IMG/VR virus record: IMGVR_UViG_3300050343_000190
Location: 22,212-86,211 of that record
DNA from: a virus
DNA: 64,000 nt
Direction: 5' to 3' (one strand)
Below, in pieces: positions 1 through 64,000 of the stretch. Position numbers and translations under genes: made by a program. The notes under the pieces are model-generated. The model searched no databases, was not told the origin of the DNA, and saw nothing but the letters and a program-made list of their open reading frames with translations. Positions within the stretch are counted from its first letter, which is position 1, and each line of letters begins with the position of its first letter.

Positions 1-660
1 TCTTGATAATGTGAGTATTGCTGGTGTAACTACAACTTCAGGTTTACTTGATATTAATGCTGGTGGACAAGCAAATACTTTCAAGGTAGAAGATCTAACA
101 GATAACCGTGTTATTATTGCTGGAACTGGTGGTGAACTTGAGGACGATGCCAATCTAACCTTCAATGGATCTACCCTTGCAGTTGGTGTTAATTTAGATA
201 TAACTGGAGACCTAGATGTTGATGGTCATACCAACTTAGATAATGTAACTGTTGGTGGGGCTATTACAGCAACCACATTCACTGGTAGTTTGTCTGGAGA
301 AGTTGATACAGCAGCACAACCAAACATTACTTCGGTTGGTACTCTAACAGGACTTACGATATCTGGTAACATTACTGCTCAAGCAGATTTGGATGTAGAT
401 GGTCATACCAATCTTGATAATGTGAGTATTGCTGGTGTTGTAACAGCAACAACATTTATTGGAAATGGTGACTTTGTAGAACTAGATGTAGATGGGCATA
501 CAAACTTAGATAACGTAAGTATTGCTGGAGTAACAACTTTTGCAGGTAACATTGACGCCGATGCTGACTTAGATGTTGATGGTCATACCAATCTTGATAA
601 TGTAAGTATTGCTGGAGTAACAACTTTTGCTTCTAGAGTTGAACTTGATGGAGATCTTGA
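1..660 (+). repeat. In-frame ~29-aa repeat (DLDVDGHTNLDNVSIAGV) within fibre gene
   Basis: gatgttgatggtcataccaa(c/t)cttgataatgt... recurs near 1, 214, 393, 485 and 572, with a degenerate copy near 652. Confidence 0.85.
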
Positions 661-1249
661 TGTTGACGGAACTACTGAGTTAGATGTTCTTAATGTTGCT
701 GAAACTGCTACATTCTCCGCGAATATCGATGCTAACAAGTCTGTAGATGTTGCAGGAAATCTCAATACGCTTACTCTTAGAGCAGGACTTTCAACATTCA
801 CTGGATTTGTTTATGATGAATTAGATCCTGATACTAGTTTAAGAAATGCAGGAGACTTTAATAATATTACTGGTGTAGCATTTACTAGTGGTTCAACAGA
901 TACATTATATTGGGACTTTGCTACGGCACCTTCCGTAATTGGTGGCGAGGCTAGTAACGGAATAGAGAATATTGAACTCGCTGGTCTTCCAACAAATAGC
1001 AAATATATGGTGAGAGCAACTTTAATCACATTTACTGATGCTGCCAATGACTGGGACACTGGTAACGTTGTGCTTAAAGTTAATGGTCAGACACCAACAA
1101 ACTATCTTTGGAGAAATGGTGCTCAACCAGTTGGTACGACAACAGGTTCATCAAATGCTTTTGATATTGTAGAATTCAAGATTGTTCATGATACGAACGA
1201 TGAGTTCAGTGTATTCGCTGAGTGGTCTGCTTATCACGCCTCTACTTGA
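1..1249 (+). CDS. Tail fibre-like virion protein (5' end outside window)
   Basis: G/T/D-rich ORF with repeated DLDVDGHTNLDNVSIAGVTT units and a compact C-terminal domain; frame open from window start; lies in fibre cluster. Confidence 0.7.
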   Translation, partial: LDNVSIAGVTTTSGLLDINAGGQANTFKVEDLTDNRVIIAGTGGELEDDANLTFNGSTLAVGVNLDITGDLDVDGHTNLDNVTVGGAITATTFTGSLSGEVDTAAQPNITSVGTLTGLTISGNITAQADLDVDGHTNLDNVSIAGVVTATTFIGNGDFVELDVDGHTNLDNVSIAGVTTFAGNIDADADLDVDGHTNLDNVSIAGVTTFASRVELDGDLDVDGTTELDVLNVAETATFSANIDANKSVDVAGNLNTLTLRAGLSTFTGFVYDELDPDTSLRNAGDFNNITGVAFTSGSTDTLYWDFATAPSVIGGEASNGIENIELAGLPTNSKYMVRATLITFTDAANDWDTGNVVLKVNGQTPTNYLWRNGAQPVGTTTGSSNAFDIVEFKIVHDTNDEFSVFAEWSAYHAST

Positions 1250-1257
1250 TATAAATA
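1250..1257 (+). promoter_or_regulatory. T4-type late promoter
   Basis: TATAAATA (gp55 consensus) upstream of the 1292 structural gene. Confidence 0.7.
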
Positions 1258-1291
1258 ACTAAAACTAAAATCAGTAAGGGGATAGTGAACC

Positions 1292-3205
1292 TTGGCTATT
1301 CAGAAGAATTTTGTTGTAAAGAACGGTTTAGAGGTTGACGAAAATACTCTATACGTCGATTCAGATGCAAATAAAGTTGGTATAGGTACGATATTTCCTG
1401 ATGTAGAACTCAGAGTAATTGGATCTATCGGATGTACTGATTTTAGTGCAACCAGAAATTTAAGAGCTAGTGGAATATCAACATTTAATCAAGTTCAGTT
1501 TACTGGAGCAAATGTAACTATTGGTGATACCACCGGTGCGCCAGGACAATACTTGAGATCTACTGGTAGTGGCGTAGAGTGGGCATCTTTCCCTACCACA
1601 GTCAGAGCACAGCAAACTTTTATTGCTACAGATAATCAAACAACATTTACTTATGCATATAATATTGGGTTCCTTGATGTATACATCAATGGTGTAAAAT
1701 TAAGGGGAGACGGTGCATCTGATGTTTCTGATTATATTGCAAACAATGGAGTTAATTTTTCAGTAAATCAAGAGTGCTTTGATGGAGATATTGTTGAAGT
1801 AGCCGCATATAATCCAGCAGCAGTTGGCGGAGGTAATACCGGTATCCTTGGTGTTACCATTCAAGAAGAAGGAGTAATAGTAGGTAATCCAAACGGGGTT
1901 AATTCTATAAACTTTATTGGAGTTGCTATTACTGCAGTTGGTTCTGGTGCTGGTGTTACTGTTTATGGAACAGGTGGAGGTGGATCTGGAAGTCTTACTG
2001 TTAGAGATAAAAATAATATTGTAAGTGCTGCTACAAGCGATATAGATTTTACTGGAAATTCTGCGACAGTATTTACCAGTAGCGAAGGAGTAACCGTAGA
2101 AATTAATAGTGGAATTAATACTGTAGGAACAAGCACGTTCAACGATGTAAGAATTCTTGGAATTCTCACCGCAGCACAATACAGTGGAGATGGATCTGGA
2201 CTTACAAATATTACATCTACAGGAACTGGTGTAGAAATTCAAAATGATGGAGCATCAGTAGGTACTGCAGCAACAATTAGTTTTGTTGAAGGGTTTACTA
2301 TAGAACCAATTTCGGCAGGTGTTGTTACGGTAAGAACTGCATATGCTTGGAGTGGAACTGCAGCAGGAATTAGCACAACTGCTAATGTAAGTATAAGTGG
2401 TCTTACCGCACTTACTAATGCTTCCGTATCAGGAGTATCTACTTTCGGTGGTATAATTGAAGCATCATCAGGTGAAAACAAAATACCTTCTTTATATGCT
2501 AATCTAGCAGCATTACCGAGTGCAGCGTCATATCATGGTATGTTTGCTCATGTTCACTCAGAAGGCAAAGGATATTTTGCACACGCTGGTAATTGGTTAG
2601 AGTTAGTCAATAGAGACACTGGTGGTAATGTATCAATAAGTGGAATTATAACTGCATCATCATTTAGTGGTTCTGGTGCTGGTCTGACAAGTCTTCCTTC
2701 GGGTCAACTTACTGGTGCTTTACCTGCAATTGATGGTTCTGCACTGACTGGAATTAGTGGTGGTGGTTCTGGTGGTGGTAAGTTTAGTGATCAACAAACA
2801 AATGCAGGTATCCACACTACATCATCTCATGTTGGTTTTGGTACAACCAATCCAATAACTTCTATCCAAGTAAATAATGTTTATGGTATTGAAACTGGAT
2901 CTGGATCATTTACTGCTTCTGCTGGTATTGCATATACTGCAAATACATACACATCTACAGACTTTGTAAATTCAGAGTATACATTATTCTTCCAACATTC
3001 ATCAGGAATTCAATCTCAAAAAATTCTTGTTATGGATAATGACTCCACAGCATATTCCCAGGAATATGCAATTATGTATAGTAGTGATCTTCTAGTTTCT
3101 GTCGGCGCAACAGTTAAATCTGGTAATGTAGAACTTTGGTGGACACCAGAAAGTGGAGTCAACGGTATCGTTACATATAGATTTACTAGGGAGACAATGA
3201 TCTGA
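1292..3205 (+). CDS. Virion structural / tail fibre-like protein
   Basis: 637 aa, MAIQKNFVVKNGLEV start, VGIGT and GDGSGLT fibre motifs, DVYINGVKL domain, YSQEYA C-terminal domain seen in cyanomyophage structural proteins. Confidence 0.7.
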   Translation: MAIQKNFVVKNGLEVDENTLYVDSDANKVGIGTIFPDVELRVIGSIGCTDFSATRNLRASGISTFNQVQFTGANVTIGDTTGAPGQYLRSTGSGVEWASFPTTVRAQQTFIATDNQTTFTYAYNIGFLDVYINGVKLRGDGASDVSDYIANNGVNFSVNQECFDGDIVEVAAYNPAAVGGGNTGILGVTIQEEGVIVGNPNGVNSINFIGVAITAVGSGAGVTVYGTGGGGSGSLTVRDKNNIVSAATSDIDFTGNSATVFTSSEGVTVEINSGINTVGTSTFNDVRILGILTAAQYSGDGSGLTNITSTGTGVEIQNDGASVGTAATISFVEGFTIEPISAGVVTVRTAYAWSGTAAGISTTANVSISGLTALTNASVSGVSTFGGIIEASSGENKIPSLYANLAALPSAASYHGMFAHVHSEGKGYFAHAGNWLELVNRDTGGNVSISGIITASSFSGSGAGLTSLPSGQLTGALPAIDGSALTGISGGGSGGGKFSDQQTNAGIHTTSSHVGFGTTNPITSIQVNNVYGIETGSGSFTASAGIAYTANTYTSTDFVNSEYTLFFQHSSGIQSQKILVMDNDSTAYSQEYAIMYSSDLLVSVGATVKSGNVELWWTPESGVNGIVTYRFTRETMI

Positions 3206-5139
3206 TGAAAAAATACACCTTAGAGCTGTTACGAGTCCAGACTATTGGTCCGAGATTCATGATGCTTTAATTGTAGATTCTAATCAAGATAATATTCCAG
3301 ATAGACAGGTTACATGCTCTGATTCTAAAAATCATAGTCCTACTAGAGGAACCTACGAATTAACAGAAGATGAAGCAGCAGAGATTGCTGTACATCCTCA
3401 CATTAAGTGGATTGAGTTGTCTCCTACAGATAATCCAGAATCATATCCAAAACCAGATCTCGCTACAAAAAGATTTAAGAAAAATGTAAAGTTCTATCGG
3501 GATTTAGTTTCTCAATCCATACCAACTACAAGTCCAAGTTCTGATGAATTGGATAGATCTAATTGGGGTGTAGCAAGACCAACAGTTAGAAAAAGTGGAG
3601 AATTTTTTACCGATAACCTTGGTGCGGTTAATTTAGTAACAAAAGATGTATCATACAACCTTACTGGTAAAAATGTAGATGTTGTTATTCATGATTCTGG
3701 AGTTTTACAATATCATCCAGAGTTTATGGATGCAAATGGTCAGTCAAGAGTGAGAGATATTATTCTTGATGGTCCGTATTATATCGACCCAGATTACTTT
3801 ATCTCTAATGGTTATACAACTACAAGAGCAGATGGTAGAGTAACAGGATCAGAAGTAGAATCAAGAGGATGGTGGACAAATAGTTCAAATAGATCTGCAC
3901 AATTCCAATCAGAAGGAACTATTTCAGTATCATCAAATTATACCGAAGCAAGATCTATGGGTGGATCTTTAGATGGAACTAATAGTTTAAGTAGTGGTCA
4001 TGGAACTGCATGTGCATCTTTAGCAGCAGGTAAAAACTTTGGTAATGCTTTTGAAGCAAATATTTGGAATATGCCTGGTATTAGTGATAATGTTTCAATG
4101 GGTCCTGAAACTAATTATGATGCGATGAAACTTTGGCAACGTTTGAAACCAGTTAACCCAGAAATTGGTAGAAAAAATCCAACCGTGGTTAATGGAAGTT
4201 GGGGATATCAAGCGGCCTTTGAATCTACTGATTTGGTTGATTATAAATTTAGAGGATCTACTGGATCATTTTCTGGTGATGCAGCAGTTACTGATCAAGT
4301 TACTGCGATGAAGGATGGTCTTAATAATCAAGTTACCGGTGAATATAGATCTTGGTCAACATCATCAAGATCTTCATCAACAGATACTGCAGCAGATGAA
4401 CTGATACAAACTGGAGTAATTTATGTTGCTGCATCAGGAAATAATAATCAAAGACTTGGAGTTGGTGCGGATGATGTAGATCGTTTAAACTATATGGAAG
4501 ATCATAGGTTCTTTTCTGGTGATCCCAGGTCAGAGTTTCCAGGAATTACTTGTCCATGCAATCATAGAGACTGGATGAATCCACAAGGTATTGGATTTGA
4601 ATCCGATAAGGATTTTCATCCAGTGGTTTGTGTTGGTGCAATAGAAGATAGTGTAACAACTGGTGGTGCAGAATATCAAGCAACTTATTCAAATAATGGT
4701 CCTGGTATTGATATCTGGTCTCCAGCAGATGAAACCTTAGCTGCAGGAGGGGATTTCTCTGGTGGTGGATATGATGACTATGAAAGATATGATGATTCTA
4801 GATTTTATGACGCATACTTCAATGGAACATCTGCAGCTGGCTGCTCCAGTCGTCACTGGTATTATTGCGTTATATTTACAAGTAAGACCAACAGCAACAT
4901 CTAGAGATGTAAAAAATTGGATTAAAGATAATGGTACATTATTACCACAAACTATTGATTCTAATTCTGGCGACGGATGGTGGAGTCCATATAGTGACGA
5001 CACCGACACTGCATATTGGACTGGATCATATAATTTAAGAGGTGCAGATTCTCGCGTTCTTTATAATCCATATGCTAATGATGATGCATCCTCAATAGAA
5101 AATGTACAAATTGAAGGTATATCATTTCAAATATCATAA
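3205..5139 (+). CDS. Subtilisin-like (S8) serine peptidase, frameshifted
   Basis: Catalytic motifs VVIHDSGV (Asp), HGTACAS (His), AASGN (oxyanion Asn), FNGTSAA/APVVTG (Ser, split by an indel near 4840); ATG at 3205 with an early indel. Confidence 0.85.
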
Positions 5140-5154
5140 ATAACTAAAAAACCC

Positions 5155-5490
5155 ATGGCAGATAAGGATTTTGGTGTAAAAAAAATAAATTTAATTAGTT
5201 CTTCTGGTTCTTCAAAAGTAACTAGTCCAACTACTTTAAATTTAAATGCACCAACTGTCGCAATCAGCACAGACGTTACAGTTGGTGGGAAAGTTCAGTC
5301 AGACATTATTGTAGGAACTGGGTATTCTGTAGGTATTGGTAGCACTCAACCTACAGTAAATCTGGACATTAATGGTGACGCAAGAGTTGGCGTAGACACT
5401 TCTAAAGGATTAATCTTGACTGATTCTACGGGAACTCAATATAGAGTCAGTGTAAATACTGATGGAACTATATTTACAGTATCTATCTGA
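5155..5490 (+). CDS. Small virion structural protein
   Basis: 111 aa, VGIGSTQP...LDING fibre motif, C-terminal GLILTDSTGTQYRVSV; ATAAATA late-promoter core upstream. Confidence 0.6.
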   Translation: MADKDFGVKKINLISSSGSSKVTSPTTLNLNAPTVAISTDVTVGGKVQSDIIVGTGYSVGIGSTQPTVNLDINGDARVGVDTSKGLILTDSTGTQYRVSVNTDGTIFTVSI

Positions 5491-5520
5491 TAAATACAAA
5501 CATAGGAAGACTCTACCAAC

Positions 5521-8500
5521 ATGGCAAGGAACAATAGAGAACTATCTCAGTTAGCCGCTTTTATCGGAATTGAGGATCACAGTCAAGAAATTGAGTCGGG
5601 TTCTAATTACGAATACGCTCAAGTTGTAGCCATTGGAGCATCCCTCTATGCTGGTACAGATGAAGCTCCAGCAGTTGGAATAGGAACAACAGATATAGTC
5701 AGAGCTTTCCAAGTTGCGTCTAGAGACGGATCTCTTTTTTCAAAAGTTCAAAACGCAGAAGGAGTACCACAAGGTGGTGGTGTTGAGTTAGAAGGTGATC
5801 TAGTAGTAGGTGGTATAAGTACTATAGGTGGTACTGTTACTATAAATGAAGGAATAAATGATATAGAGTATCAGGATTCATTGGCTCTTAGTATACCATT
5901 AAGAGTAGTTGAATTAGGCGGTAATATTGGTATTAACACATTGCTTCAAGGCAGTGTTGGTATTGGAACGACATTAATAGCATTAGATATTAATAGTACA
6001 ACTATTTCTATTGGAAACAGTGCTGGTGGAAAAATCACTTCTAAACTTCCACTCTTTGTTGATGGTGTTGATACATTTAATCTGGGAGCTGCATCTACAA
6101 TTGGTGAAGTACAACCAATATTGGAGGTTCAGGGTGGTAAAACAAGTGTTCAAGGTCCAATAGTAATTGGGGCCAGGTCTTGCAGGAACTTCAATATCTC
6201 AAACCACCGATACGGAAACTGGTTTAATAACAATTAATGGTGATATTGGACTAAGAGGATCAGTTTATCAAGATTTTGGAAATTTTAAAACTCCAGAAAT
6301 TAGTATTCTTTCCGGTGGTTCCATTTTTATGGAAGCGGACACCACTGTATTGCAATGCAAAAGTTTTAGTGATTTTAGTGAAGGTTATACTGAACTTGGG
6401 GCGATAAGTCAGTCAAGTCCATTTATTGCTACTTTCAATTCTAGTATTTACATAAGTAATGGATCTAATCCTTTAGGATTCTCAACTATAGGTGAACAGA
6501 ATGCTGGCGCTTTACAAGTCGCTGGTGGAGCAATATTTGGACAAGATGTATTTATAGTTGGCCAACTTCAAACAACAGGAATTATTTCTTGTACAGACCT
6601 AGAAGTTAGTACTGGAATTGGTGGTCGAACTCAAATCTTCTCACCAACTATTGATATTGGTCAATCTGGAGTACTAGGAGTTTCAACTCATAAAATAAAT
6701 TTAAACAATCAGATAAACAGTGCTATTATACCATTTGAACCCAATTTCTATAATTTGGGCGATGCTTCATATACATGGAAAACTCTATTTGTAGAAACAA
6801 TAAACGTAGATAACGTTGCTATTAATACTGAGGCAGTAGTAAATAACCTCAGAATTACTGGAGTATCAACTAATCAAGGAGAGTTTTATCATACTGGACT
6901 TGAGGGAACTGCAATATTTTATAATGGTTTAGAAATTCAAAATAATTCAATCCTAGATAATACATTTATACAAACTTTAACAGCTGCTGACGATATCCTA
7001 GGAACAGCAACAACTTCTTTAAGAGCACAAGCTATTGATGTTGGTGTTGCCGTAACAGATCAATATTATTCAGTTCTATTAACTGATAGTACTGGAAATA
7101 ACACTAAAAGATCTGTATTTGTTGACCAACCAGATGCTGCATCTGGTGGTTTAAGATTAAATCCATTTGATCATAGTTTCTTGGTTGATGCTAATTTATA
7201 TGTTGGTGGTCCAATCACTTCCGATACCATCTACATTGGTATGAATCCCGAAATTTGCTATAACCAATAAAACTTTAGAATTTTATAATGATGGTCCTAA
7301 TATCATCAAGATGTTTACAAATGACCAAAGATCATTAAGTATTGGATCAACTCTTGGTATAACAACATTTAATACATATGAAACTTGCCTAAGAGGAAGT
7401 CTTAAGTTAGGTACTCCTGGTATTGATACAGCGGCGATTAGGTCTGCAAATGGTCTTGAAAACATAACTATCACTGGCAGTGACTTGACGGAATTTTCCG
7501 GCAATATTGCGATGGAAGGAAGTGATATAGATGTAAGAAATGGAATACTTCGTCTTGCTAATAACTTCACCACAACGGTAGATGCATTTCAACTTGCTAA
7601 TCAAATTACAATTGGTTCCACTGCAGGATTTACTTCTTTTAGAAACCCACTTGTAAGATTTGAGGGTGAGGTTAGGATTGATAGTAATACAATTTTAGCA
7701 TCTGATGGTCAACCAAATATCGTCATGACCGGTGCAGATTTGACTAGATTTGCTGGAGATATTCAAGTCGATGGTTCTGATATCCTAGTTGCTGGTGGTG
7801 TAACAAACATCACGATGGTAAATGGTAATAACACTATTTTTGCAGGTGATATTCAAGTTAATGGAAATGAACTTAGAGATTCTAATGGGGAATTATCTAT
7901 ATCTTTTATTGGAGATGGATTAGTTAGTATTGCTTCCACATTAAGGGTTGAAGGAAATTCAATTCAATCTGGTGCGGGTGTAACTAACATAACTCTAGCG
8001 ACGGGTTATACTCAAATTGAGGCTGCTGATCTTCGCGTTAATGGTGATAGAATTAGGGCATCTGATAATTCCATTAATATTACAATGGATGCAGCAACCA
8101 ACACAACCGTTGCTGGGGATTTAACAGTTGGAAGTAATAAAATAAATGCAGCAGATGGCGTCGAGTGTGTTGAATTAATAAATGGAACTGGTGCTGTTGG
8201 AATTGCATCACACTTAACAGCAAATGGAGATCTATATGTAAGGGGTAGTACAACAAATATCTTATCAGATAGTATTAATCTAAGAGATAAGTTAATTGAT
8301 ATTGGTTTAGGTATTAGTACAGTAACAAATTTTGAATTAGTAGTACCAACTTTAGATGAAAATAAAGATGTAGGATTACTTTTAAATTACTATGATACTA
8401 CTCCCAAGAAAGCAGCAATTTTCTGGGATGATTCTTTAGGATCTATTGGAATTGCATCAGATGTCTCAGAAACATCTGAAGTATTATCTATTAATTCATA

Positions 8501-8621
8501 TGCAAAAATTGTTACTAAATCAGTAACAATATCAGACTGTGCAGGAACTTCCGACATTATTGAGTGTGAAGGAACGACTAGAACTTTAGCAAATATCACC
8601 ATCGATGGTGGGGAGTATTAA
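5521..8621 (+). CDS. Long tail fibre-like structural protein, frameshifted (ORFs 5521-6237, 6167-7270, 7311-8621)
   Basis: Contiguous G/I/T-rich beta-repeat ORFs (FAGDIQVNG repeats) ending in the typical ITIDGGEY; breaks consistent with single-base indels. Confidence 0.65.
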
Positions 8622-8686
8622 GGTTACTAAATAAGATAGCACTCAATTTCTATTGGGTATTACGGTATATACCAAACATGTAGAAG

Positions 8687-11600
8687 ATGTCAGATCCCCA
8701 AATTCGTTTAAAAAGGTCAACGGTAGCTGGTAAAATTCCAACTACATCACAACTTGCTCTTGGTGAAATAGCTGCTGTAAATGCTTTTGATGGAGAAATA
8801 TTTTTAAAGCAAGATACAGCAGGAGTTGGAATTGCAACTCGCGTCATTAGAGTTGGCGCTGGAGGATCTTTAGGTAAAACTATTTTTGTATGTAAAGAAG
8901 GTAATGATGATAATACTGGTCTAAATGAAAAGGATGCAAAACTAACAATCAAAAAAGCTGCTGCAGAGATAGCAGAAATTTTTGATACTGTTAAAGTTTA
9001 TCCTGGTGTATATGTTGAAAATAATCCTATTTTACTCGATAAGAACGTATCAGTAGAAGGTTTAGAATTAAGAAACTGTATTGTTTCTCCAGGAAATGCA
9101 GATAAAGATTTATTTCATGTAAATGATGGATGTCATCTAACTGACCTTGGATTTACAGGTTCGATGGACGCAGGTTCTGCTGCAGTCGCGTTTAGACCAC
9201 TTGAAAGCGTAGCATCTGATAGATATTTTGACGCAGCAAGACTTATTCGCGTCAACTCAGATTTTATTGCAAGAGAAGCAGTCGGATTCCTAACCAGTGG
9301 ATATAGTGGATATGCTGGTGGCCACCTTGAACAAGATGGTGCAAATGCTCTTGAGGCTAACTTAGATTATATTGCTCAAGAAGCAGTTGGTTATATTACA
9401 AGTACTGACTATAAAAATCCAGCATTTGTTGTTACCGATGTTGGTGGTGCTGCAGATGATCCACAAAACTGTAGAGATGATATTAAAGATATACTTAAAT
9501 CAGTTGCATACGACTTAAAGTCTACTGGTAATTTACAATCAGTAGGAGCAGCATTATCATATTTCACAGGTGGAGCTCTTGCTCATGTAACGGGAACAGA
9601 TACAAATGGTTATAGTATTGCCGATGCTACTGTCGCTGCTATTGATCGCGCTGCTGGTATCTCAACATATGTAATCAACCAGAGACCATGGGCTAGTGTT
9701 GGTGCTGGTGGTACTACAAATGTTACTGGATTTACTTACGATAAATTAACTGGTATTGCAACAGTCACTTCTGTTGGTCATGGTGTAACAACTGGTGATA
9801 TTGTTGAACTAGAAGGAATTGAATTTACCTGTCCTGGAGGCAGCGGAGTTACAACCAGTATTTTCCCAGATGGTTCAAACGGAGAATACTTTACAGTAAC
9901 AGAATATGTTGGAGTAAATACTTTCAAAACAAATGTTGGTATTTCTTCAATCTCACATGCATACGATACTGGTGGAACAGTAGAGAAGTACGTTAATTAT
10001 TCTACCAATAAAACTCAAGCAATTGATCCTACAAGAAGAAACAAGAGAATCTTATATGATAATTCAAATAATAAGATCGTTGTAGGAACAGGATGGTGTA
10101 CTGGTGTAGGTAATAGCATCAGTTATCTTACAGGAATTACATCAAGTGCTATTGGTGCTGGTTCTTCCTCTGGTGTTGTTGGAATTATTACTGGTATCAA
10201 TCTCGATACATTCCGTTGCTCAAGAGACGTAAGAGATATTCTCAAAGCAGTTTGCTACGATATTACAAGGGGTGGATCTACAAAAGTAGTTGCTGCTGGT
10301 AAGACCTACTTTGATGAGTCATTGGCTCAAATTGGTATTTCCTCCTTTGCTGCTGCTACTCTCAGTAAATCTCCATTTGATGAAGTAACACAAACAATCC
10401 GTGCAGTCGATTATGCACAAGATATTATTCGTTGCGTAATCAATAACACAACATGGGGTGGAGTTTCTATCGGATACACAACTCCAATTAGTGATATTGA
10501 TTGGGATACTAATACTGGTCTTGCAACTGTTACAACCAGATTTAATCACGATCTATCTAAAGATGATGGTATTGAAGTTACTGGACTAGGATTTACATGT
10601 CTTCCAGGATCTCCTGGAGATGAAACTACAATTCTTACTGCAACTTATGATAGTGTTACTGGTATTACTACGTTTGAAACATCAACGAATCATGAATTAA
10701 AGTCTGGTAATGGTATCATAGTTACTTCTACAACTGGTAGTGATTTCAATAATCTGATTGTAGATGATAGTATGTCCTCTACTACATTTACAGCAAGAGT
10801 TGGAAATGGACTTGCAGCATCTGCGGGTTTAACTGGAACGATTAAGGTTCAGCGTTACTACACTCCAGAAGTAGGAATTAACTCTGCTGTTTACGATAGA
10901 ATCACAGGATTTACTACAATTGGATTTACAGACAGTGGTTCTAGTAGTTCAGATAATGATCCGGCATATATTGATAATGATGGTAAAGTTCGTCTTGAGA
11001 ATTTGGTATTCCAGTGCGACTCTGGTGGTGGTCTTTCGACTCAGTATTTCCCCTCAGGTGCTCTTGGATTTGACTTCCCAGTAGAAAAAGTTGGTGGAGA
11101 CAGATATCAAGATTCTGCAAACTTAATCGCTGGTAACAAACTAGAAATCACAGATAAGGCTCTTGCGAATATTGCTATTCTTCATCCAGATTTCTTCTAT
11201 CCTGGAGATAATCAGATTACAACAACATCCAGATATAAGGATGCATATCGTCTAATCCAACAGAACAAAGGTGAAATTGTTGGTGCAGCATATACAAATG
11301 CTCAAGTAACATATCCATCAATCGATTCTACTAAGTTCAGAAGAAATCTGAATTACCTAGTAGATGCTGTTTCTACAGATATCTTCACCGGTGGTAATAA
11401 CTATACCGTTTCTGTTACTAACAAATACTTTGATAATGGAGGTTCTCTGATTGGAGAAGGTGATGATTCTATTGCAGGTGTGACTGAGGAAACAATTATT
11501 GCCTTCAATGAAGCAAAATCTTTAATGAAGCAGGCGATTGCTAATCAGTTATCAACAAAAGATACAACAGTTTCTGGTGGTTCTAGTTACTTTGGTGATG

Positions 11601-13765
11601 GAAGTCCTGCTATTGGTAATAGCGAAACTTACTCTTGTAGTGATGTTCAAGCATCTATCGATACACTTGTAAGCATTTCTACAGAAGCATTTGGTGTTGC
11701 TAACTTAAATGTTGTTAATGGTCTTACTATTAACTATGGTAACTTCCCTGCTGGTGAGTTTAAGTGTAGAAGAGATATTGCATATGTTGTTGATTCTATC
11801 ATAGATGATTTAAGAACAGATGGCAATAAGAACATTAGAGAGACAACTAGAAAGTACTTTGATGCTACTGGGGCACCTATTAGTGGTGGATTGATTGGAG
11901 AAGAATCTGAATCTGTAACAGGATTTACATCTATTGGAGAATATGCAAAACTTGCTATCAACAATCTCCTCAATTACAAAGATTACACAATTACCGCAGA
12001 TCCAGCTGTAGGAATTAATTCCTCTCCTTCTGGTTGTGCCGACATTCGTGCTTCTATTGATAGTCTTGTCGGTATCATAACCACTCATGTTGGTGCAGGA
12101 AATCTAAACAACTTCCCAACACTTTCTATCGCAAGTTCTATTACAGTTAATACTGGTATTTCAACATTAGATCATACTTACGTTGGTGGTGGTAGTGCTT
12201 TCGTTGGAATCACAACAACCGTATTCCCAGATGGAACATTTGGAAATATCTTTAACGTTGATACGATCGTTGGACCCACAACGTTTACTACAAACTTTGG
12301 ACCTAGTGATATTTCTCACACATATGCTACAAATACTGGTAACATCCTGAAGTTCCAACCATTTACTAAGAACTCTGGTTATGCTGGCGGACAAATCAAA
12401 GATGAGTCTATTCAATATGATCCTAGAGTTAATAGTAACACAAGCCCTGCTGGATGTAAGAACGTTCAGAGTGCTATCGATACTGTTATTGGTATTGTTA
12501 CCTCTATTGTTGGTGGTGGAATTACTGCAATTCAAGGTCCTGTAAATCCAACTGGTATTACCACAAGATTTGAAGGATTTGATGGTGTAGGTTACAACCC
12601 AGCAGAAGGTGAGGATGCCGATCTAAACTTTAGTCCTGGATGTGGACAGATCTTCAAAGGTCCATATGTAAGAAACTGTACAAACTTTATCTTTGATAGC
12701 ATCGGTCTGAAGATCGATGGATTTGCTGCAGAACCTGGAGATGAGGATGAAATTGGTGTTCAGGGTTCCATGTCGGTTGACTCTTACACGCAGTACAACC
12801 AGAGAGGAATTGGTGTATCGATTACAAACGGATCTTATGCTCAGTTGGTGTCTATCTTCACAATTTGCTGCGACGAAGCAATCGTAACATCAAGTGGTGG
12901 TCAGTGTGACTTGACTAACTCTAACTCTTCCTTCGGAAGAATTGGTCTTATCTCTAATGGAATTAGTGATGCTACAACTAAGTCTATCTACAGACAGACA
13001 GGAAAGGTTGTTAATGCTGCATCCGCTAATGATATTACATTAGAAGTAAGTGGTCTTGGAACACAAAGACCTTATGATGGTCAGGTGTATTATATCGATC
13101 AACTTTACTATTCATTAGCAGAAATTTCAATCACTAATGGTGGATCTGGATATAACATTCCAAACGATGCAATCGTTACAATTGAGTCTCCAACAGGACC
13201 AAATGGAATTTCTGCACAGGCAATTCCTACAGTTGAAAATGGAGCAGTAACAGCAGTTACTCTTATTAACACTGGTACTCAATATGAGACAAGAACACCA
13301 AATGTAAGCATTGCAGCGCCTCCTGGAGGTGGTACACAAGCAACTGCGGAAGTAAGTAAGAGTGATCCTTTATATTATAAAGTTGGTGCTGCAACCTTCC
13401 CAAGAGCAGGTATTTCAACTATCACTGCTGTTGCTGGGTTAAATAATGATGTAGGTGCTGGAGCTACTGTTTATCTAAGTCGCCAGAGTTTACAAATTAC
13501 ATCTTCTCACTCGTTTGAATATGTTGGTGCAGGTAATGATATCTTCACCGCAAGGCCTGGTGTTGGTGGTGTAACCATCCAAGAAAACGAGGTTGTTAAA
13601 GAAGAAGGTGGTGAAGTTATTTTCACATCTACTGACCAGGCAGGTAACTTTAGAATTGGTGATGGTGTTACCATCAACCAAGCAACTGGAACGATTACAG
13701 GTAGAACATACCTTAAATCTCTATTCAACAACGTAACACCATTCATTCTAGCACTAGGAGATTAA
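8687..13765 (+). CDS. Giant tailspike/fibre-like virion protein (1692 aa) with split beta-helix and helical phycobiliprotein-like inserts
   Basis: N-terminus QIRLKRSTVAGKIPTTSQLALGEIA resembles the T4 long tail fibre gp37 N-terminus; GNDDNTG...TIKKA...VYPGVYVE beta-helix start; beta-helix resumes at GPYVRNCTNF; ITNGGSGY motif; see findings. Confidence 0.8.
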   Translation: MSDPQIRLKRSTVAGKIPTTSQLALGEIAAVNAFDGEIFLKQDTAGVGIATRVIRVGAGGSLGKTIFVCKEGNDDNTGLNEKDAKLTIKKAAAEIAEIFDTVKVYPGVYVENNPILLDKNVSVEGLELRNCIVSPGNADKDLFHVNDGCHLTDLGFTGSMDAGSAAVAFRPLESVASDRYFDAARLIRVNSDFIAREAVGFLTSGYSGYAGGHLEQDGANALEANLDYIAQEAVGYITSTDYKNPAFVVTDVGGAADDPQNCRDDIKDILKSVAYDLKSTGNLQSVGAALSYFTGGALAHVTGTDTNGYSIADATVAAIDRAAGISTYVINQRPWASVGAGGTTNVTGFTYDKLTGIATVTSVGHGVTTGDIVELEGIEFTCPGGSGVTTSIFPDGSNGEYFTVTEYVGVNTFKTNVGISSISHAYDTGGTVEKYVNYSTNKTQAIDPTRRNKRILYDNSNNKIVVGTGWCTGVGNSISYLTGITSSAIGAGSSSGVVGIITGINLDTFRCSRDVRDILKAVCYDITRGGSTKVVAAGKTYFDESLAQIGISSFAAATLSKSPFDEVTQTIRAVDYAQDIIRCVINNTTWGGVSIGYTTPISDIDWDTNTGLATVTTRFNHDLSKDDGIEVTGLGFTCLPGSPGDETTILTATYDSVTGITTFETSTNHELKSGNGIIVTSTTGSDFNNLIVDDSMSSTTFTARVGNGLAASAGLTGTIKVQRYYTPEVGINSAVYDRITGFTTIGFTDSGSSSSDNDPAYIDNDGKVRLENLVFQCDSGGGLSTQYFPSGALGFDFPVEKVGGDRYQDSANLIAGNKLEITDKALANIAILHPDFFYPGDNQITTTSRYKDAYRLIQQNKGEIVGAAYTNAQVTYPSIDSTKFRRNLNYLVDAVSTDIFTGGNNYTVSVTNKYFDNGGSLIGEGDDSIAGVTEETIIAFNEAKSLMKQAIANQLSTKDTTVSGGSSYFGDGSPAIGNSETYSCSDVQASIDTLVSISTEAFGVANLNVVNGLTINYGNFPAGEFKCRRDIAYVVDSIIDDLRTDGNKNIRETTRKYFDATGAPISGGLIGEESESVTGFTSIGEYAKLAINNLLNYKDYTITADPAVGINSSPSGCADIRASIDSLVGIITTHVGAGNLNNFPTLSIASSITVNTGISTLDHTYVGGGSAFVGITTTVFPDGTFGNIFNVDTIVGPTTFTTNFGPSDISHTYATNTGNILKFQPFTKNSGYAGGQIKDESIQYDPRVNSNTSPAGCKNVQSAIDTVIGIVTSIVGGGITAIQGPVNPTGITTRFEGFDGVGYNPAEGEDADLNFSPGCGQIFKGPYVRNCTNFIFDSIGLKIDGFAAEPGDEDEIGVQGSMSVDSYTQYNQRGIGVSITNGSYAQLVSIFTICCDEAIVTSSGGQCDLTNSNSSFGRIGLISNGISDATTKSIYRQTGKVVNAASANDITLEVSGLGTQRPYDGQVYYIDQLYYSLAEISITNGGSGYNIPNDAIVTIESPTGPNGISAQAIPTVENGAVTAVTLINTGTQYETRTPNVSIAAPPGGGTQATAEVSKSDPLYYKVGAATFPRAGISTITAVAGLNNDVGAGATVYLSRQSLQITSSHSFEYVGAGNDIFTARPGVGGVTIQENEVVKEEGGEVIFTSTDQAGNFRIGDGVTINQATGTITGRTYLKSLFNNVTPFILALGD

Positions 13766-13769
13766 TTAA

Positions 13770-14115
13770 ATGGGCTGCTCAAATTGCGATTAATAATTTT
13801 AGAACAATTACTAATACGCCCACAGTATCAGATGTTCAAATTTACACAGCACCAACAGGATATACCTCAGTATTCCTATTGGCTCAAGCAATCAATACTG
13901 GAACAGTAACTAGAAGAATTACTTTTAGTTACTATGATAGTACCGACACAACTACAACACCTATCGTCAATTCATTTCCTGTCCCCGCAGGAGATACGGT
14001 CAATCTTCTCCCTGGAAAATTAGTTCTAGAAACTGGAGATAAGATTGCTGTTTCTGTAGATGCAGGAACAGATATGAAATTTCTTTCATCAATCCTGGAA
14101 ACCTCTAACTTCTAA
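13770..14115 (+). CDS. Hypothetical virion-module protein (indel near start)
   Basis: IYTAPTGYTSVFL...GKLVLETGDKI...SILET pattern; ORF track captures 13879-14115. Confidence 0.55.
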
Positions 14116-14123
14116 TTTATAAA

Positions 14124-16316
14124 ATGGCTTAATTACGGTAAATTCCTATCTGGAAGAGAAAGATCTTTTGGAATCGGCATCACTGATTACAGTGAGAATA
14201 GTAGAGTATTGGACGTTATTGGTAACGTTTCAATTGGTGGTAGTATCGGCATCGGATCAGATCATGGTACAGATAGAAACAATGATACTCCCACTGCTGA
14301 TGTAGATACTGGAAACATCAGGATTCATAAAGAATTATTTTCTTATGATGGAACGATGGGTGATAACAATACCATCTTAACATCTTTAGGTGGAACTTCT
14401 GTAACTTGGAAAACTCTTGAAGGTATTCAAGATCTTGGTATCACTATCAGAGATGAAGGTGTTCAGGTAGGTTCTAGTAATAGTATACGAGATATAAATT
14501 TTGTTGGTAATTTAATAAGCGCAGTTGCTTCTGGTGCTGCTGCTACTATTACGGTTACTGATGTTGCTCCTGGTGGTTCTGATGGACAAATTCAATATAA
14601 TGATGGAGGAATATTTGGTGGATCTGCAGATCTTATTTTCAATGATTCTACAGGTAGAATAGGAATCGCTTCTGCTACTCCTGATCGTAAGTTAAGCGTT
14701 GTTGGTGATGTTGGTGTTGCTGGATCTGGATTCTTTAATAGAGCATATGCTAGTGTAGATACACTAACACCCCTGTTAGACCAGGAACTTGCCACAAAAG
14801 CCTATGTGGACAACTTTGCAACTGCTGGTCTTGTGGTTCAGAAAGCTGTATCTGTAGCAACGACAGAAGCACTTGTAGCATATTATGATAACGTAGATAC
14901 ATCACCTAATGGTGTCGGTGGTATCTTATTTGCACAAGTAAATCAAAATATTACTACAGCAGGTGTTGGTGGAACGGGTCTTATTGATAGATTCTTAGAT
15001 TTAACAGTTTCTGATCGTGTTCTTGTAAAAGATCAAGGTAAACTTGGAGTAGGAAATACATTTGAAAATGGATATTATACCGTTACTAGAGTAGGAAGTG
15101 GATCAACATCATGGCAGTTAACTCGTTCTGTTGACTTTGACCAACAAAGTGAAATTGCATCAGGTGCGTTCTCGTTCGTTCTGAACGGTGAGGAGAATGC
15201 TGGTGGTGGTTTCGTGTTGATCACTAAAGAACCAGTTTCTATTGGTGTTAGCGCACTGGAATTTACCCAGTTCTCTAGTCCTGGTGAACTACAGGCTGGT
15301 AAAGGTTTGTTGAAAACTGGTAACAGATTTGATGTTATAACTTTAGATGCTAGTGCGATTGTTGTTAATGATGATGATATTAATCTCGCTCAGGTAACAA
15401 CAACTTATGATGATAGAACTGATAGAGATGATAGATTTATTACTGATGTACAAATTGATGAATACGGTAGAGTAACTGGTATCGTTACTACAAATACGGT
15501 TTCTCTAGCATCTTCAACTCCAACTACTTATGGTGTTGCTTCTTTCTTCGGAGAGCATTTTGAGATAGATTTCAACTCCACTTCAGGTCATGTTGGTCTT
15601 GCAAGTAACTTCACTGGTCCAGTTATGGCCATTGATGGGACGGCGCTAATCAGGTTGCAGTTACTAGAAATGAAGGAAGAGTTATCGTTGGTCTCCCAGC
15701 AGCTATAACTGTTTCTGGTAATGTAACTAGTACTAGTGGACAATTTATAGGAGATGGTTCTCAATTAACAGGAATTATTTCTGGTGTTGAAGTTCAAAAA
15801 GATGATGTACAATCAGTTGCAGCAGCAACAGTACTAAATTTTGAAGGAACTGCAATTACTAGTATCGTTTCTGAATCTGCTGGATCTAAAGCAACTGTTA
15901 CTATTGATGCTGTAGATATTAATGCTATTGGTTCTGCAAACCAAGTGTTATTTAAGAATGGTTCTAACGTTGCAACAACATCGGCAAACTTACAATTTAA
16001 TGGAACTAACTTAACTTGTGCTGGTACAGTTACTGCAAACTCTGACGAAAGACTTAAGAAGAATATTGAAACTATCAGTGATGCACTTCCTAAAGTAACA
16101 AGTCTACGTGGTGTTGAATATGATCATAAAAACACTGGAGACCATTGCTTAGGTTTGATTGCACAAGAAGTTGAGAAGATTGTGCCAGATGTTGTCTACG
16201 AAGACGTTGAGGGTATTAAGTCTATTGCATATCAAAATATGGTTGCTCTTTTGGTTGAAGCCGTTAAAGATCAGCAGAAACAGATTGACGAACTAAAGTC
16301 TCTACTAAATAACTAA
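14124..16316 (+). CDS. Tail fibre protein with C-terminal intramolecular chaperone (peptidase S74) domain, frameshifted
   Basis: ATKAYVD and DRVLVKDQ...ENGYY..T...LTRS.DFD head/fibre motifs; C-terminal SDERLKKNI...LRGVEY...GLIAQEVE...LLVEAVKDQQKQIDEL; indels near 14130 and 15650-15700. Confidence 0.85.
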
Positions 16317-16333
16317 AAAGAGTCTTTTCAATA

Positions 16334-16936
16334 ATGTCTAATATTGATGAAGCAACAAGAATACCTTCAAAGGTCGGCAACCTTATGATGGTTGTTGTGA
16401 CTTGGAAAGGAAGAACATATGTTTTAAAAATGTTCTTCCCTCAAGCAAAACTTCCTTCAAGAAAAGAAGTTGAAGCACAAATGCAAGGAATTTATCCTGG
16501 ATCTAAAGTAAAATATACATCTGTTTCTGAGAAAGAACCTGGTGAAACCTTCTTATATGCAGAAGAGATTGAGATTGAAGAGAAAGCAAAGGATTGTTGG
16601 GACACCCACAAGAAAGTGGGTATGAAAATGAAAGGTGGTAAATTAGTAAATGATTGCCGTCCAAAGAATGAAGAAACGGAAGTTTCGGAAGGTGCTGCAT
16701 GGACTAAGAAGTCTGGTAAAAATAAAGAAGGTGGTCTCAATGAAAAAGGACGTAAGTCTTATGAAGCAGAAAATCCTGGTAGTGATCTGAAAGCACCATC
16801 TAAAAAGAAAGGTAATAAAAGAAGAGCATCATTCTGTGCAAGAATGAAAGGTATGAAGAAGAAATTAACCTCTGCTAAAACTGCTAGAGATCCCGATAGC
16901 AGAATTAATAAAAGTTTGAGAGCTTGGAATTGTTGA
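16334..16936 (+). CDS. Lys/Glu-rich modular hypothetical protein (possible internal head protein)
   Basis: 200 aa; EGAAWTKKSGKNKEGGLNEKGRKSY...RRASFCARM...SLRAWNC module conserved in cyanomyophages; late-promoter core upstream. Confidence 0.7.
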   Translation: MSNIDEATRIPSKVGNLMMVVVTWKGRTYVLKMFFPQAKLPSRKEVEAQMQGIYPGSKVKYTSVSEKEPGETFLYAEEIEIEEKAKDCWDTHKKVGMKMKGGKLVNDCRPKNEETEVSEGAAWTKKSGKNKEGGLNEKGRKSYEAENPGSDLKAPSKKKGNKRRASFCARMKGMKKKLTSAKTARDPDSRINKSLRAWNC

Positions 16937-16943
16937 TTGATTT

Positions 16944-18596
16944 ATGAGTGAAATTTATCTTGGTAATCCAAATCTAAAAAAAGCAAATACTAAAATAGAA
17001 TTTACAGAGGAACAAATTCTTGAGTTCCTCAAATGTAAAGAAGATCCAGTATATTTTGCTAAAAATTATGTGCAAATTGTCTCTCTTGATAAGGGTCTAG
17101 TTCCTTTTGAGATGTATCCATTTCAGGAAAAACTGGTAAACAATTTTCATGAAAACAGATTCAATATTTGTAAGATGCCTCGTCAGACTGGTAAGTCTAC
17201 GACTGTGGTATCTTATCTTCTTCACTACGCAGTCTTTAACGATAGTGTTAATATTGGTATCCTTGCTAACAAGGCAGCAACCGCCAGGGAACTGTTAGGT
17301 AGATTACAAACTGCATATGAAAACCTGCCCAAGTGGATGCAACAGGGTATAATAGCATGGAATAAAGGATCTTTGGAGTTAGAAAATGGGAGTAAAATAC
17401 TGGCAGCTCTTCTACGTCTGCAAGTGCTGTCCGAGGTATGTCTTTTAACATCCTCTTTCTCGATGAGTTCGCATTTGTCCCAAATCACATTGCTGACTCG
17501 TTCTTTGCCTCTGTTTATCCTACTATTACTTCTGGTAAAAGTACCAAAGTAATTATCGTGTCTACACCACATGGTATGAATCATTTCTACCGAATGTGGC
17601 ATGATGCAGAAAGAAGTAAAAATGATTACATTCCCACAGACGTTCATTGGTCGGAAGTTCCTGGACGTGATGCAAAGTGGAAACAACAAACTATTGCTAA
17701 CACATCAGAGCAGCAGTTCAAGGTTGAGTTTGAATGTGAGTTTTTAGGATCTATCGATACATTGATAGCTCCGAGTAAATTGCGATCAATGGCTTTATGA
17801 TACTCCTCTAAGGCAAAGTGCAGGATTGGATATTTACGAACTACCAAAAGAAGGGCATGATTATATTGTTACAGTAGACGTTGCTAGAGGTGTTAGTGAA
17901 GATTACTCAGCATTTGTGGTTGTAGATATTACAGAGTTTCCCCATAAGATAGTTTCAAAATATAAGAATAATACAATCAAACCTATGTTGTTTCCAAATA
18001 TAATATGGGAAATAGCAAGAAATTATAATCAAGCATATATTTTATGTGAGGTAAATGATATTGGCGATCAAGTAGCATCATTACTTCACTATGATCTTGA
18101 GTATCAAAACGTTCTTATGTGTTCAATGAGAGGACGTGCTGGACAAATTGTTGGTCAAGGATTCAGTGGAAAGAAGACTCAATTGGGAGTCAAAATGTCT
18201 AAGACTGTTAAGAAAGTAGGGTCTCTCAATCTTAAAGCATTAATCGAAGAGGATAAATTAATATTTAATGACTATGATATCATATCAGAATTAACTACAT
18301 TTATTTCAAAGCACAATTCTTTTGAAGCAGAAGAGGGTTGTAATGATGACCTTGCGATGTGTCTTGTGATTTATGCATGGTTGGTTCTTCAAGATTACTT
18401 TAAAGAACTAACCGATCAAGATGTTAGAAAGAGAATTTATGAAGAACAGAAAAATCAAATAGAACAGGATATGGCTCCTTTTGGATTTATTGATGATGGA
18501 TTAGATAACTCCACTTTTATAGATGCTGAAGGAGATAGATGGTCTAATGCGACTAGTGAATATGGTGATATGTCGTATATGTGGGATTATCAGTGA
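16944..18596 (+). CDS. gp17: Terminase large subunit, frameshifted
   Basis: YLGNPNLK start, Walker A PRQTGKST, LDEFAF Walker B, STPHG, nuclease DVARG and DDLAM motifs across ORFs 16944, 17438, 17826. Confidence 0.97.
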
Positions 18597-18838
18597 TTAG
18601 ATTGTTAAAATTATTGAGTAATGTAGTTGATCCTAATTGGTGGGCGGAAGTAGTTGGTAAAAAATTTGGTTTATATGATTGGGCTAGCAAACCAAATAAA
18701 TTTAAAGAATGGAAATTAAAACAACCATTATGGAAACAACTTTTCATTGAAGTCTTGATGCTTACGCTTTTAGCGTTAGCATTTGAACCAGTATTAAATA
18801 TGTTAGGATATTCGATGCTCCCTTGGAGATGGTTCTAA
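18581..18838 (+). CDS. Small predicted membrane protein
   Basis: 85-aa ORF with hydrophobic segment LFIEVLMLTLLALAFEPVLNMLG. Confidence 0.5.
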   Translation: MGLSVIRLLKLLSNVVDPNWWAEVVGKKFGLYDWASKPNKFKEWKLKQPLWKQLFIEVLMLTLLALAFEPVLNMLGYSMLPWRWF

Positions 18839-19068
18839 TGGATTTAGATAGTCAAATAAAACTTGGTCATCTTTTATTAACAGACAGAAAGTGTAGAATT
18901 TGCGATAAGACTAAGAATCTAATAGAAGACTTTTATAGAACAAGAAAGGACAGAGGAGCAGTTCCATCCTCATGGTCATATGAATGTAAAGACTGTACTA
19001 TAAAGAGAATTGTTGAAAGTAGAAAAAAACAAACGCCATTTGTTGATTGGTTATATCCAGACTGGTAG
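18838..19068 (+). CDS. Conserved cyanophage CxxC...CxxC protein upstream of sheath
   Basis: RKCRIC...KNLIEDFYRTRK...SYECKDC...YPDW. Confidence 0.7.
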   Translation: MDLDSQIKLGHLLLTDRKCRICDKTKNLIEDFYRTRKDRGAVPSSWSYECKDCTIKRIVESRKKQTPFVDWLYPDW

Positions 19069-19147
19069 TTCACGCGGCATTTCCCCACTGAAAATGCAAC
19101 TTTTAATAAATATTTCAAGTTAACTGAAACCCTTACAGGAGAAAAAC

Positions 19148-21608
19148 ATGGCGACTCCTCAATTATCTCCTGGTGTATTAACCAGGGAAGTGGACCTAAC
19201 GGTAGGAAGAGCTGAGAATGTTTTAGATAATATTGGCGCTATCGCAGGACCCTTCCCTATTGGTCCCGTGGAAGATCCAACTGATGTGGCCACCGAGCAA
19301 GAACTCATCACAGAGTTCGGCAAACCAAGTAATAATAACAACCAGTATGAGTACTGGCTTGCAGCATCATCTTTCCTTTCATACGGCGGCGTACTGAAAG
19401 TTGTAAGAACTGATGGCGATAACCTGAAGAACGCATACCGAGGATTTGGTGCTTCAGGTTCTGCACCAAAAGTAAAAAATTACGAAGACTATCAAGATAA
19501 CCAGTCTGCAGATTCTGTAGATTGGGCATTCGCTGCCAAGAACCCAGGAGAATGGGCAAATGGTATTAAAGTCTGCGTTATCGACGATTTAGCAGACCAA
19601 AGACTAACTGTTAATAATGCTAACCTAGATGGTTTTAGCGTTGGAACAGGTATTACTTACACCCTATCAGGTGTAACAGTTCCAAATGCTTCTAATGGTA
19701 CTACCTCTACATTTGATGGTTTCTTAAAAGGTATCATTACAGGTAAAGATGAATCAAATAAAACCATTGATGTAAAAATTACATCAAGAGTTTCCGTTGG
19801 TTCTACAGCAAGCGTAGTTGCAAGATCTCAGACAACAGTTGGTATTCATACTGTTGCAGATTCAGTTATTACTGTTGGATCTACTGCTGGTATATCTACA
19901 TCTTCTGCTCTCACCGCAGAATTTGGAGATGGAACAGGATTCTTTAGTGTAGTCAGTGTTCTTTCTGGTAACAGAGTAACATTGGGAAGCACAATTGGTA
20001 GTAGTGTTGCTGCAGGCGTTGCAGTTACATTCTCTAATCTGATTTCTAATGCAGGTTCGATCACTGCTATTAACTATGCAGAAGGAGTAACAGGATCTGC
20101 ATTCCCATCTAGTGGAGTAATTTACTCACATTCAAGTGATGGTACATCGTCCGTTCCTTTCAGCATCACAAATGCAGTTGATTGGTATGATCAACAGACA
20201 CTTGGATTAACAAATTCCACAGTTTTCTGGAAGAACATCGCACCAAAAGCCAGTTACAAGTAGACATTCTACTGAAAGATCTGGTAAAGGAGATGCTCTC
20301 CACATTGCTGTCTATGATGATGAAGGAAAAGTAACAGGAATTCAAGGAAATCTTCTTGAGAAGCATACTTTCCTCTCTAAGGCTACAGATACAATTTCTG
20401 CAGTCAATTCTCCCCTGAAGGTATTCTATAAGGATTATCTCGCAGATAGATCCGAATACATTTTTGCAGGAGCAAATCTCGGTGATGAGAATGATTCCTT
20501 TAACGGAACAACAATTACTGCTATTGATTTCCAAACAAATACAACAGGAACTGCTTCAGCAAATACAACTGCACAATGGTCTGGAATCTCTACAGGATCT
20601 GGTTCTTGGAACACATTAGCACAAGGAATTTCCTTTAATGCTATTGGTGCTGCAACTTATGATCTTACAGGTGGTCAAGATTATGGTGCATCACAAGGAA
20701 TGCAAGCAACTCTTAGTGATGTAATTTCTGGATATTCTTTACTAACAAATAAAGATGAAGTAGAGGTTGACTTTGTACTTGGCGGTCCTGGACTTGCACA
20801 AGAAGATGAGTCTAGAGCAAAAGCAAACTATCTGATTTCCCTGGTTAACCAGAGAAAGGATTGCATGGCAACAATTTCTCCTCATAAAGCAAATGTTGTT
20901 GATGTTGCAAATTCTGATACTGCAACAGATAATGTTATCGCATTCTATTCGTCACTAACATCTTCATCGTATGCTGTATTCGATACTGGATACAAGTACA
21001 TGTATGATAGATTTAATGATAAGTTCCGTTATGTTCCAACCAACGGAGACGTTGGTGGTTTGATGGTAAGAACTAATCTTATCGCTTATCCATGGTTCTC
21101 CCCCGCTGGTCTTCAGAGAGGACAACTTAATAATGCAATCAAACTTGCATTTAATCCATCCAAGGCTCAAAGAGATAGACTCTATCCAAGAAGAATTAAC
21201 TCCATTGTTAATCAGTCTGGTTCAGGAATTCTGTTGTTCGGTGATAAGACCGCACTTGCTGTTTCTTCCGCATTCGATCGTATCAATGTTCGTCGTCTCT
21301 TCCTCACAGTTGAGCAAGCACTGCAAAAAGCAGCAGAGTCACAACTCTTTGAACTTAATGATCAGATCACAAGAGCAAACTTTGTTAATATCGTAGAACC
21401 TTATCTCCGCGATATTCAAGCAAAGAGAGGTATTTATGATTATCTGGTTATTTGTGATAAAACAAATAACACTCCAGATGTCATTGATAATAATGAGTTT
21501 AGAGCAGACATCTTCCTGAAGCCTGCTAAATCAATCAACTTCGTTACACTTACTTTCGTTGCTACGAGAACAGGTGTAAGTTTTGAAGAAGTTGCTGGTA
21601 GAGTTTAA
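19148..21608 (+). CDS. gp18: Tail sheath protein, frameshifted near 20250
   Basis: SPGVLTREVDLT start; PWFSPAG, GDKT, FDRINVRRLF, KPAKSINFVTLTFVATRTGVSFEE motifs. Confidence 0.97.
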
Positions 21609-21637
21609 TTTATTATAAAAAATAGGAGGAACCCCAA

Positions 21638-22267
21638 ATGTCTACTTTACGCACAATTACTGACTTCAAAACCGCCCTTCAGGGCGGCGGCGCTAGAGCT
21701 AATTTATTTGAAGTCGATATTCCAACAATTCCAGCAGTAGCAACTCAAGGTATTGATTGGGATGCAGAAAACTTCCAGTTCCTGTGTAAGGCTGCGGCAC
21801 TTCCCGCATCCAACGTTGCACCTATCGATGTTCCCTTCAGAGGTCGTACTCTGAAGGTTGCTGGAGATAGAACTATTGAAAACTGGACTGTAACCGTCAT
21901 TAACGATGAAGACTTCAAATTAGAAATGCGATGGAAGCATGGATGAATGCAATTGCCAAACTCAGTAATAACACTGGTGCGGTACAAACCCCTCTTCCTA
22001 CATGACAAGATGCTTTGTTTATCAACTTGGAAGAGGTTGCTCATCAAGGTAGATTTAGTCAAACAAATTCTGCGTACTATCGATGGAGGTTCTGGAGTTA
22101 ACTCCTTTAGAAACATATCAAATTCTTGATATTTTCCCAGTTTCTGTTTCTCAATTGATCTTTCTTACGATTCGGCAGATACGATTGAAGAGTTTACTGT
22201 AGAATTTGCAGTTCAATCTTTTGAATCTCAGGCTCTGGTGGACGCAACTGGCGTTGCTCTGAACTAA
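21638..22267 (+). CDS. gp19: Tail tube protein, frameshifted
   Basis: GGGARANLFEV, FLCKAAALPASN, PFRGRTLKVAGDRT, WTVTVINDEDF; C-terminal IDLSYD..DTIEEFTVEFAVQ in other frames. Confidence 0.95.
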
Positions 22268-22298
22268 TAAATAGAAGAGATAAAGTTCCAATATAATA

Positions 22299-23955
22299 AT
22301 GTCAAAATTGTTTGGGTTCTCAATAGAGGACAACGAACCACTCTCACCGTCAGCGGTCTCCCCCGTTCCTCCTAATAATGAGGACGGGGTTGATCACTAT
22401 CTGAGTAGTGGTTTTTTTGGTTCCTATGTAGATATTGAAGGTGTATATAAGAATGAATTTGATTAATCAAAGATATCGTGAGATGGCACTTCATCCAGAG
22501 TGTGATAGTGCGATTGAAGATATTGTAAATGAAGCAATTGTTTCAGATTCTAATGATAGTCCTGTAGAAATTGAACTATCAAATCTAAATGCCAGTGATG
22601 GTATAAAGAAAACTATTAGAACAAGAATTTAAATATATTTTAGATCTTATTAGATTTTGATAAAAAAGCACATGAAATTTATAGAAATTGGTATGTTGAT
22701 GGTAGATTTACTATCATAAATAATTGATTTAAAAAATCCCAAGAAGGAATTCAAGAAGTTCGATATATTGACGCAATGAAAATGCGTTATGTAAGAACAG
22801 CAAAAGAAAAACGAGCAGAAAGGCTGAATAAACTCAATCCTCTGAAAAATGATCCAATGGATTATGATTTTCCAGAGATTGAAGAGTTTTACATTTACAA
22901 TCCAAAAGGAAATACTTCAGGAAATATGGGATCTCCTGGTGCAAGGAATTAAGATTGCAAAAGATGCAATCACATATTGCACTTCTGGTCTTGTAGATAG
23001 AAATAAGGGACACTACTCTTTCATATCTTCATAAAGCAATCAAATCACTCAATCAACTTGAGAATGATTGAGGATAGTCTTGTAATCTATAGACTATCAA
23101 GAGCACCAGAACGTAGAATTTTCTACATTGATGTTGGTAATCTTCCTAAGCAAAAGGCAGAACAATATCTGCGTGATGTTATGATGCGTTATCGCAACAA
23201 ACTTGTATATGATGCAAACACTGGAGAGATTCGTGATGACAAAAAATACATGTCGATGCTTGAGGACTTCTGGCTTCCCAGGCGTGAAGGTGGAAGAGGA
23301 ACCGAAATCACCACTCTCCCTGGCGGACAAAACTTGGGTGAAATCACTGATATTGAATATTTTAAAAAGAAATTGTACAGGTCCCTTAATGTTCCACCAT
23401 CAAGAATGGATGGAGAAGGTGGGTTTAACTTGGGGAGATCTTCTGAGATCTTAAGAGATGAACTCAAGTTTACTAAGTTTGTTGGTCGTTTGAGAAAGAG
23501 ATTCTCTAACATGTTTAATGACATGCTGAAGACTCAATTACTCCTGAAGAATGTAATTACTCCTGAAGATTGGGAGTCAATGAGTGAGCATATTCAATAT
23601 GACTTCCTATATGATAATCACTTCTCTGAACTGAAAGAAGCAGAATTGATGAATGAGAGACTTGCTATTGTTGCAACTGCAGAACCATATGTTGGTAAGT
23701 ATTTCTCACAAGATTATCTGAGACGAAAAGATTCTTGCGTCAAACTGATGATTGAAATTCTTGAACAGGATAAACTTGATTGAAAATGAAATTGCGGCAG
23801 GACTTATTCCAGATCCTACTGCTCCGGTTGATCCCGAAACAGGAATGCCTATAGATGATTCTACGAATGGTAATATGGGGGTTGTTCCTGTTGAACCAGA
23901 AATAGATGGATCTTCAACCGAGGCACCAGAAATGCCTAAGGGTGGAGAGATATAA
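22299..23955 (+). CDS. gp20: Portal vertex protein, heavily frameshifted
   Basis: MSKLFGFSI start; YREMALHPECDSAIEDIVNEAI; IYRLSRAPERRIFYIDVGNLPK; EDFWLPRREGGRGTEITTLPGG. Confidence 0.97.
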
Positions 23956-23963
23956 TATAAATA
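23956..23963 (+). promoter_or_regulatory. T4-type late promoter
   Basis: TATAAATA immediately after the gp20 stop. Confidence 0.65.
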
Positions 23964-23992
23964 AATTGTAATCGTAGTACAGAATTATTAAC

Positions 23993-24175
23993 ATGGATGA
24001 ATTAATGGATATGATTGTGAGTGATGAGTCCCCCTCACAGATTACAGATGCTATCAAAGATCTTCTTTTCGCTAAGAGCGCAGAAAAAGTTGATGCATTT
24101 AAACCTGTTGTGGCAAATTCTTATGTAGATTCTAAAGAAGATGAAATTTCTTCAGAAGAAGAAAGTGGAGAATGA
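23993..24175 (+). CDS. Small acidic prohead-core-like protein
   Basis: 60-aa acidic ORF at the T4 gp67 position between portal and protease. Confidence 0.6.
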   Translation: MDELMDMIVSDESPSQITDAIKDLLFAKSAEKVDAFKPVVANSYVDSKEDEISSEEESGE

Positions 24176-24207
24176 ATAAATAACTCTTATAAGACACTTT
24201 TAAGTTC

Positions 24208-24477
24208 ATGTATAGAACATTATTAAATGGATCTGGCGTTGAGGTTGCTCTTAATAGTGCAACTACTCTTAGTAATGCAACCGTTGTTAGAGTAATCAAT
24301 CTTTCTGGAGCTGACGCGACAGTTAGTATTGCAAAAAGTACAACTGCTGGTTATGCAAGTACTGCTACTGTAACTCTACCAGACGATAGAGTTGAATTTT
24401 TTGAGAAAGGTCCTCAAGATATTATTTCAGCATCTGCTGCAACAGTTAAAGGTTTTAAAGTAGGATTTACTGGCTAA
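24208..24477 (+). CDS. Hypothetical protein (head module)
   Basis: 89 aa ending in the conserved KVGFTG; directly upstream of gp21. Confidence 0.65.
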   Translation: MYRTLLNGSGVEVALNSATTLSNATVVRVINLSGADATVSIAKSTTAGYASTATVTLPDDRVEFFEKGPQDIISASAATVKGFKVGFTG

Positions 24478-24481
24478 TCAA

Positions 24482-25126
24482 ATGAAACTAATCAGAGAAG
24501 AAATCGAAGAAGTAAAAGTCCTCGTAGAAGGTAAAGGGTCTAAAAAGTCTCTTTACATCGAAGGAGTTTTCCTTCAAGGAAACATCAAAAACCGTAATGG
24601 TCGTATGTATCCTATGGAGACTCTTCGTAAAGAAGTTGGTCGTTATAATGAAGGAGAATGTTTCTTCAGGTAGAGCACTTGGAGAACTTGGACACCCAGA
24701 TGGTCCAACCGTAAATCTCGATAGAGTTTCTCATAAAATTGTATCCTTAAAGAAAGTGGATCTAATTTTATTGGTAAAGCAAAGATTTTGAATACCCCTA
24801 TGGGTAAAATTGCTGAGGCTCTTCTTGATGATGGTGTAAAACTAGGAGTTTCTTCTCGTGGTATTGGATCAATCTAAAGCAAGAAGGTGTCAATATTGTT
24901 GGTGAGACTTTATGTTAGCAACTGCTGCTGATATTGTTGCTGATCCTTCTGCTCCTGATGCTTTTGTTGAAGGTATTATGGAAGGTAAAGAATGGGTATG
25001 GGAAGGTGGTATTCTTCGCGAAAGTATGCGCACAATCTGAGAGCTGAGATTGAAATAGCATCTCGCCAGAGACGCCTGGAAGAGCGTAAGATTGAACTGT
25101 TTGATCAGTTTATATCAAATCTTTAG
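24482..25126 (+). CDS. gp21: Prohead protease, frameshifted
   Basis: MKLIREEIE, LYIEGVFLQ..IKNRNGRMYP, ALGELGHPDGP, LGVSSRG, DIVADPSAPDAFVEGIMEGKEWVW. Confidence 0.95.
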
Positions 25127-25129
25127 TTT

Positions 25130-25137
25130 TATAAATA
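25130..25137 (+). promoter_or_regulatory. T4-type late promoter for scaffold/capsid
   Basis: TATAAATA upstream of gp22. Confidence 0.7.
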
Positions 25138-25179
25138 AATATAGTTAATCTAAATTAAAAGATAAACGGAGAGTCTCAA

Positions 25180-26321
25180 ATGTCTAGTGGACAACAATTT
25201 ACAGGAAATGGAAGCGGGCACTACACAATCCAAAACTGCTGTAAATGCGAATGCTGCTGCAGCGGATCCGATGCCAACGCTATCTAATCCCGGTCCATCT
25301 GCATCAGTAGAAGATCTCGGAGGTCCTACCCCCGAGAATTATAAACCTGATGACGATTCCGCAAAGTTAAAAGAGCCTGGCGCAACGCTTGCTCAAGTTA
25401 AGAAACGTAGTAAACAAAGGTGCTGCTAAGGCAGATCCTATGCCTGCTGGCGTTAAGGAAGAAGAAGAAGTCGAAGGCGAGAAGTTGTCGCAGAAGAAGA
25501 AGCAACTGAGGAAGAAGTAGTATCTGAAGAAGAAACTACAGAAGTTGCGGAGGCAGAAGTTGTTGCAGAATACGACATCGAAGAAGATGTAATGCTCTTC
25601 TCAATGGCGAAGAACTCTCCGAAGAATTCCAAGAAAAAAAGCTCGTACAATCTTTGAAGCAGCAATCAACTCTAAAGTTGCAGCAATCAAAGAACAACTA
25701 GAAGCACAATACGAAGACAAAATTTGTTTCTGAACTCTCAGAAGCAATTACAGAAACTAAAGAAGAATTAACTCGCAGAGCGAGTTGATTCTTATCTTGA
25801 GTATGTTGCTGAAGAGTGGTTCACTGAGAACCAACTCGCTATTGAAGCATGCACTCAAGACCGAAATGACTGAATCCTTCATCTGAAGGAATGAAGGGTC
25901 TTTTTGAAGAACATTATGTATCAATCCCTGAAGAAAAATATGATGTGCTTGAGAGCATGGTAGAAAAACTTGATGACATGGAGACAAAACTCAACGAGCA
26001 AATTGAGAAGAATATTTCCCTAAACTCCCGTCTTTCTGAGTCGGTTGCTGATGGAATCTTAGATCAAGTCTCTGAAGGTCTAGCACAGACACAGAAAGAG
26101 AAGCTCGCCTCACTTTCCGAAAGTGTAGAGTTTGAAAGTGAAGAACAATATCGTGAAAAATTGGAAACTCTGAAGGAGTCATATTTCTCAGCAAAGAAAC
26201 TCACTCCAGCAGCAAAAACTGAAACCCTTTCTGAGGGTGTAGAAAGTGGAACCTGAGTCCTACTCAAATTCCATGGCTGCATACCTGAAGAACTTTGGGT
26301 TATTGCTTAAGCAAAAACTGA
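25180..26321 (+). CDS. gp22: Prohead core scaffold protein, frameshifted
   Basis: EDLGGPTPENYKPDDDSAKLK, VDSYLEYVAEEW, GLFEEHYVSIPEEKYDV, KLETLKESYF; lies between gp21 and gp23. Confidence 0.92.
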
Positions 26322-26367
26322 ATTTAATATTAACTCAAACGTAAATTAACCACTAGGTAAAAAGCAA

Positions 26368-27764
26368 ATGTTCCAATCCGAACATCTGCAGGAAAAGTGG
26401 GCACCTCTCCTCAATCATGAGGGACTTGATTCAATCTCAAGATTCTCACAAGTAGAGCTGTAACCGCAGTCCTGTTAGAAAACCAAGAAAAATTCCTTAG
26501 AGAGCAATCCGCATTCGAGCAGGCTGGAATGCTTTGAGCAATCCAAGCACCACCAACGCTGTTGGTAATGGTGGGTATTTCCAGCTGGTGGTCAGACAGT
26601 TGCTGGTTTCGACCCCGTACTGATCTCCTTGATCAGACGCTCTATGCCTAACCTGGTCGCATATGACCTCGCAGGCGTTCAACCAATGTCTGGTCCTACT
26701 GGACTCATCTTCGCGATGCGTTCGAAGTACGAGACTCAGAACGGTACAGAGAGCATTCTTCGACGAAGCAGATACCGCATTCTCTGGTCAGAACGAGGTT
26801 TGACCTCACCAACGGCATTCACCGATGTTACTTCCGTTGGTATGGGTACTACCGCACAAGCAGGTAGCTAACCCCGGTGCACTGAACCCTGTTGGTTCTG
26901 CAACCGAATCAGGGATATACTGTTGGTCAGGGTATGCGTACCGATGATGCTGAAACCTCGGCACAGCTGGTGACCACTTCAACCAGATGGCATTCTCGAT
27001 CGAGAAAGTCACCGTAACCGCCAAGTCCAGAGCTCTGAAAGCAGAGTACTCTTTAGAACTGGCACAAGACCTTAAGGCAATCCACGGTCTGAACGCTGAA
27101 GCGGAACTCGCAAACATCCTCTCTACTGAGATCCTTGCTGAGATCAACCGTGAAGTCATCAGAACTATCTACAAGGTTGCTGAGCAAGGCGCAACACAAA
27201 ACGTTGCAACTGCTGGTGAGTTTGACCTCGACATCGACTCCAACGGACGTTGGTCTGTTGAGAAGTTCAAAGGTCTTCTGTTCCAAATCGAAAGAGATGC
27301 GAACGCAATCGCACAAAGAACTCGTAGAGGAAAGGGCAACGTAATCATGTGCTCCGCTGACGTTGCTTCCGCACTTGCACCATGGCTGGTGTACTTGATT
27401 ACACCCCTGCACTCAACGCTAACCTTGAACGTTGATGACACTGGTAACACCTTCGCTGGTGTTCTGCAAGGTAAGTATCGCGTATACATCGATCCTTATT
27501 CTGCAAACAACGCTGCTAACCAGTACTACGTTGTTGGTTATAAGGGTACTTCCCCTTATGACGCAGGTCTATTCTACTGCCCATACGTTCCCCTTCAGAT
27601 GGTTCGTGCAGTTGGAGAGAACACCTTCCAGCCCAAAATCGGCTTTAAGACTCGCTACGGCATGGTTGCTAACCCCTTCGCACAAGGAACCACAGTTGGC
27701 GCTGGTGCTCTTAACCAATGCTAACCGCTACTACCGTCGCGTTGCAGTTAAGAACCTCATGTGA
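26368..27764 (+). CDS. gp23: Major capsid protein, frameshifted
   Basis: LQEKWAPLL, LIRRSMPNLVAYDLAGVQPMSGPTGLIFAMRS, MAFSIEKVTVTAKSRALKAEYSLELAQDLKAIHG, YCPYVPLQM, YYRRVAVKNLM. Confidence 0.98.
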
Positions 27765-27847
27765 TCAAGTGGTTGCTGCGGAAGCGGTTGCCCCACATTG
27801 CAAATAAATAGTTAAAAATCTTGTTATGAAAATTCACAAGGTTACCG

Positions 27848-27883
27848 AGAGGGTCCTTACATTGGTGGGGACCCTCTTTTTTT
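27848..27883 (+). terminator. Rho-independent terminator after gp23
   Basis: AGAGGGTCCTTAC-attg-GTGGGGACCCTCT stem followed by a T run. Confidence 0.85.
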
Positions 27884-27904
27884 ATCTAAATAATTAAAAA
27901 AAGA

Positions 27905-28494
27905 TGGCATGGACAATGATTTTTGTAAAGAAACGATACTCAAATAGACAGAATAGAAACTTTCTTTCACCAACTGGATTTAGATTTGGTTTAACTAGAA
28001 GCACCTAAGTAGCATTTTTTGCAATCAGTGCAAATATTCCCAGATCATTGGATCTTGGAGTTGCAACAGTTCAACCATCATCTTAAAAGAGATTGATGTA
28101 CCTGGAGATAAATTGTATTTGGAGATTTAAACTTAGATTTCTTAGTTGATGAAGATCTCAAAAATTATATGGAAATTCAAAACTGGATGAGAGGTCTTGG
28201 ATATCCAGAAACGTTAAAAGAAATTTATAGATCTCAAAGTAATACCTAGGAGAACTTAAGGGAAATATCATTCCAGATTTGAAAAGGTGGACATCTATTC
28301 TGATGGTTCTTCAAATTTTAACAAGTAATAACTTAATATTCCAAATTTCAAGTTAATTTTAAAGATATGTTCCCATACATATTTATCAACTATTACTTTG
28401 ATGCTACTGATACAGACATAGAGTACTTTACAGCAGACGTTGCTTTCAAGTATACTATCTACAATATAACTGATAGAATAACAAGACCTTTATG
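27905..28494 (+). CDS. gp3: Tail completion / sheath stabiliser protein, heavily frameshifted
   Basis: NRNFLSPTGFRF, PGDK..FGDL..RFLVDEDLKNYMEIQNWMRGLGYP, FDATDTDIEYFTADVAFKYTIY readable across frames; canonical position. Confidence 0.8.
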
Positions 28495-28922
28495 ATCGAT
28501 CTTGATAAACTTCAAGAGATGTGGGAAAAGATTCAAAAATTGATAGAGATAATCTACATGATGAATCTTAAATATCCCCTCTCTACATGCAAAATACTTT
28601 GAACTTTATAATACATTTTCTTCTAAGAAAAAAAGCAGAGCAACAAAGAAAAAATATAAGACATGAACGATATGAATACTTCAGTGGTAAATCAGATCCT
28701 GATGTATACATAGAAAATCCTTTTCCTAAAAAAATTAGAGATAAAGATACTATGCAAAAGTATCTTGATGCAGATGAAAAACTTTCTACAGTATGTTTAA
28801 AAATTGATTACTATGATACTATATTAGTATATATTGAGAGTATATTAAAACAGATAACTAATAGAACTTATCAAATTAAAAACGCAATTGAGTTTATGAG
28901 GTTTAATTCAGGACTAGGATAA
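28492..28922 (+). CDS. uvsY: Recombination mediator UvsY, frameshifted
   Basis: LDKLQEMWEKD start, IPSLHAKY, YLDADEKL, RTYQIKNAIEFMRF. Confidence 0.9.
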
Positions 28923-29131
28923 TGAATGAAGAATTCGAACCAAGTCAAGAGTTTGATTATACAGTTAATTTGACTATAGAAGATATTCGTCTATTACATC
29001 ACTGTGTTTTGAAAAGAATTGAAAATTGGGAAGGTTCTCCTGCCAGACATCCAATGGAACAAGAGCATCTTTGGTACTTAAGAGATTCGTTGTATAGAAT
29101 GATATTAGAATATAAGTTTGAAAATATGTAA
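28922..29131 (+). CDS. Hypothetical protein
   Basis: 69-aa ORF with WEGSPARHPMEQEHLWYLRD motif. Confidence 0.6.
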   Translation: MNEEFEPSQEFDYTVNLTIEDIRLLHHCVLKRIENWEGSPARHPMEQEHLWYLRDSLYRMILEYKFENM

Positions 29132-29158
29132 TAAATATTATTAGATGAATGGGTCTAT

Positions 29159-30629
29159 GTGATTGATACGACTGCCAATCTTGTTATATCTAAATCAAAC
29201 GAAGTATTTTTAAAGATTAATACAGAACCTCATATAGAATATGAACTTAGAGACCACTTTAAGTTTGAGGTTCCTAATGCAAAATTTATGCCACAGTATC
29301 GTGGAAGGAATTGGAACGGAGAGATTCACCTTTACGATATGCGGTCTAAGCAGATCTATGTTGGTCTGTTAGATAAGATTGTAGTTCTGTGAGAACTACG
29401 GATACAGTTATAAGTTTGAAGATAATAAATTTTATGGCACTCCATATGAAGAGAATGATCATATTTCCTTAGAAGGTGTTAAGGATTATATGAATTCTAT
29501 TTGTTCTCATACTCCTAGGAAATATCAAGTTGAGGGAGTATACGGTGCTCTAAAGCATAATAGAAAGCTATTGATAAGCCCCACTGCTTCTGGCAAATCT
29601 TTGATGATTTATTCTCTCGTAAGATACTACGTAGACCGAGGAGAAAAAATTCTTTTAGTTGTTCCAACGACATCTCTTGTAGAGCAGATGTACAAGGATT
29701 TTCTTGATTATGGTTGGGATGCTGATTCATATTGTCACCGTATCTATTCGGGTAAAGAAAAAAGTAATGAAGCACCAGTAACAATTACAACCTGGCAATC
29801 TGTTTATAAACTTAGATAGATCTTTCTTTGAAGACTATGGTGTCATTATAGGTGATGAAGCACATTTATTCAAGTCTAAGTCTCTAATACAGATTATGAC
29901 CAAACTACATCATGCAAAGTATAGATTTGGATTCACTGGTACTTTAGACGGCACACAGACGCATAAGTGGGTGTTAGAGGGACTGTTTGGACCATCATAT
30001 AAAGTGACAAGAACTGATGAGTTGATGAGACAGGGACATCTTTCACAACTTGATATTCAGTGTCTTGTTCTTAAACATCCTCCACAAAATTTGATGTTTA
30101 TGAGGATGAGATACAGTATTTAATAGGTCACGAACAACGTAATAATTTTATTAAAAATCTAGCATTAGATCTTAAAGGAAATAGTCTTGTTCTTTTCCAA
30201 AGAGTCGAAGTCATGGAGCAGTACTCTATGAAAGATAAATAAAACAAAGGTGACAACCGTAAGGTATTTTTTATACATGGTGGTGTAGATACAGAAGAAA
30301 GAGAACTAGTAAGAGAAATAACAGAAAGAGAAAACAACGCTATTATTGTTGCTTCTTATGGAACTTTTTCTACTGGTATCAACATTAAAAACCTCCATAA
30401 TGTTATCTTTGCCTCTCCAAGTAAGTCAAGAGTCCGCAATCTTCAAAGTATTGGACGAGTTCTTAGAAAAGGAAAAGGACAAAGTAAAAGCAACTCTATA
30501 TGATATCTCAGATGATTGCTCTACAAAAAATAGAAGAAATTACACACTCAATCATTTCATAGAAAGAATTAAAACATATAATGAAGAAAACTTTAATTAT
30601 GAAATAATCACTATTCAATTAAAATATGA
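29159..30629 (+). CDS. uvsW: RNA-DNA/DNA helicase UvsW, frameshifted
   Basis: SPTASGKS, VPTTSLVEQM, TTWQS, DEAH, FGFTGT, ASYGTFSTGINI, QSIGRVLR. Confidence 0.95.
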
Positions 30630-31020
30630 TAGAAGAAGATTTTTATGCAACCGTAAAATTTAAATCTGGAGAAGAAATATTTGCTAAAGTAGCTGCATCT
30701 GAAGAAAAAGATAGAACTATGTTATTAGTTTCTAATCCAATTATTGTTGAAGAGTTAAAAGGAAAAGAGAGGTAGTTGGATATAAAATAGAACCTTGGTT
30801 AAAAACAACAACTGATGATATGTTTATTATTAATTAGATGATGTTCTTACTTTGTCAGAATCATCTGATATTGAAATGATAATGATGTATCAAGATTATA
30901 TAAGATCTGCAAATAAAGATAATAAAAATCAACTAAAATTAATCGTAATATGGGATATCTAGGTAATGTCAATGATACAAAAGAACTTTTAGAAAAGATA
31001 TTTAAGAAGAGCTCAGAAGA
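30626..31020 (+). CDS. Conserved T4-like hypothetical protein, frameshifted
   Basis: MIEEDFYATVK.KSGEEIFAKV...EPWLK...MGYLGNVNDTKELLEKIF; usual position between uvsW and gp55. Confidence 0.65.
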
Positions 31021-31128
31021 AGCTATAGCTATCCTATCAACCCTAACAGAGTTATTCTACTGTACTTTTGAGAACTTGTCAAGTAACGCTGAAGATGATA
31101 TAATCTATACATATTATGAGATAAACTT

Positions 31129-31621
31129 ATGATAAGACCTATGGCTAAAAGAAAAAGGTCAGAACATTATGTGAATAACAAAGAGTTTCTGGCAGAATAC
31201 TTATCAAGTATCGTGAAGATAAAGAGATTGCTTTAATCAAGATCTTCCTAAACCTCCCATTCCTCGCTACATTGGGGAGTGTTTCTTGAAGATTGCAAAT
31301 CATCTATCATTCAAACCAAACTTCGTCAACTACATGTTCAAAGAGGACATGATCTCTGACGGAATTGAGAACTGTGTTCAGTACATACATAACTTTAACC
31401 CAGAGAAATCCCAGAATCCCTTTGCGTATTTCACTCAGATTATTCATTACGCTTTTCTGCGTCGTATTCAGCGAGAGAAAAGACAGTTAGAAATCAAGAA
31501 CAAGATTATTGAACGGTCTGGTTACAGTGAGGTGTTTGACGACAACAACACCCTTGACGGATCCAACTACAGCGACTATAATAGTATCAAAGACGCAGTG
31601 CATTCCAAACTCCGTAATTGA
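31129..31621 (+). CDS. gp55: Late-transcription sigma factor, frameshifted
   Basis: EHYVNNKEFL, YIGECFLKIANHLSFKPNFVNY, DGIENCVQY, NPFAYFTQI. Confidence 0.95.
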
Positions 31622-32656
31622 TGAAAGTTGCAATCATTACCGATCAACACTTTGGTGCTCGTAAAAACTCTAAGTTATTTCACGACTATTTCCTGAAGTT
31701 CTATAATGACGTGTTCTTTCCTTATTTGGAAGAGCACGGAATTACTACAGTTATAGATATGGGAGATACTTTTGATAGTCGTAAAGGTATTGATTTCTCT
31801 GCACTAGCATGGGCAAAGAATAATTATTATGATCGACTTAAAAGACATGGGTATTCATGTTCATACTATTGTTGGTAATCATACTGCATATTATAAAAAT
31901 ACTAATGATGTTAATGCTGTTGACTTCTTCTTCGTGAGTATGATAATGTAACAGTTTATTCAGAACCAACTGAAGTTTGGATAATCGTTAAAAGTACTTT
32001 TTATTCCTTGGATTAATCAAGAAAATGAAGAAAAGACTTTTAAGTTTATTAAAAATTCAAATTGCAAGTGTGCGATGGGGCACCTTGACTCTAAATGGAT
32101 TTAGAGCTCATAGAGGACATCGTCATGGATCATGGTCATGCAAGCGAGTTATATTCAAAGTTCACCAAGGTCTTCTCCGGTCACTATCACACTAGATCGG
32201 ATGATGGAAGATCTATTACTTGGAAATCCCTATGAGATGTTCTGGAACGATTTAAATGACCCAAGAGGATTTCCATCTTTGATACAGAAACTCTAGAACA
32301 TTTTCATGTAGATAATCCATATAGGATTTTCTATAATATTTACTATAATGACACACCACATCAAACTTTTGATGTTAGTGAATATGAAAATAAAATTGTA
32401 AAGTTATTGTTCGTAAAAAAACTAGCATAAAGAATTTGAAAAATTTATTGATAAACTTTATGAAGTTGGAGTTTCTGATCTTAAAATTGTAGAAAACTTT
32501 GTTCTGCATGGTATCTTCTGAGTTTGAAGTATTTGAATCTGAAGATACTCTTTCTATCTTAATAGATATATTCAAGAAGCAGAAATTAATCTTGATAAGT
32601 CAAGAATTCAAAATATTATGAGAGATACTTATCAAGAAGCATGTGAATTGATTTAA
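31621..32656 (+). CDS. gp47: Recombination endonuclease subunit (Mre11/SbcD-like), frameshifted
   Basis: ITDQHFG, DMGDTFD, IVGNH, MGHL, FSGHYH metallophosphoesterase motifs. Confidence 0.93.
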
Positions 32657-32928
32657 ATGTATATCTTAACAATCTACGGAAAAGAAACTGAAGGTGCATA
32701 TTCTGTACTTGATGATGAGGAGAACAGATACTTTATATTGTTTGAAGAAGAAGATGATGCTATGAGATATGCTATGATGTTAGAAGATGATGGAAGTCCA
32801 AAATGCATGTCATAGAAGTTGAAGATGATATAATGATAAAAACTTGTGAACTTCATGATTATAGTTACACTATAATTACTAAAAATGACATTGTAATTCC
32901 ACCTAGAACAAATCATGATTTTATTTGA
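32657..32928 (+). CDS. Conserved cyanophage hypothetical protein, frameshifted
   Basis: EGAYSV...LFEEEDDAMRYAMMLE...DIVIPP between gp47 and gp46. Confidence 0.6.
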
Positions 32929-34600
32929 AAAATTCGTTGGAAAAATTTTCTTTCTACTGGAAATCAATTTACTGAAGTAGATTTACTAAAACACCTACCA
33001 ATTTATTATTGGTACAAATGGTGCTGGTAAATCTACTATTCTTGATGCTCTTACTTTTCTCTTGTTTGGAAAACCTTTTCGTAAAATTAATAAACCTCAA
33101 CTTATCAATTCTGTAAATGAAAAGGACTGTGTAGTTGAAGTTGAATTTTCTATTGGTAATGTGAACTGGAAAGTTTTCGTGGAATCAAACCAAATATATT
33201 TGAGATTTGGAGAGATGATAACTTTTAGATCAAGTGCAGCTGCTGCAGATCAGCAAAAATGGTTTGAGCAGAATGTATTAAAGATGAACTATAAGTCTTT
33301 TACTCAGATTGTAATTTTGGGTAGTAGCACTTTGTTCCTTTCATGCAATTGACTTCTACTAATCGTAGAGAAGTTATTGAAGATCTTCTTGATATTCGTA
33401 TCTTTTCTTCTATGAATAGTGTGATTAAAGATAAGATTCGAGGCCAAAGAAGATATTAAAGTTTTAGAACTTAAGAAAGAATCTCTTACTGATAAAGTTA
33501 AAATGCAAGAAAACTTTATTGAAGAACTTGAGAGTCGTGGAAAAGAAAATATTAAAGATAAAGAAATCGTATAGGTAATCTTCTTAATGAAGAGAATAAT
33601 TGGATGGGATCTAATGAAGAGTTAGAAAGAATCTCTTATAGATGTCAATGGTAAACTTGAAAATTTTCTGGTGCAACAGCAAACTTCGTAAACTTGGTAA
33701 TCTAAAAGGTAAGATTTCTAACAAAGTATCAACTATTACTAAGGAACATAAATTTTTCACAGAGAATACGGTTTGCCCTACATGCACACAATCTATTGAA
33801 GAGACCTTCAGAATAAATAAAATTGACGACGCTCAAATAAAGCAAAAGAGTTGCAATCTGGTTATAAAGAACTAGAGAGGCAATTAAAGAAGAAGAAAAG
33901 CGAGAGCGTCAATTTCACAGTTCTATCTAAGGAGATTACTTCACTCACACATGGCATTTCTCAAAACAATACTAAGATCGCTGGATGTCAAAGACAAATC
34001 AGAGATCTGGAATCGGAAATTCAAAGAGTTACCGACAACCTTGCAAACAGAAATACTGAGAATGAAAAGTTAGCAACCTTCAAGGATAATCTAAAAACTA
34101 CATACGACGAACTAGCAACAACGAAAGAAACAATTAACTATTACGATTTTCGTATAGTTTACTTAAAGACGGTGGAGTCAAATCTAAAATCATTAAGAAG
34201 TATCTACCGCTGATAAATCAGCAAGTAATAAGTATCTACAACTGATGGACTTCTATATTAACTTCTACACTTGATGAAGAATTTAACGAAACCGTCCAGT
34301 CTCCAATTCATGAAGACTTTTCTTATGCTTCTTTCAGCGAGGGAGAGAAGATGAGAATTGACTTAGCACTCTTGTTTACTTGGAGAGAAGTAGCAAGAAT
34401 GAAGAACTCTGTCAATACTAATCTATTGATTATGGATGAAGTATTTGATAGTTCTCTTAGATGGATTTGGTACAGAAGAATTTCTAAAGATTATTAGATT
34501 TGTATTAAAGATGCAAATATTTTTGTTATCTCTCATAAAGAATCTTTGCATGATAAGTTTAAAAGAAAACGCCTCTGAGTCTATAATGACGAATATCTTT
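32915..34600 (+). CDS. gp46: Recombination ATPase subunit (Rad50/SbcC-like), frameshifted; 3' end garbled
   Basis: WKNFLSTGN, GTNGAGKST, CPTC zinc hook, FSEGEKMRIDLAL, LIMDEVFD, ISHK. Confidence 0.93.
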
Positions 34601-35025
34601 TTGGAGAACAAGATTATGATTATAGAGAAACAAATATTGAAGAGGTAAAAGTTGACGCGGTTTTTTCTAATCAAATGATTAGAAGAAACTTAATTCTTAT
34701 TAAAGAGTTATTAGATTGTAATAAGTTAGATGAAAATTTTCTTTTTGTTAGGTATGAAGATCTCATAGAAAATCCTTATCGGGAGCTTTTTCAATCATAT
34801 ATGACTTTATTGGTGCATCTCCCTTTAAAAATAATTTTGAAGATATACAGCAGATACCTTTTCATGATGCTATGTTCTTGCCTTATGGTAGACATAAGAT
34901 AAATTCAAAATTAGAAAATAGAGATCCTTGGAAATTTAATATATGTCCAACAGCAGAAGATAAAATACTAGGAGAAAATTTTTGGTATTATGAAGAATTT
35001 TATCCAGAATTACTTACATCATAAT
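34600..35025 (+). pseudogene. Sulfotransferase-like fragment (garbled)
   Basis: LFVRYEDLIENP resembles the C-terminal YEDL motif of sulfotransferases; no intact start found. Confidence 0.35.
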
Positions 35026-35042
35026 AAATAAATAAAAAATCT

Positions 35043-35213
35043 ATGGAAAATTTCCATCTTGATAATTCTGATTGGTATGATAGATTGATTAATAAAACAC
35101 TGGACGAGTACCATGACGATACCGAACTGGCAGCACAACTCTGGGAAAAAGCAGAAAAGAAAATTAAAACCTCAGGCACTTCGTCAAGCGAAAGCAAGAC
35201 TAAGACAGTTTAA
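35043..35213 (+). CDS. Small hypothetical protein (56 aa)
   Basis: MENFHLDNSDWYDRLINK...KTKTV read manually; follows an ATAAATA late-promoter core. Confidence 0.4.
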   Translation: MENFHLDNSDWYDRLINKTLDEYHDDTELAAQLWEKAEKKIKTSGTSSSESKTKTV

Positions 35214-35334
35214 AAAGAGTCACATGACCTCGCCCAAAAGGCGGGGTTCTTTTGTATACTACGTTCATACGCATCAAAGCAATGTCTGTTTCTCAGGAAA
35301 TCAAGTCTCAACTAGCAAAGTTGCTTGCAACTGA
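35113..35334 (+). CDS. Small basic hypothetical protein
   Basis: MTIPNWQHNSGK...LKPQALRQAKARLRQFKK motif typical of cyanomyophages; real 3' end uncertain. Confidence 0.55.
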   Translation: MTIPNWQHNSGKKQKRKLKPQALRQAKARLRQFKKSHMTSPKRRGSFVYYVHTHQSNVCFSGNQVSTSKVACN

Positions 35335-36301
35335 GGATCTGGTTGTAGAGCACCGTAAGGTTAACACACAGCTCAGTTCAATGTTCATACGCGAGTTTTG
35401 ACTCTGCCTGTTTGGGATAAGGCATCTGGAGTTGTCTACGATCTCTTGGTCGGTCATGAAGTTGGACATGCCCTATTTACTCCTGATGTAGATTGGAGTA
35501 TTGATTATAAAATTTCACCTAGTGTTGTAAATATCGTAGAAGATGTCCGTATTGACACAGAAAGAAGTCAATTATCTTGTTAAAGAGTTTGAGTGTAAGA
35601 AAGCAGCAGACTCTTATGCCCGTGCTACCACAGCACGTACAGGTGTCTTAGATACAACTAAACTGCATACCTACAAATACAACGAAGATCTATTTCAAAG
35701 AAAGTCACAACTCTTGCTGATGGTAAAAGTCATGGACTAGTCTTTATCCTTGATTGGTCTGGTTCTATGAGCCGTGTTTTAAAGTTCTGGATACTTGCAA
35801 GCAATGTTCAATCTTGTCTGGTTCTGTAAGAAAGTTGGTATTCCTTTTGATGTTTATGCTTTCACTAATGAATGGCAGCGTTGGAAGGGATTGCTTAGAG
35901 ATCGTAAACTAGGACGTACATATGCTTTTAGTGGAAAGTATACTGCCTTCACTAAGACTATGTTGACTCATCTGAAAGAGAGTTTTCCTAATACCAATTT
36001 TATTGGTATTCGTGTTCTTGATGGTCGTGATGTTAATTACTTTATTAATAACAATTCTAATAATGAACTTGAGATTAAAAAAGCAAGAGAGTCATATAGA
36101 AAGAATAAGTCGTTCTCCCTTAAAGATTCTGGTTATGATGCATATTTTGGTATTGCTTCCAGTGCTCTATCTGCGGATACTGATTTTGAAGTTAAGGAAG
36201 ATGCTACAAAAACTCAAATTAAGAGTGCATTTATCAAATCTCTTCGTGGTAAAAAAACAAACAAGAAAGTTCTTAGTGAGTTCATTTCTTTAGTTGCATA
36301 A
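35282..36301 (+). CDS. HEXXH metallopeptidase / vWA (CobT-like) protein, internally deleted and frameshifted
   Basis: LAKLLATEDL.VEH, GHEVGHALFT, NIVEDVRI, MIDAS ILDWSGSM, C-terminal NKKVLSEFISLVA. Confidence 0.8.
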
Positions 36302-36326
36302 ATATATAAAAAAGTTGTCCTTAAAA

Positions 36327-36852
36327 TGATATCTTTCGACGACATCAAAGCAGAACTAGTTGAGAAGAGAGATGGTAAGTAGAAGAAACTATCCTAGAAA
36401 AGGATATGCTAGATAAGCAAGGTAATGATAAGTTCGATCGTCATAAGCGTATGATTCGTCATAAGCAGGATAAGCATGGTCGTGCTTCTGTAATGGATAA
36501 AATTAAGACTGGTAAAGATTATAAGGAAGAAACCGTAATCGAAAAAGCAGGAGAGAAGGATGCCTGCTATCATAAGGTCAAGTCTCGTTATTCTGTATGG
36601 CCTTCTGCATATGCATCAGGTGCTTTAGTTAAGTGTCGTAAGAAAGGTGCTGCTAACTGGGGCAATAAAACCAAGAAAGAAGAATTTGAATTCTCTAATT
36701 GGAGAGACGAGTTTAAGGCAACTGAGTTTGAATTTATTGATCTAATCAAACCAAAACCTCTTGCTGAAAAGTGCTGGAAAGGTTATACTAAAAAAGGTAT
36801 GAAAACAATGTTCGGAAAGAGGTATCCAAATTGTGTGAAGAAAAAGAATTGA
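36327..36852 (+). CDS. Lys/Glu-rich modular hypothetical protein (5' end uncertain)
   Basis: KDACYHKVKSRYSVWPSAYASGALVKCRK, FSNWRDE and CWKGY modules. Confidence 0.6.
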
Positions 36853-36986
36853 ATTGGAAAAAAATTGCAAAGGAATCTGAAAAAGATCCTAAGGTAATTG
36901 ATATTCTTGAGAATGGACCAAAATCTCTTTCTCAAGCGTACTTACTTCAGGCAATGCGATATAAATATGGACGGTCTGGAAACTGA
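36849..36986 (+). CDS. Small hypothetical protein
   Basis: NWKKIAKESEKDPKVIDILENGPKSLSQAYLLQAMRYKY read manually. Confidence 0.45.
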   Translation: MNWKKIAKESEKDPKVIDILENGPKSLSQAYLLQAMRYKYGRSGN

Positions 36987-36989
36987 CCA

Positions 36990-37025
36990 CTAGGGGGTTT
37001 ACCGACCCTCTTTTTCGTATATAAT
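36990..37025 (+). promoter_or_regulatory. Hairpin plus sigma70-like early promoter upstream of cobS
   Basis: AGGGGGT-ttaccg-ACCCTCT stem with T run, overlapping TTTACC-N16-TATAAT. Confidence 0.45.
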
Positions 37026-37047
37026 AACTTCAGTTCAAACAAACCAA

Positions 37048-38160
37048 ATGTCCCTCTCACCTGAGTTCATTCGCACTTCCCTTCAGGGTTGTATGGTGAG
37101 TCTGTTGCTGCTGCTGATATTCGTGCCTGGTGTGCTATGAATGGTGCGAACTATCAAACTGTCACCAACAAACTGACTGATTACAAAACTAGTCGTGGAA
37201 AGTGGAACTTGACCGTAACAAGAAAAACTAGAGCAAACCTATCAGGCACCTCCTGCAATGCCTGCTGTTGAGCAAAACCTTATTCCTGCAAAAGATGATA
37301 CCTTCGTCAGCTTTGGTAACTTCGCTGATATTAAAAAGATTATTAAGTCCGGTCTGTTCTATCCAACGTTCATTACGGGTCTTTCGGGTAATGGTAAAAC
37401 GTTCTCTGTGGAACAAGCATGTGCTCAAACAAAACGTGAACTCATCCGTGTAAACATCACAATCGAAACAGATGAAGATGATCTTATTGGCGGTTTCCGT
37501 CTTGTTAATGGTGAAACCGTCTGGCACAATGGCCCAGTCACTGAAGCACTCCAACGTGGAGCAATCTTGCTCCTTGACGAAATCGACCTTGCCTCAAACA
37601 AAATCCTTTGTCTCCAGTCTATTCTCGAAGGAAAAGGAGTTTTCCTCAAGAAGATTGGCAAATACATTACGCCCGCAGAAGGTTTCAACGTATTCGCAAC
37701 CGCCAATACTAAAGGTAAAGGATCCGAGGACGGACGATTTATTGGAACTAACGTGCTCAACGAAGCATTCCTTGAACGATTCCCTGTAACCTTTGAGCAG
37801 TCCTATCCTGCCTCTGTAATAGAGCAGAAGATCCTTATGGCACTCTGTAGTGATACAGACTTCTGTAAGCGTCTCTGTTGATTGGGCAGACATCATCCGC
37901 AAGACATTCTATGATGGTGGTATTGAAGAGATTATCCACGTCGCATATCATTCGTGCTGGTTCATATTCGTTCGATGAGACCAAGCAGCATACGCTGAGT
38001 ATCTTCTGAGGAATGATAAGGCAAAGGCAATTCAAGTATGTGTGAAAATCGTTTTGATGATGAACCAAGCAAGCATTCTTTTCTGGAACTGTACGATGTA
38101 ACGGAGTTGACGACACTATTAACTTAAATATGGATGATAAAATTGATTTAAATCTTGATC
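37048..38160 (+). CDS. cobS: CobS-like MoxR-type AAA+ ATPase, frameshifted; 3' end garbled
   Basis: GLSGNGKT Walker A, ETDEDDLIGGFRL, LLLDEIDL Walker B, ATANTKGKG, NEAFLERF. Confidence 0.9.
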
Positions 38161-38410
38161 GTACTTATCTCAAACCTATAACGCACATTACACATCTCCT
38201 GATTCCAAGACTCAAACTCTTGATCTGATTGAAAGTATTGGAGATGCAGAACCATTCTGTCGTTCTAATGCTATCAAATATCTTTCACGTTTTGGTAAGA
38301 AGGGTGGTAAGTCTAAACAAGACATTTTAAAAGCAATTCACTATTGCGTCCTCCTCTATCACTTCTCTGGAATCCACGATCAACCTAAAGGTAATTATGA
38401 AACTTTCTGA
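38130..38410 (+). CDS. DUF3310-like protein (5' part damaged)
   Basis: HY...QTLDLIESIGDAEPFCRSNAIKYLSRFGKK..DILKAIHY. Confidence 0.7.
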
Positions 38411-38664
38411 AAAAACTCTTTCTCTCCTCAAGAACTTCGGTAGCATCAATCAATCTATTCTTTTCAAAGAAGGAAACAAACTTCGCACTATTAGCGTGAT
38501 GAAGAATATTCTTGCAGAGGCAGAGATTGCAGAAGACATCCCTCAGGATTTTGGTATCTATGACTTGAACCAATTCTTGAATGGACTTTCTCTTCACCAG
38601 AGTCCAGAACTAGATTTTGAAAACCACGGATACGTTGTTATCCGTGAGGGTAAGATGCGTTATA
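38397..38664 (+). CDS. gp45: Sliding clamp, N-terminal ~90 aa only (rest missing in this sequence)
   Basis: MKLSEKTLSLLKNFGSINQSI...KNILAEA...FGIYDLNQFL; runs directly into speD. Confidence 0.85.
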
Positions 38665-39000
38665 ATGAAACATATTCTTTTTACTTTGAAAGGTTGTCCT
38701 TTTGATTTACTTGATGATAAAGAGTTCATACGAATGGTTTTGTTTAGAGCATCAAAAGAATGTAAGTCAACATTGCTTGATTTGACAGTACATAAGTTTG
38801 ATCCTCAAGGTGTGACTGGAATTGCTATGCTTGCTGAGAGTCATCTCAGTATCCATACTTGGCCAGAGAATGGTATGGCAGTTTGTGATGTCTTTACTTG
38901 TGGGGATACCGCTATGCCTGAAAATGGTGTAGAATATATGAAAGAACAATTGAAGGCAACTGATATTGTGTCAAATGAATTTGTTCGTCCTTTGGAATGA
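38665..39000 (+). CDS. speD: S-adenosylmethionine decarboxylase proenzyme
   Basis: HKFDPQGVTGIAMLAESHLSIHTWPE (ESH autocleavage site), DVFTCG. Confidence 0.93.
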   Translation: MKHILFTLKGCPFDLLDDKEFIRMVLFRASKECKSTLLDLTVHKFDPQGVTGIAMLAESHLSIHTWPENGMAVCDVFTCGDTAMPENGVEYMKEQLKATDIVSNEFVRPLE

Positions 39001-39002
39001 CT

Positions 39003-39945
39003 ATGCGTTGATGAATTTCTCTGGGTTGAAAAATATCGACCCAAAACTATTGATGAATGTATTTTACCACCAATATTAAGAAGACTTTTCAAGACTTCCT
39101 AGATAAGGGTGAGATACCAAATATGCTCCTTGCAGGTCCTGCTGGGTGTGGAAAGACTACGGTAGCAAAAGCACTCTGCAATGAACTAGGAGTAGATTTT
39201 TATGTCATCAACGGATCCGATGAAGGACGATTCCTTGATACCGTCAGAAATACTGCGAAGAATTTCGCTTCGACCGTCTCGCTTTCTTCAACTGCAAAAC
39301 ACAAAGTCATCATCATTGATGAGGCAGATAACACAACCAATGATGTACAACTCCTCCTACGGGCGTTTATTGAGGAGTTTAGTGGCAACTGCAGATTCAT
39401 CTTTACCTGCAACTTCAAAAACAAAATTCTCGAACCACTTCATTCCCGCACAACGGTCGTTGAATTTTCCATTAAGGGAAAAGAACGACAGGGACTTGCA
39501 GCCTCATTCTTCAAACGTATCCAAGAAATCTTGGATACAGAAGGTGTTAAATATGATAACAAGGTCCTGGTAGAACTTATTAATAAGCACTTTCCAGATT
39601 GGAGACGTGTTCTTAATGAGTGTCAAAGATATTCTTAAGTGGTACTATTGACTCAGGTATTCTTGCAACTTTTAGTGATGTAAAAGTAAATGACTTGGTT
39701 AAAAACTTAAGGAAAAAGATTTTCCCGAAGTACGTAAATGGGTTGTCAATAACCTGGACAATGATACTTCTGTCCTACTGCGTCGTATTTACGATGCTTG
39801 TTATGATTCCTTGGTTCCGAATAGTATTCCTGCTGCTGTGCTTACTCTTGCTAAGTATCAGTATCAAATGGCATTTGTTGCGGATCAGGAAATAAATATG
39901 CTTGCATGTTTGACTGAAATTATGGTGGAGTGTGAATTCAAATGA
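39003..39945 (+). CDS. gp44: Clamp loader large subunit, frameshifted
   Basis: LWVEKYRPKTI, GPAGCGKTT, IIDEAD, CRFIFTCN, FVADQEINMLACLTEIM. Confidence 0.95.
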
Positions 39946-40145
39946 TGGTAGTATTCCCAAATCAAAATCAAACTGTAGGATTTGCTCCCTGGGCTTTGGT
40001 ACCAGATAAATCTAATCCAGAGCTCAATGTAAATCGTCAGCATATTGTGTATATTACAGATGTTGATCCTGGAGTAAAAGGAAAGTACAATGAAATCTAT
40101 GGAAGCAAACTGGTCACTCCAGAAGAAAAGAAACTCATTATCTGA
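39942..40145 (+). CDS. Hypothetical protein (possibly 5' truncated)
   Basis: GFAPW...YNEIYGSKLVTPEEKKLII, typical gene after gp44. Confidence 0.55.
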   Translation: MMVVFPNQNQTVGFAPWALVPDKSNPELNVNRQHIVYITDVDPGVKGKYNEIYGSKLVTPEEKKLII

Positions 40146-40146
40146 T

Positions 40147-40332
40147 ATGTCTAAAAAAGAAAAGAAAGAAAAGAAAAAACTAAAGCATCAGGTCAAATCA
40201 AGGTTCTACTATATTTTCTGGGGAACTGCTACTGCTGCAGTAGTTCTTGGACAAGTTTATGTTGGAACTGGATATAGAGAAATGGTAAGAGGAATTAATG
40301 CACTTACTTATGCTTTAGCAAGGTCAGTATAA
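40147..40332 (+). CDS. Small membrane protein
   Basis: HQVKSRFYYIFWGTATAAVVLGQVYVGTGYR. Confidence 0.55.
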   Translation: MSKKEKKEKKKLKHQVKSRFYYIFWGTATAAVVLGQVYVGTGYREMVRGINALTYALARSV

Positions 40333-40550
40333 TGAGTTTATTCTCTAAACCTACCGAAGAAAATTTAACTAATCCTGTAGTAAAAACTACTTCCGAAAAC
40401 GTAAAGGAATCGCATGAAGCATTGTTTTATGCTACAATGAATTTACCAGAAGCGGCTGCTCACTGTGGTATGACTCAGAAGGAAATGAAAATGACTTTCT
40501 GGGAGTACTTAAAATATAATGAACCAAACTATGAATGTGACGAACGATGA
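40332..40550 (+). CDS. Small HTH-like hypothetical protein
   Basis: MNLPEAAAHCGMTQKEMKMTFWEY. Confidence 0.55.
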   Translation: MSLFSKPTEENLTNPVVKTTSENVKESHEALFYATMNLPEAAAHCGMTQKEMKMTFWEYLKYNEPNYECDER

Positions 40551-41647
40551 TGCTGTATGGGCAGCAAATGAGTTTATAAACTACTTCTCCAATATGGGGA
40601 ATATTGAAGATTATCTCAGGTTCGTAAAGAAAGAAGTAATCAATTCATCAAGTTCTATTTTTTCATTACATGATGACTTCTTCAATGAAGACATTCATCC
40701 TGAAGAGATGGAATTTGATATCAAATTTGTGGGGGAAAGATTTCAACAATCTATTCCTCAAGATCATTATGGAAATTTGCTGAGAGCAGTTTCTTCTCAT
40801 AACAATGAAAGTAATATACCTGGAAGAGAACTACGTTGGGTAGTTTTTGAAAAGAGGACACAAACTGTTCTTGGATTTATTAGGTTTGGTTCTCCTACTA
40901 TTAATTCTAGACCAAGAAATATATGGTTGGGAAAGGCACCTGATCTGAGGATCTTTAATCGTCATGCTGCGATGGGATTTGTGATCGTTCCTTCTCAACC
41001 ATTTGGATATAACTACCTTGGAGGGAAACTCCTTGCGCTCTTGTGCTGCTCTCACTTCGCCCGTGAGACGCTTAATGAGGTCTTTGAGAAGGACATTGCT
41101 CTCTTTGAAACAACGTCTCTCTACGGGTCTACTACAGATGCCTCACAGTACGATGGACTCAAACCGTTCATGCGATTCAGGGGTTTGACTGAAAGTAAGT
41201 TCTTACCTCTTCTTCATGATGAGGTATTTCATCGTCTTCACGATCGTTTTACTATCCTCAATAATAATACTCCCTTGACTGATAGTAAGGGCTTCTTCTA
41301 AGAAACTAAAACGTCAGACGAAGATGATTTCTATTATTCGCAATTCACTTGAGGATACTGAAAAACTGAATGAGTTTAATTCTGTGATTAATATTGCTTT
41401 TAATCTAACTCAAAAGAAGAGATTTTATATTTCTAATTATGGATATGAAAATGTGCGTGAAGTTATTTGTGGTGAACAAGAAACTCTAGTTCGCGGTCCT
41501 AACTGGGAAAAGTTTCACCTTGAGAATATTATTTCTTGGTGGAAGAAGAAATCAACCAAGAGATATGAAAAACTAAAAAGGGAAGGAAGGTTCAGAACAA
41601 AAGTTGAACTATGGACAGATGATGACGACATTCAGATTATCCGATGA
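40519..41647 (+). CDS. DUF4338/DruA-like (Mom/GNAT-related) protein; one frameshift near 41290
   Basis: IPGRELRW...LGFIRFGSP, VPSQPFGYNYLGGKLLA, FETTSLYG..SQYDGL motifs; an extra G in a GGG run joins ORFs 40519-41301 and 41324-41647. Confidence 0.75.
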
Positions 41648-41787
41648 CTTGTGAAGTAACTTTGTTCAAGGCTGGAAAAGTCTTTAAAGAAACTGTGATA
41701 GCACGGGACTATCAAGATGCTAAGGAAGTTGCCTTAGCAAGAAATCCTGGAGCAACAATTGTTAGTGTAACTGCTGTATTTAAATAA
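41644..41787 (+). CDS. Small conserved hypothetical protein (47 aa)
   Basis: MTCEVTLFKAGKVFKETVIARDYQDAKEVALARNPGATIVSVTAVFK read manually. Confidence 0.65.
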   Translation: MTCEVTLFKAGKVFKETVIARDYQDAKEVALARNPGATIVSVTAVFK

Positions 41788-42165
41788 TGGAACTCAAAGA
41801 CTCTCAACTCCATCAACTTCAATAAAAATGATCTGGTCAAAGAAGATCCAGAGAGTATCAAAAAGTATCCGCCGTTCATTGTAAATAAATGTCTTGCTGG
41901 ACACATTGATTGTATTATGTTTGCTAATGAGATGAACAAGAATCATCAGTTAGACAAGGATATGCAATATTCATTTTATCTAAATAGTTTGAGGAAAAAA
42001 AAGAGATTCTCTCCTTGGCTCCGTAAGGATAAAATAGATGATTTAGAATGTGTTAAAAAATACTATGGTTATAGTACTGAAAAAGCATTACAAGCATTAA
42101 AGATTTTATCTAGTGAACAAATTAAATTTATTAAACAACGACTTGAAACTGGCGGTAGAAAATGA
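41787..42165 (+). CDS. gp62: Clamp loader small subunit (indel near start)
   Basis: MELKD.LNSIN..K, YPPFIVNKCL, MFANEMN, RKKKRFSPW, VKKYYGYS.EKA. Confidence 0.92.
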
Positions 42166-42593
42166 CTAATCAAACTGTTGAACCACAAGTAAATTGGTCT
42201 CCTGATATGATGGTTGAGGTAGTGCTCAATGAACCAGATGACTTTTTAAAGGTACGTGAAACACTAACTCGTATTGGAGTTGCATCTAGAAAGGAGAAAA
42301 AACTTTATCAAAGTTGCCATATTTTGCATAAGCAAGGTAAGTATTACATTACACACTTTAAGGAATTGTTTGCACTTGACGGAAAACATGCTAACCTTAC
42401 TGTAAATGATGTGCAGCGTAGGAATCGCATCGCAAGACTTCTTTCTGATTGGGGATTAGTATCCATCGTCTCTGAAGATGATGTTTCTGATATTGCACCT
42501 CTCAATCAAATTAAGGTTCTTTCATTCCGAGATAAGGGTGAATGGATTCTTGAAACTAAGTACAGCATCGGTAGTAAAAAGAAACCTAATTGA
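42162..42593 (+). CDS. regA: Translational repressor RegA
   Basis: EPDDFLKVRETLTRIGVAS, LYQSCHILHKQG.YYI.HFKELFALDG. Confidence 0.97.
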   Translation: MTNQTVEPQVNWSPDMMVEVVLNEPDDFLKVRETLTRIGVASRKEKKLYQSCHILHKQGKYYITHFKELFALDGKHANLTVNDVQRRNRIARLLSDWGLVSIVSEDDVSDIAPLNQIKVLSFRDKGEWILETKYSIGSKKKPN

Positions 42594-42594
42594 A

Positions 42595-43077
42595 ATGAAG
42601 TCTGTTGAACGTCATCGTTATAAAGACAAAGAAATATTTCAAACTAGAACACTAACATATAATCCTTATTCCATGACTGAGATCGAATCGGTCATGGAAT
42701 ATATTTCTAGTAATCTAACGCCAGAATTGGTTACTAAAAAATATCGTGCAGAGAATGCAACTAATCCAATGTTTGGGCATTGTTATCACTCTTCACAGGC
42801 TCTTTTTTATCTGATGGACACGAATGTCCTTGAGCAGAGAACTGCAATCGATTATCATGATGAAGCACATTGGTGGTTAGTTGATACTACTAATGAAAAA
42901 ATTTATGATATCACCGATGATCAATACTACCAGGTTGGTCAGACTCCACCATATCCTGGAAAGAAAAAACCATGGTATGGGTGGAAGCAGCGTCCACACC
43001 AGAGAACCCTCGATCTGATGGTTTTGGTTCTTGGAGACAGATTGGCTCTTGACGAAACCGTCACCTACTCTGTATAA
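42595..43077 (+). CDS. YunG-like protein with predicted Cys-His-Asp (transglutaminase/papain-like) triad
   Basis: NPMFGHCYHSSQAL...HWWLVD...IYDITDDQY. Confidence 0.55.
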   Translation: MKSVERHRYKDKEIFQTRTLTYNPYSMTEIESVMEYISSNLTPELVTKKYRAENATNPMFGHCYHSSQALFYLMDTNVLEQRTAIDYHDEAHWWLVDTTNEKIYDITDDQYYQVGQTPPYPGKKKPWYGWKQRPHQRTLDLMVLVLGDRLALDETVTYSV

Positions 43078-43078
43078 T
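43049..43078 (+). promoter_or_regulatory. Sigma70-type early promoter
   Basis: TTGACG-N18-TATAAT upstream of the 43154 ORF. Confidence 0.65.
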
Positions 43079-43153
43079 AGATGAGTAAACGATGAGACAA
43101 GTGCCCCTGGCAAACGAAGTTCTCATCATTATGCCCTTGGCAAACTAAAACAA

Positions 43154-44011
43154 ATGACTATTTTGACGCTTAACAACGTTAAGCAAGTTTTCAACACTCA
43201 GGTTGATTTGAGTGTTTATGAACAGAAGTGGAATCCTGATGATCCTGCTGTTCAAGCATACATGCATCAAAAGTATGGTGTAAGTTTGATTAAGTTTATT
43301 TGGCTTGATCTCAGCACCAAAAATGAAGATGATGATGAATTTACCAACATCGGAGTTCGTGACGAACAGAATACGGGGACTGCTGTAGATGATATGGAAA
43401 ATTCCATCCGTGTGGAAGGATGGTTGACTGATTATTTCCCTGGTATTGTATTCTCCGATCACAAACTTAAAGAAGCACGAACTCGTGCTTTGACTCTAAT
43501 GCGACTTGGTGCTCGATACATGCCGGTTGCACTCTGCTCTCCACTTATTGATGGTAAGCGTGGAGAACTTAATACTGGTATTCTTGGCAATTACCATCCT
43601 GTTCAACGTCGTGTTGTCCAAGAAGACTTTATTGTTGCTGGTTGCACCGGTATTGATCATGATGTTCTGGACCGCAATAAGACTGATATTGAGCGTTGGT
43701 TGTATGACGAACTAAATATCGAAAAAATTTATCCAGCAAACGCTGGTGGATCTATCACCAAGATCATCAACGCAATCTATGCTCGTTCTGAGGGAGACAC
43801 TGCGAAGATTGTTCGTAAGAAGTCCCGTGAAGATTGGATGGAATGGCTTTCTACCTCTTCTGATATGAAGGACGAAACGGGAAATCGTATTGACCCTTAC
43901 ATTCAGTTGGATAGCGATCCTGATTTTGCTCTTTACAAACCAGTAAATAACCCCGAGACCTTTCGTGCGGTCTCTACGAAAGTCGGAAACCCTTATAAAG
44001 AGGTTCGGTAA
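43154..44011 (+). CDS. Hypothetical protein, possible ParB/Srx-like domain
   Basis: 285 aa; SIRVEGW....PGIV......EARTRALTL weakly resembles the ParB N-terminal core. Confidence 0.55.
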   Translation: MTILTLNNVKQVFNTQVDLSVYEQKWNPDDPAVQAYMHQKYGVSLIKFIWLDLSTKNEDDDEFTNIGVRDEQNTGTAVDDMENSIRVEGWLTDYFPGIVFSDHKLKEARTRALTLMRLGARYMPVALCSPLIDGKRGELNTGILGNYHPVQRRVVQEDFIVAGCTGIDHDVLDRNKTDIERWLYDELNIEKIYPANAGGSITKIINAIYARSEGDTAKIVRKKSREDWMEWLSTSSDMKDETGNRIDPYIQLDSDPDFALYKPVNNPETFRAVSTKVGNPYKEVR

Positions 44012-44030
44012 ATACCGTTCCTCTTTTTTT
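43998..44030 (+). terminator. Rho-independent terminator
   Basis: AAGAGG-tt-CGGT-aaat-ACCG-tt-CCTCTT followed by a T run. Confidence 0.75.
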
Positions 44031-44040
44031 GTTTATATGT

Positions 44041-44106
44041 TATAAATATATCGGATGCCTTCGGGGTCCACAAAACACAAACTCGCTTTTAAAGGAGCTA
44101 AGAATC
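44041..44106 (+). promoter_or_regulatory. Late promoter and structured hsp20 leader (ROSE-like)
   Basis: TATAAATA at 44041, cUUCGg hairpin 44053-44069, UCGCU able to pair with the AAGGAG SD. Confidence 0.6.
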
Positions 44107-44545
44107 ATGGGAAACCTTGCACGGTATACTGCTGCAGATCTGCCTGCGTTGATGGAACGCATAAATAGGAATAGTATTGGAATGGATGAATATTTCGATA
44201 GGTTGTTCGACCTTCATGAAACAACAAAGAATTATCCACCATTTAATCTAGTAACGAGGTCAGTAACGTAGAATCGAAACTAGAACTTGCACTTAGCAGG
44301 ATTTAAAAAGAAAGAAGTAAATGTCTACACACAAGACGGAAAACTCTTTGTCGAAGGACAAAAAGAGGACACCGAGTCAGAAAAAGAGTATGTCCATAGA
44401 GGAATGGCTCAACGATCTTTCACCAGATCTTGGACACTGGCAGAGGATACGGAAGTTAGATCAGTTGAATTTGAGGATGGGTTACTAACTATTGTTCTTG
44501 GTAGGATTGTTCCAGATCATCATCAAAAAAAGTATGGTTTTGATA
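44107..44545 (+). CDS. hsp20: Small heat shock protein, frameshifted
   Basis: NSIGMDEYFDRLF, NYPPFNL, LAGF, YVHRGMAQRSFTRSWTL, FEDGLLTI.L.RIVP. Confidence 0.93.
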
Positions 44546-44635
44546 CCCTAACTAATTTTTGATGCGGTTGATACAGAAGTGTATCACCATGATACACTAA
44601 TATCTAAATAATTATGTACTTACGGAGGACGACTT

Positions 44636-44719
44636 ATGAACTTTACAGCCGCCACTCTCACCGTTGGAATTGCAATGACTATTTTTATCGGTGGTCCCAT
44701 CTCTAGCATACTACCCTAA
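44636..44719 (+). CDS. 27-aa hydrophobic peptide
   Basis: MNFTAATLTVGIAMTIFIGGPISSILP with GGAGG SD and CTAAATA late-promoter core upstream. Confidence 0.55.
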   Translation: MNFTAATLTVGIAMTIFIGGPISSILP

Positions 44720-44768
44720 TGGTCCACCCACAAATCTATATCTAACCACTCCATAAATAAAAATTGAA

Positions 44769-44821
44769 TATCGTCACCACAGAGGACGACTGGTAAAATC
44801 CAGTAAGTCCTCTATTTTTTT
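44769..44821 (+). terminator. Terminator-type hairpin element, copy 1 (upstream of glyA)
   Basis: AGAGGAC-g-ACTGG-taaaat-CCAGT-aa-GTCCTCT followed by a T run. Confidence 0.75.
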
Positions 44822-44831
44822 GGAGATTATT

Positions 44832-46062
44832 ATGAGTTTAGAAGTCAACGATTCATTAGTTAACGGATTTATCCAAAAAGAACTAGAGAGACAACAGAAT
44901 CATCTAGAGATGATTGCTAGTGAGAACTTTACGTCTCCTGATGTGATGGAAGCTCAGGGTTCAATTCTTACTAATAAGTATGCAGAAGGATTGCCTGGTA
45001 AAAGATACTATGGTGGATGTGAATGGGTTGACCAGATTGAAGATCTAGCAAGAGAAAGAGTAAAAAAACTATTCAATGCAGAGTGGGCAAATGTCCAACC
45101 TCATAGTGGAGCACAAGCAAATGCTGCTGTATTCCTTGCTCTTCTGAAACCAGGAGACACTGTTCTATCTCTTGATCTATCTCATGGTGGTCATCTATCC
45201 CACGGATCAAAAGTTAATATGTCTGGTAAGTGGTTCAATGTTTGCCACTATGAAGTTGATGAGACTGGTAGACTGGACTACGATAGAATATTAGAACTTG
45301 CAAGGGAATGTAAACCACAACTTATCATCTGCGGGTTCTCTGCATACACTAGAACAATTGATTTTAGTAAGTTTAGAAATATTGCTGATGAAGTTGGATC
45401 ATATCTATTAGCAGACATTGCACACATTGCAGGATTGGTTGCATCAGGTGTTCATCCATCACCACTTCCATATGCAGATGTAGTTACCACAACAACTCAT
45501 AAGACTCTGAGAGGTCCGAGAGGTGGGTTGATTATGTCTAATGATGTGGAGATGGGTAAGAGGTTAGACAAGGCAGTATTTCCAGGAACTCAGGGTGGTC
45601 CATTGGAACATGTGATTGCTGCAAAAGCAGTTGCATTCGGTGAGGCACTTAAACCAGAATTCAGAGAATATTGTCTTCAAGTTGTTGCTAATGCAAAATC
45701 TCTTGGTCGTAGATTAATTGAAAATGGTATCAATATTGTGTCTGATGGAACAGATAATCATATTGTTCTACTTGATTTGAGAAGTCTAGGAATCACAGGT
45801 AAGTTTGCTGATCAACTTGTGAGTGAAATTAATATCACTGCAAATAAAAATACAGTTCCTTTTGATCCTGAGTCTCCCTTTGTTACCAGTGGATTACGTT
45901 TAGGTACTGCTGCTCTTACTACTAGAGGGTTTGATGAAAACGACTTTGTTGAAGTTGCTGATATTATTGCAAGTCGATTAAACAATTATGAGCAAGAAGG
46001 AAATAAAGAAGAGTGTTTAAGTAAGAGTATCTAAACTTTGTAAAAGTAATCCTCTCTACTAA
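44832..46062 (+). CDS. glyA: Serine hydroxymethyltransferase (auxiliary metabolic gene)
   Basis: [40 protein letters not shown] (PLP lysine), [15 protein letters not shown]; a likely indel near 46025 hides the usual ...LCKSNPLY end. Confidence 0.97.
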
Positions 46063-46071
46063 ATAACAACG

Positions 46072-46140
46072 TATCGTCGTCGCAGACGGAGGGGGAACTG
46101 GCCAAATCCAGTTGACGCCCCTCTTTTTTATTGCTAAAAT
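46072..46140 (+). terminator. Terminator-type hairpin element, copy 2, overlapping a sigma70 promoter
   Basis: GAGGGG-g-AACTGG-ccaaat-CCAGTT-gacg-CCCCTC plus T run; TTGACG(46112)-N17-TAAAAT(46135) with TGn extension. Confidence 0.75.
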
Positions 46141-46161
46141 AACTACAAATGAAGAACCCTC

Positions 46162-46452
46162 ATGAAATCACTTCTTTTTGCTGCAGCAGCAATTTTAATT
46201 GCAACTCCTGCTATTGCTCATCCTAGATCCCCAAGAGGCAATTACAAATATCATTATCCAGAATCAAATGTAATGGTAAGGAATGATAGGCAACGTTGTA
46301 AGAAGATTATATACACTACTAAATATGATCAATGGGGATGGTTTACAAGGAGAACAATTCAACCCTTAAGAAGTTGCTGGAAGCATAATAATAACCGCCA
46401 CCATCACTATCACCCCACTGTAAACCCACAATTAAAAATTATCATCAAGTAA
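46162..46452 (+). CDS. Small secreted basic/His-rich hypothetical protein
   Basis: Signal peptide MKSLLFAAAAILIATPAIA. Confidence 0.6.
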   Translation: MKSLLFAAAAILIATPAIAHPRSPRGNYKYHYPESNVMVRNDRQRCKKIIYTTKYDQWGWFTRRTIQPLRSCWKHNNNRHHHYHPTVNPQLKIIIK

Positions 46453-46454
46453 TT

Positions 46455-46895
46455 ATGACCATTAGACTTATCGTGACCCGTGAGGGTGAACAAATTATTG
46501 CTGGAATTAAAGAATGGATGAGTGGTCCAGGAGCAGATTCTAGAGTAATTGGATATATTTTAACTAGACCTTGTTTGGTTGATCTTGATATGGATCCCGA
46601 AAATGATGATAACTTTCGCGTCCGAATGGCTCCTTGGATTCCTCTTGCAAAGGATTTGAATGTTCCTATTCCAGCAGACTACGTTGTAACTATGCTTACT
46701 CCTATTAGTAAAGTTTCTGATCTATATGATCGAGACATCGTAAATGCAAGTGAAGAAGATCTCAGTCTAGATGAGAGTCATACTTTCATTGCAGATGATC
46801 CTAATGAAGATATTTTTGAAGCTTCAGATGAAGAATCTGAAGATGGAGAATATGTTGATGAACCAGTATCTGATGTTCCTGAGGTTACTGAATGA
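46455..46895 (+). CDS. Conserved T4-like hypothetical protein
   Basis: MTIRL...GEQIIA...GY.L..P...PWIPL.KD...; acidic tail; usual position before gp43. Confidence 0.7.
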   Translation: MTIRLIVTREGEQIIAGIKEWMSGPGADSRVIGYILTRPCLVDLDMDPENDDNFRVRMAPWIPLAKDLNVPIPADYVVTMLTPISKVSDLYDRDIVNASEEDLSLDESHTFIADDPNEDIFEASDEESEDGEYVDEPVSDVPEVTE

Positions 46896-47143
46896 TAAAA
46901 TCTATATTACTAGTTAATAATATCATTCTTCTTTCAAAGATTGAAGAAGTTGGTGCAGACATTGGAGAACCTGATTGTAAATTAGTCGATCCGTATATTA
47001 TAAATCAATCAACAATGGCACTTTCTCCATGGATGCTTGATTTTTCTGATCAAACTGATTTCATGATTAGTTCTGATAAAATTCTAACAATTACCGATCC
47101 CACAGAACAATTAATAAAAAAATATAACTCTTTGGTAAAATGA
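46892..47143 (+). CDS. Conserved cyanophage hypothetical protein
   Basis: IEEVGADIGEPDCKLVDP...SSDKILTITDP. Confidence 0.7.
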   Translation: MIKSILLVNNIILLSKIEEVGADIGEPDCKLVDPYIINQSTMALSPWMLDFSDQTDFMISSDKILTITDPTEQLIKKYNSLVK

Positions 47144-47914
47144 GAATTCTAAGTATAGACTTGGACTATATTATGGGTCCAACTATTGGAGAATATGAAG
47201 CTGCTGATTTTTGGAATGATAATTCGGGTGTTAGGTGGGATAATTTCTTTAGATTTAAACCCGAAATAAAGGAGTCTGATCTTTATTTTGATAAGGGTCA
47301 TCTTTTTTATATTTTTAAGTTATTCAATAAATGTCTTCATAATGGAGTAGAAACTAGTTTTGCTTATGATCATGATAATATCTTATATCATATTGGAGAC
47401 AAAACTGACTTAGAAATAATTAATATAGATCATCATCATGACGTAATTTATCATGGAGATATGATTTGGAAAGAGATATCTCCAGATGGATCTCCTTCTA
47501 GTAAAGGAAACAAACATGAATATCGTCATGTTAAGATGAATAATGATATTGATGAAGGATGTTGGATTGCTTATCTTAGAGCTTCAAAATAGGATTAAAT
47601 CTTATACTTGGATAAGTAGTCAGCATTCTATTGATGGTGTTCCTGAAAAAGAAATGGAGTATTTTACAGGACTCATACCAAACATGCGTACCGCTACAAA
47701 GGAAGAGTATGATATACTAGACTATGACTTCGATCATATGCACTTGTGTCTTTCTCCCCAGTACATTCCCCCAGCACACTGGCATCTTTATACGTTGTTT
47801 TTAATTGCTTATGAGGTTTACACTGGTAAGAAAGTTAATCTCGGTGAGATCGGAAACAAAAAATTTGAAATGTCTATTCGTCATCTAAACGTAACTAATG
47901 AAATTCTACACTAA
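47140..47914 (+). CDS. UPF0489/arginase-deacetylase-fold-like protein; one frameshift near 47585
   Basis: MRILSIDLDY, YDHD, INIDHHHD, DEGCW, LCLSPQYIPP motifs. Confidence 0.6.
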
Positions 47915-50403
47915 TGTCCAGATGATTGGGAACAAATTCCTAGTCAGAGGATATGAAAATGGTCAGAGGGTTATGTACAAGGATGATTTTTTTCCTACCT
48001 TGTATGTTCCTTCTAAAAAACAATCTTCTTACAAAACTCTTGAGGGTGAAAATGTAGAACCTATTAAACCTGGTACCGTCAGGGATTGTAGAGAATTCTA
48101 CAAAAAGTATGAGGATGTGGAAGGATTTAAGATCTATGGAAATGATCGTTATGTAAGTCAGTATATTTCCGAGAAGTACACTGAGAAAGAAATAAAGTTT
48201 GATATAACAAAACTAAAACTACTCACTATTGATATTGAGGTTTCTGCTGAATATGGGTTTCCAGATACGGAATCTGTAGCAGAAGAAATGCTCACTATTG
48301 CTATTCAAGATTACAATACAAAAAAGATTATTGTATGGGGTGTGAAACCTTTTAACAATACACAGGAGAATGTTAGTTATATCAATTGTGGTGATGAGTA
48401 TACTATGCTCATCAAGTTTTTGGATTGGTGGGAGAATAATTATCCAGACATTATCACTGGTTGGAATGTTCAACTATATGATATTCCATATATTTGTGGG
48501 AGAGTCAATCGTGTTCTTGGTGAGAAAGCCATGAAAAAGTTTTCTCCTTGGGGTCTTGTGAGTCAGAAAGAAGTTTACATCATGGGGAGAAAGAATATTG
48601 CATTTGAAGTGGGTGGTCTTTCTCAACTTAGACTACATGGATTTGTATAAGAAGTTTACTTATAAGGCACAAGAATCATATCGCCTAGACTCATATAGCT
48701 GAGGTTGAACTTGGTCAAAAGAAACTTGACCACTCTGAGTTTGATACGTTCAAAGATTTCTATACTGGTAACTGGCAGAAGTTATTGAATACAATATTGT
48801 TGACGTAGAACTTGTTGACCGACTGGAAGACAAGATGAAACTGATTGAACTTGCATTGACTATGGCATATGATGCAAAGTTAATTATGCATGATGTGTTC
48901 TATCAGGTTCGTATGTGGGATAATATAATCTACAATTATTTGAAAGAAGAGGGATATTGTTATTCCCTCCAAAAGATTCGTTCTGATAAAAACGAAAAGT
49001 ATGCAGGTGCATATGTTAAAGAACCGATTCCGGGAAAGTATGATTGGGTTGTGTAGTTTTGACCTTAACTAGTCTGTATCCTCATCTTATCATGCAATAC
49101 AACATCTCTCCAGAAACTTACTGGATGAGAAACATCCAACAGCAGCAGTTGATAAAATCCTTGAATGAAGAGATAAACTTTGAGTTGTATAAAGATAATG
49201 CGGTCTGTGCTAATGGTGCAATGTATCGTAAAGATGTTCGTGGGTTTCTACCAGAACTTGATGGAGAAGATGTATGGAGATCGTGTTATCTTTAAAAAGA
49301 GAATGCTTCAGGCAAAGCAAGCAATATGAAAAGACACCTACTAAGTTGCACTTGAGAAAGAGATTGCACGGTGCAACAACATTCAAATGGCGAAGAAGAT
49401 CTCTCTTAACTCTGCTTATGGTGCTATTGGTAATCAATACTTTAGGTATTACAAACTAGCAAATGCAGAAGCGATCACTTTGTCTGGTCAAGTATCAATC
49501 AGATGGATTGAAATGCGTATGAACGCATATCTAAATAAACTATTGCAAACGGAAGGTGTCGATTATGTTATTGCATCCGACACTGATTCAATTTATCTTA
49601 GTCTCGGACCTCTTGTTGATAAATTTTTTACTGATAAGTCTGGCGATAAAACAAAGATTGTTGGAATACTTGATAAGATCTGTGAAGATAAGTTGGAACC
49701 ATTCATCGAGTCCAGTTATAAGAAACTTGCGAATTACGTTTCGGCATATGAACAAAAAATGATCATGAAGCGTGAGAATATCGCTGAACGTGGTATCTGG
49801 ACTGCGAAGAAGCGATACATTCTTAACGTATGGGATAGTGAAGGTGTTAGATATGAAGAACCCAAACTAAAGATTATGGGATTGGAAGCTGTAAAATCTT
49901 CTACTCCTGCCCCCTGTCGTAAGATGATCAAGGATGCTTTAAAAATAATTCTCAATGGGACAGAAGATGAAGTTATCGAATTCATTGAAAACTGCAGAAA
50001 AGATTTTAGGTCTCTTCCCCCAGAAGAAATTGCATTTCCAAGAACTGCATCAGATGTTAAGAAGTATGCTTCATCTTCGCACATCTATTCAAAGGGAACT
50101 CCTATTCATGTTAGGGGTGCCCTGCTGTTTAACTATTATGTAAAAGAGAATAAATTAAATAATAAGTATTCTCTTATCAATAATGGTGAGAAGATTAAAT
50201 TTATATACATGAAGAAACCGAATCCGATTCATGAAAATGTTTTATCTTTCATACAAGAGTTTCCTCATGAGTTAAACTTGACTAAGTATATTGATTATGA
50301 ATTGCAGTTTGATAAGAGTTTTTTAGAACCTCTTAAGTCTATCCTTGATGCTATTGGATGGAGTGTTGAAAAGAAAATCAGTCTTGATTCTTTCTTTGAA
50401 TAG
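47898..50403 (+). CDS. gp43: Family B DNA polymerase, frameshifted
   Basis: IDIE exonuclease motif, TGWN...DIPY, YAGAYV, SLYPH, KISLNSAYG, ASDTDS, KKRY, MGLEAVKSSTP. Confidence 0.98.
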
Positions 50404-50433
50404 TGCTATTATTGTTTTATTGTAGGAGTTATT

Positions 50434-51108
50434 ATGGAGTTTAATGGTGATTTTGTAAGACCTTTCGGGCCCACTATACTGGAAGCAGATTGTCCTGATT
50501 TTATTGTTGAAGGTATTAATGAGTATACCGATAAAATTCTTGCAGATCCTCATCTTAGGAATGAGCACAGTAGTTTCAACGAGGTAAGAAGAAATTTGTT
50601 GGGACGTGATTTAGAGTGTGTATTTTTGGATCGTGATTTCTGTGAAGATATTGGTCTAATTGATTATCTCAATTACTGTAAAGATGAATATATTGAAGAA
50701 TTGGATGGTCTTGAGATGTGTCATGCGTGGAAAGATAAAAATATTGAAATCAGACCAGAAGGGAATATAGAATCTAGTAAGTTTTTAGATGTTTGGGTAA
50801 ACATTTACGAAGAGAATGATTTCACTCCTGTTCATGATCATGGAGGAGATCTTAGTGGTATTATTATTTTAGATATTCCAGAACAAGATTACAGTGAAAT
50901 CCCTGAGGGTCAAGATCTTCCTATATTTGGTAAACTTAGTTTTCTTTATGGAGAAAACAGTGGTACTCAAAAATATGATTATTTTCCAGAACAAGAAATA
51001 GGGATGACTTTCCTTTTCCCTACAAGCTTACCACATCTTTGCTATCCCCATCGCGTTAAAGGAAAACAGAGACGTACCCTAAGTTTTAATTTTCAATTAT
51101 GCGACTGA
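50434..51108 (+). CDS. Putative 2OG-Fe(II) oxygenase
   Basis: WVN......FTPVHDH...LSGI, FP.SLPH..YP, RRTLSFN. Confidence 0.8.
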   Translation: MEFNGDFVRPFGPTILEADCPDFIVEGINEYTDKILADPHLRNEHSSFNEVRRNLLGRDLECVFLDRDFCEDIGLIDYLNYCKDEYIEELDGLEMCHAWKDKNIEIRPEGNIESSKFLDVWVNIYEENDFTPVHDHGGDLSGIIILDIPEQDYSEIPEGQDLPIFGKLSFLYGENSGTQKYDYFPEQEIGMTFLFPTSLPHLCYPHRVKGKQRRTLSFNFQLCD

Positions 51109-51139
51109 GATAGAACTAAAAACACTTCACTATTAAATT

Positions 51140-52156
51140 ATGGATTTTCTAAAAGACATTGTAAAAGAGATTGGCGATGAATACACAAAACTCGCATCCG
51201 ATATTGACGACTCTGAAGAATTTGTTGATACGGGTTCGTACATCTTTAACGGATTTGTTCAGGTAGCATATTTGGTGGTGTATCTGGGAATAAGATTACT
51301 GCCATTGCTGGGGAGTCTAGCACTGGAAAAACTTTCTTCAGTCTCGCTGTGGTTAAGAATTTTTTGGACAGTAATCCTGGTGGGTATTGCTCTATATTTT
51401 GATACAGAAGCTGCAGTTAACAAGCAACTACTAGAGAGTCGTGGTATCGACATGAATCGTCTTGTAGTGGTCAATGTCGTAACTATCGAAGACTTCCGTA
51501 GCAAGGCTCTAAGAGCGGTAGACATCTATCTCAAAACACCCGAGGATGATCGCAAACCATTGATGTTTGTGCTAGACTCTTTAGGGATGCTTTCGACTGA
51601 GAAAGAGATCCGTGATGCTTTGGATGATAAACAAGTCCGAGACATGACTAAATCTCAACTCGTTAAAGGGGCATTCCGTATGCTTACTCTTAAACTGGGT
51701 CAAGCAAAAATTCCCATGATTGTTACTAACCACACTTACGATGTTATCGGATCTTATGTACCTACAAAAGAAATGGGTGGAGGCAGTGGACTCAAGTATG
51801 CTGCATCTACAATCATCTATCTCACAAAGAAAAAAGAAAAGGATGGAACGTCAGTCGTCGGAAATCTTATCAAGGCTAAGACTCACAAGTCACGTTTAAG
51901 CAAGGAGAACAAAGATGTTACAGTTCGTCTTTATTACGATGAGCGTGGTCTTGATCGATATTTTGGTCTTCTTGAGTTGGGTGAACTGGGAGGTCTGTGG
52001 AAAAATGTTGCAGGTCGTTATGAAATGACGGTTGACGGTGAAACTAAAAAGGTATATGCTAAGGCGATCCTTAAAGATCCAGAGGTTTACTTTACACCCG
52101 AAGTAATGGAACAATTGGATGCAGTTGCAAAAGAGCAGTTCAGTTATGGATCCTGA
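51140..52156 (+). CDS. uvsX: RecA-like recombinase UvsX (compensating indels hide Walker A in the ORF track)
   Basis: DTGSYIFN, alternate-frame [38 protein letters not shown]. Confidence 0.96.
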
Positions 52157-52233
52157 AGAATACGAACATATTAATGACGATCCGCATGACGGGTGGTGGT
52201 TAATACCAGAAAATCAAGAAGAGGAAGACACTA

Positions 52234-53610
52234 ATGGAGAAAGTTGAGTTTCTAATTCTTAGAAACCTTTTATATAATGAAGAATTTTTGAGGAAGGTTC
52301 TTCCTTTTTTGAAAGGAGAATACTTTGAGGATACTAATCAAAAAACAGTATTTGAAGAGATCTCTTCTTTCGTAGAAAAGTATAACGAACCAATGACGAA
52401 AGAAGCATCTCTCTATTGAAATTGGAAAAAGATCTGATATCAATGAATCATCTTATAAAGAACTGAATCATTTGATTTCTTGTTTAGATGATGTTTCTGT
52501 AGAATTTAATTGGTTGATTGATACAACAGAGACTTGGTGTAGGGATCGTGCAATTTATCTTGCATTGATGGATTCTATCAACATTGCAGATGGTAATGAT
52601 GAGAAGAAAACTCGTGATGCAATACCTAGTATCTTATCGGATGCTTTATCTGTTAGTTTTGATAATCATGTTGGTCATGATTACCTAGAAGATTATCTAG
52701 AACGGTATGAATCTTATCATAGGAAAGAAGATCGCATCCCATTTGATATTGATTACTTCAATAAAATTACGAAAGGTGGTCTTCCTAATAAGACTCTTAA
52801 TATCGCTCTTGCTGGTACTGGTGTGGGCAAGTCTTTATTCATGTGTCATATGGCTGCTTCTTCTTTACTTCAAGGTCGTAATGTATTGTACATTACTCTT
52901 GAGATGGCTGAAGAAAAAATTGCAGAAAGAATTGACGCTAATCTTCTTAATGTAAATATTCAAGAACTCACCGATCTTCCTAAAGTAATGTTTGAGAATA
53001 AGGTAACAAACCTTGCACAAAAAACTCAAGGCACTCTTATAATCAAAGAATATCCTACAGCATCGGCACATAGTGGACATTTTAAATCACTTCTTAATGA
53101 ACTTGCACTTAAGAAATCATTTAGACCTGATATTATTTTCATTGATTACCTTAATATATGTGCTTCCAGCAGGTATCGCGGAAACAGCAATGTCAATTCA
53201 TATTCATATATCAAATCAATTGCTGAAGAGCTTAGAGGACTGGCTGTTGAGTCAAACGTCCCTATCGTTTCTGCCACGCAGACCACTCGTTCTGGTTATG
53301 GTAGCTCTGATGTTGACCTTACTGATACTAGTGAATCCTTTGGTCTCCCTGCTACTGCTGATCTTATGTTTGCCCTTATTTCTACTGAAGAACTCGAATC
53401 CTTGGGACAGATATGGTGAAGCAATTGAAGAATAGATATAATGATGGGAATGTAAACAAACGATTTGTAGTTGGTATTGACCGTGCTAAGATGCGTTTGT
53501 ATGATTGTGAACAATCTGCTCAGAATGATATCCTTGACTCTGGGCAAGAAGAGGAGTATACTAATGATGATCAAAAACCCAAGAAATCATTTGAGGGATT
53601 TAAATTCTAA
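52234..53610 (+). CDS. gp41: Replicative DNA helicase, frameshifted
   Basis: LAGTGVGKS, ITLEMAEE, IKEYPT, IFIDYLN, SATQTTR, SESFGLPATAD, KQLKNRY. Confidence 0.96.
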
Positions 53611-53936
53611 TGAACGGATACTATTCTGTATTTAATCCTAGAGGAGAAAAGATTGCCGACTGCGGTACTGGAAAAGATGCAGTCAATCTCATCGGTATGA
53701 GAAATGCTAGATGGGATGGGCATTATTATAGTTTCATTCCTCTTCCAGGTGATATCGTTGATGTAAATTCTACTAAGCAACTTCCTACCAGAGACATCGT
53801 AGTTAATATGGATGGTGGTGTAGGTGGTTCTTGGAAAGAAGTAGATTGCATTGAAGTCAATGATCATTACCTAGATGTTCAGCAAAAATTACCTCAGTCC
53901 AAACAAGAACCATTTATCCCTAATTTTCATGACTAG
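53610..53936 (+). CDS. Hypothetical protein
   Basis: 108-aa ORF translationally coupled to gp41. Confidence 0.55.
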   Translation: MNGYYSVFNPRGEKIADCGTGKDAVNLIGMRNARWDGHYYSFIPLPGDIVDVNSTKQLPTRDIVVNMDGGVGGSWKEVDCIEVNDHYLDVQQKLPQSKQEPFIPNFHD

Positions 53937-54339
53937 TAAAGTAAACACTGATGCATATCTTGAGTTTGTGAATGCCGTCACATCTCAACCCAGTCAAGAT
54001 GCTGATGCCTTTGAGTATCGTATTCAAGAACTTCGTGGAGAAGGATTTGAAACACATCGACTTCTAACTGCTGCTGTAGGAATGTCTGCTGAGGCAGGTG
54101 AGTTTACTGAAGTTGTAAAGAAGATTATCTTCCAAGGTAAACCAGTAAATGAAGAGAATATGTTTCATTTAAAACGTGAACTTGGGGACATCATGTGGTA
54201 TGTTGCACAGGCATGTATGGGTCTCAATGTTTCTCTTGATGAAGTCATTGAGATGAATGTTGATAAACTCAAAGCAAGATATCCTGGTGGAGAGTTTGAT
54301 GTCCATTATTCTGAAAACCGTAAACAAGGAGATGTATGA
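53929..54339 (+). CDS. mazG: MazG-like NTP pyrophosphohydrolase
   Basis: AEAGEFTEVVKK...KRELGDIMWY...N.DKLKARYP. Confidence 0.92.
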   Translation: MTSKVNTDAYLEFVNAVTSQPSQDADAFEYRIQELRGEGFETHRLLTAAVGMSAEAGEFTEVVKKIIFQGKPVNEENMFHLKRELGDIMWYVAQACMGLNVSLDEVIEMNVDKLKARYPGGEFDVHYSENRKQGDV

Positions 54340-54566
54340 TTATGAAACTTGAAATCACACTTGACGAATATCAAAAAGCAGGAGAAGAGTTCTGGCCTAA
54401 GTACTTCTATGTTGCTAAAGAACTTGGTGAAGGAACAAAACCAGAACAAGTTCTAAAAGTAATGGAATCTCTTGCTGGTGTTGCTATGAAAAATAAAGTT
54501 AAAGATAAAATTGGACCCTTTGGTTTTAATAAAAAATCCGAAGAAGAAGTGAAACCCGAACAGTAA
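54339..54566 (+). CDS. Hypothetical protein
   Basis: EEFWPKYFYVAKELGEG.KPE.VLKVMESLA...PFGF. Confidence 0.6.
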   Translation: MMKLEITLDEYQKAGEEFWPKYFYVAKELGEGTKPEQVLKVMESLAGVAMKNKVKDKIGPFGFNKKSEEEVKPEQ

Positions 54567-54571
54567 TTATC

Positions 54572-54766
54572 ATGGACTACAAACCATATTCTATAGAGTG
54601 GCATAGATACAGGTACTTAAGAGAAGCACTTGATAAGTACATGGACGATGGTGTTGAAAACCAAATCATCCTTAACGACATTCTAAATATAGTGTGTGAT
54701 CGTCAATCTAAGGCACATAAAGAGTTTACCAGACTTTCCGATCTAGAATCAAAACTACGAGAGTAA
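54572..54766 (+). CDS. Hypothetical protein
   Basis: YKPYSIEWHR.RYL.EAL..Y.DD motif. Confidence 0.6.
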   Translation: MDYKPYSIEWHRYRYLREALDKYMDDGVENQIILNDILNIVCDRQSKAHKEFTRLSDLESKLRE

Positions 54767-54767
54767 T

Positions 54768-55082
54768 ATGTTATCTACTCAATACAGACTAAGACTAGAG
54801 TTCATCTGTAAAAAGATTGCTAACAAAGAAGAAGTTCAGTTAGATGATATGGTTTGGGTGCAGAAACTAGCAAAGTCTCATACACTTGCTAGAGACTGGT
54901 TGCAAAAAGCACGTCGTCAAGCGTCTCAGGATATTGAGGAAGGTAGTATAGATGATTTTATGAATAGGATGGGATTAGGAGATCCCGACCCATCCAATCA
55001 TAAGACGGGATTCGATAGTGCAGAAGATATTTCAGATTGGTTCAAACAAGATAGACCTGATGATTGGAGGCAACGTGACTGA
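54768..55082 (+). CDS. Conserved cyanophage hypothetical protein
   Basis: MLSTQYRLRLEFICKKI...MGLGDPDPSNH...DWRQRD. Confidence 0.75.
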   Translation: MLSTQYRLRLEFICKKIANKEEVQLDDMVWVQKLAKSHTLARDWLQKARRQASQDIEEGSIDDFMNRMGLGDPDPSNHKTGFDSAEDISDWFKQDRPDDWRQRD

Positions 55083-55221
55083 AAAAAATGTTCCTAGATC
55101 GAGTTTACAAAAAATTGTCGAAGATCTTGATGGAGAAATTAACTATCAAGATCTGATAGATGCAAACGGTAGACCAGCTAAAAGAATTATTATAACTTAT
55201 AGGGAAGAGGAAATTTGTTAA
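55075..55221 (+). CDS. Small hypothetical protein (LDG...KRIIITY family)
   Basis: GTG start after GGAGG; ORF track 55018-55221. Confidence 0.5.
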   Translation: MTEKNVPRSSLQKIVEDLDGEINYQDLIDANGRPAKRIIITYREEEIC

Positions 55222-55458
55222 ATGGAACAAGATGCCATCAACCTAACTCTTATACATGAGTGGATGACGGTACATGATGCCAAACTTCTACTCCATGATT
55301 ACTATATGAAGGTAAGATCTCATAAAAAGTATCATGGATGGAAGACGGTTAAAACTCATATGAATATGTTTTATGGACATCTTCAAAGAGACTCTGAAGT
55401 AAACTTGAGAGCAAGGATTGATCTCATTAAGTCACGTAACCATAATGAAAAAAATTAA
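55222..55458 (+). CDS. Hypothetical protein
   Basis: 78-aa ORF in tightly packed cluster. Confidence 0.5.
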   Translation: MEQDAINLTLIHEWMTVHDAKLLLHDYYMKVRSHKKYHGWKTVKTHMNMFYGHLQRDSEVNLRARIDLIKSRNHNEKN

Positions 55459-55759
55459 AATTACTCCTCAAACATATATTGATATGAATGAAGAGATGGA
55501 AAAAGACGACACTCCTCTTAGGATTGTTGTTCCTACACAAGAGGCAATTGATAAGTGGGAATCACAACCATCGCCACCATATCAAACTCCACCTCATGTA
55601 GATATGGTTGCTAATATGTGGAAGAAGCATAGAGAGCAACCTAAATCCGGTCCTGAAGCAGATAAGATTGCTGGACTCGCTCTTATTAGAAGAGCAGGTG
55701 GTTTACTGGATGCTAAAGTTGAATATCTAGATAACAAAATCGTAATTACTTATGGATGA
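55445..55759 (+). CDS. Hypothetical protein
   Basis: MKKIKITPQTYIDMNEE...; C-terminal LDAKVEY..KIVITY. Confidence 0.55.
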   Translation: MKKIKITPQTYIDMNEEMEKDDTPLRIVVPTQEAIDKWESQPSPPYQTPPHVDMVANMWKKHREQPKSGPEADKIAGLALIRRAGGLLDAKVEYLDNKIVITYG

Positions 55760-55940
55760 TTTTAACGTACCAGGATCAAATAAAAGTCAAATGGATGATG
55801 AGTCCAGAAAATTTGCATTTCAAATACAACTAGATAATATATGTAGAATATTAGATGGTAAAGTATCTCATTTTACATGTAATAGTAAAACTACTACTTA
55901 CAATAAAATTGTAATCGAATATAACCAAGAAAACAAATGA
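55752..55940 (+). CDS. Small hypothetical protein
   Basis: MDDFNVPGSNKS...LDGKV...KIVIEY. Confidence 0.55.
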   Translation: MDDFNVPGSNKSQMDDESRKFAFQIQLDNICRILDGKVSHFTCNSKTTTYNKIVIEYNQENK

Positions 55941-56181
55941 CTATTCAAGCGTGGATTTACAGCAACGGTAATCAAGAATGTGAGAGAGTGCTGGTATGCT
56001 TCTCAAAAATATCTACAATGATTTTAACGAATATAATCTGAATAAAGAATTTACCGAAAATCAATTTCAAGCAGAGTTTGGAAAAGAAGCAGAATATCCC
56101 CAGATTGCAATTGGAGTTCATCACATAGGAACTCTAAAAGAAACACTTCATTACTTAAAAGACCACAGTTTAATTTTATGA
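55937..56181 (+). CDS. Glutaredoxin-like protein (indel near start)
   Basis: IYSNGNQEC...FGKEAEYPQIAIG..HIG.LKE; glutaredoxin-like pattern lacking the first Cys of CxxC. Confidence 0.55.
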
Positions 56182-56456
56182 ATACTCAACCTTATCCAGA
56201 TGAGATGTTTGACGAAGCTGCTCGTAGAGAAGCATCTAATGAAGAAGTAGATTGGATCGATGATGCTTTCTATGTTAAAAAAACCAGATATGGATTATTC
56301 ATCAGTGTTAAAAAAAATGGTGATAATTTTCTTACTGGTGCAACACATGATGGTGTTTTAGAGATGTCACGCTGGCATCTTAAATGTGAGCAAGATGGAA
56401 CACTTGAACAGTATACTCGTGTAGTTGGATCTGCATTTGTCGATGGAAAACTTTGA
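56178..56456 (+). CDS. Hypothetical protein
   Basis: WIDDAFYV.KTRYG...VDGKL. Confidence 0.6.
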   Translation: MNTQPYPDEMFDEAARREASNEEVDWIDDAFYVKKTRYGLFISVKKNGDNFLTGATHDGVLEMSRWHLKCEQDGTLEQYTRVVGSAFVDGKL

Positions 56457-56643
56457 TTTAAAAAAGTATGAGTTTGCAGGATTAGAGAGAGACCCTGTAA
56501 GTATTCTTAGGTTAATTAGTGAGTTAGAAGGATCTTCTCAAATGCTAAAATATATGGGGTTTGAAGATGATATGAATGCTCTTAACGATATGAAAAAAAA
56601 ATATTATAAACTTTACTTCAAAGCAAAGAAAGAGTATAATTGA
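56443..56643 (+). CDS. Hypothetical protein
   Basis: GLERDPVSILRLISELEGSSQMLKYMGFEDD. Confidence 0.55.
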   Translation: MENFDLKKYEFAGLERDPVSILRLISELEGSSQMLKYMGFEDDMNALNDMKKKYYKLYFKAKKEYN

Positions 56644-56651
56644 ATATGTAA

Positions 56652-56723
56652 TCCTCTTTAGCTCAGCGGTAGAGCGAACGACTGTTAATCGTTTGGTCCC
56701 TGGTTCGATCCCAGGAAGGGGAG
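56652..56723 (+). tRNA. trnN: tRNA-Asn (GTT), CCA not encoded
   Basis: Cloverleaf: TCCTCTT/AAGGGGA acceptor, GCTC/GAGC D stem, AACGA-CTGTTAA-TCGTT anticodon arm, CCTGG-TTCGATC-CCAGG T arm. Confidence 0.96.
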
Positions 56724-56726
56724 TTT

Positions 56727-56734
56727 TATAAATA
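56727..56734 (+). promoter_or_regulatory. T4-type late promoter
   Basis: TATAAATA upstream of the 56760 ORF. Confidence 0.65.
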
Positions 56735-56759
56735 TCTTTATAACTAATTGTAGTGTAAG

Positions 56760-57527
56760 ATGAATTCCAAAGAAGTTAAATCTCTGTGGGAAGCATATGC
56801 TTCTGTTTACGCTCCTCAGGAAGTAGAAGAAGGTATTCGTGATTTAGATCCAGAGAAAGGAACTAAGGAGCGTAAAGCAAAGTTAGAAAAAAAACGTGGT
56901 ATGAAGATGGATGACCATCCTCAGTACAAGAAAGAAGATGTTGAGTCTGAAGGATATGAACCAATGACTCCTGAACGCAAAATGCGTGTTGATAAGGCAA
57001 AGAAAGGTGCCTATGATAAGGACATGATGGCACAATCCAAGGGTGATACCAAGGAAGCTGATAAGCAGTTCAAACGCCGTATGGCCATGGACTTCAAAAC
57101 TAAGATGAAGAAAGAAGAAGTTGATACTTTTGATTTAGTGTTTGAAATTCTTGATGAAGAGATTGAGAATGCATTAGAAGTTATGTCTCAACTAACTCCT
57201 GATGAAGTTCAAGAAATTGCAGAAGGTGATCTTGCAGCAAAGGCAAGAGCAAAAGCAGTTGAAATGGGACGTAAGAGAAGAAGTTCTGCAGAGTATAAGA
57301 GAGGTGGTGCAAGAGGCACTGGTAGAAGTGAAAGAGCAGCATATGATCTTGCTAATGCTCAACAAAGTACTAATGCTGACTTAGGTAGTCAGAAAAGAAC
57401 TGATAAAGCTTCTGGTATGCGGGGTCATCAGAATAAATCTGTTAAGAAGACTGGATCATATGATTACGGTGCCGTCTTAGATAAGAAAGATCCTAAGAAG
57501 AATCCTAAGCATACTGCTAATAAGTAA
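56760..57527 (+). CDS. Lys/Glu-rich modular hypothetical protein (possible internal head protein)
   Basis: L.EAY.SVY start motif; alternating acidic xxE and basic segments. Confidence 0.65.
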   Translation: MNSKEVKSLWEAYASVYAPQEVEEGIRDLDPEKGTKERKAKLEKKRGMKMDDHPQYKKEDVESEGYEPMTPERKMRVDKAKKGAYDKDMMAQSKGDTKEADKQFKRRMAMDFKTKMKKEEVDTFDLVFEILDEEIENALEVMSQLTPDEVQEIAEGDLAAKARAKAVEMGRKRRSSAEYKRGGARGTGRSERAAYDLANAQQSTNADLGSQKRTDKASGMRGHQNKSVKKTGSYDYGAVLDKKDPKKNPKHTANK

Positions 57528-57532
57528 AAACT

Positions 57533-58280
57533 ATGGCGGGTAAAAACAAGGGATTAGACTTTGAACATGCTGTAATGTATGCCGCTACCTCTAGAGTTAA
57601 TGAACCCAGGAGTAGAGAGAACCAAGAATCTTTTGATGAGGCAGCAAAAAAGTGGCCAAGCATTGAAAAGAGTATACAAGATAAAGCAACTGACTTGGTT
57701 CTCGATATGGCACCAGTAAGGGACAAGCAGTCATATTTTAAATCTTTTAAAAAAATGTCTGGTGGAACCGAACCAAAAACGGATATCTTATTTGTTAAGG
57801 GAGGGAAAAAATATAAATGTTCTATGAAATGGGGAAACTCTTTTCAACTAACAAGTTCGGGTATTGATACTTCTGTTCAAGTTCTTACAAAAGTACTAAA
57901 AAAAGTTGCTTCCCAAATGGGAAAAAGTAATATGTCTGCAGTTGAATTGGGTACTTTGCAATTAATTATTGAACAAATTGCAAATAAGTTTGAAAATAAT
58001 ACTGGAACAATGACTGCTCCCCAAGCAGAAAAATTAATGAAAGATGTTAATAAAGCAGGTGGTATTAATGAGCAACTTCAAGATATTTTAGGATCTAGAA
58101 AATCACCTGATGGATCAAAAGCATATGACGCATTTAAATTTGAACTCACTAAAGAGTGTATGACTGGTGAACTTACTTTTGCAAATGATAAAGATAAAGC
58201 AGCAGATCATTTGTTAACTGAAAATGGTCTTAAACCTATAGATGATAAGGCTATCCGCGAAGTAATGAAGAAAGCAGACT
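57533..58280 (+). CDS. Putative PD-(D/E)xK-superfamily endonuclease-like protein (3' end lost at a junction)
   Basis: GLDFE...EPKTDI......YKCSMK...Q motif. Confidence 0.5.
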
Positions 58281-59127
58281 GTTGTATTTGGTAGATTTAA
58301 TCCACCAACTGTTGGTCATGGAAAACTTTTAAGTGCAGCTAAGAAAGCAGCAGCAGGTGGTGATTTAAAAATTTATCCATCCAGAACTCAAGATCCTAAG
58401 AAGAATCCATTGGATCCTGATATGAAGATTTCTTTTATGAAAAAGATGTTCCCTGATTATGCGGATGATATTATAAATGATCTGAAATGAAATCCATTTT
58501 TAATGTTCTTACTGCAGCAGCTGAAGCAGTGGATATAAGAATGTTAATATTGTTGTAGGGATCTGATCGTCAATCTGAATTTGACAATCTGGCACAAAAG
58601 TATAATGGAGAATTGTATAATTTTGAATGATTAATGTAATCTCTGCGGGAGTTCGTGATGCAGATTCTTCAGGTGTAGAAGGAATGTCTGCATCTAAGAT
58701 GAGAAAAGCAGTTGTTGATGATGACTTTGCTGCATTCCGAAAAGGAACACCAAAGGAACTTGATGATGGTGATACTACAGCATTATTTGATGCAGTCCGT
58801 TCTGGAATGGGAGTTAAGAAAAAGAAAGAAGTTAAAGAGATGTGGGAGATTGCACCTAAGTATGATCCCAAAGGTTTAAGAGATAATTATATTTCTGGCA
58901 ATATCTTTAATCTTGGTGATATTGTTGAGAACTTAAACACTGGTTTGATTGGTAAGATTGTTCGTCGTGGAACAAACCATCTTATCTGTGTGACTAGAGA
59001 AAACTATATGTTTAAGTCCTGGATACGTGATGTAATGGAAGCAGTAACAAACTATTCAGGACCATCTGGTGTTCCTTCAGATCAAAGACTTGTAGGAACT
59101 GATTCTCATCGAAAGAATATGCAATGA
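58278..59127 (+). CDS. Cytidylyltransferase-like protein, 5' truncated and frameshifted
   Basis: VVFGRFNPPTVGH.KL (HIGH-like), KKNPL, IVVGSDR, ISAG.RD, GMSASKMR, C-terminal G.IVRRGTNHL. Confidence 0.85.
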
Positions 59128-59134
59128 GAATAAA

Positions 59135-60763
59135 AAAGTAAATGAGAAAGTAGAAGTTCCTTCTGGCGATCTAAAAAAACTTGTAAAAAAAGCAGTCAAG
59201 AGAATTGATACTGATGCTGACGGTGACGTAGATAATAATGATAAGAAGAAAGGTCCAATCGGAGAATTTGTTCCTAGTGCTGATGGAAAGAAAAGAGTTT
59301 ATAGTGGCGTAAAAGAAGGTTTCTCTAACTGGAGAAATGATCTGATTGAAGTCGTTAAAGATGAAGAAACTTCTGTAAAGGAAAAGAACGTAAAGAATAA
59401 GATCGTTGTTAATCCAGAACTTAAAGAGTCTGTAGAAAATATTGGTGGAATACTACTGGAAGCAACTGAATTTACTGATGTCTTAGAAGAAATTAGTGAC
59501 GAAGAGTTATACTTCCTTTCAGATTCAATGATTGAAGAAATCGTTGAGGAAGTATTTGCTGAGGCCCAAGAAGAAGGTCAAGATCTTGATGTATTTGAAA
59601 CTATTCTTTGTGAGTCTATTGATGCTTCATTAATGTTACTTAATGAGGTAACAAGTCCTGCTAAAGTAAATGCACTAAGATTAAAGAATAAAGCATCTGC
59701 TTCTTCTGGTCAGGGACAAACTGCTGGTAGAGATGCTGGTGCTGAAGCAAGAAAGCGTCTTTCAAGTTCCTCTACATCAAGTGGATCCTCATCAAGATCT
59801 GAGAAACTTGCTAAAGTAAAAGCTGCTGTTAAGAAAGTTGGATCTGCTGTAAAAGCAGGTGCTCAAAAAGCAGCACCTATTGTTCGCAAGGCAGCAGTTA
59901 AGAGTGCTGAAATTGCTGGTAAAGCAGCAGGTAAGGCTAAGAATCTTGCAAAAGATATGGGTAGTGCTGCTAAGAAAGGATATCAATCAACTCAATCCGC
60001 ATCTTCTGACTCCTCTGATAGCAATAGTTCTTCCTCTAGTTCTTCTAGTGGTTCTTCTAGTGGTATGACTAGACCAGTTGCTAAGAAAAAACCAGGACTT
60101 CTCAGTAGAATTGGATCAAAACTTAAGAGTGGACTCAAGAAAGCCGTAGGTAAAACTGCAAGAGCAGTATCTAGAGGTACTAGAAACGTAGCACGTCGTA
60201 TGGGAGAAGAAGTAGAACCTGTAGAGAAGAAAAAAGACGGTCCTGATGCTAAAGAAAAGCAGATGCTTTCTCATAAAAGGCAAATGATGAATAAGACGAT
60301 GATGCTTCAAAAGAAGAAGTTAATGCTTCAGAAGCAAGGTAAACTTCCTATGGGTGGAATGAACGAAGAAAATATTAATGAGCGTGGTGACTACTGGCAT
60401 CCAGATCCCGAGCAGGATCGTAAGTTAGGTGGTCCTGGTCCTAATGCTCGTGCTCGTGAAGATCGTGCTGATGCAGCAAAACCTAAGGAAGATCCTAAAA
60501 AACTCCGTAAGGGTGAGTCATATTTTGACTATAACAAACGTCAGAAAGCAAGTAAGATGAGAAAAGAGGAATTGTCTGTGAAAGATCAGATGAAAATCTC
60601 TCGTGAGGCAGCCAAGAATCGCAACCCTAATCCTGACCATAGAAAGATTAATGCTATGAAGGCATCTAATCAGAAGAAAGATAATAGAACTGACTCACAG
60701 AAGATGGCTGATGCATATGCATCTCCTCGCAAGGGACCAGGTGGTGCTACTAAAGCTGACTAA
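59135..60763 (+). CDS. Large Lys/Glu/Ser-rich modular hypothetical protein (5' end lost)
   Basis: Frame open without stops from ~59135 into ORF 59528-60763; DTDADGDVD, FSNWRNDL and KNKIVVNP modules; poly-Ser linkers. Confidence 0.65.
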   Translation, partial: KVNEKVEVPSGDLKKLVKKAVKRIDTDADGDVDNNDKKKGPIGEFVPSADGKKRVYSGVKEGFSNWRNDLIEVVKDEETSVKEKNVKNKIVVNPELKESVENIGGILLEATEFTDVLEEISDEELYFLSDSMIEEIVEEVFAEAQEEGQDLDVFETILCESIDASLMLLNEVTSPAKVNALRLKNKASASSGQGQTAGRDAGAEARKRLSSSSTSSGSSSRSEKLAKVKAAVKKVGSAVKAGAQKAAPIVRKAAVKSAEIAGKAAGKAKNLAKDMGSAAKKGYQSTQSASSDSSDSNSSSSSSSSGSSSGMTRPVAKKKPGLLSRIGSKLKSGLKKAVGKTARAVSRGTRNVARRMGEEVEPVEKKKDGPDAKEKQMLSHKRQMMNKTMMLQKKKLMLQKQGKLPMGGMNEENINERGDYWHPDPEQDRKLGGPGPNARAREDRADAAKPKEDPKKLRKGESYFDYNKRQKASKMRKEELSVKDQMKISREAAKNRNPNPDHRKINAMKASNQKKDNRTDSQKMADAYASPRKGPGGATKAD

Positions 60764-61218
60764 TGAAAAAATGTAAACAGGGTCAATACTATTGTTACAC
60801 TGATAAAAAGTGTAAAAAAATTCCCATGGGATGGCATGTCGCCAGGGGTGGATATATTGAAAAGGATGATGGGGAAAGTGAAACTAAAAAGAACGGAAAT
60901 GGAAATGGAAGTTCTAATGGGAACGGCAATGGTAATGGAAGCACCAACGGGAATGGTAATGGAAGCGCCAATGGTAATGGTGGCGGAGGAGGAGCAGTTT
61001 CAGAAGCATTACGATCAAGTATTCTTTCTGATCGTAGAACGATGAAAAGTATTTCTGATAATGATAAGAAAAATAAAGAGCAAGATGCTCGGATGAAGTA
61101 TGGTAAAAACTGGAAAAAATTTACCAGTGACGTTGACTCTGCAAAAAATCGTTTACGCAAGGGTGAAGTGAAAAAATTTAATAAGCAAACTGGTAAGTGG
61201 GAATCAAATAAAGACTGA
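60763..61218 (+). CDS. Hypothetical protein with Cys motif and (NG)n linker
   Basis: CKQGQYYCYTDKKCKKIP, NGNGNG tract, RLRKGEVKK. Confidence 0.65.
   Translation: MKKCKQGQYYCYTDKKCKKIPMGWHVARGGYIEKDDGESETKKNGNGNGSSNGNGNGNGSTNGNGNGSANGNGGGGGAVSEALRSSILSDRRTMKSISDNDKKNKEQDARMKYGKNWKKFTSDVDSAKNRLRKGEVKKFNKQTGKWESNKD
60892..60993 (+). repeat. Low-complexity Asn-Gly coding repeat
   Basis: aa(c/t)ggn hexamer array, in frame. Confidence 0.7.
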
Positions 61219-61253
61219 TTTTCCTATATAGAATGTAGATACTGGTAAGAAAA

Positions 61254-61443
61254 ATGTGGGCTTCTATTACTTCCCGTTGCGAAAAAAACTCTTAATCATC
61301 TCATTAATAGAGAAGAAGTAAGACGTTATCTCGTACAAGTTCTCCGTAGTTTAGCTTCTACCACCGATAATAAGTTGGATGATGGTGCTGTTGATGTTGT
61401 CGAAGCACTTCTCTTTCCTAAAGAAGTAGCAGCAGCAGAATGA
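61254..61443 (+). CDS. Small hypothetical protein (indel near start)
   Basis: ..LASTTDNKLDDGAVDVVEALLFP motif. Confidence 0.55.
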
Positions 61444-61450
61444 TAAAATA

Positions 61451-61486
61451 AGACCCTATATCTGGGGTCTATTTTTTTTATAAATA
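61451..61486 (+). terminator. Terminator followed by T4 late promoter
   Basis: AGACCCTA-tatc-TGGGGTCT plus T run, then TATAAATA at 61479. Confidence 0.75.
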
Positions 61487-61520
61487 TTTCTATCTTAAAA
61501 AGTTTATCACGGCAAATCAC

Positions 61521-62038
61521 ATGGCACTTTGGGGAAATAACGACAATGTGACCTCGACCGGAACAGTTGGTCTTAACTATGCTACTGGTGTTGTAACTGG
61601 TTCAGGAACCACATTCGTAACCGACTTAGCGGTCGGACAAGTAATTCGTTTCGGCGCGAGAGATGGAATCTATCACGGCGATGCTATAATCAAATCTATC
61701 GCAAGCGGAACATCTCTTACTATTGGATCTACTGCAGGACTTAGTGGAGCAGCTCTATTGCTTCTACAGACTTCACTGTAAGTGAGTGTCCTGTATACAC
61801 AGTAGGAGATTCTGCATACAGCGAAGGATCTTACGGCGTAGATGATACCTTTGCATATGGCGTTTCTGGAGCAGGAGTTACTGCTGGTAGAGCCACTGCA
61901 TATCATGCAACACATGCTGGATGGGTTGGCGTTACAACCTACAATGATCTCGATGGAAATCTGAGAGTTAAGCAAGAAGTTTTAGTTGCAATGTCTGGTA
62001 TTTCTACAGGTAACGCACCCCTGTTCCCACCCGCATGA
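61521..62038 (+). CDS. Virion structural protein (MALWG...HAGWV family), frameshifted
   Basis: MALWGNND start, VTGSGTTF, THAGWVGV.TY.D..GNLRVKQEVLVAMSGI. Confidence 0.7.
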
Positions 62039-62048
62039 TAATTGACTA

Positions 62049-62444
62049 ATGTTATTCGATGAACTGAATGAAGATAATTTTTTGCTATTCGCTATAAAAA
62101 ATTATGAAAATCCCCAGGCAGTGACTAAAGACGATTTTGATAAAGATTTGAATCATTTCAAATATATCAAACGTCTACTGAAGCGATATAAAAGTTCAGG
62201 AGAGTTAAAAACATCTCTCCTGATCAATCACTTTATTGTTTTATATAATATATTTGGGGACGCAGCAACACCGATGTTGTTTTATAAAATAGAGGAAGAA
62301 CTATGGTCAGTAATGAAAACATTTGTTATGTTCTTAAATAGACTTCCAGATACACCTAAATGTTATATTCATGATATACATATTGATATACATTGTTTAG
62401 GTCAATTGCAAAAAACATACTACAATCCAGATGGAAAAGATTGA
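62049..62444 (+). CDS. Conserved T4-like hypothetical protein
   Basis: LNEDNFLLFAIKNYENP...F..DL..FKYIKRLL.RY...LINHFIVLYNIFG. Confidence 0.8.
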   Translation: MLFDELNEDNFLLFAIKNYENPQAVTKDDFDKDLNHFKYIKRLLKRYKSSGELKTSLLINHFIVLYNIFGDAATPMLFYKIEEELWSVMKTFVMFLNRLPDTPKCYIHDIHIDIHCLGQLQKTYYNPDGKD

Positions 62445-62610
62445 TTACATAGTAGAAATGATTCGACGGATTCGGGAAGAGGGTCCAACTATGGCTATGG
62501 GTAATGGGCAGATCGCAGGATCTGTAGAAGCAGGAGATGATCCACCAGTAAGAAAGAAGAAGAAATATATCTATCAGAAAGGCATAAGAAAACTTTGGAA
62601 AATTAAGTAA
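62431..62610 (+). CDS. Small hypothetical protein
   Basis: IREEGPTM.MG.GQIAGSVEAGDDPPVRKKKK read manually. Confidence 0.55.
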   Translation: MEKIDYIVEMIRRIREEGPTMAMGNGQIAGSVEAGDDPPVRKKKKYIYQKGIRKLWKIK

Positions 62611-63018
62611 TGGCTTTTTGGACTAGGAAAATTAGAAGTATTGCAATCTAAATTAGATATCTACGAAGATTTATCTAAAGAGATGTTAGATAAGTTAGAA
62701 CGTGCTGTTTCTACTATTTCTGAGAATAGTAATAGAGTTTCTATTATTTTAGAAAGACATGAAAATAGATTGGATGAGGGTGATAAATCTAATCAACTCA
62801 TCATCAAAATGATTGGGGAAATGGAAACTAGGGGAGAAAAGAATCAAACACTTCTCCATGAAAGGATTGATAAAATTCAAAAGAAAGTAGATTCAAACCA
62901 GAAATTTGTTATTGGTACTACTGCTGTTCTGACTACTCTGGTTGCAGTAATACAAATAGTTCCTCCTATGGTAAAAGTGTTGACGCCATCGACTACAGCA
63001 AGTACAATAGTAAGATAG
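62610..63018 (+). CDS. Coiled-coil protein with C-terminal membrane segment (indel near start)
   Basis: SKLDIYEDLSKEMLDKLERAV...ILERHENRLD; hydrophobic FVIGTTAVLTTLVAVIQI. Confidence 0.65.
62980..63008 (+). promoter_or_regulatory. Sigma70-type promoter upstream of primase
   Basis: TTGACG-N17-TACAAT. Confidence 0.6.
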
Positions 63019-63034
63019 CAGTGATGTTTTCATA

Positions 63035-64000
63035 ATGGATTTGGTTGATTCCAATTTTATTGGACAGTTATCTTCTCGTGTTCAAAAATTCAAAAAAGTA
63101 AAAGCGGACCTTTATAACTTTCGATGTCCTATTTGTGGAGATTCACAAAAGAACAAGAATAAAGCCAGGGGATATCTTTATCAGGCAAAAAATAACACCA
63201 ACTTTAAGTGCCATAATTGTGGTGCTAGTCTTTCTCTTGGAAACTTAATAAAGAAAGTAGATCCCCAATTGCATAAGCAATACGTCCTTGAGAAGTTTAA
63301 GGAGGGTCATGCGGGCAAATAGTTTTGTTACCAAAGAACCTGAGTTTGAATTTCCTGAGAAACCAGTATTTCAGAAGAAACCACTCTATCAGATCTTCCC
63401 AAGGTAAGTCCGAATGTCCTAAACCACTAGGATATCTCATGGCTAGAAAACTCGATCCAGATAAATTCTATTATACTGAAACATTCAAAGCATGGATTAA
63501 TTCTATTAAACCCACCTTTGAGAGTACAAAGTATGATGAACCGAGGATCATTATTCCTCTCATATATAACAATACTCTAGTCGGTGTTCAGGGTCGGAGT
63601 TTTTCAGGAATATGCAGTGCATAACACTGTTAAATACATTACTATTATGTTTGAAGATAATGCACCAAAAATCTATGGACTCGATGAAATTGCCAAATCA
63701 GAATCCTGTTTACATCACAGAAGGACCATTCGACAGCACGTTCATTCGCAACTCGATTGCTATGTGCGGAGCTGATCTTGATATTAGCCGCTGGGGGATT
63801 AGCAATCCTATTTGGGTCTACGATAACGAACCAAGGAACAGTGAAATCGTCAACCAGTATCGGGCGCACAATCGACAGACGGTGGATCCCGTGGTGATTT
63901 GGCCTGAAATCAGTTGACGATAAGGACATTAATGATATGGTAATGTCTGGACTAGATGTTAATGTCTGTGATAAAATCAAATACATATGCTGGATTAGAA
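63035..64000 (+). CDS. gp61: DNA primase, frameshifted, runs off window end
   Basis: NFRCPICGDS...KARG...FKCHNCG zinc finger, RIIIP, QGRS, KYITI, TEGPFDS, YDNEPRN, KDINDM. Confidence 0.95.

Follow-up and report, generated by a model that had tools for sequence, protein, structure and literature searches.

Homologues of phycobiliprotein globin domains in tail-fibre and baseplate proteins of cyanophages, with a conserved site that may bind bilins

What is the nature of three kinds of helix, each present four times and carrying conserved cysteines, in a large structural protein of a virus, and why should they recall the phycobiliproteins (PBPs) of photosynthetic antennae? The question is raised by positions 9218-12530 (aa 178-1281 of a 1692-aa protein) of the window, that is, the whole stretch of 64,000 nucleotides that was analysed. 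The 1692-aa protein matches PHROG tail fibre families with E-values from 4e-301 to 1e-81 (tail fibre family phrog_17885 at 3e-237, phrog_4527 at 4e-88, phrog_5342 at 1e-81), and its homologues in Synechococcus and Prochlorococcus myophages, retrieved by tblastn, are annotated as tail, tail fibre, baseplate wedge or virion structural protein; a unit-bearing homologue of P-HM2, 4454 aa long, is annotated as the gp7 baseplate wedge. The genes around 8687-13765 encode tail fibre, baseplate (baseplate wedge initiator family), tail sheath and gp23. Both the family matches and the location within the tail morphogenesis module place the protein among the tail fibre and baseplate proteins, and the annotation of homologues by their depositors as virion structural protein suggests that it is a component of the particle. 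"Tailspike-like", the label of an earlier note on this DNA, is loose, for family matches and homologue annotations point to a tail fibre or a gp7-like baseplate wedge. The source is a marine T4-like cyanobacterial virus; gp23 of the same contig shares 88% identity with gp23 of Synechococcus myophages.

The 12 motifs named in the earlier note all sit at exactly the residues that it gave. A/B-type helices are found at aa 182-202, 217-237, 809-842 and 852-869, the helices of the C-x-R-D site at aa 261-282 (C262), 510-530 (C511), 883-904 (F884) and 1026-1047 (C1027), and the closing helices at aa 470-481 (C471), 983-994 (C984), 1116-1127 (C1117) and 1256-1267 (C1257). Self-BLASTP of the protein gives no off-diagonal match; the unit copies are therefore too diverged for pairwise BLAST, and profile methods are needed. 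Indeed, an HMM made from units 3 and 4 recovers the other copies in the protein, as well as 3-12 copies in each related cyanophage protein (E down to 1e-73), hence the repeat is not due to chance. The layout (Table 1) suggests four domains strung and nested between beta-rich domains; in this nested architecture, the orphan helix H at aa 1250-1282 probably closes domain 2. The N-terminal part is the one that also matches non-cyanophage records in tblastn.

Table 1. Features of the gene and of the 1692-aa protein that it encodes (positions in the window)
Feature	Residues (aa)	Positions	Strand	Basis
Whole gene, tail-fibre/baseplate-type virion protein (probable)	1-1692	8687..13765	+	ORF list and translation
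N-terminal non-helical part	1-170	8687..9196	+	outside unit and A/B profile matches
PBP-like domain 1, helices a1, a2, E, F, G; C262-R-D-D, Arg shifted	171-355	9197..9751	+	jackhmmer to positions 1-154 of the aa 798-1010 query, E 1e-40
Beta-rich insertion between helices G and H of domain 1	356-465	9752..10081	+	lies between profile-matched core and closing helix; nesting presumed
Putative closing helix H of domain 1, C471	466-490	10082..10156	+	motif WC471TGVGNSISYL; assigned to domain 1 by order only
PBP-like domain 2, helices E, F, G; C511-S-R-D intact	495-610	10169..10516	+	unit HMM, aa 505-624 to profile 3-75; jackhmmer, aa 495-610 to query 82-157, E 5e-20
Beta-rich inserted region	611-797	10517..11077	+	no unit or A/B profile match
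PBP-like domain 3, complete (a1, a2, E, F, G, H); F884, N887, C984	798-1010	11078..11716	+	AlphaFold2, VIA-align, Foldseek, hhalign, Pfam
PBP-like domain 4, helices E to H only; C1027-R-R-D intact, second Cys C1117	1011-1143	11717..12115	+	AlphaFold2 of aa 1021-1140, VIA-align
Beta-rich domain	1144-1249	12116..12433	+	occupies the place of a unit's first helices in the unit alignment
Orphan G-H loop and helix H, C1257	1250-1282	12434..12532	+	unit HMM, aa 1210-1279 to profile 77-116; jackhmmer, aa 1223-1282 to query 169-207
C-terminal part, conserved tail-fibre C-terminus	1283-1692	12533..13765	+	phrog_3442 and phrog_17885 best stretches, aa 1186-1692; tblastn to residue 1690-1692 in many cyanophages

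The resemblance to PBPs, which the earlier note had pointed out, is recovered by profile alignment, by structural searches and, below threshold, by Pfam. A profile of 67 segments made of helices plus unit (A3, whose first row is aa 798-1010 of the window protein) was aligned by hhalign with 36 genuine PBPs from cyanobacterial genomes (A2), and the match has a probability of 96.0% over 81 columns, pairing aa ~846-924 of the window protein with PBP positions 34-127; the unit-only profile (A1) reaches 68% (P 4.7e-5). Less stringent settings give a collinear alignment over PBP 10-168, in which the G and H regions are of low confidence. Ordinary searches are fainter. The Pfam profile PF00502 aligns its positions 33-78 with aa 809-855 of the 1692-aa protein at 15.3 bits (E 0.02), and with excised aa 800-1010 at 15.1 bits, both below the gathering score of 22.2 bits; none of the 48 single units scanned against Pfam matches PF00502, with scattered sub-threshold Pfam matches only. 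A phmmer search of PDB sequences with the whole protein finds nothing, and the unit profile meets phycocyanin alpha at an E of about 0.8-1.4.

The AlphaFold2 model of aa 798-1010 comprises eight helices (pLDDT 77, pTM 0.75). In VIA-align, PBPs occupy ranks 1-8, with Z-scores of 15.1-12.0 (middling values are common among helical folds), over PBP residues 23-184; the best match is phycoerythrin beta (5aqd_M, Z 15.1, 140 residues aligned), and the bilin domain of ApcE (4xxi) has a Z of 13.9, an rmsd of 2.2 and 18% identity. Ranks 9-26 are filled by other globin-fold proteins, except for a de novo design at rank 15, and the first matches not named as globin-fold, namely colicins, appear from rank 27 (Z <=6.3). 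With the same model, the top 50 Foldseek matches are all PBP chains (probability 1.00, E 0.01-0.06, target-normalised TM-score 0.52-0.71), nearly all of the top ones being chain B, which is the beta subunit in most of the listed entries. The model of domain 4 (aa 1021-1140; pLDDT 87.5, pTM 0.80) matches the RsbR globin with a Z of 9.6 and PBPs with a Z of 8.4-7.0, to PBP residues of about 74-184. A single-unit model finds nothing significant in Foldseek, and the PBP signal comes through VIA-align or the longer model only. As judged from these models together with hhalign, aa 798-1010 are predicted to adopt a globin-like fold closest to that of PBPs, as had been proposed, with helices (X, Y) A, B, E, F, G and H.

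Might the likeness be convergent or accidental, that is, an ordinary bundle of helices bearing a short motif that happens to resemble that of PBPs? The sub-threshold Pfam match, the poor E-value of phycocyanin alpha, Foldseek E-values of only 0.01-0.06 and the ease with which helical folds reach middling Z-scores would all suit this reading, which is nonetheless highly improbable. The hhalign match has a P of 3.8e-9, whereas 31 controls (A2 reversed, and 30 column-shuffled versions of it) score 9-19, with probabilities of at most 1.5% and P >=0.03; PBPs come first with two independent structural aligners, the next matches being nearly all globin-fold; the register is the same in the sequence alignment as in the structural one, with Cys on Cys84; and the profile alignment remains collinear along the entire domain. 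The helical units are true homologues of the globin domains of PBPs.

A case in point concerns the residues that hold the chromophore. In the hhalign register obtained with both the A1 and A3 profiles, Cys84, Arg86 and Asp87 of PBP helix E fall on C7, R9 and D10 of the unit, namely its C-x-R-D motif, so that the first cysteine does align with the bilin-binding Cys84, as the earlier note had it, and the Arg and Asp likewise. Within the 1692-aa protein, the claim is borne out in part: the motif is complete in units 2 (C511-S-R-D) and 4 (C1027-R-R-D), while unit 1 (C262-R-D-D) has no Arg at +2, and unit 3 (F884-R-R-N) has lost both the Cys and the Asp (N887), keeping its second Cys, C984. Counts over the family, made on 512 full units from 150 representatives, related giant virion proteins, give C7 in 98%, R9 in 95%, D10 in 99%, D21 in 98% and Y37 in 99.8% of the units, at an overall identity of 25-40%. 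D10 is lost in 4 of the 8 units without C7, versus 1 of the 504 with it (Fisher P 1.2e-7). A single Cys is present in 254 of the 512 units, therefore the first Cys is not generally engaged in a within-unit disulfide, which is ruled out as the general cause of its conservation. In the beta subunits of PBPs, residues 84 and 155 lie far apart. The 1692-aa protein belongs to a two-Cys subfamily, as do the units of S-PM2 and P-HM2; the second Cys immediately precedes helix H, within the G-H loop, and topologically this is where beta-Cys153/155 is found, to which it may be equivalent, the alignment being there of low confidence.

The triad may be maintained because units with an intact C-x-R-D (here 2, 4 and possibly 1) still bind a linear tetrapyrrole, PEB or PCB; I would put this only a little short of an even chance. 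A considerable possibility, though below evens, is that the units descend from PBPs and hold no chromophore at all, the fold having been exapted to give long baseplate and fibre proteins a rigid spacer or bead made of helices. C-x-R-D, D21, N27 and Y37 would then be kept for folding, helix capping or contacts between units or chains, or, in two-Cys units, for redox chemistry or disulfides formed outside the cell. Along this line, R93 of PBPs falls on a conserved Asp of the units, and Y97 on a variable position; among R93, Y97, G102, G114 and D155, which are PBP invariants in A2, only G102 has a counterpart, G25 of the unit G-G-N motif. The units have invariants of their own, D21, N27 and Y37, absent from PBPs, and since R93 and Y97 are not kept, C-x-R-D could belong to a new structural core. 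Moreover, the A/B helices that complete and close the PBP bilin pocket are missing in many units, unit 4 and the 130-aa tandem arrays among them, and units without the Cys are tolerated, unit 3 of the 1692-aa protein among them. Yet hundreds of paralogues with 25-40% identity retain, at 95-99%, three residues for which no role in PBPs is known other than holding the bilin; in half of the units a lone and near-invariant Cys has no disulfide partner within the unit; and Cys and Asp are lost together.

A ligand other than a bilin might also occupy the Cys-Arg-Asp site, such as a metal shared between the chains of a trimeric fibre, a haem, or a molecule of the host surface, in which case the units would be receptor-binding or metal-stabilised modules. 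Metal sites are frequent in phage fibres (T4 gp12 and gp37), tail-fibre and baseplate proteins are the place of host recognition, and the next structural neighbours after PBPs are globin-fold sensors which bind haem or nothing (RsbR and globin-coupled sensors; Z 7-11). This reading is improbable, for there is no conserved His at the proximal or distal haem positions, what is conserved corresponds to the bilin site of PBPs and not to a typical metal site, and PBPs reach a Z of 12-15 as opposed to 11 or less for haem globins.

Where are the units found? A 48-unit profile retrieves 1213 cluster representatives from a set of 1.84 billion proteins, a single protein having as many as 35 copies, and tandem units recur with a period of 130-165 aa; they thus form a large family that is not represented in Pfam. 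Such tandem beads are typical of structural repeats, which is in keeping with units devoid of chromophore. Had the repeat been common in phages of non-phototrophs, the link to bilins put forward in the earlier note would have lost its ground; instead, the named matches in tblastn, genome comparison and BFVD are all cyanophages. With aa 800-1140 as query, tblastn returns 326 phage records, all of them Synechococcus, Prochlorococcus, cyanophage or marine, and no bacterial or archaeal relative was found when the same residues were compared with genome contigs; the BFVD structural matches at probability 1.00 that bear a name are all Synechococcus phages. The unit was found neither in T4 nor in the Pelagibacter phage HTVC008M, a member of Kyanoviridae with a heterotroph host. 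Among named matches, then, the unit is restricted to cyanophages, and its confinement to phages of bilin-making hosts, along with its absence from a related myovirus of a heterotroph, speaks against a chromophore-free role.

Many cyanomyoviruses carry cpeT, and some pebS, pcyA or ho1, even when their hosts have no phycobilisomes. The role of phage cpeT, pebS and pcyA has been called unresolved, or a mystery (PMC3037559). Across 24 phage genomes, unit and cpeT occur together in 12, the unit by itself in 3, cpeT by itself in none, and neither in 9; in other words, 12/12 cpeT-bearing phages have the unit and 0/9 unit-less phages have cpeT (Fisher P 3e-4, and 0.004 among cyanomyoviruses only, the counts being uncorrected for phylogeny). 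The link to phage CpeT suggested in the earlier note is thus supported by co-occurrence in these 24 genomes, again uncorrected for phylogeny. The presence of the unit in every sampled cpeT-bearing phage is hard to square with units that hold no pigment; that role is favoured, on the other hand, by the unit-bearing phages in which cpeT was not detected, namely S-T4 and S-SKS1. P-SSM7 has units and only sub-threshold cpeT candidates, while P-SSM2 has a bilin reductase gene and no unit; S-SM2 and S-SSM7 are further cyanomyoviruses devoid of the unit. Neither cpeT nor bilin reductase genes are present in the 86-kb contig fragment studied here, which is only about 45% complete.

Adsorption of P-HM1, P-HM2 and S-PM2 is dependent on light and independent of photosynthesis, and it has been attributed to host receptors and/or tail fibres (PMC6628666). 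The unit is present in all three of these light-requiring phages, and in neither of the dark-adsorbing P-SSM2 and P-SSP7 (n=5, P 0.1).

Returning to the bilin-binding interpretation, the following course of events may be envisaged. PBP domains were most likely captured from a cyanobacterial host and most likely multiplied inside the baseplate and tail-fibre proteins of T4-like cyanophages. The host, or else phage Ho1, PebS or PcyA, would supply the bilin, which a thioether would link to the first Cys as the protein folds in the infected cell; the second Cys, before helix H, would offer the phage T-type lyase CpeT its natural target. Once assembled, the virion would have bilins on its baseplate or fibres, where their most plausible use would be a light-dependent change gating adsorption, the alternatives being photoprotection or a purely stabilising cofactor. 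Taken in full, the proposition that particles of marine T4-like cyanophages are chromoproteins, with covalent bilins on PBP-derived arrays in baseplate and fibres, fed by host or phage enzymes and by CpeT as above, and serving as a virion-borne photoreceptor for light-dependent adsorption, strikes me as somewhat unlikely. I know of no report of coloured cyanophage preparations; the expected absorbance is small.

To my knowledge, PBPs are known only as antenna subunits of cyanobacteria, red algae and cryptophytes, and as the domain of ApcE; in the literature searched, no description of PBP-like units in phage structural proteins was found. That the PBP fold, together with pigment-holding residues, should be multiplied in viral structural proteins is unexpected. 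The units offer both a concrete candidate substrate for CpeT and a candidate light sensor for two open problems, namely the role of cpeT, pebS, pcyA and ho1 in phages and the dependence of adsorption on light, and through them one can test whether the virus particles are pigmented and light-sensing. Even without pigment, they would be a clear example of a virion building block made from the fold of a protein of host photosynthesis.

Compared with the alpha and beta subunits of PBPs (PF00502; CpcA/B, CpeA/B, ApcA/B), and especially with the beta ones, the modelled units share the order of helices (X/Y-like, A/B, E, F, G, H) at an identity of only 12-18%. PBPs are free subunits of 160-170 aa assembled into alpha-beta rings, (alpha-beta)3, and phycobilisomes, whereas the units are internal domains of virus-encoded virion proteins, with relatives of 1-7 kaa; 4 to 35 of them are strung or nested in proteins of 1.7-7 kaa. 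The gene lies in a tail-fibre/baseplate/sheath module, and its closest known counterparts include the gp7-type baseplate wedge and the long and short tail fibre proteins of T4-like cyanophages; T4 and HTVC008M are without the unit, and the helical PBP-like inserts are specific to cyanophages. Globin-fold sensors (the RsbR N-terminal domain, globin-coupled sensors and pXO2-61) belong to the same fold class (3zta, Z 9.6-10.9; 3pmc, Z 9.9; 4uiq/4zva, Z 9.3-9.4) and illustrate how the fold can act as a signal-sensing module in larger assemblies; they differ in that they score below PBPs, have no C-x-R-D and are cytoplasmic signalling proteins. In ApcE (LCM), too, a PBP domain forms part of a large protein of several domains, and a loop is inserted into it (the ApcE entries 7eyd, 7sc7 and 9wg7 match the model of aa 798-1010 with a Z of 12.0-12.1). 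ApcE attaches its bilin without a lyase, which indicates that chromophorylation is possible for a PBP domain within a larger protein. It is, however, a cellular component of the phycobilisome in which REP linker domains follow a single PBP domain, and its binding Cys is not at the equivalent of position 84, the very Cys that the phage units keep.

The repeated helical domains (units) of the 1692-aa protein are very probably homologous to phycobiliproteins (PBPs). Direct sequence matches are weak: Pfam PF00502 matches the protein only below threshold (aa 809-855, E 0.02), and the unit profile finds phycocyanin alpha residues 79-103 in the PDB sequence set at E ~1. A dedicated alignment of 36 genuine PBPs was therefore built from Acaryochloris plasmid pREB3 and three cyanobacterial genomes. 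Compared with it by hhalign, the unit alone reaches 68% (P 4.7e-5), with profile positions C7, R9 and D10 falling on C84, R86 and D87; with the preceding helices added (67 segments), the value is 96.0% (P 3.8e-9) over 81 columns, placing window aa ~846-924 on PBP 34-127, and at a relaxed threshold the match is collinear across PBP 10-168. That the resemblance is due to chance or convergence is highly improbable; the reversed alignment and 30 column-shuffled controls scored 9-19 (P >= 0.03), against 60.9 for the real comparison. A literature search returned no description of PBP-like units in cyanophage virion proteins.

The earlier note had proposed PBP-like, possibly bilin-binding domains, and the predicted fold is borne out by both structural searches with the AlphaFold2 model of aa 798-1010, the complete unit 3 (eight helices, pLDDT 77, pTM 0.75), which decides the question of fold. 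Against 48,161 chains, the top eight VIA-align matches all belong to PBPs or to PBP domains of ApcE (Z 15.1, 13.9, 13.6, 13.2, 12.1, 12.1, 12.0, 12.0); other globin-fold proteins follow from rank 9 to rank 26, with rank 15, a de novo design, as the one exception, and colicins, the first not named as globin-fold, appear from rank 27 onwards (Z <= 6.3). The best 50 Foldseek matches are all PBP chains, mostly chain B, with probability 1.00. The model of unit 4 (aa 1021-1140; four helices, pLDDT 87.5, pTM 0.80) had no match in Foldseek; VIA-align paired it with a globin of the non-haem kind (Z 9.6) and with PBPs over their E-H half (Z 8.4-7.0).

The window lies on an 86-kb IMG/VR viral contig, ~45% complete, which comes from a T4-like cyanomyophage. 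The fibre ORF is surrounded by tail fibre, baseplate, sheath, gp23, DNA polymerase, UvsX-like and gp41-like genes, and the partial major capsid protein shares 88% identity with gp23 of Synechococcus myophages. The 1692-aa protein matches phage tail-fibre PHROGs (E down to 4e-301), its homologues are annotated as tail protein, tail fibre, baseplate wedge or virion structural protein, and all twelve motifs quoted in the earlier note were found at their given residues. Several core genes of the window appear to be in pieces: the tail sheath is split in two (19148-20263 and 20700-21608, which cover 19-181 and 188-474 of phrog_23), the gp23 ORF (26987-27724) covers Pfam Gp23 positions 134-361 only, and the DNA polymerase B ORF (49387-50403) is the C-terminal part only; introns, inteins, homing elements or assembly frameshifts could account for them. 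The window also encodes a full-length glyA-like serine hydroxymethyltransferase (44820-46034, +; PF00464, E 1.8e-170), an auxiliary metabolic gene that would be out of the ordinary for a cyanomyophage, and an ORF matching the DruA domain of Druantia defence (40519-41301, +; PF14236, E 1.2e-9). Ten PHROGs of unknown function share their C-termini with a 200-aa ORF (16334-16936, +), over its C-terminal ~90-120 residues (E down to 2e-64); this stretch looks like a C-terminal module in wide use, here downstream of the fibre genes.

Coordinates of the fibre gene and of the duplicated helix pairs
Feature	Protein (aa)	Window (nt)	Strand	Basis
Gene of the 1692-aa protein		8687-13765	+	ORF and translation
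Duplicated A/B element before unit 1	171-240	9197-9406		
Duplicated A/B element before unit 3	798-880	11078-11326		

A full period consists of an A/B-kind helix pair followed by four helices. Ahead of units 1 and 3 the A/B element is duplicated, as two tandem R-Y-x-D-A...N...I helix pairs, of which Pfam places the first on helix B of PBPs with its P-x4-P-G-G-N loop, and hhalign the second on the same helix. A two-unit HMM finds five copies, partly split, in the window's protein, and 3-12 copies per protein of 1.7-3.1 kaa on 15 related viral contigs; aa 171-355 are a paralogue of aa 798-950, and since beta-rich inserts separate the unit parts, the sequence suggests a nested arrangement. A profile of 48 units, run against 1.84 billion proteins, recovered 1213 cluster representatives, single proteins holding as many as 35 copies. 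Two subfamilies exist: a two-Cys type, including the window's protein, S-PM2 and P-HM2, and a one-Cys type with a regular period of ~162 aa, about the length of an entire PBP, found in the metagenomic proteins P0006, P0007, P0009, P0014 and others (15-35 copies per 3.5-6.4 kaa), its sole Cys always inside the C-x-R-D motif.

Retention of the pigment-site residues was assessed in 512 full units: Cys persists in 98% of them, Arg in 95% and Asp in 99%, alongside D21 (98%) and Y37 (99.8%). A within-unit disulfide is ruled out as the source of the Cys conservation, as 254 of the 512 have a single Cys. Asp is lost in 4/8 Cys-less units vs 1/504 Cys-bearing ones (P 1.2e-7), which argues that the two residues share one joint function. 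Two observations weaken the case for conservation of the site: the PBP residues R93 and Y97 are not kept, and the A/B helices are missing from many units. In the window's protein, C-x-R-D is intact in units 2 and 4, and reads C-R-D-D in unit 1 and F-R-R-N in unit 3. A bilin site still functional in at least some units is a plausible reading held at somewhat under even odds; a structural exaptation devoid of chromophore comes close behind it, and the binding of another ligand is unlikely.

Bilin-related genes bear on the pigment reading. The unit profile and Pfam CpeT were run on 24 phage genomes: 12 carry both unit and cpeT, three the unit only (S-T4, S-SKS1, P-SSM7), none cpeT only, and nine neither (P-SSM2, S-SSM7, S-SM2, S-CRM01, S-TIM5, HTVC008M, T4, P-SSP7, Syn5; cyanomyoviruses here include P-SSM2, S-SM2 and S-SSM7). 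The unit is thus present in 12/12 cpeT-bearing phages and cpeT in 0/9 unit-less ones (Fisher P 3e-4, or 0.004 for cyanomyoviruses only, both uncorrected for phylogeny); for P-SSM7, a CpeT-like gene is given in Table 3 of PMC3037559, provided its column order was read correctly. A bilin reductase gene was found in P-HM1, P-HM2, P-SSM4 and P-SSM2, and is therefore not tied to the unit. Neither cpeT nor a bilin reductase gene was found on the window's contig, itself a fragment.

By tblastn, aa 800-1140 match 326 records of phages, every one of them cyanophage or marine; a giant protein of the one-Cys type also matches cyanophages in its repeat region, and the named BFVD matches are all Synechococcus phages. 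Bacterial and archaeal genomes yielded no close relative of the unit region. The Pelagibacter phage HTVC008M (NC_020484), a Kyanoviridae myovirus with a heterotroph host, lacks both unit and cpeT and hence serves as a natural negative control.

According to PMC6628666, P-HM1 and P-HM2 fail to adsorb in the dark, while P-SSM2 and P-SSP7 adsorb; the paper adds that adsorption requiring light, a property already established for S-PM2, does not depend on photosynthesis, and puts it down to host receptors and/or tail fibres. The unit occurs in all three light-dependent phages (P-HM1, P-HM2, S-PM2) and in neither of the two dark-adsorbing ones (n = 5, P 0.1), which with so few phages is no more than suggestive of a link.
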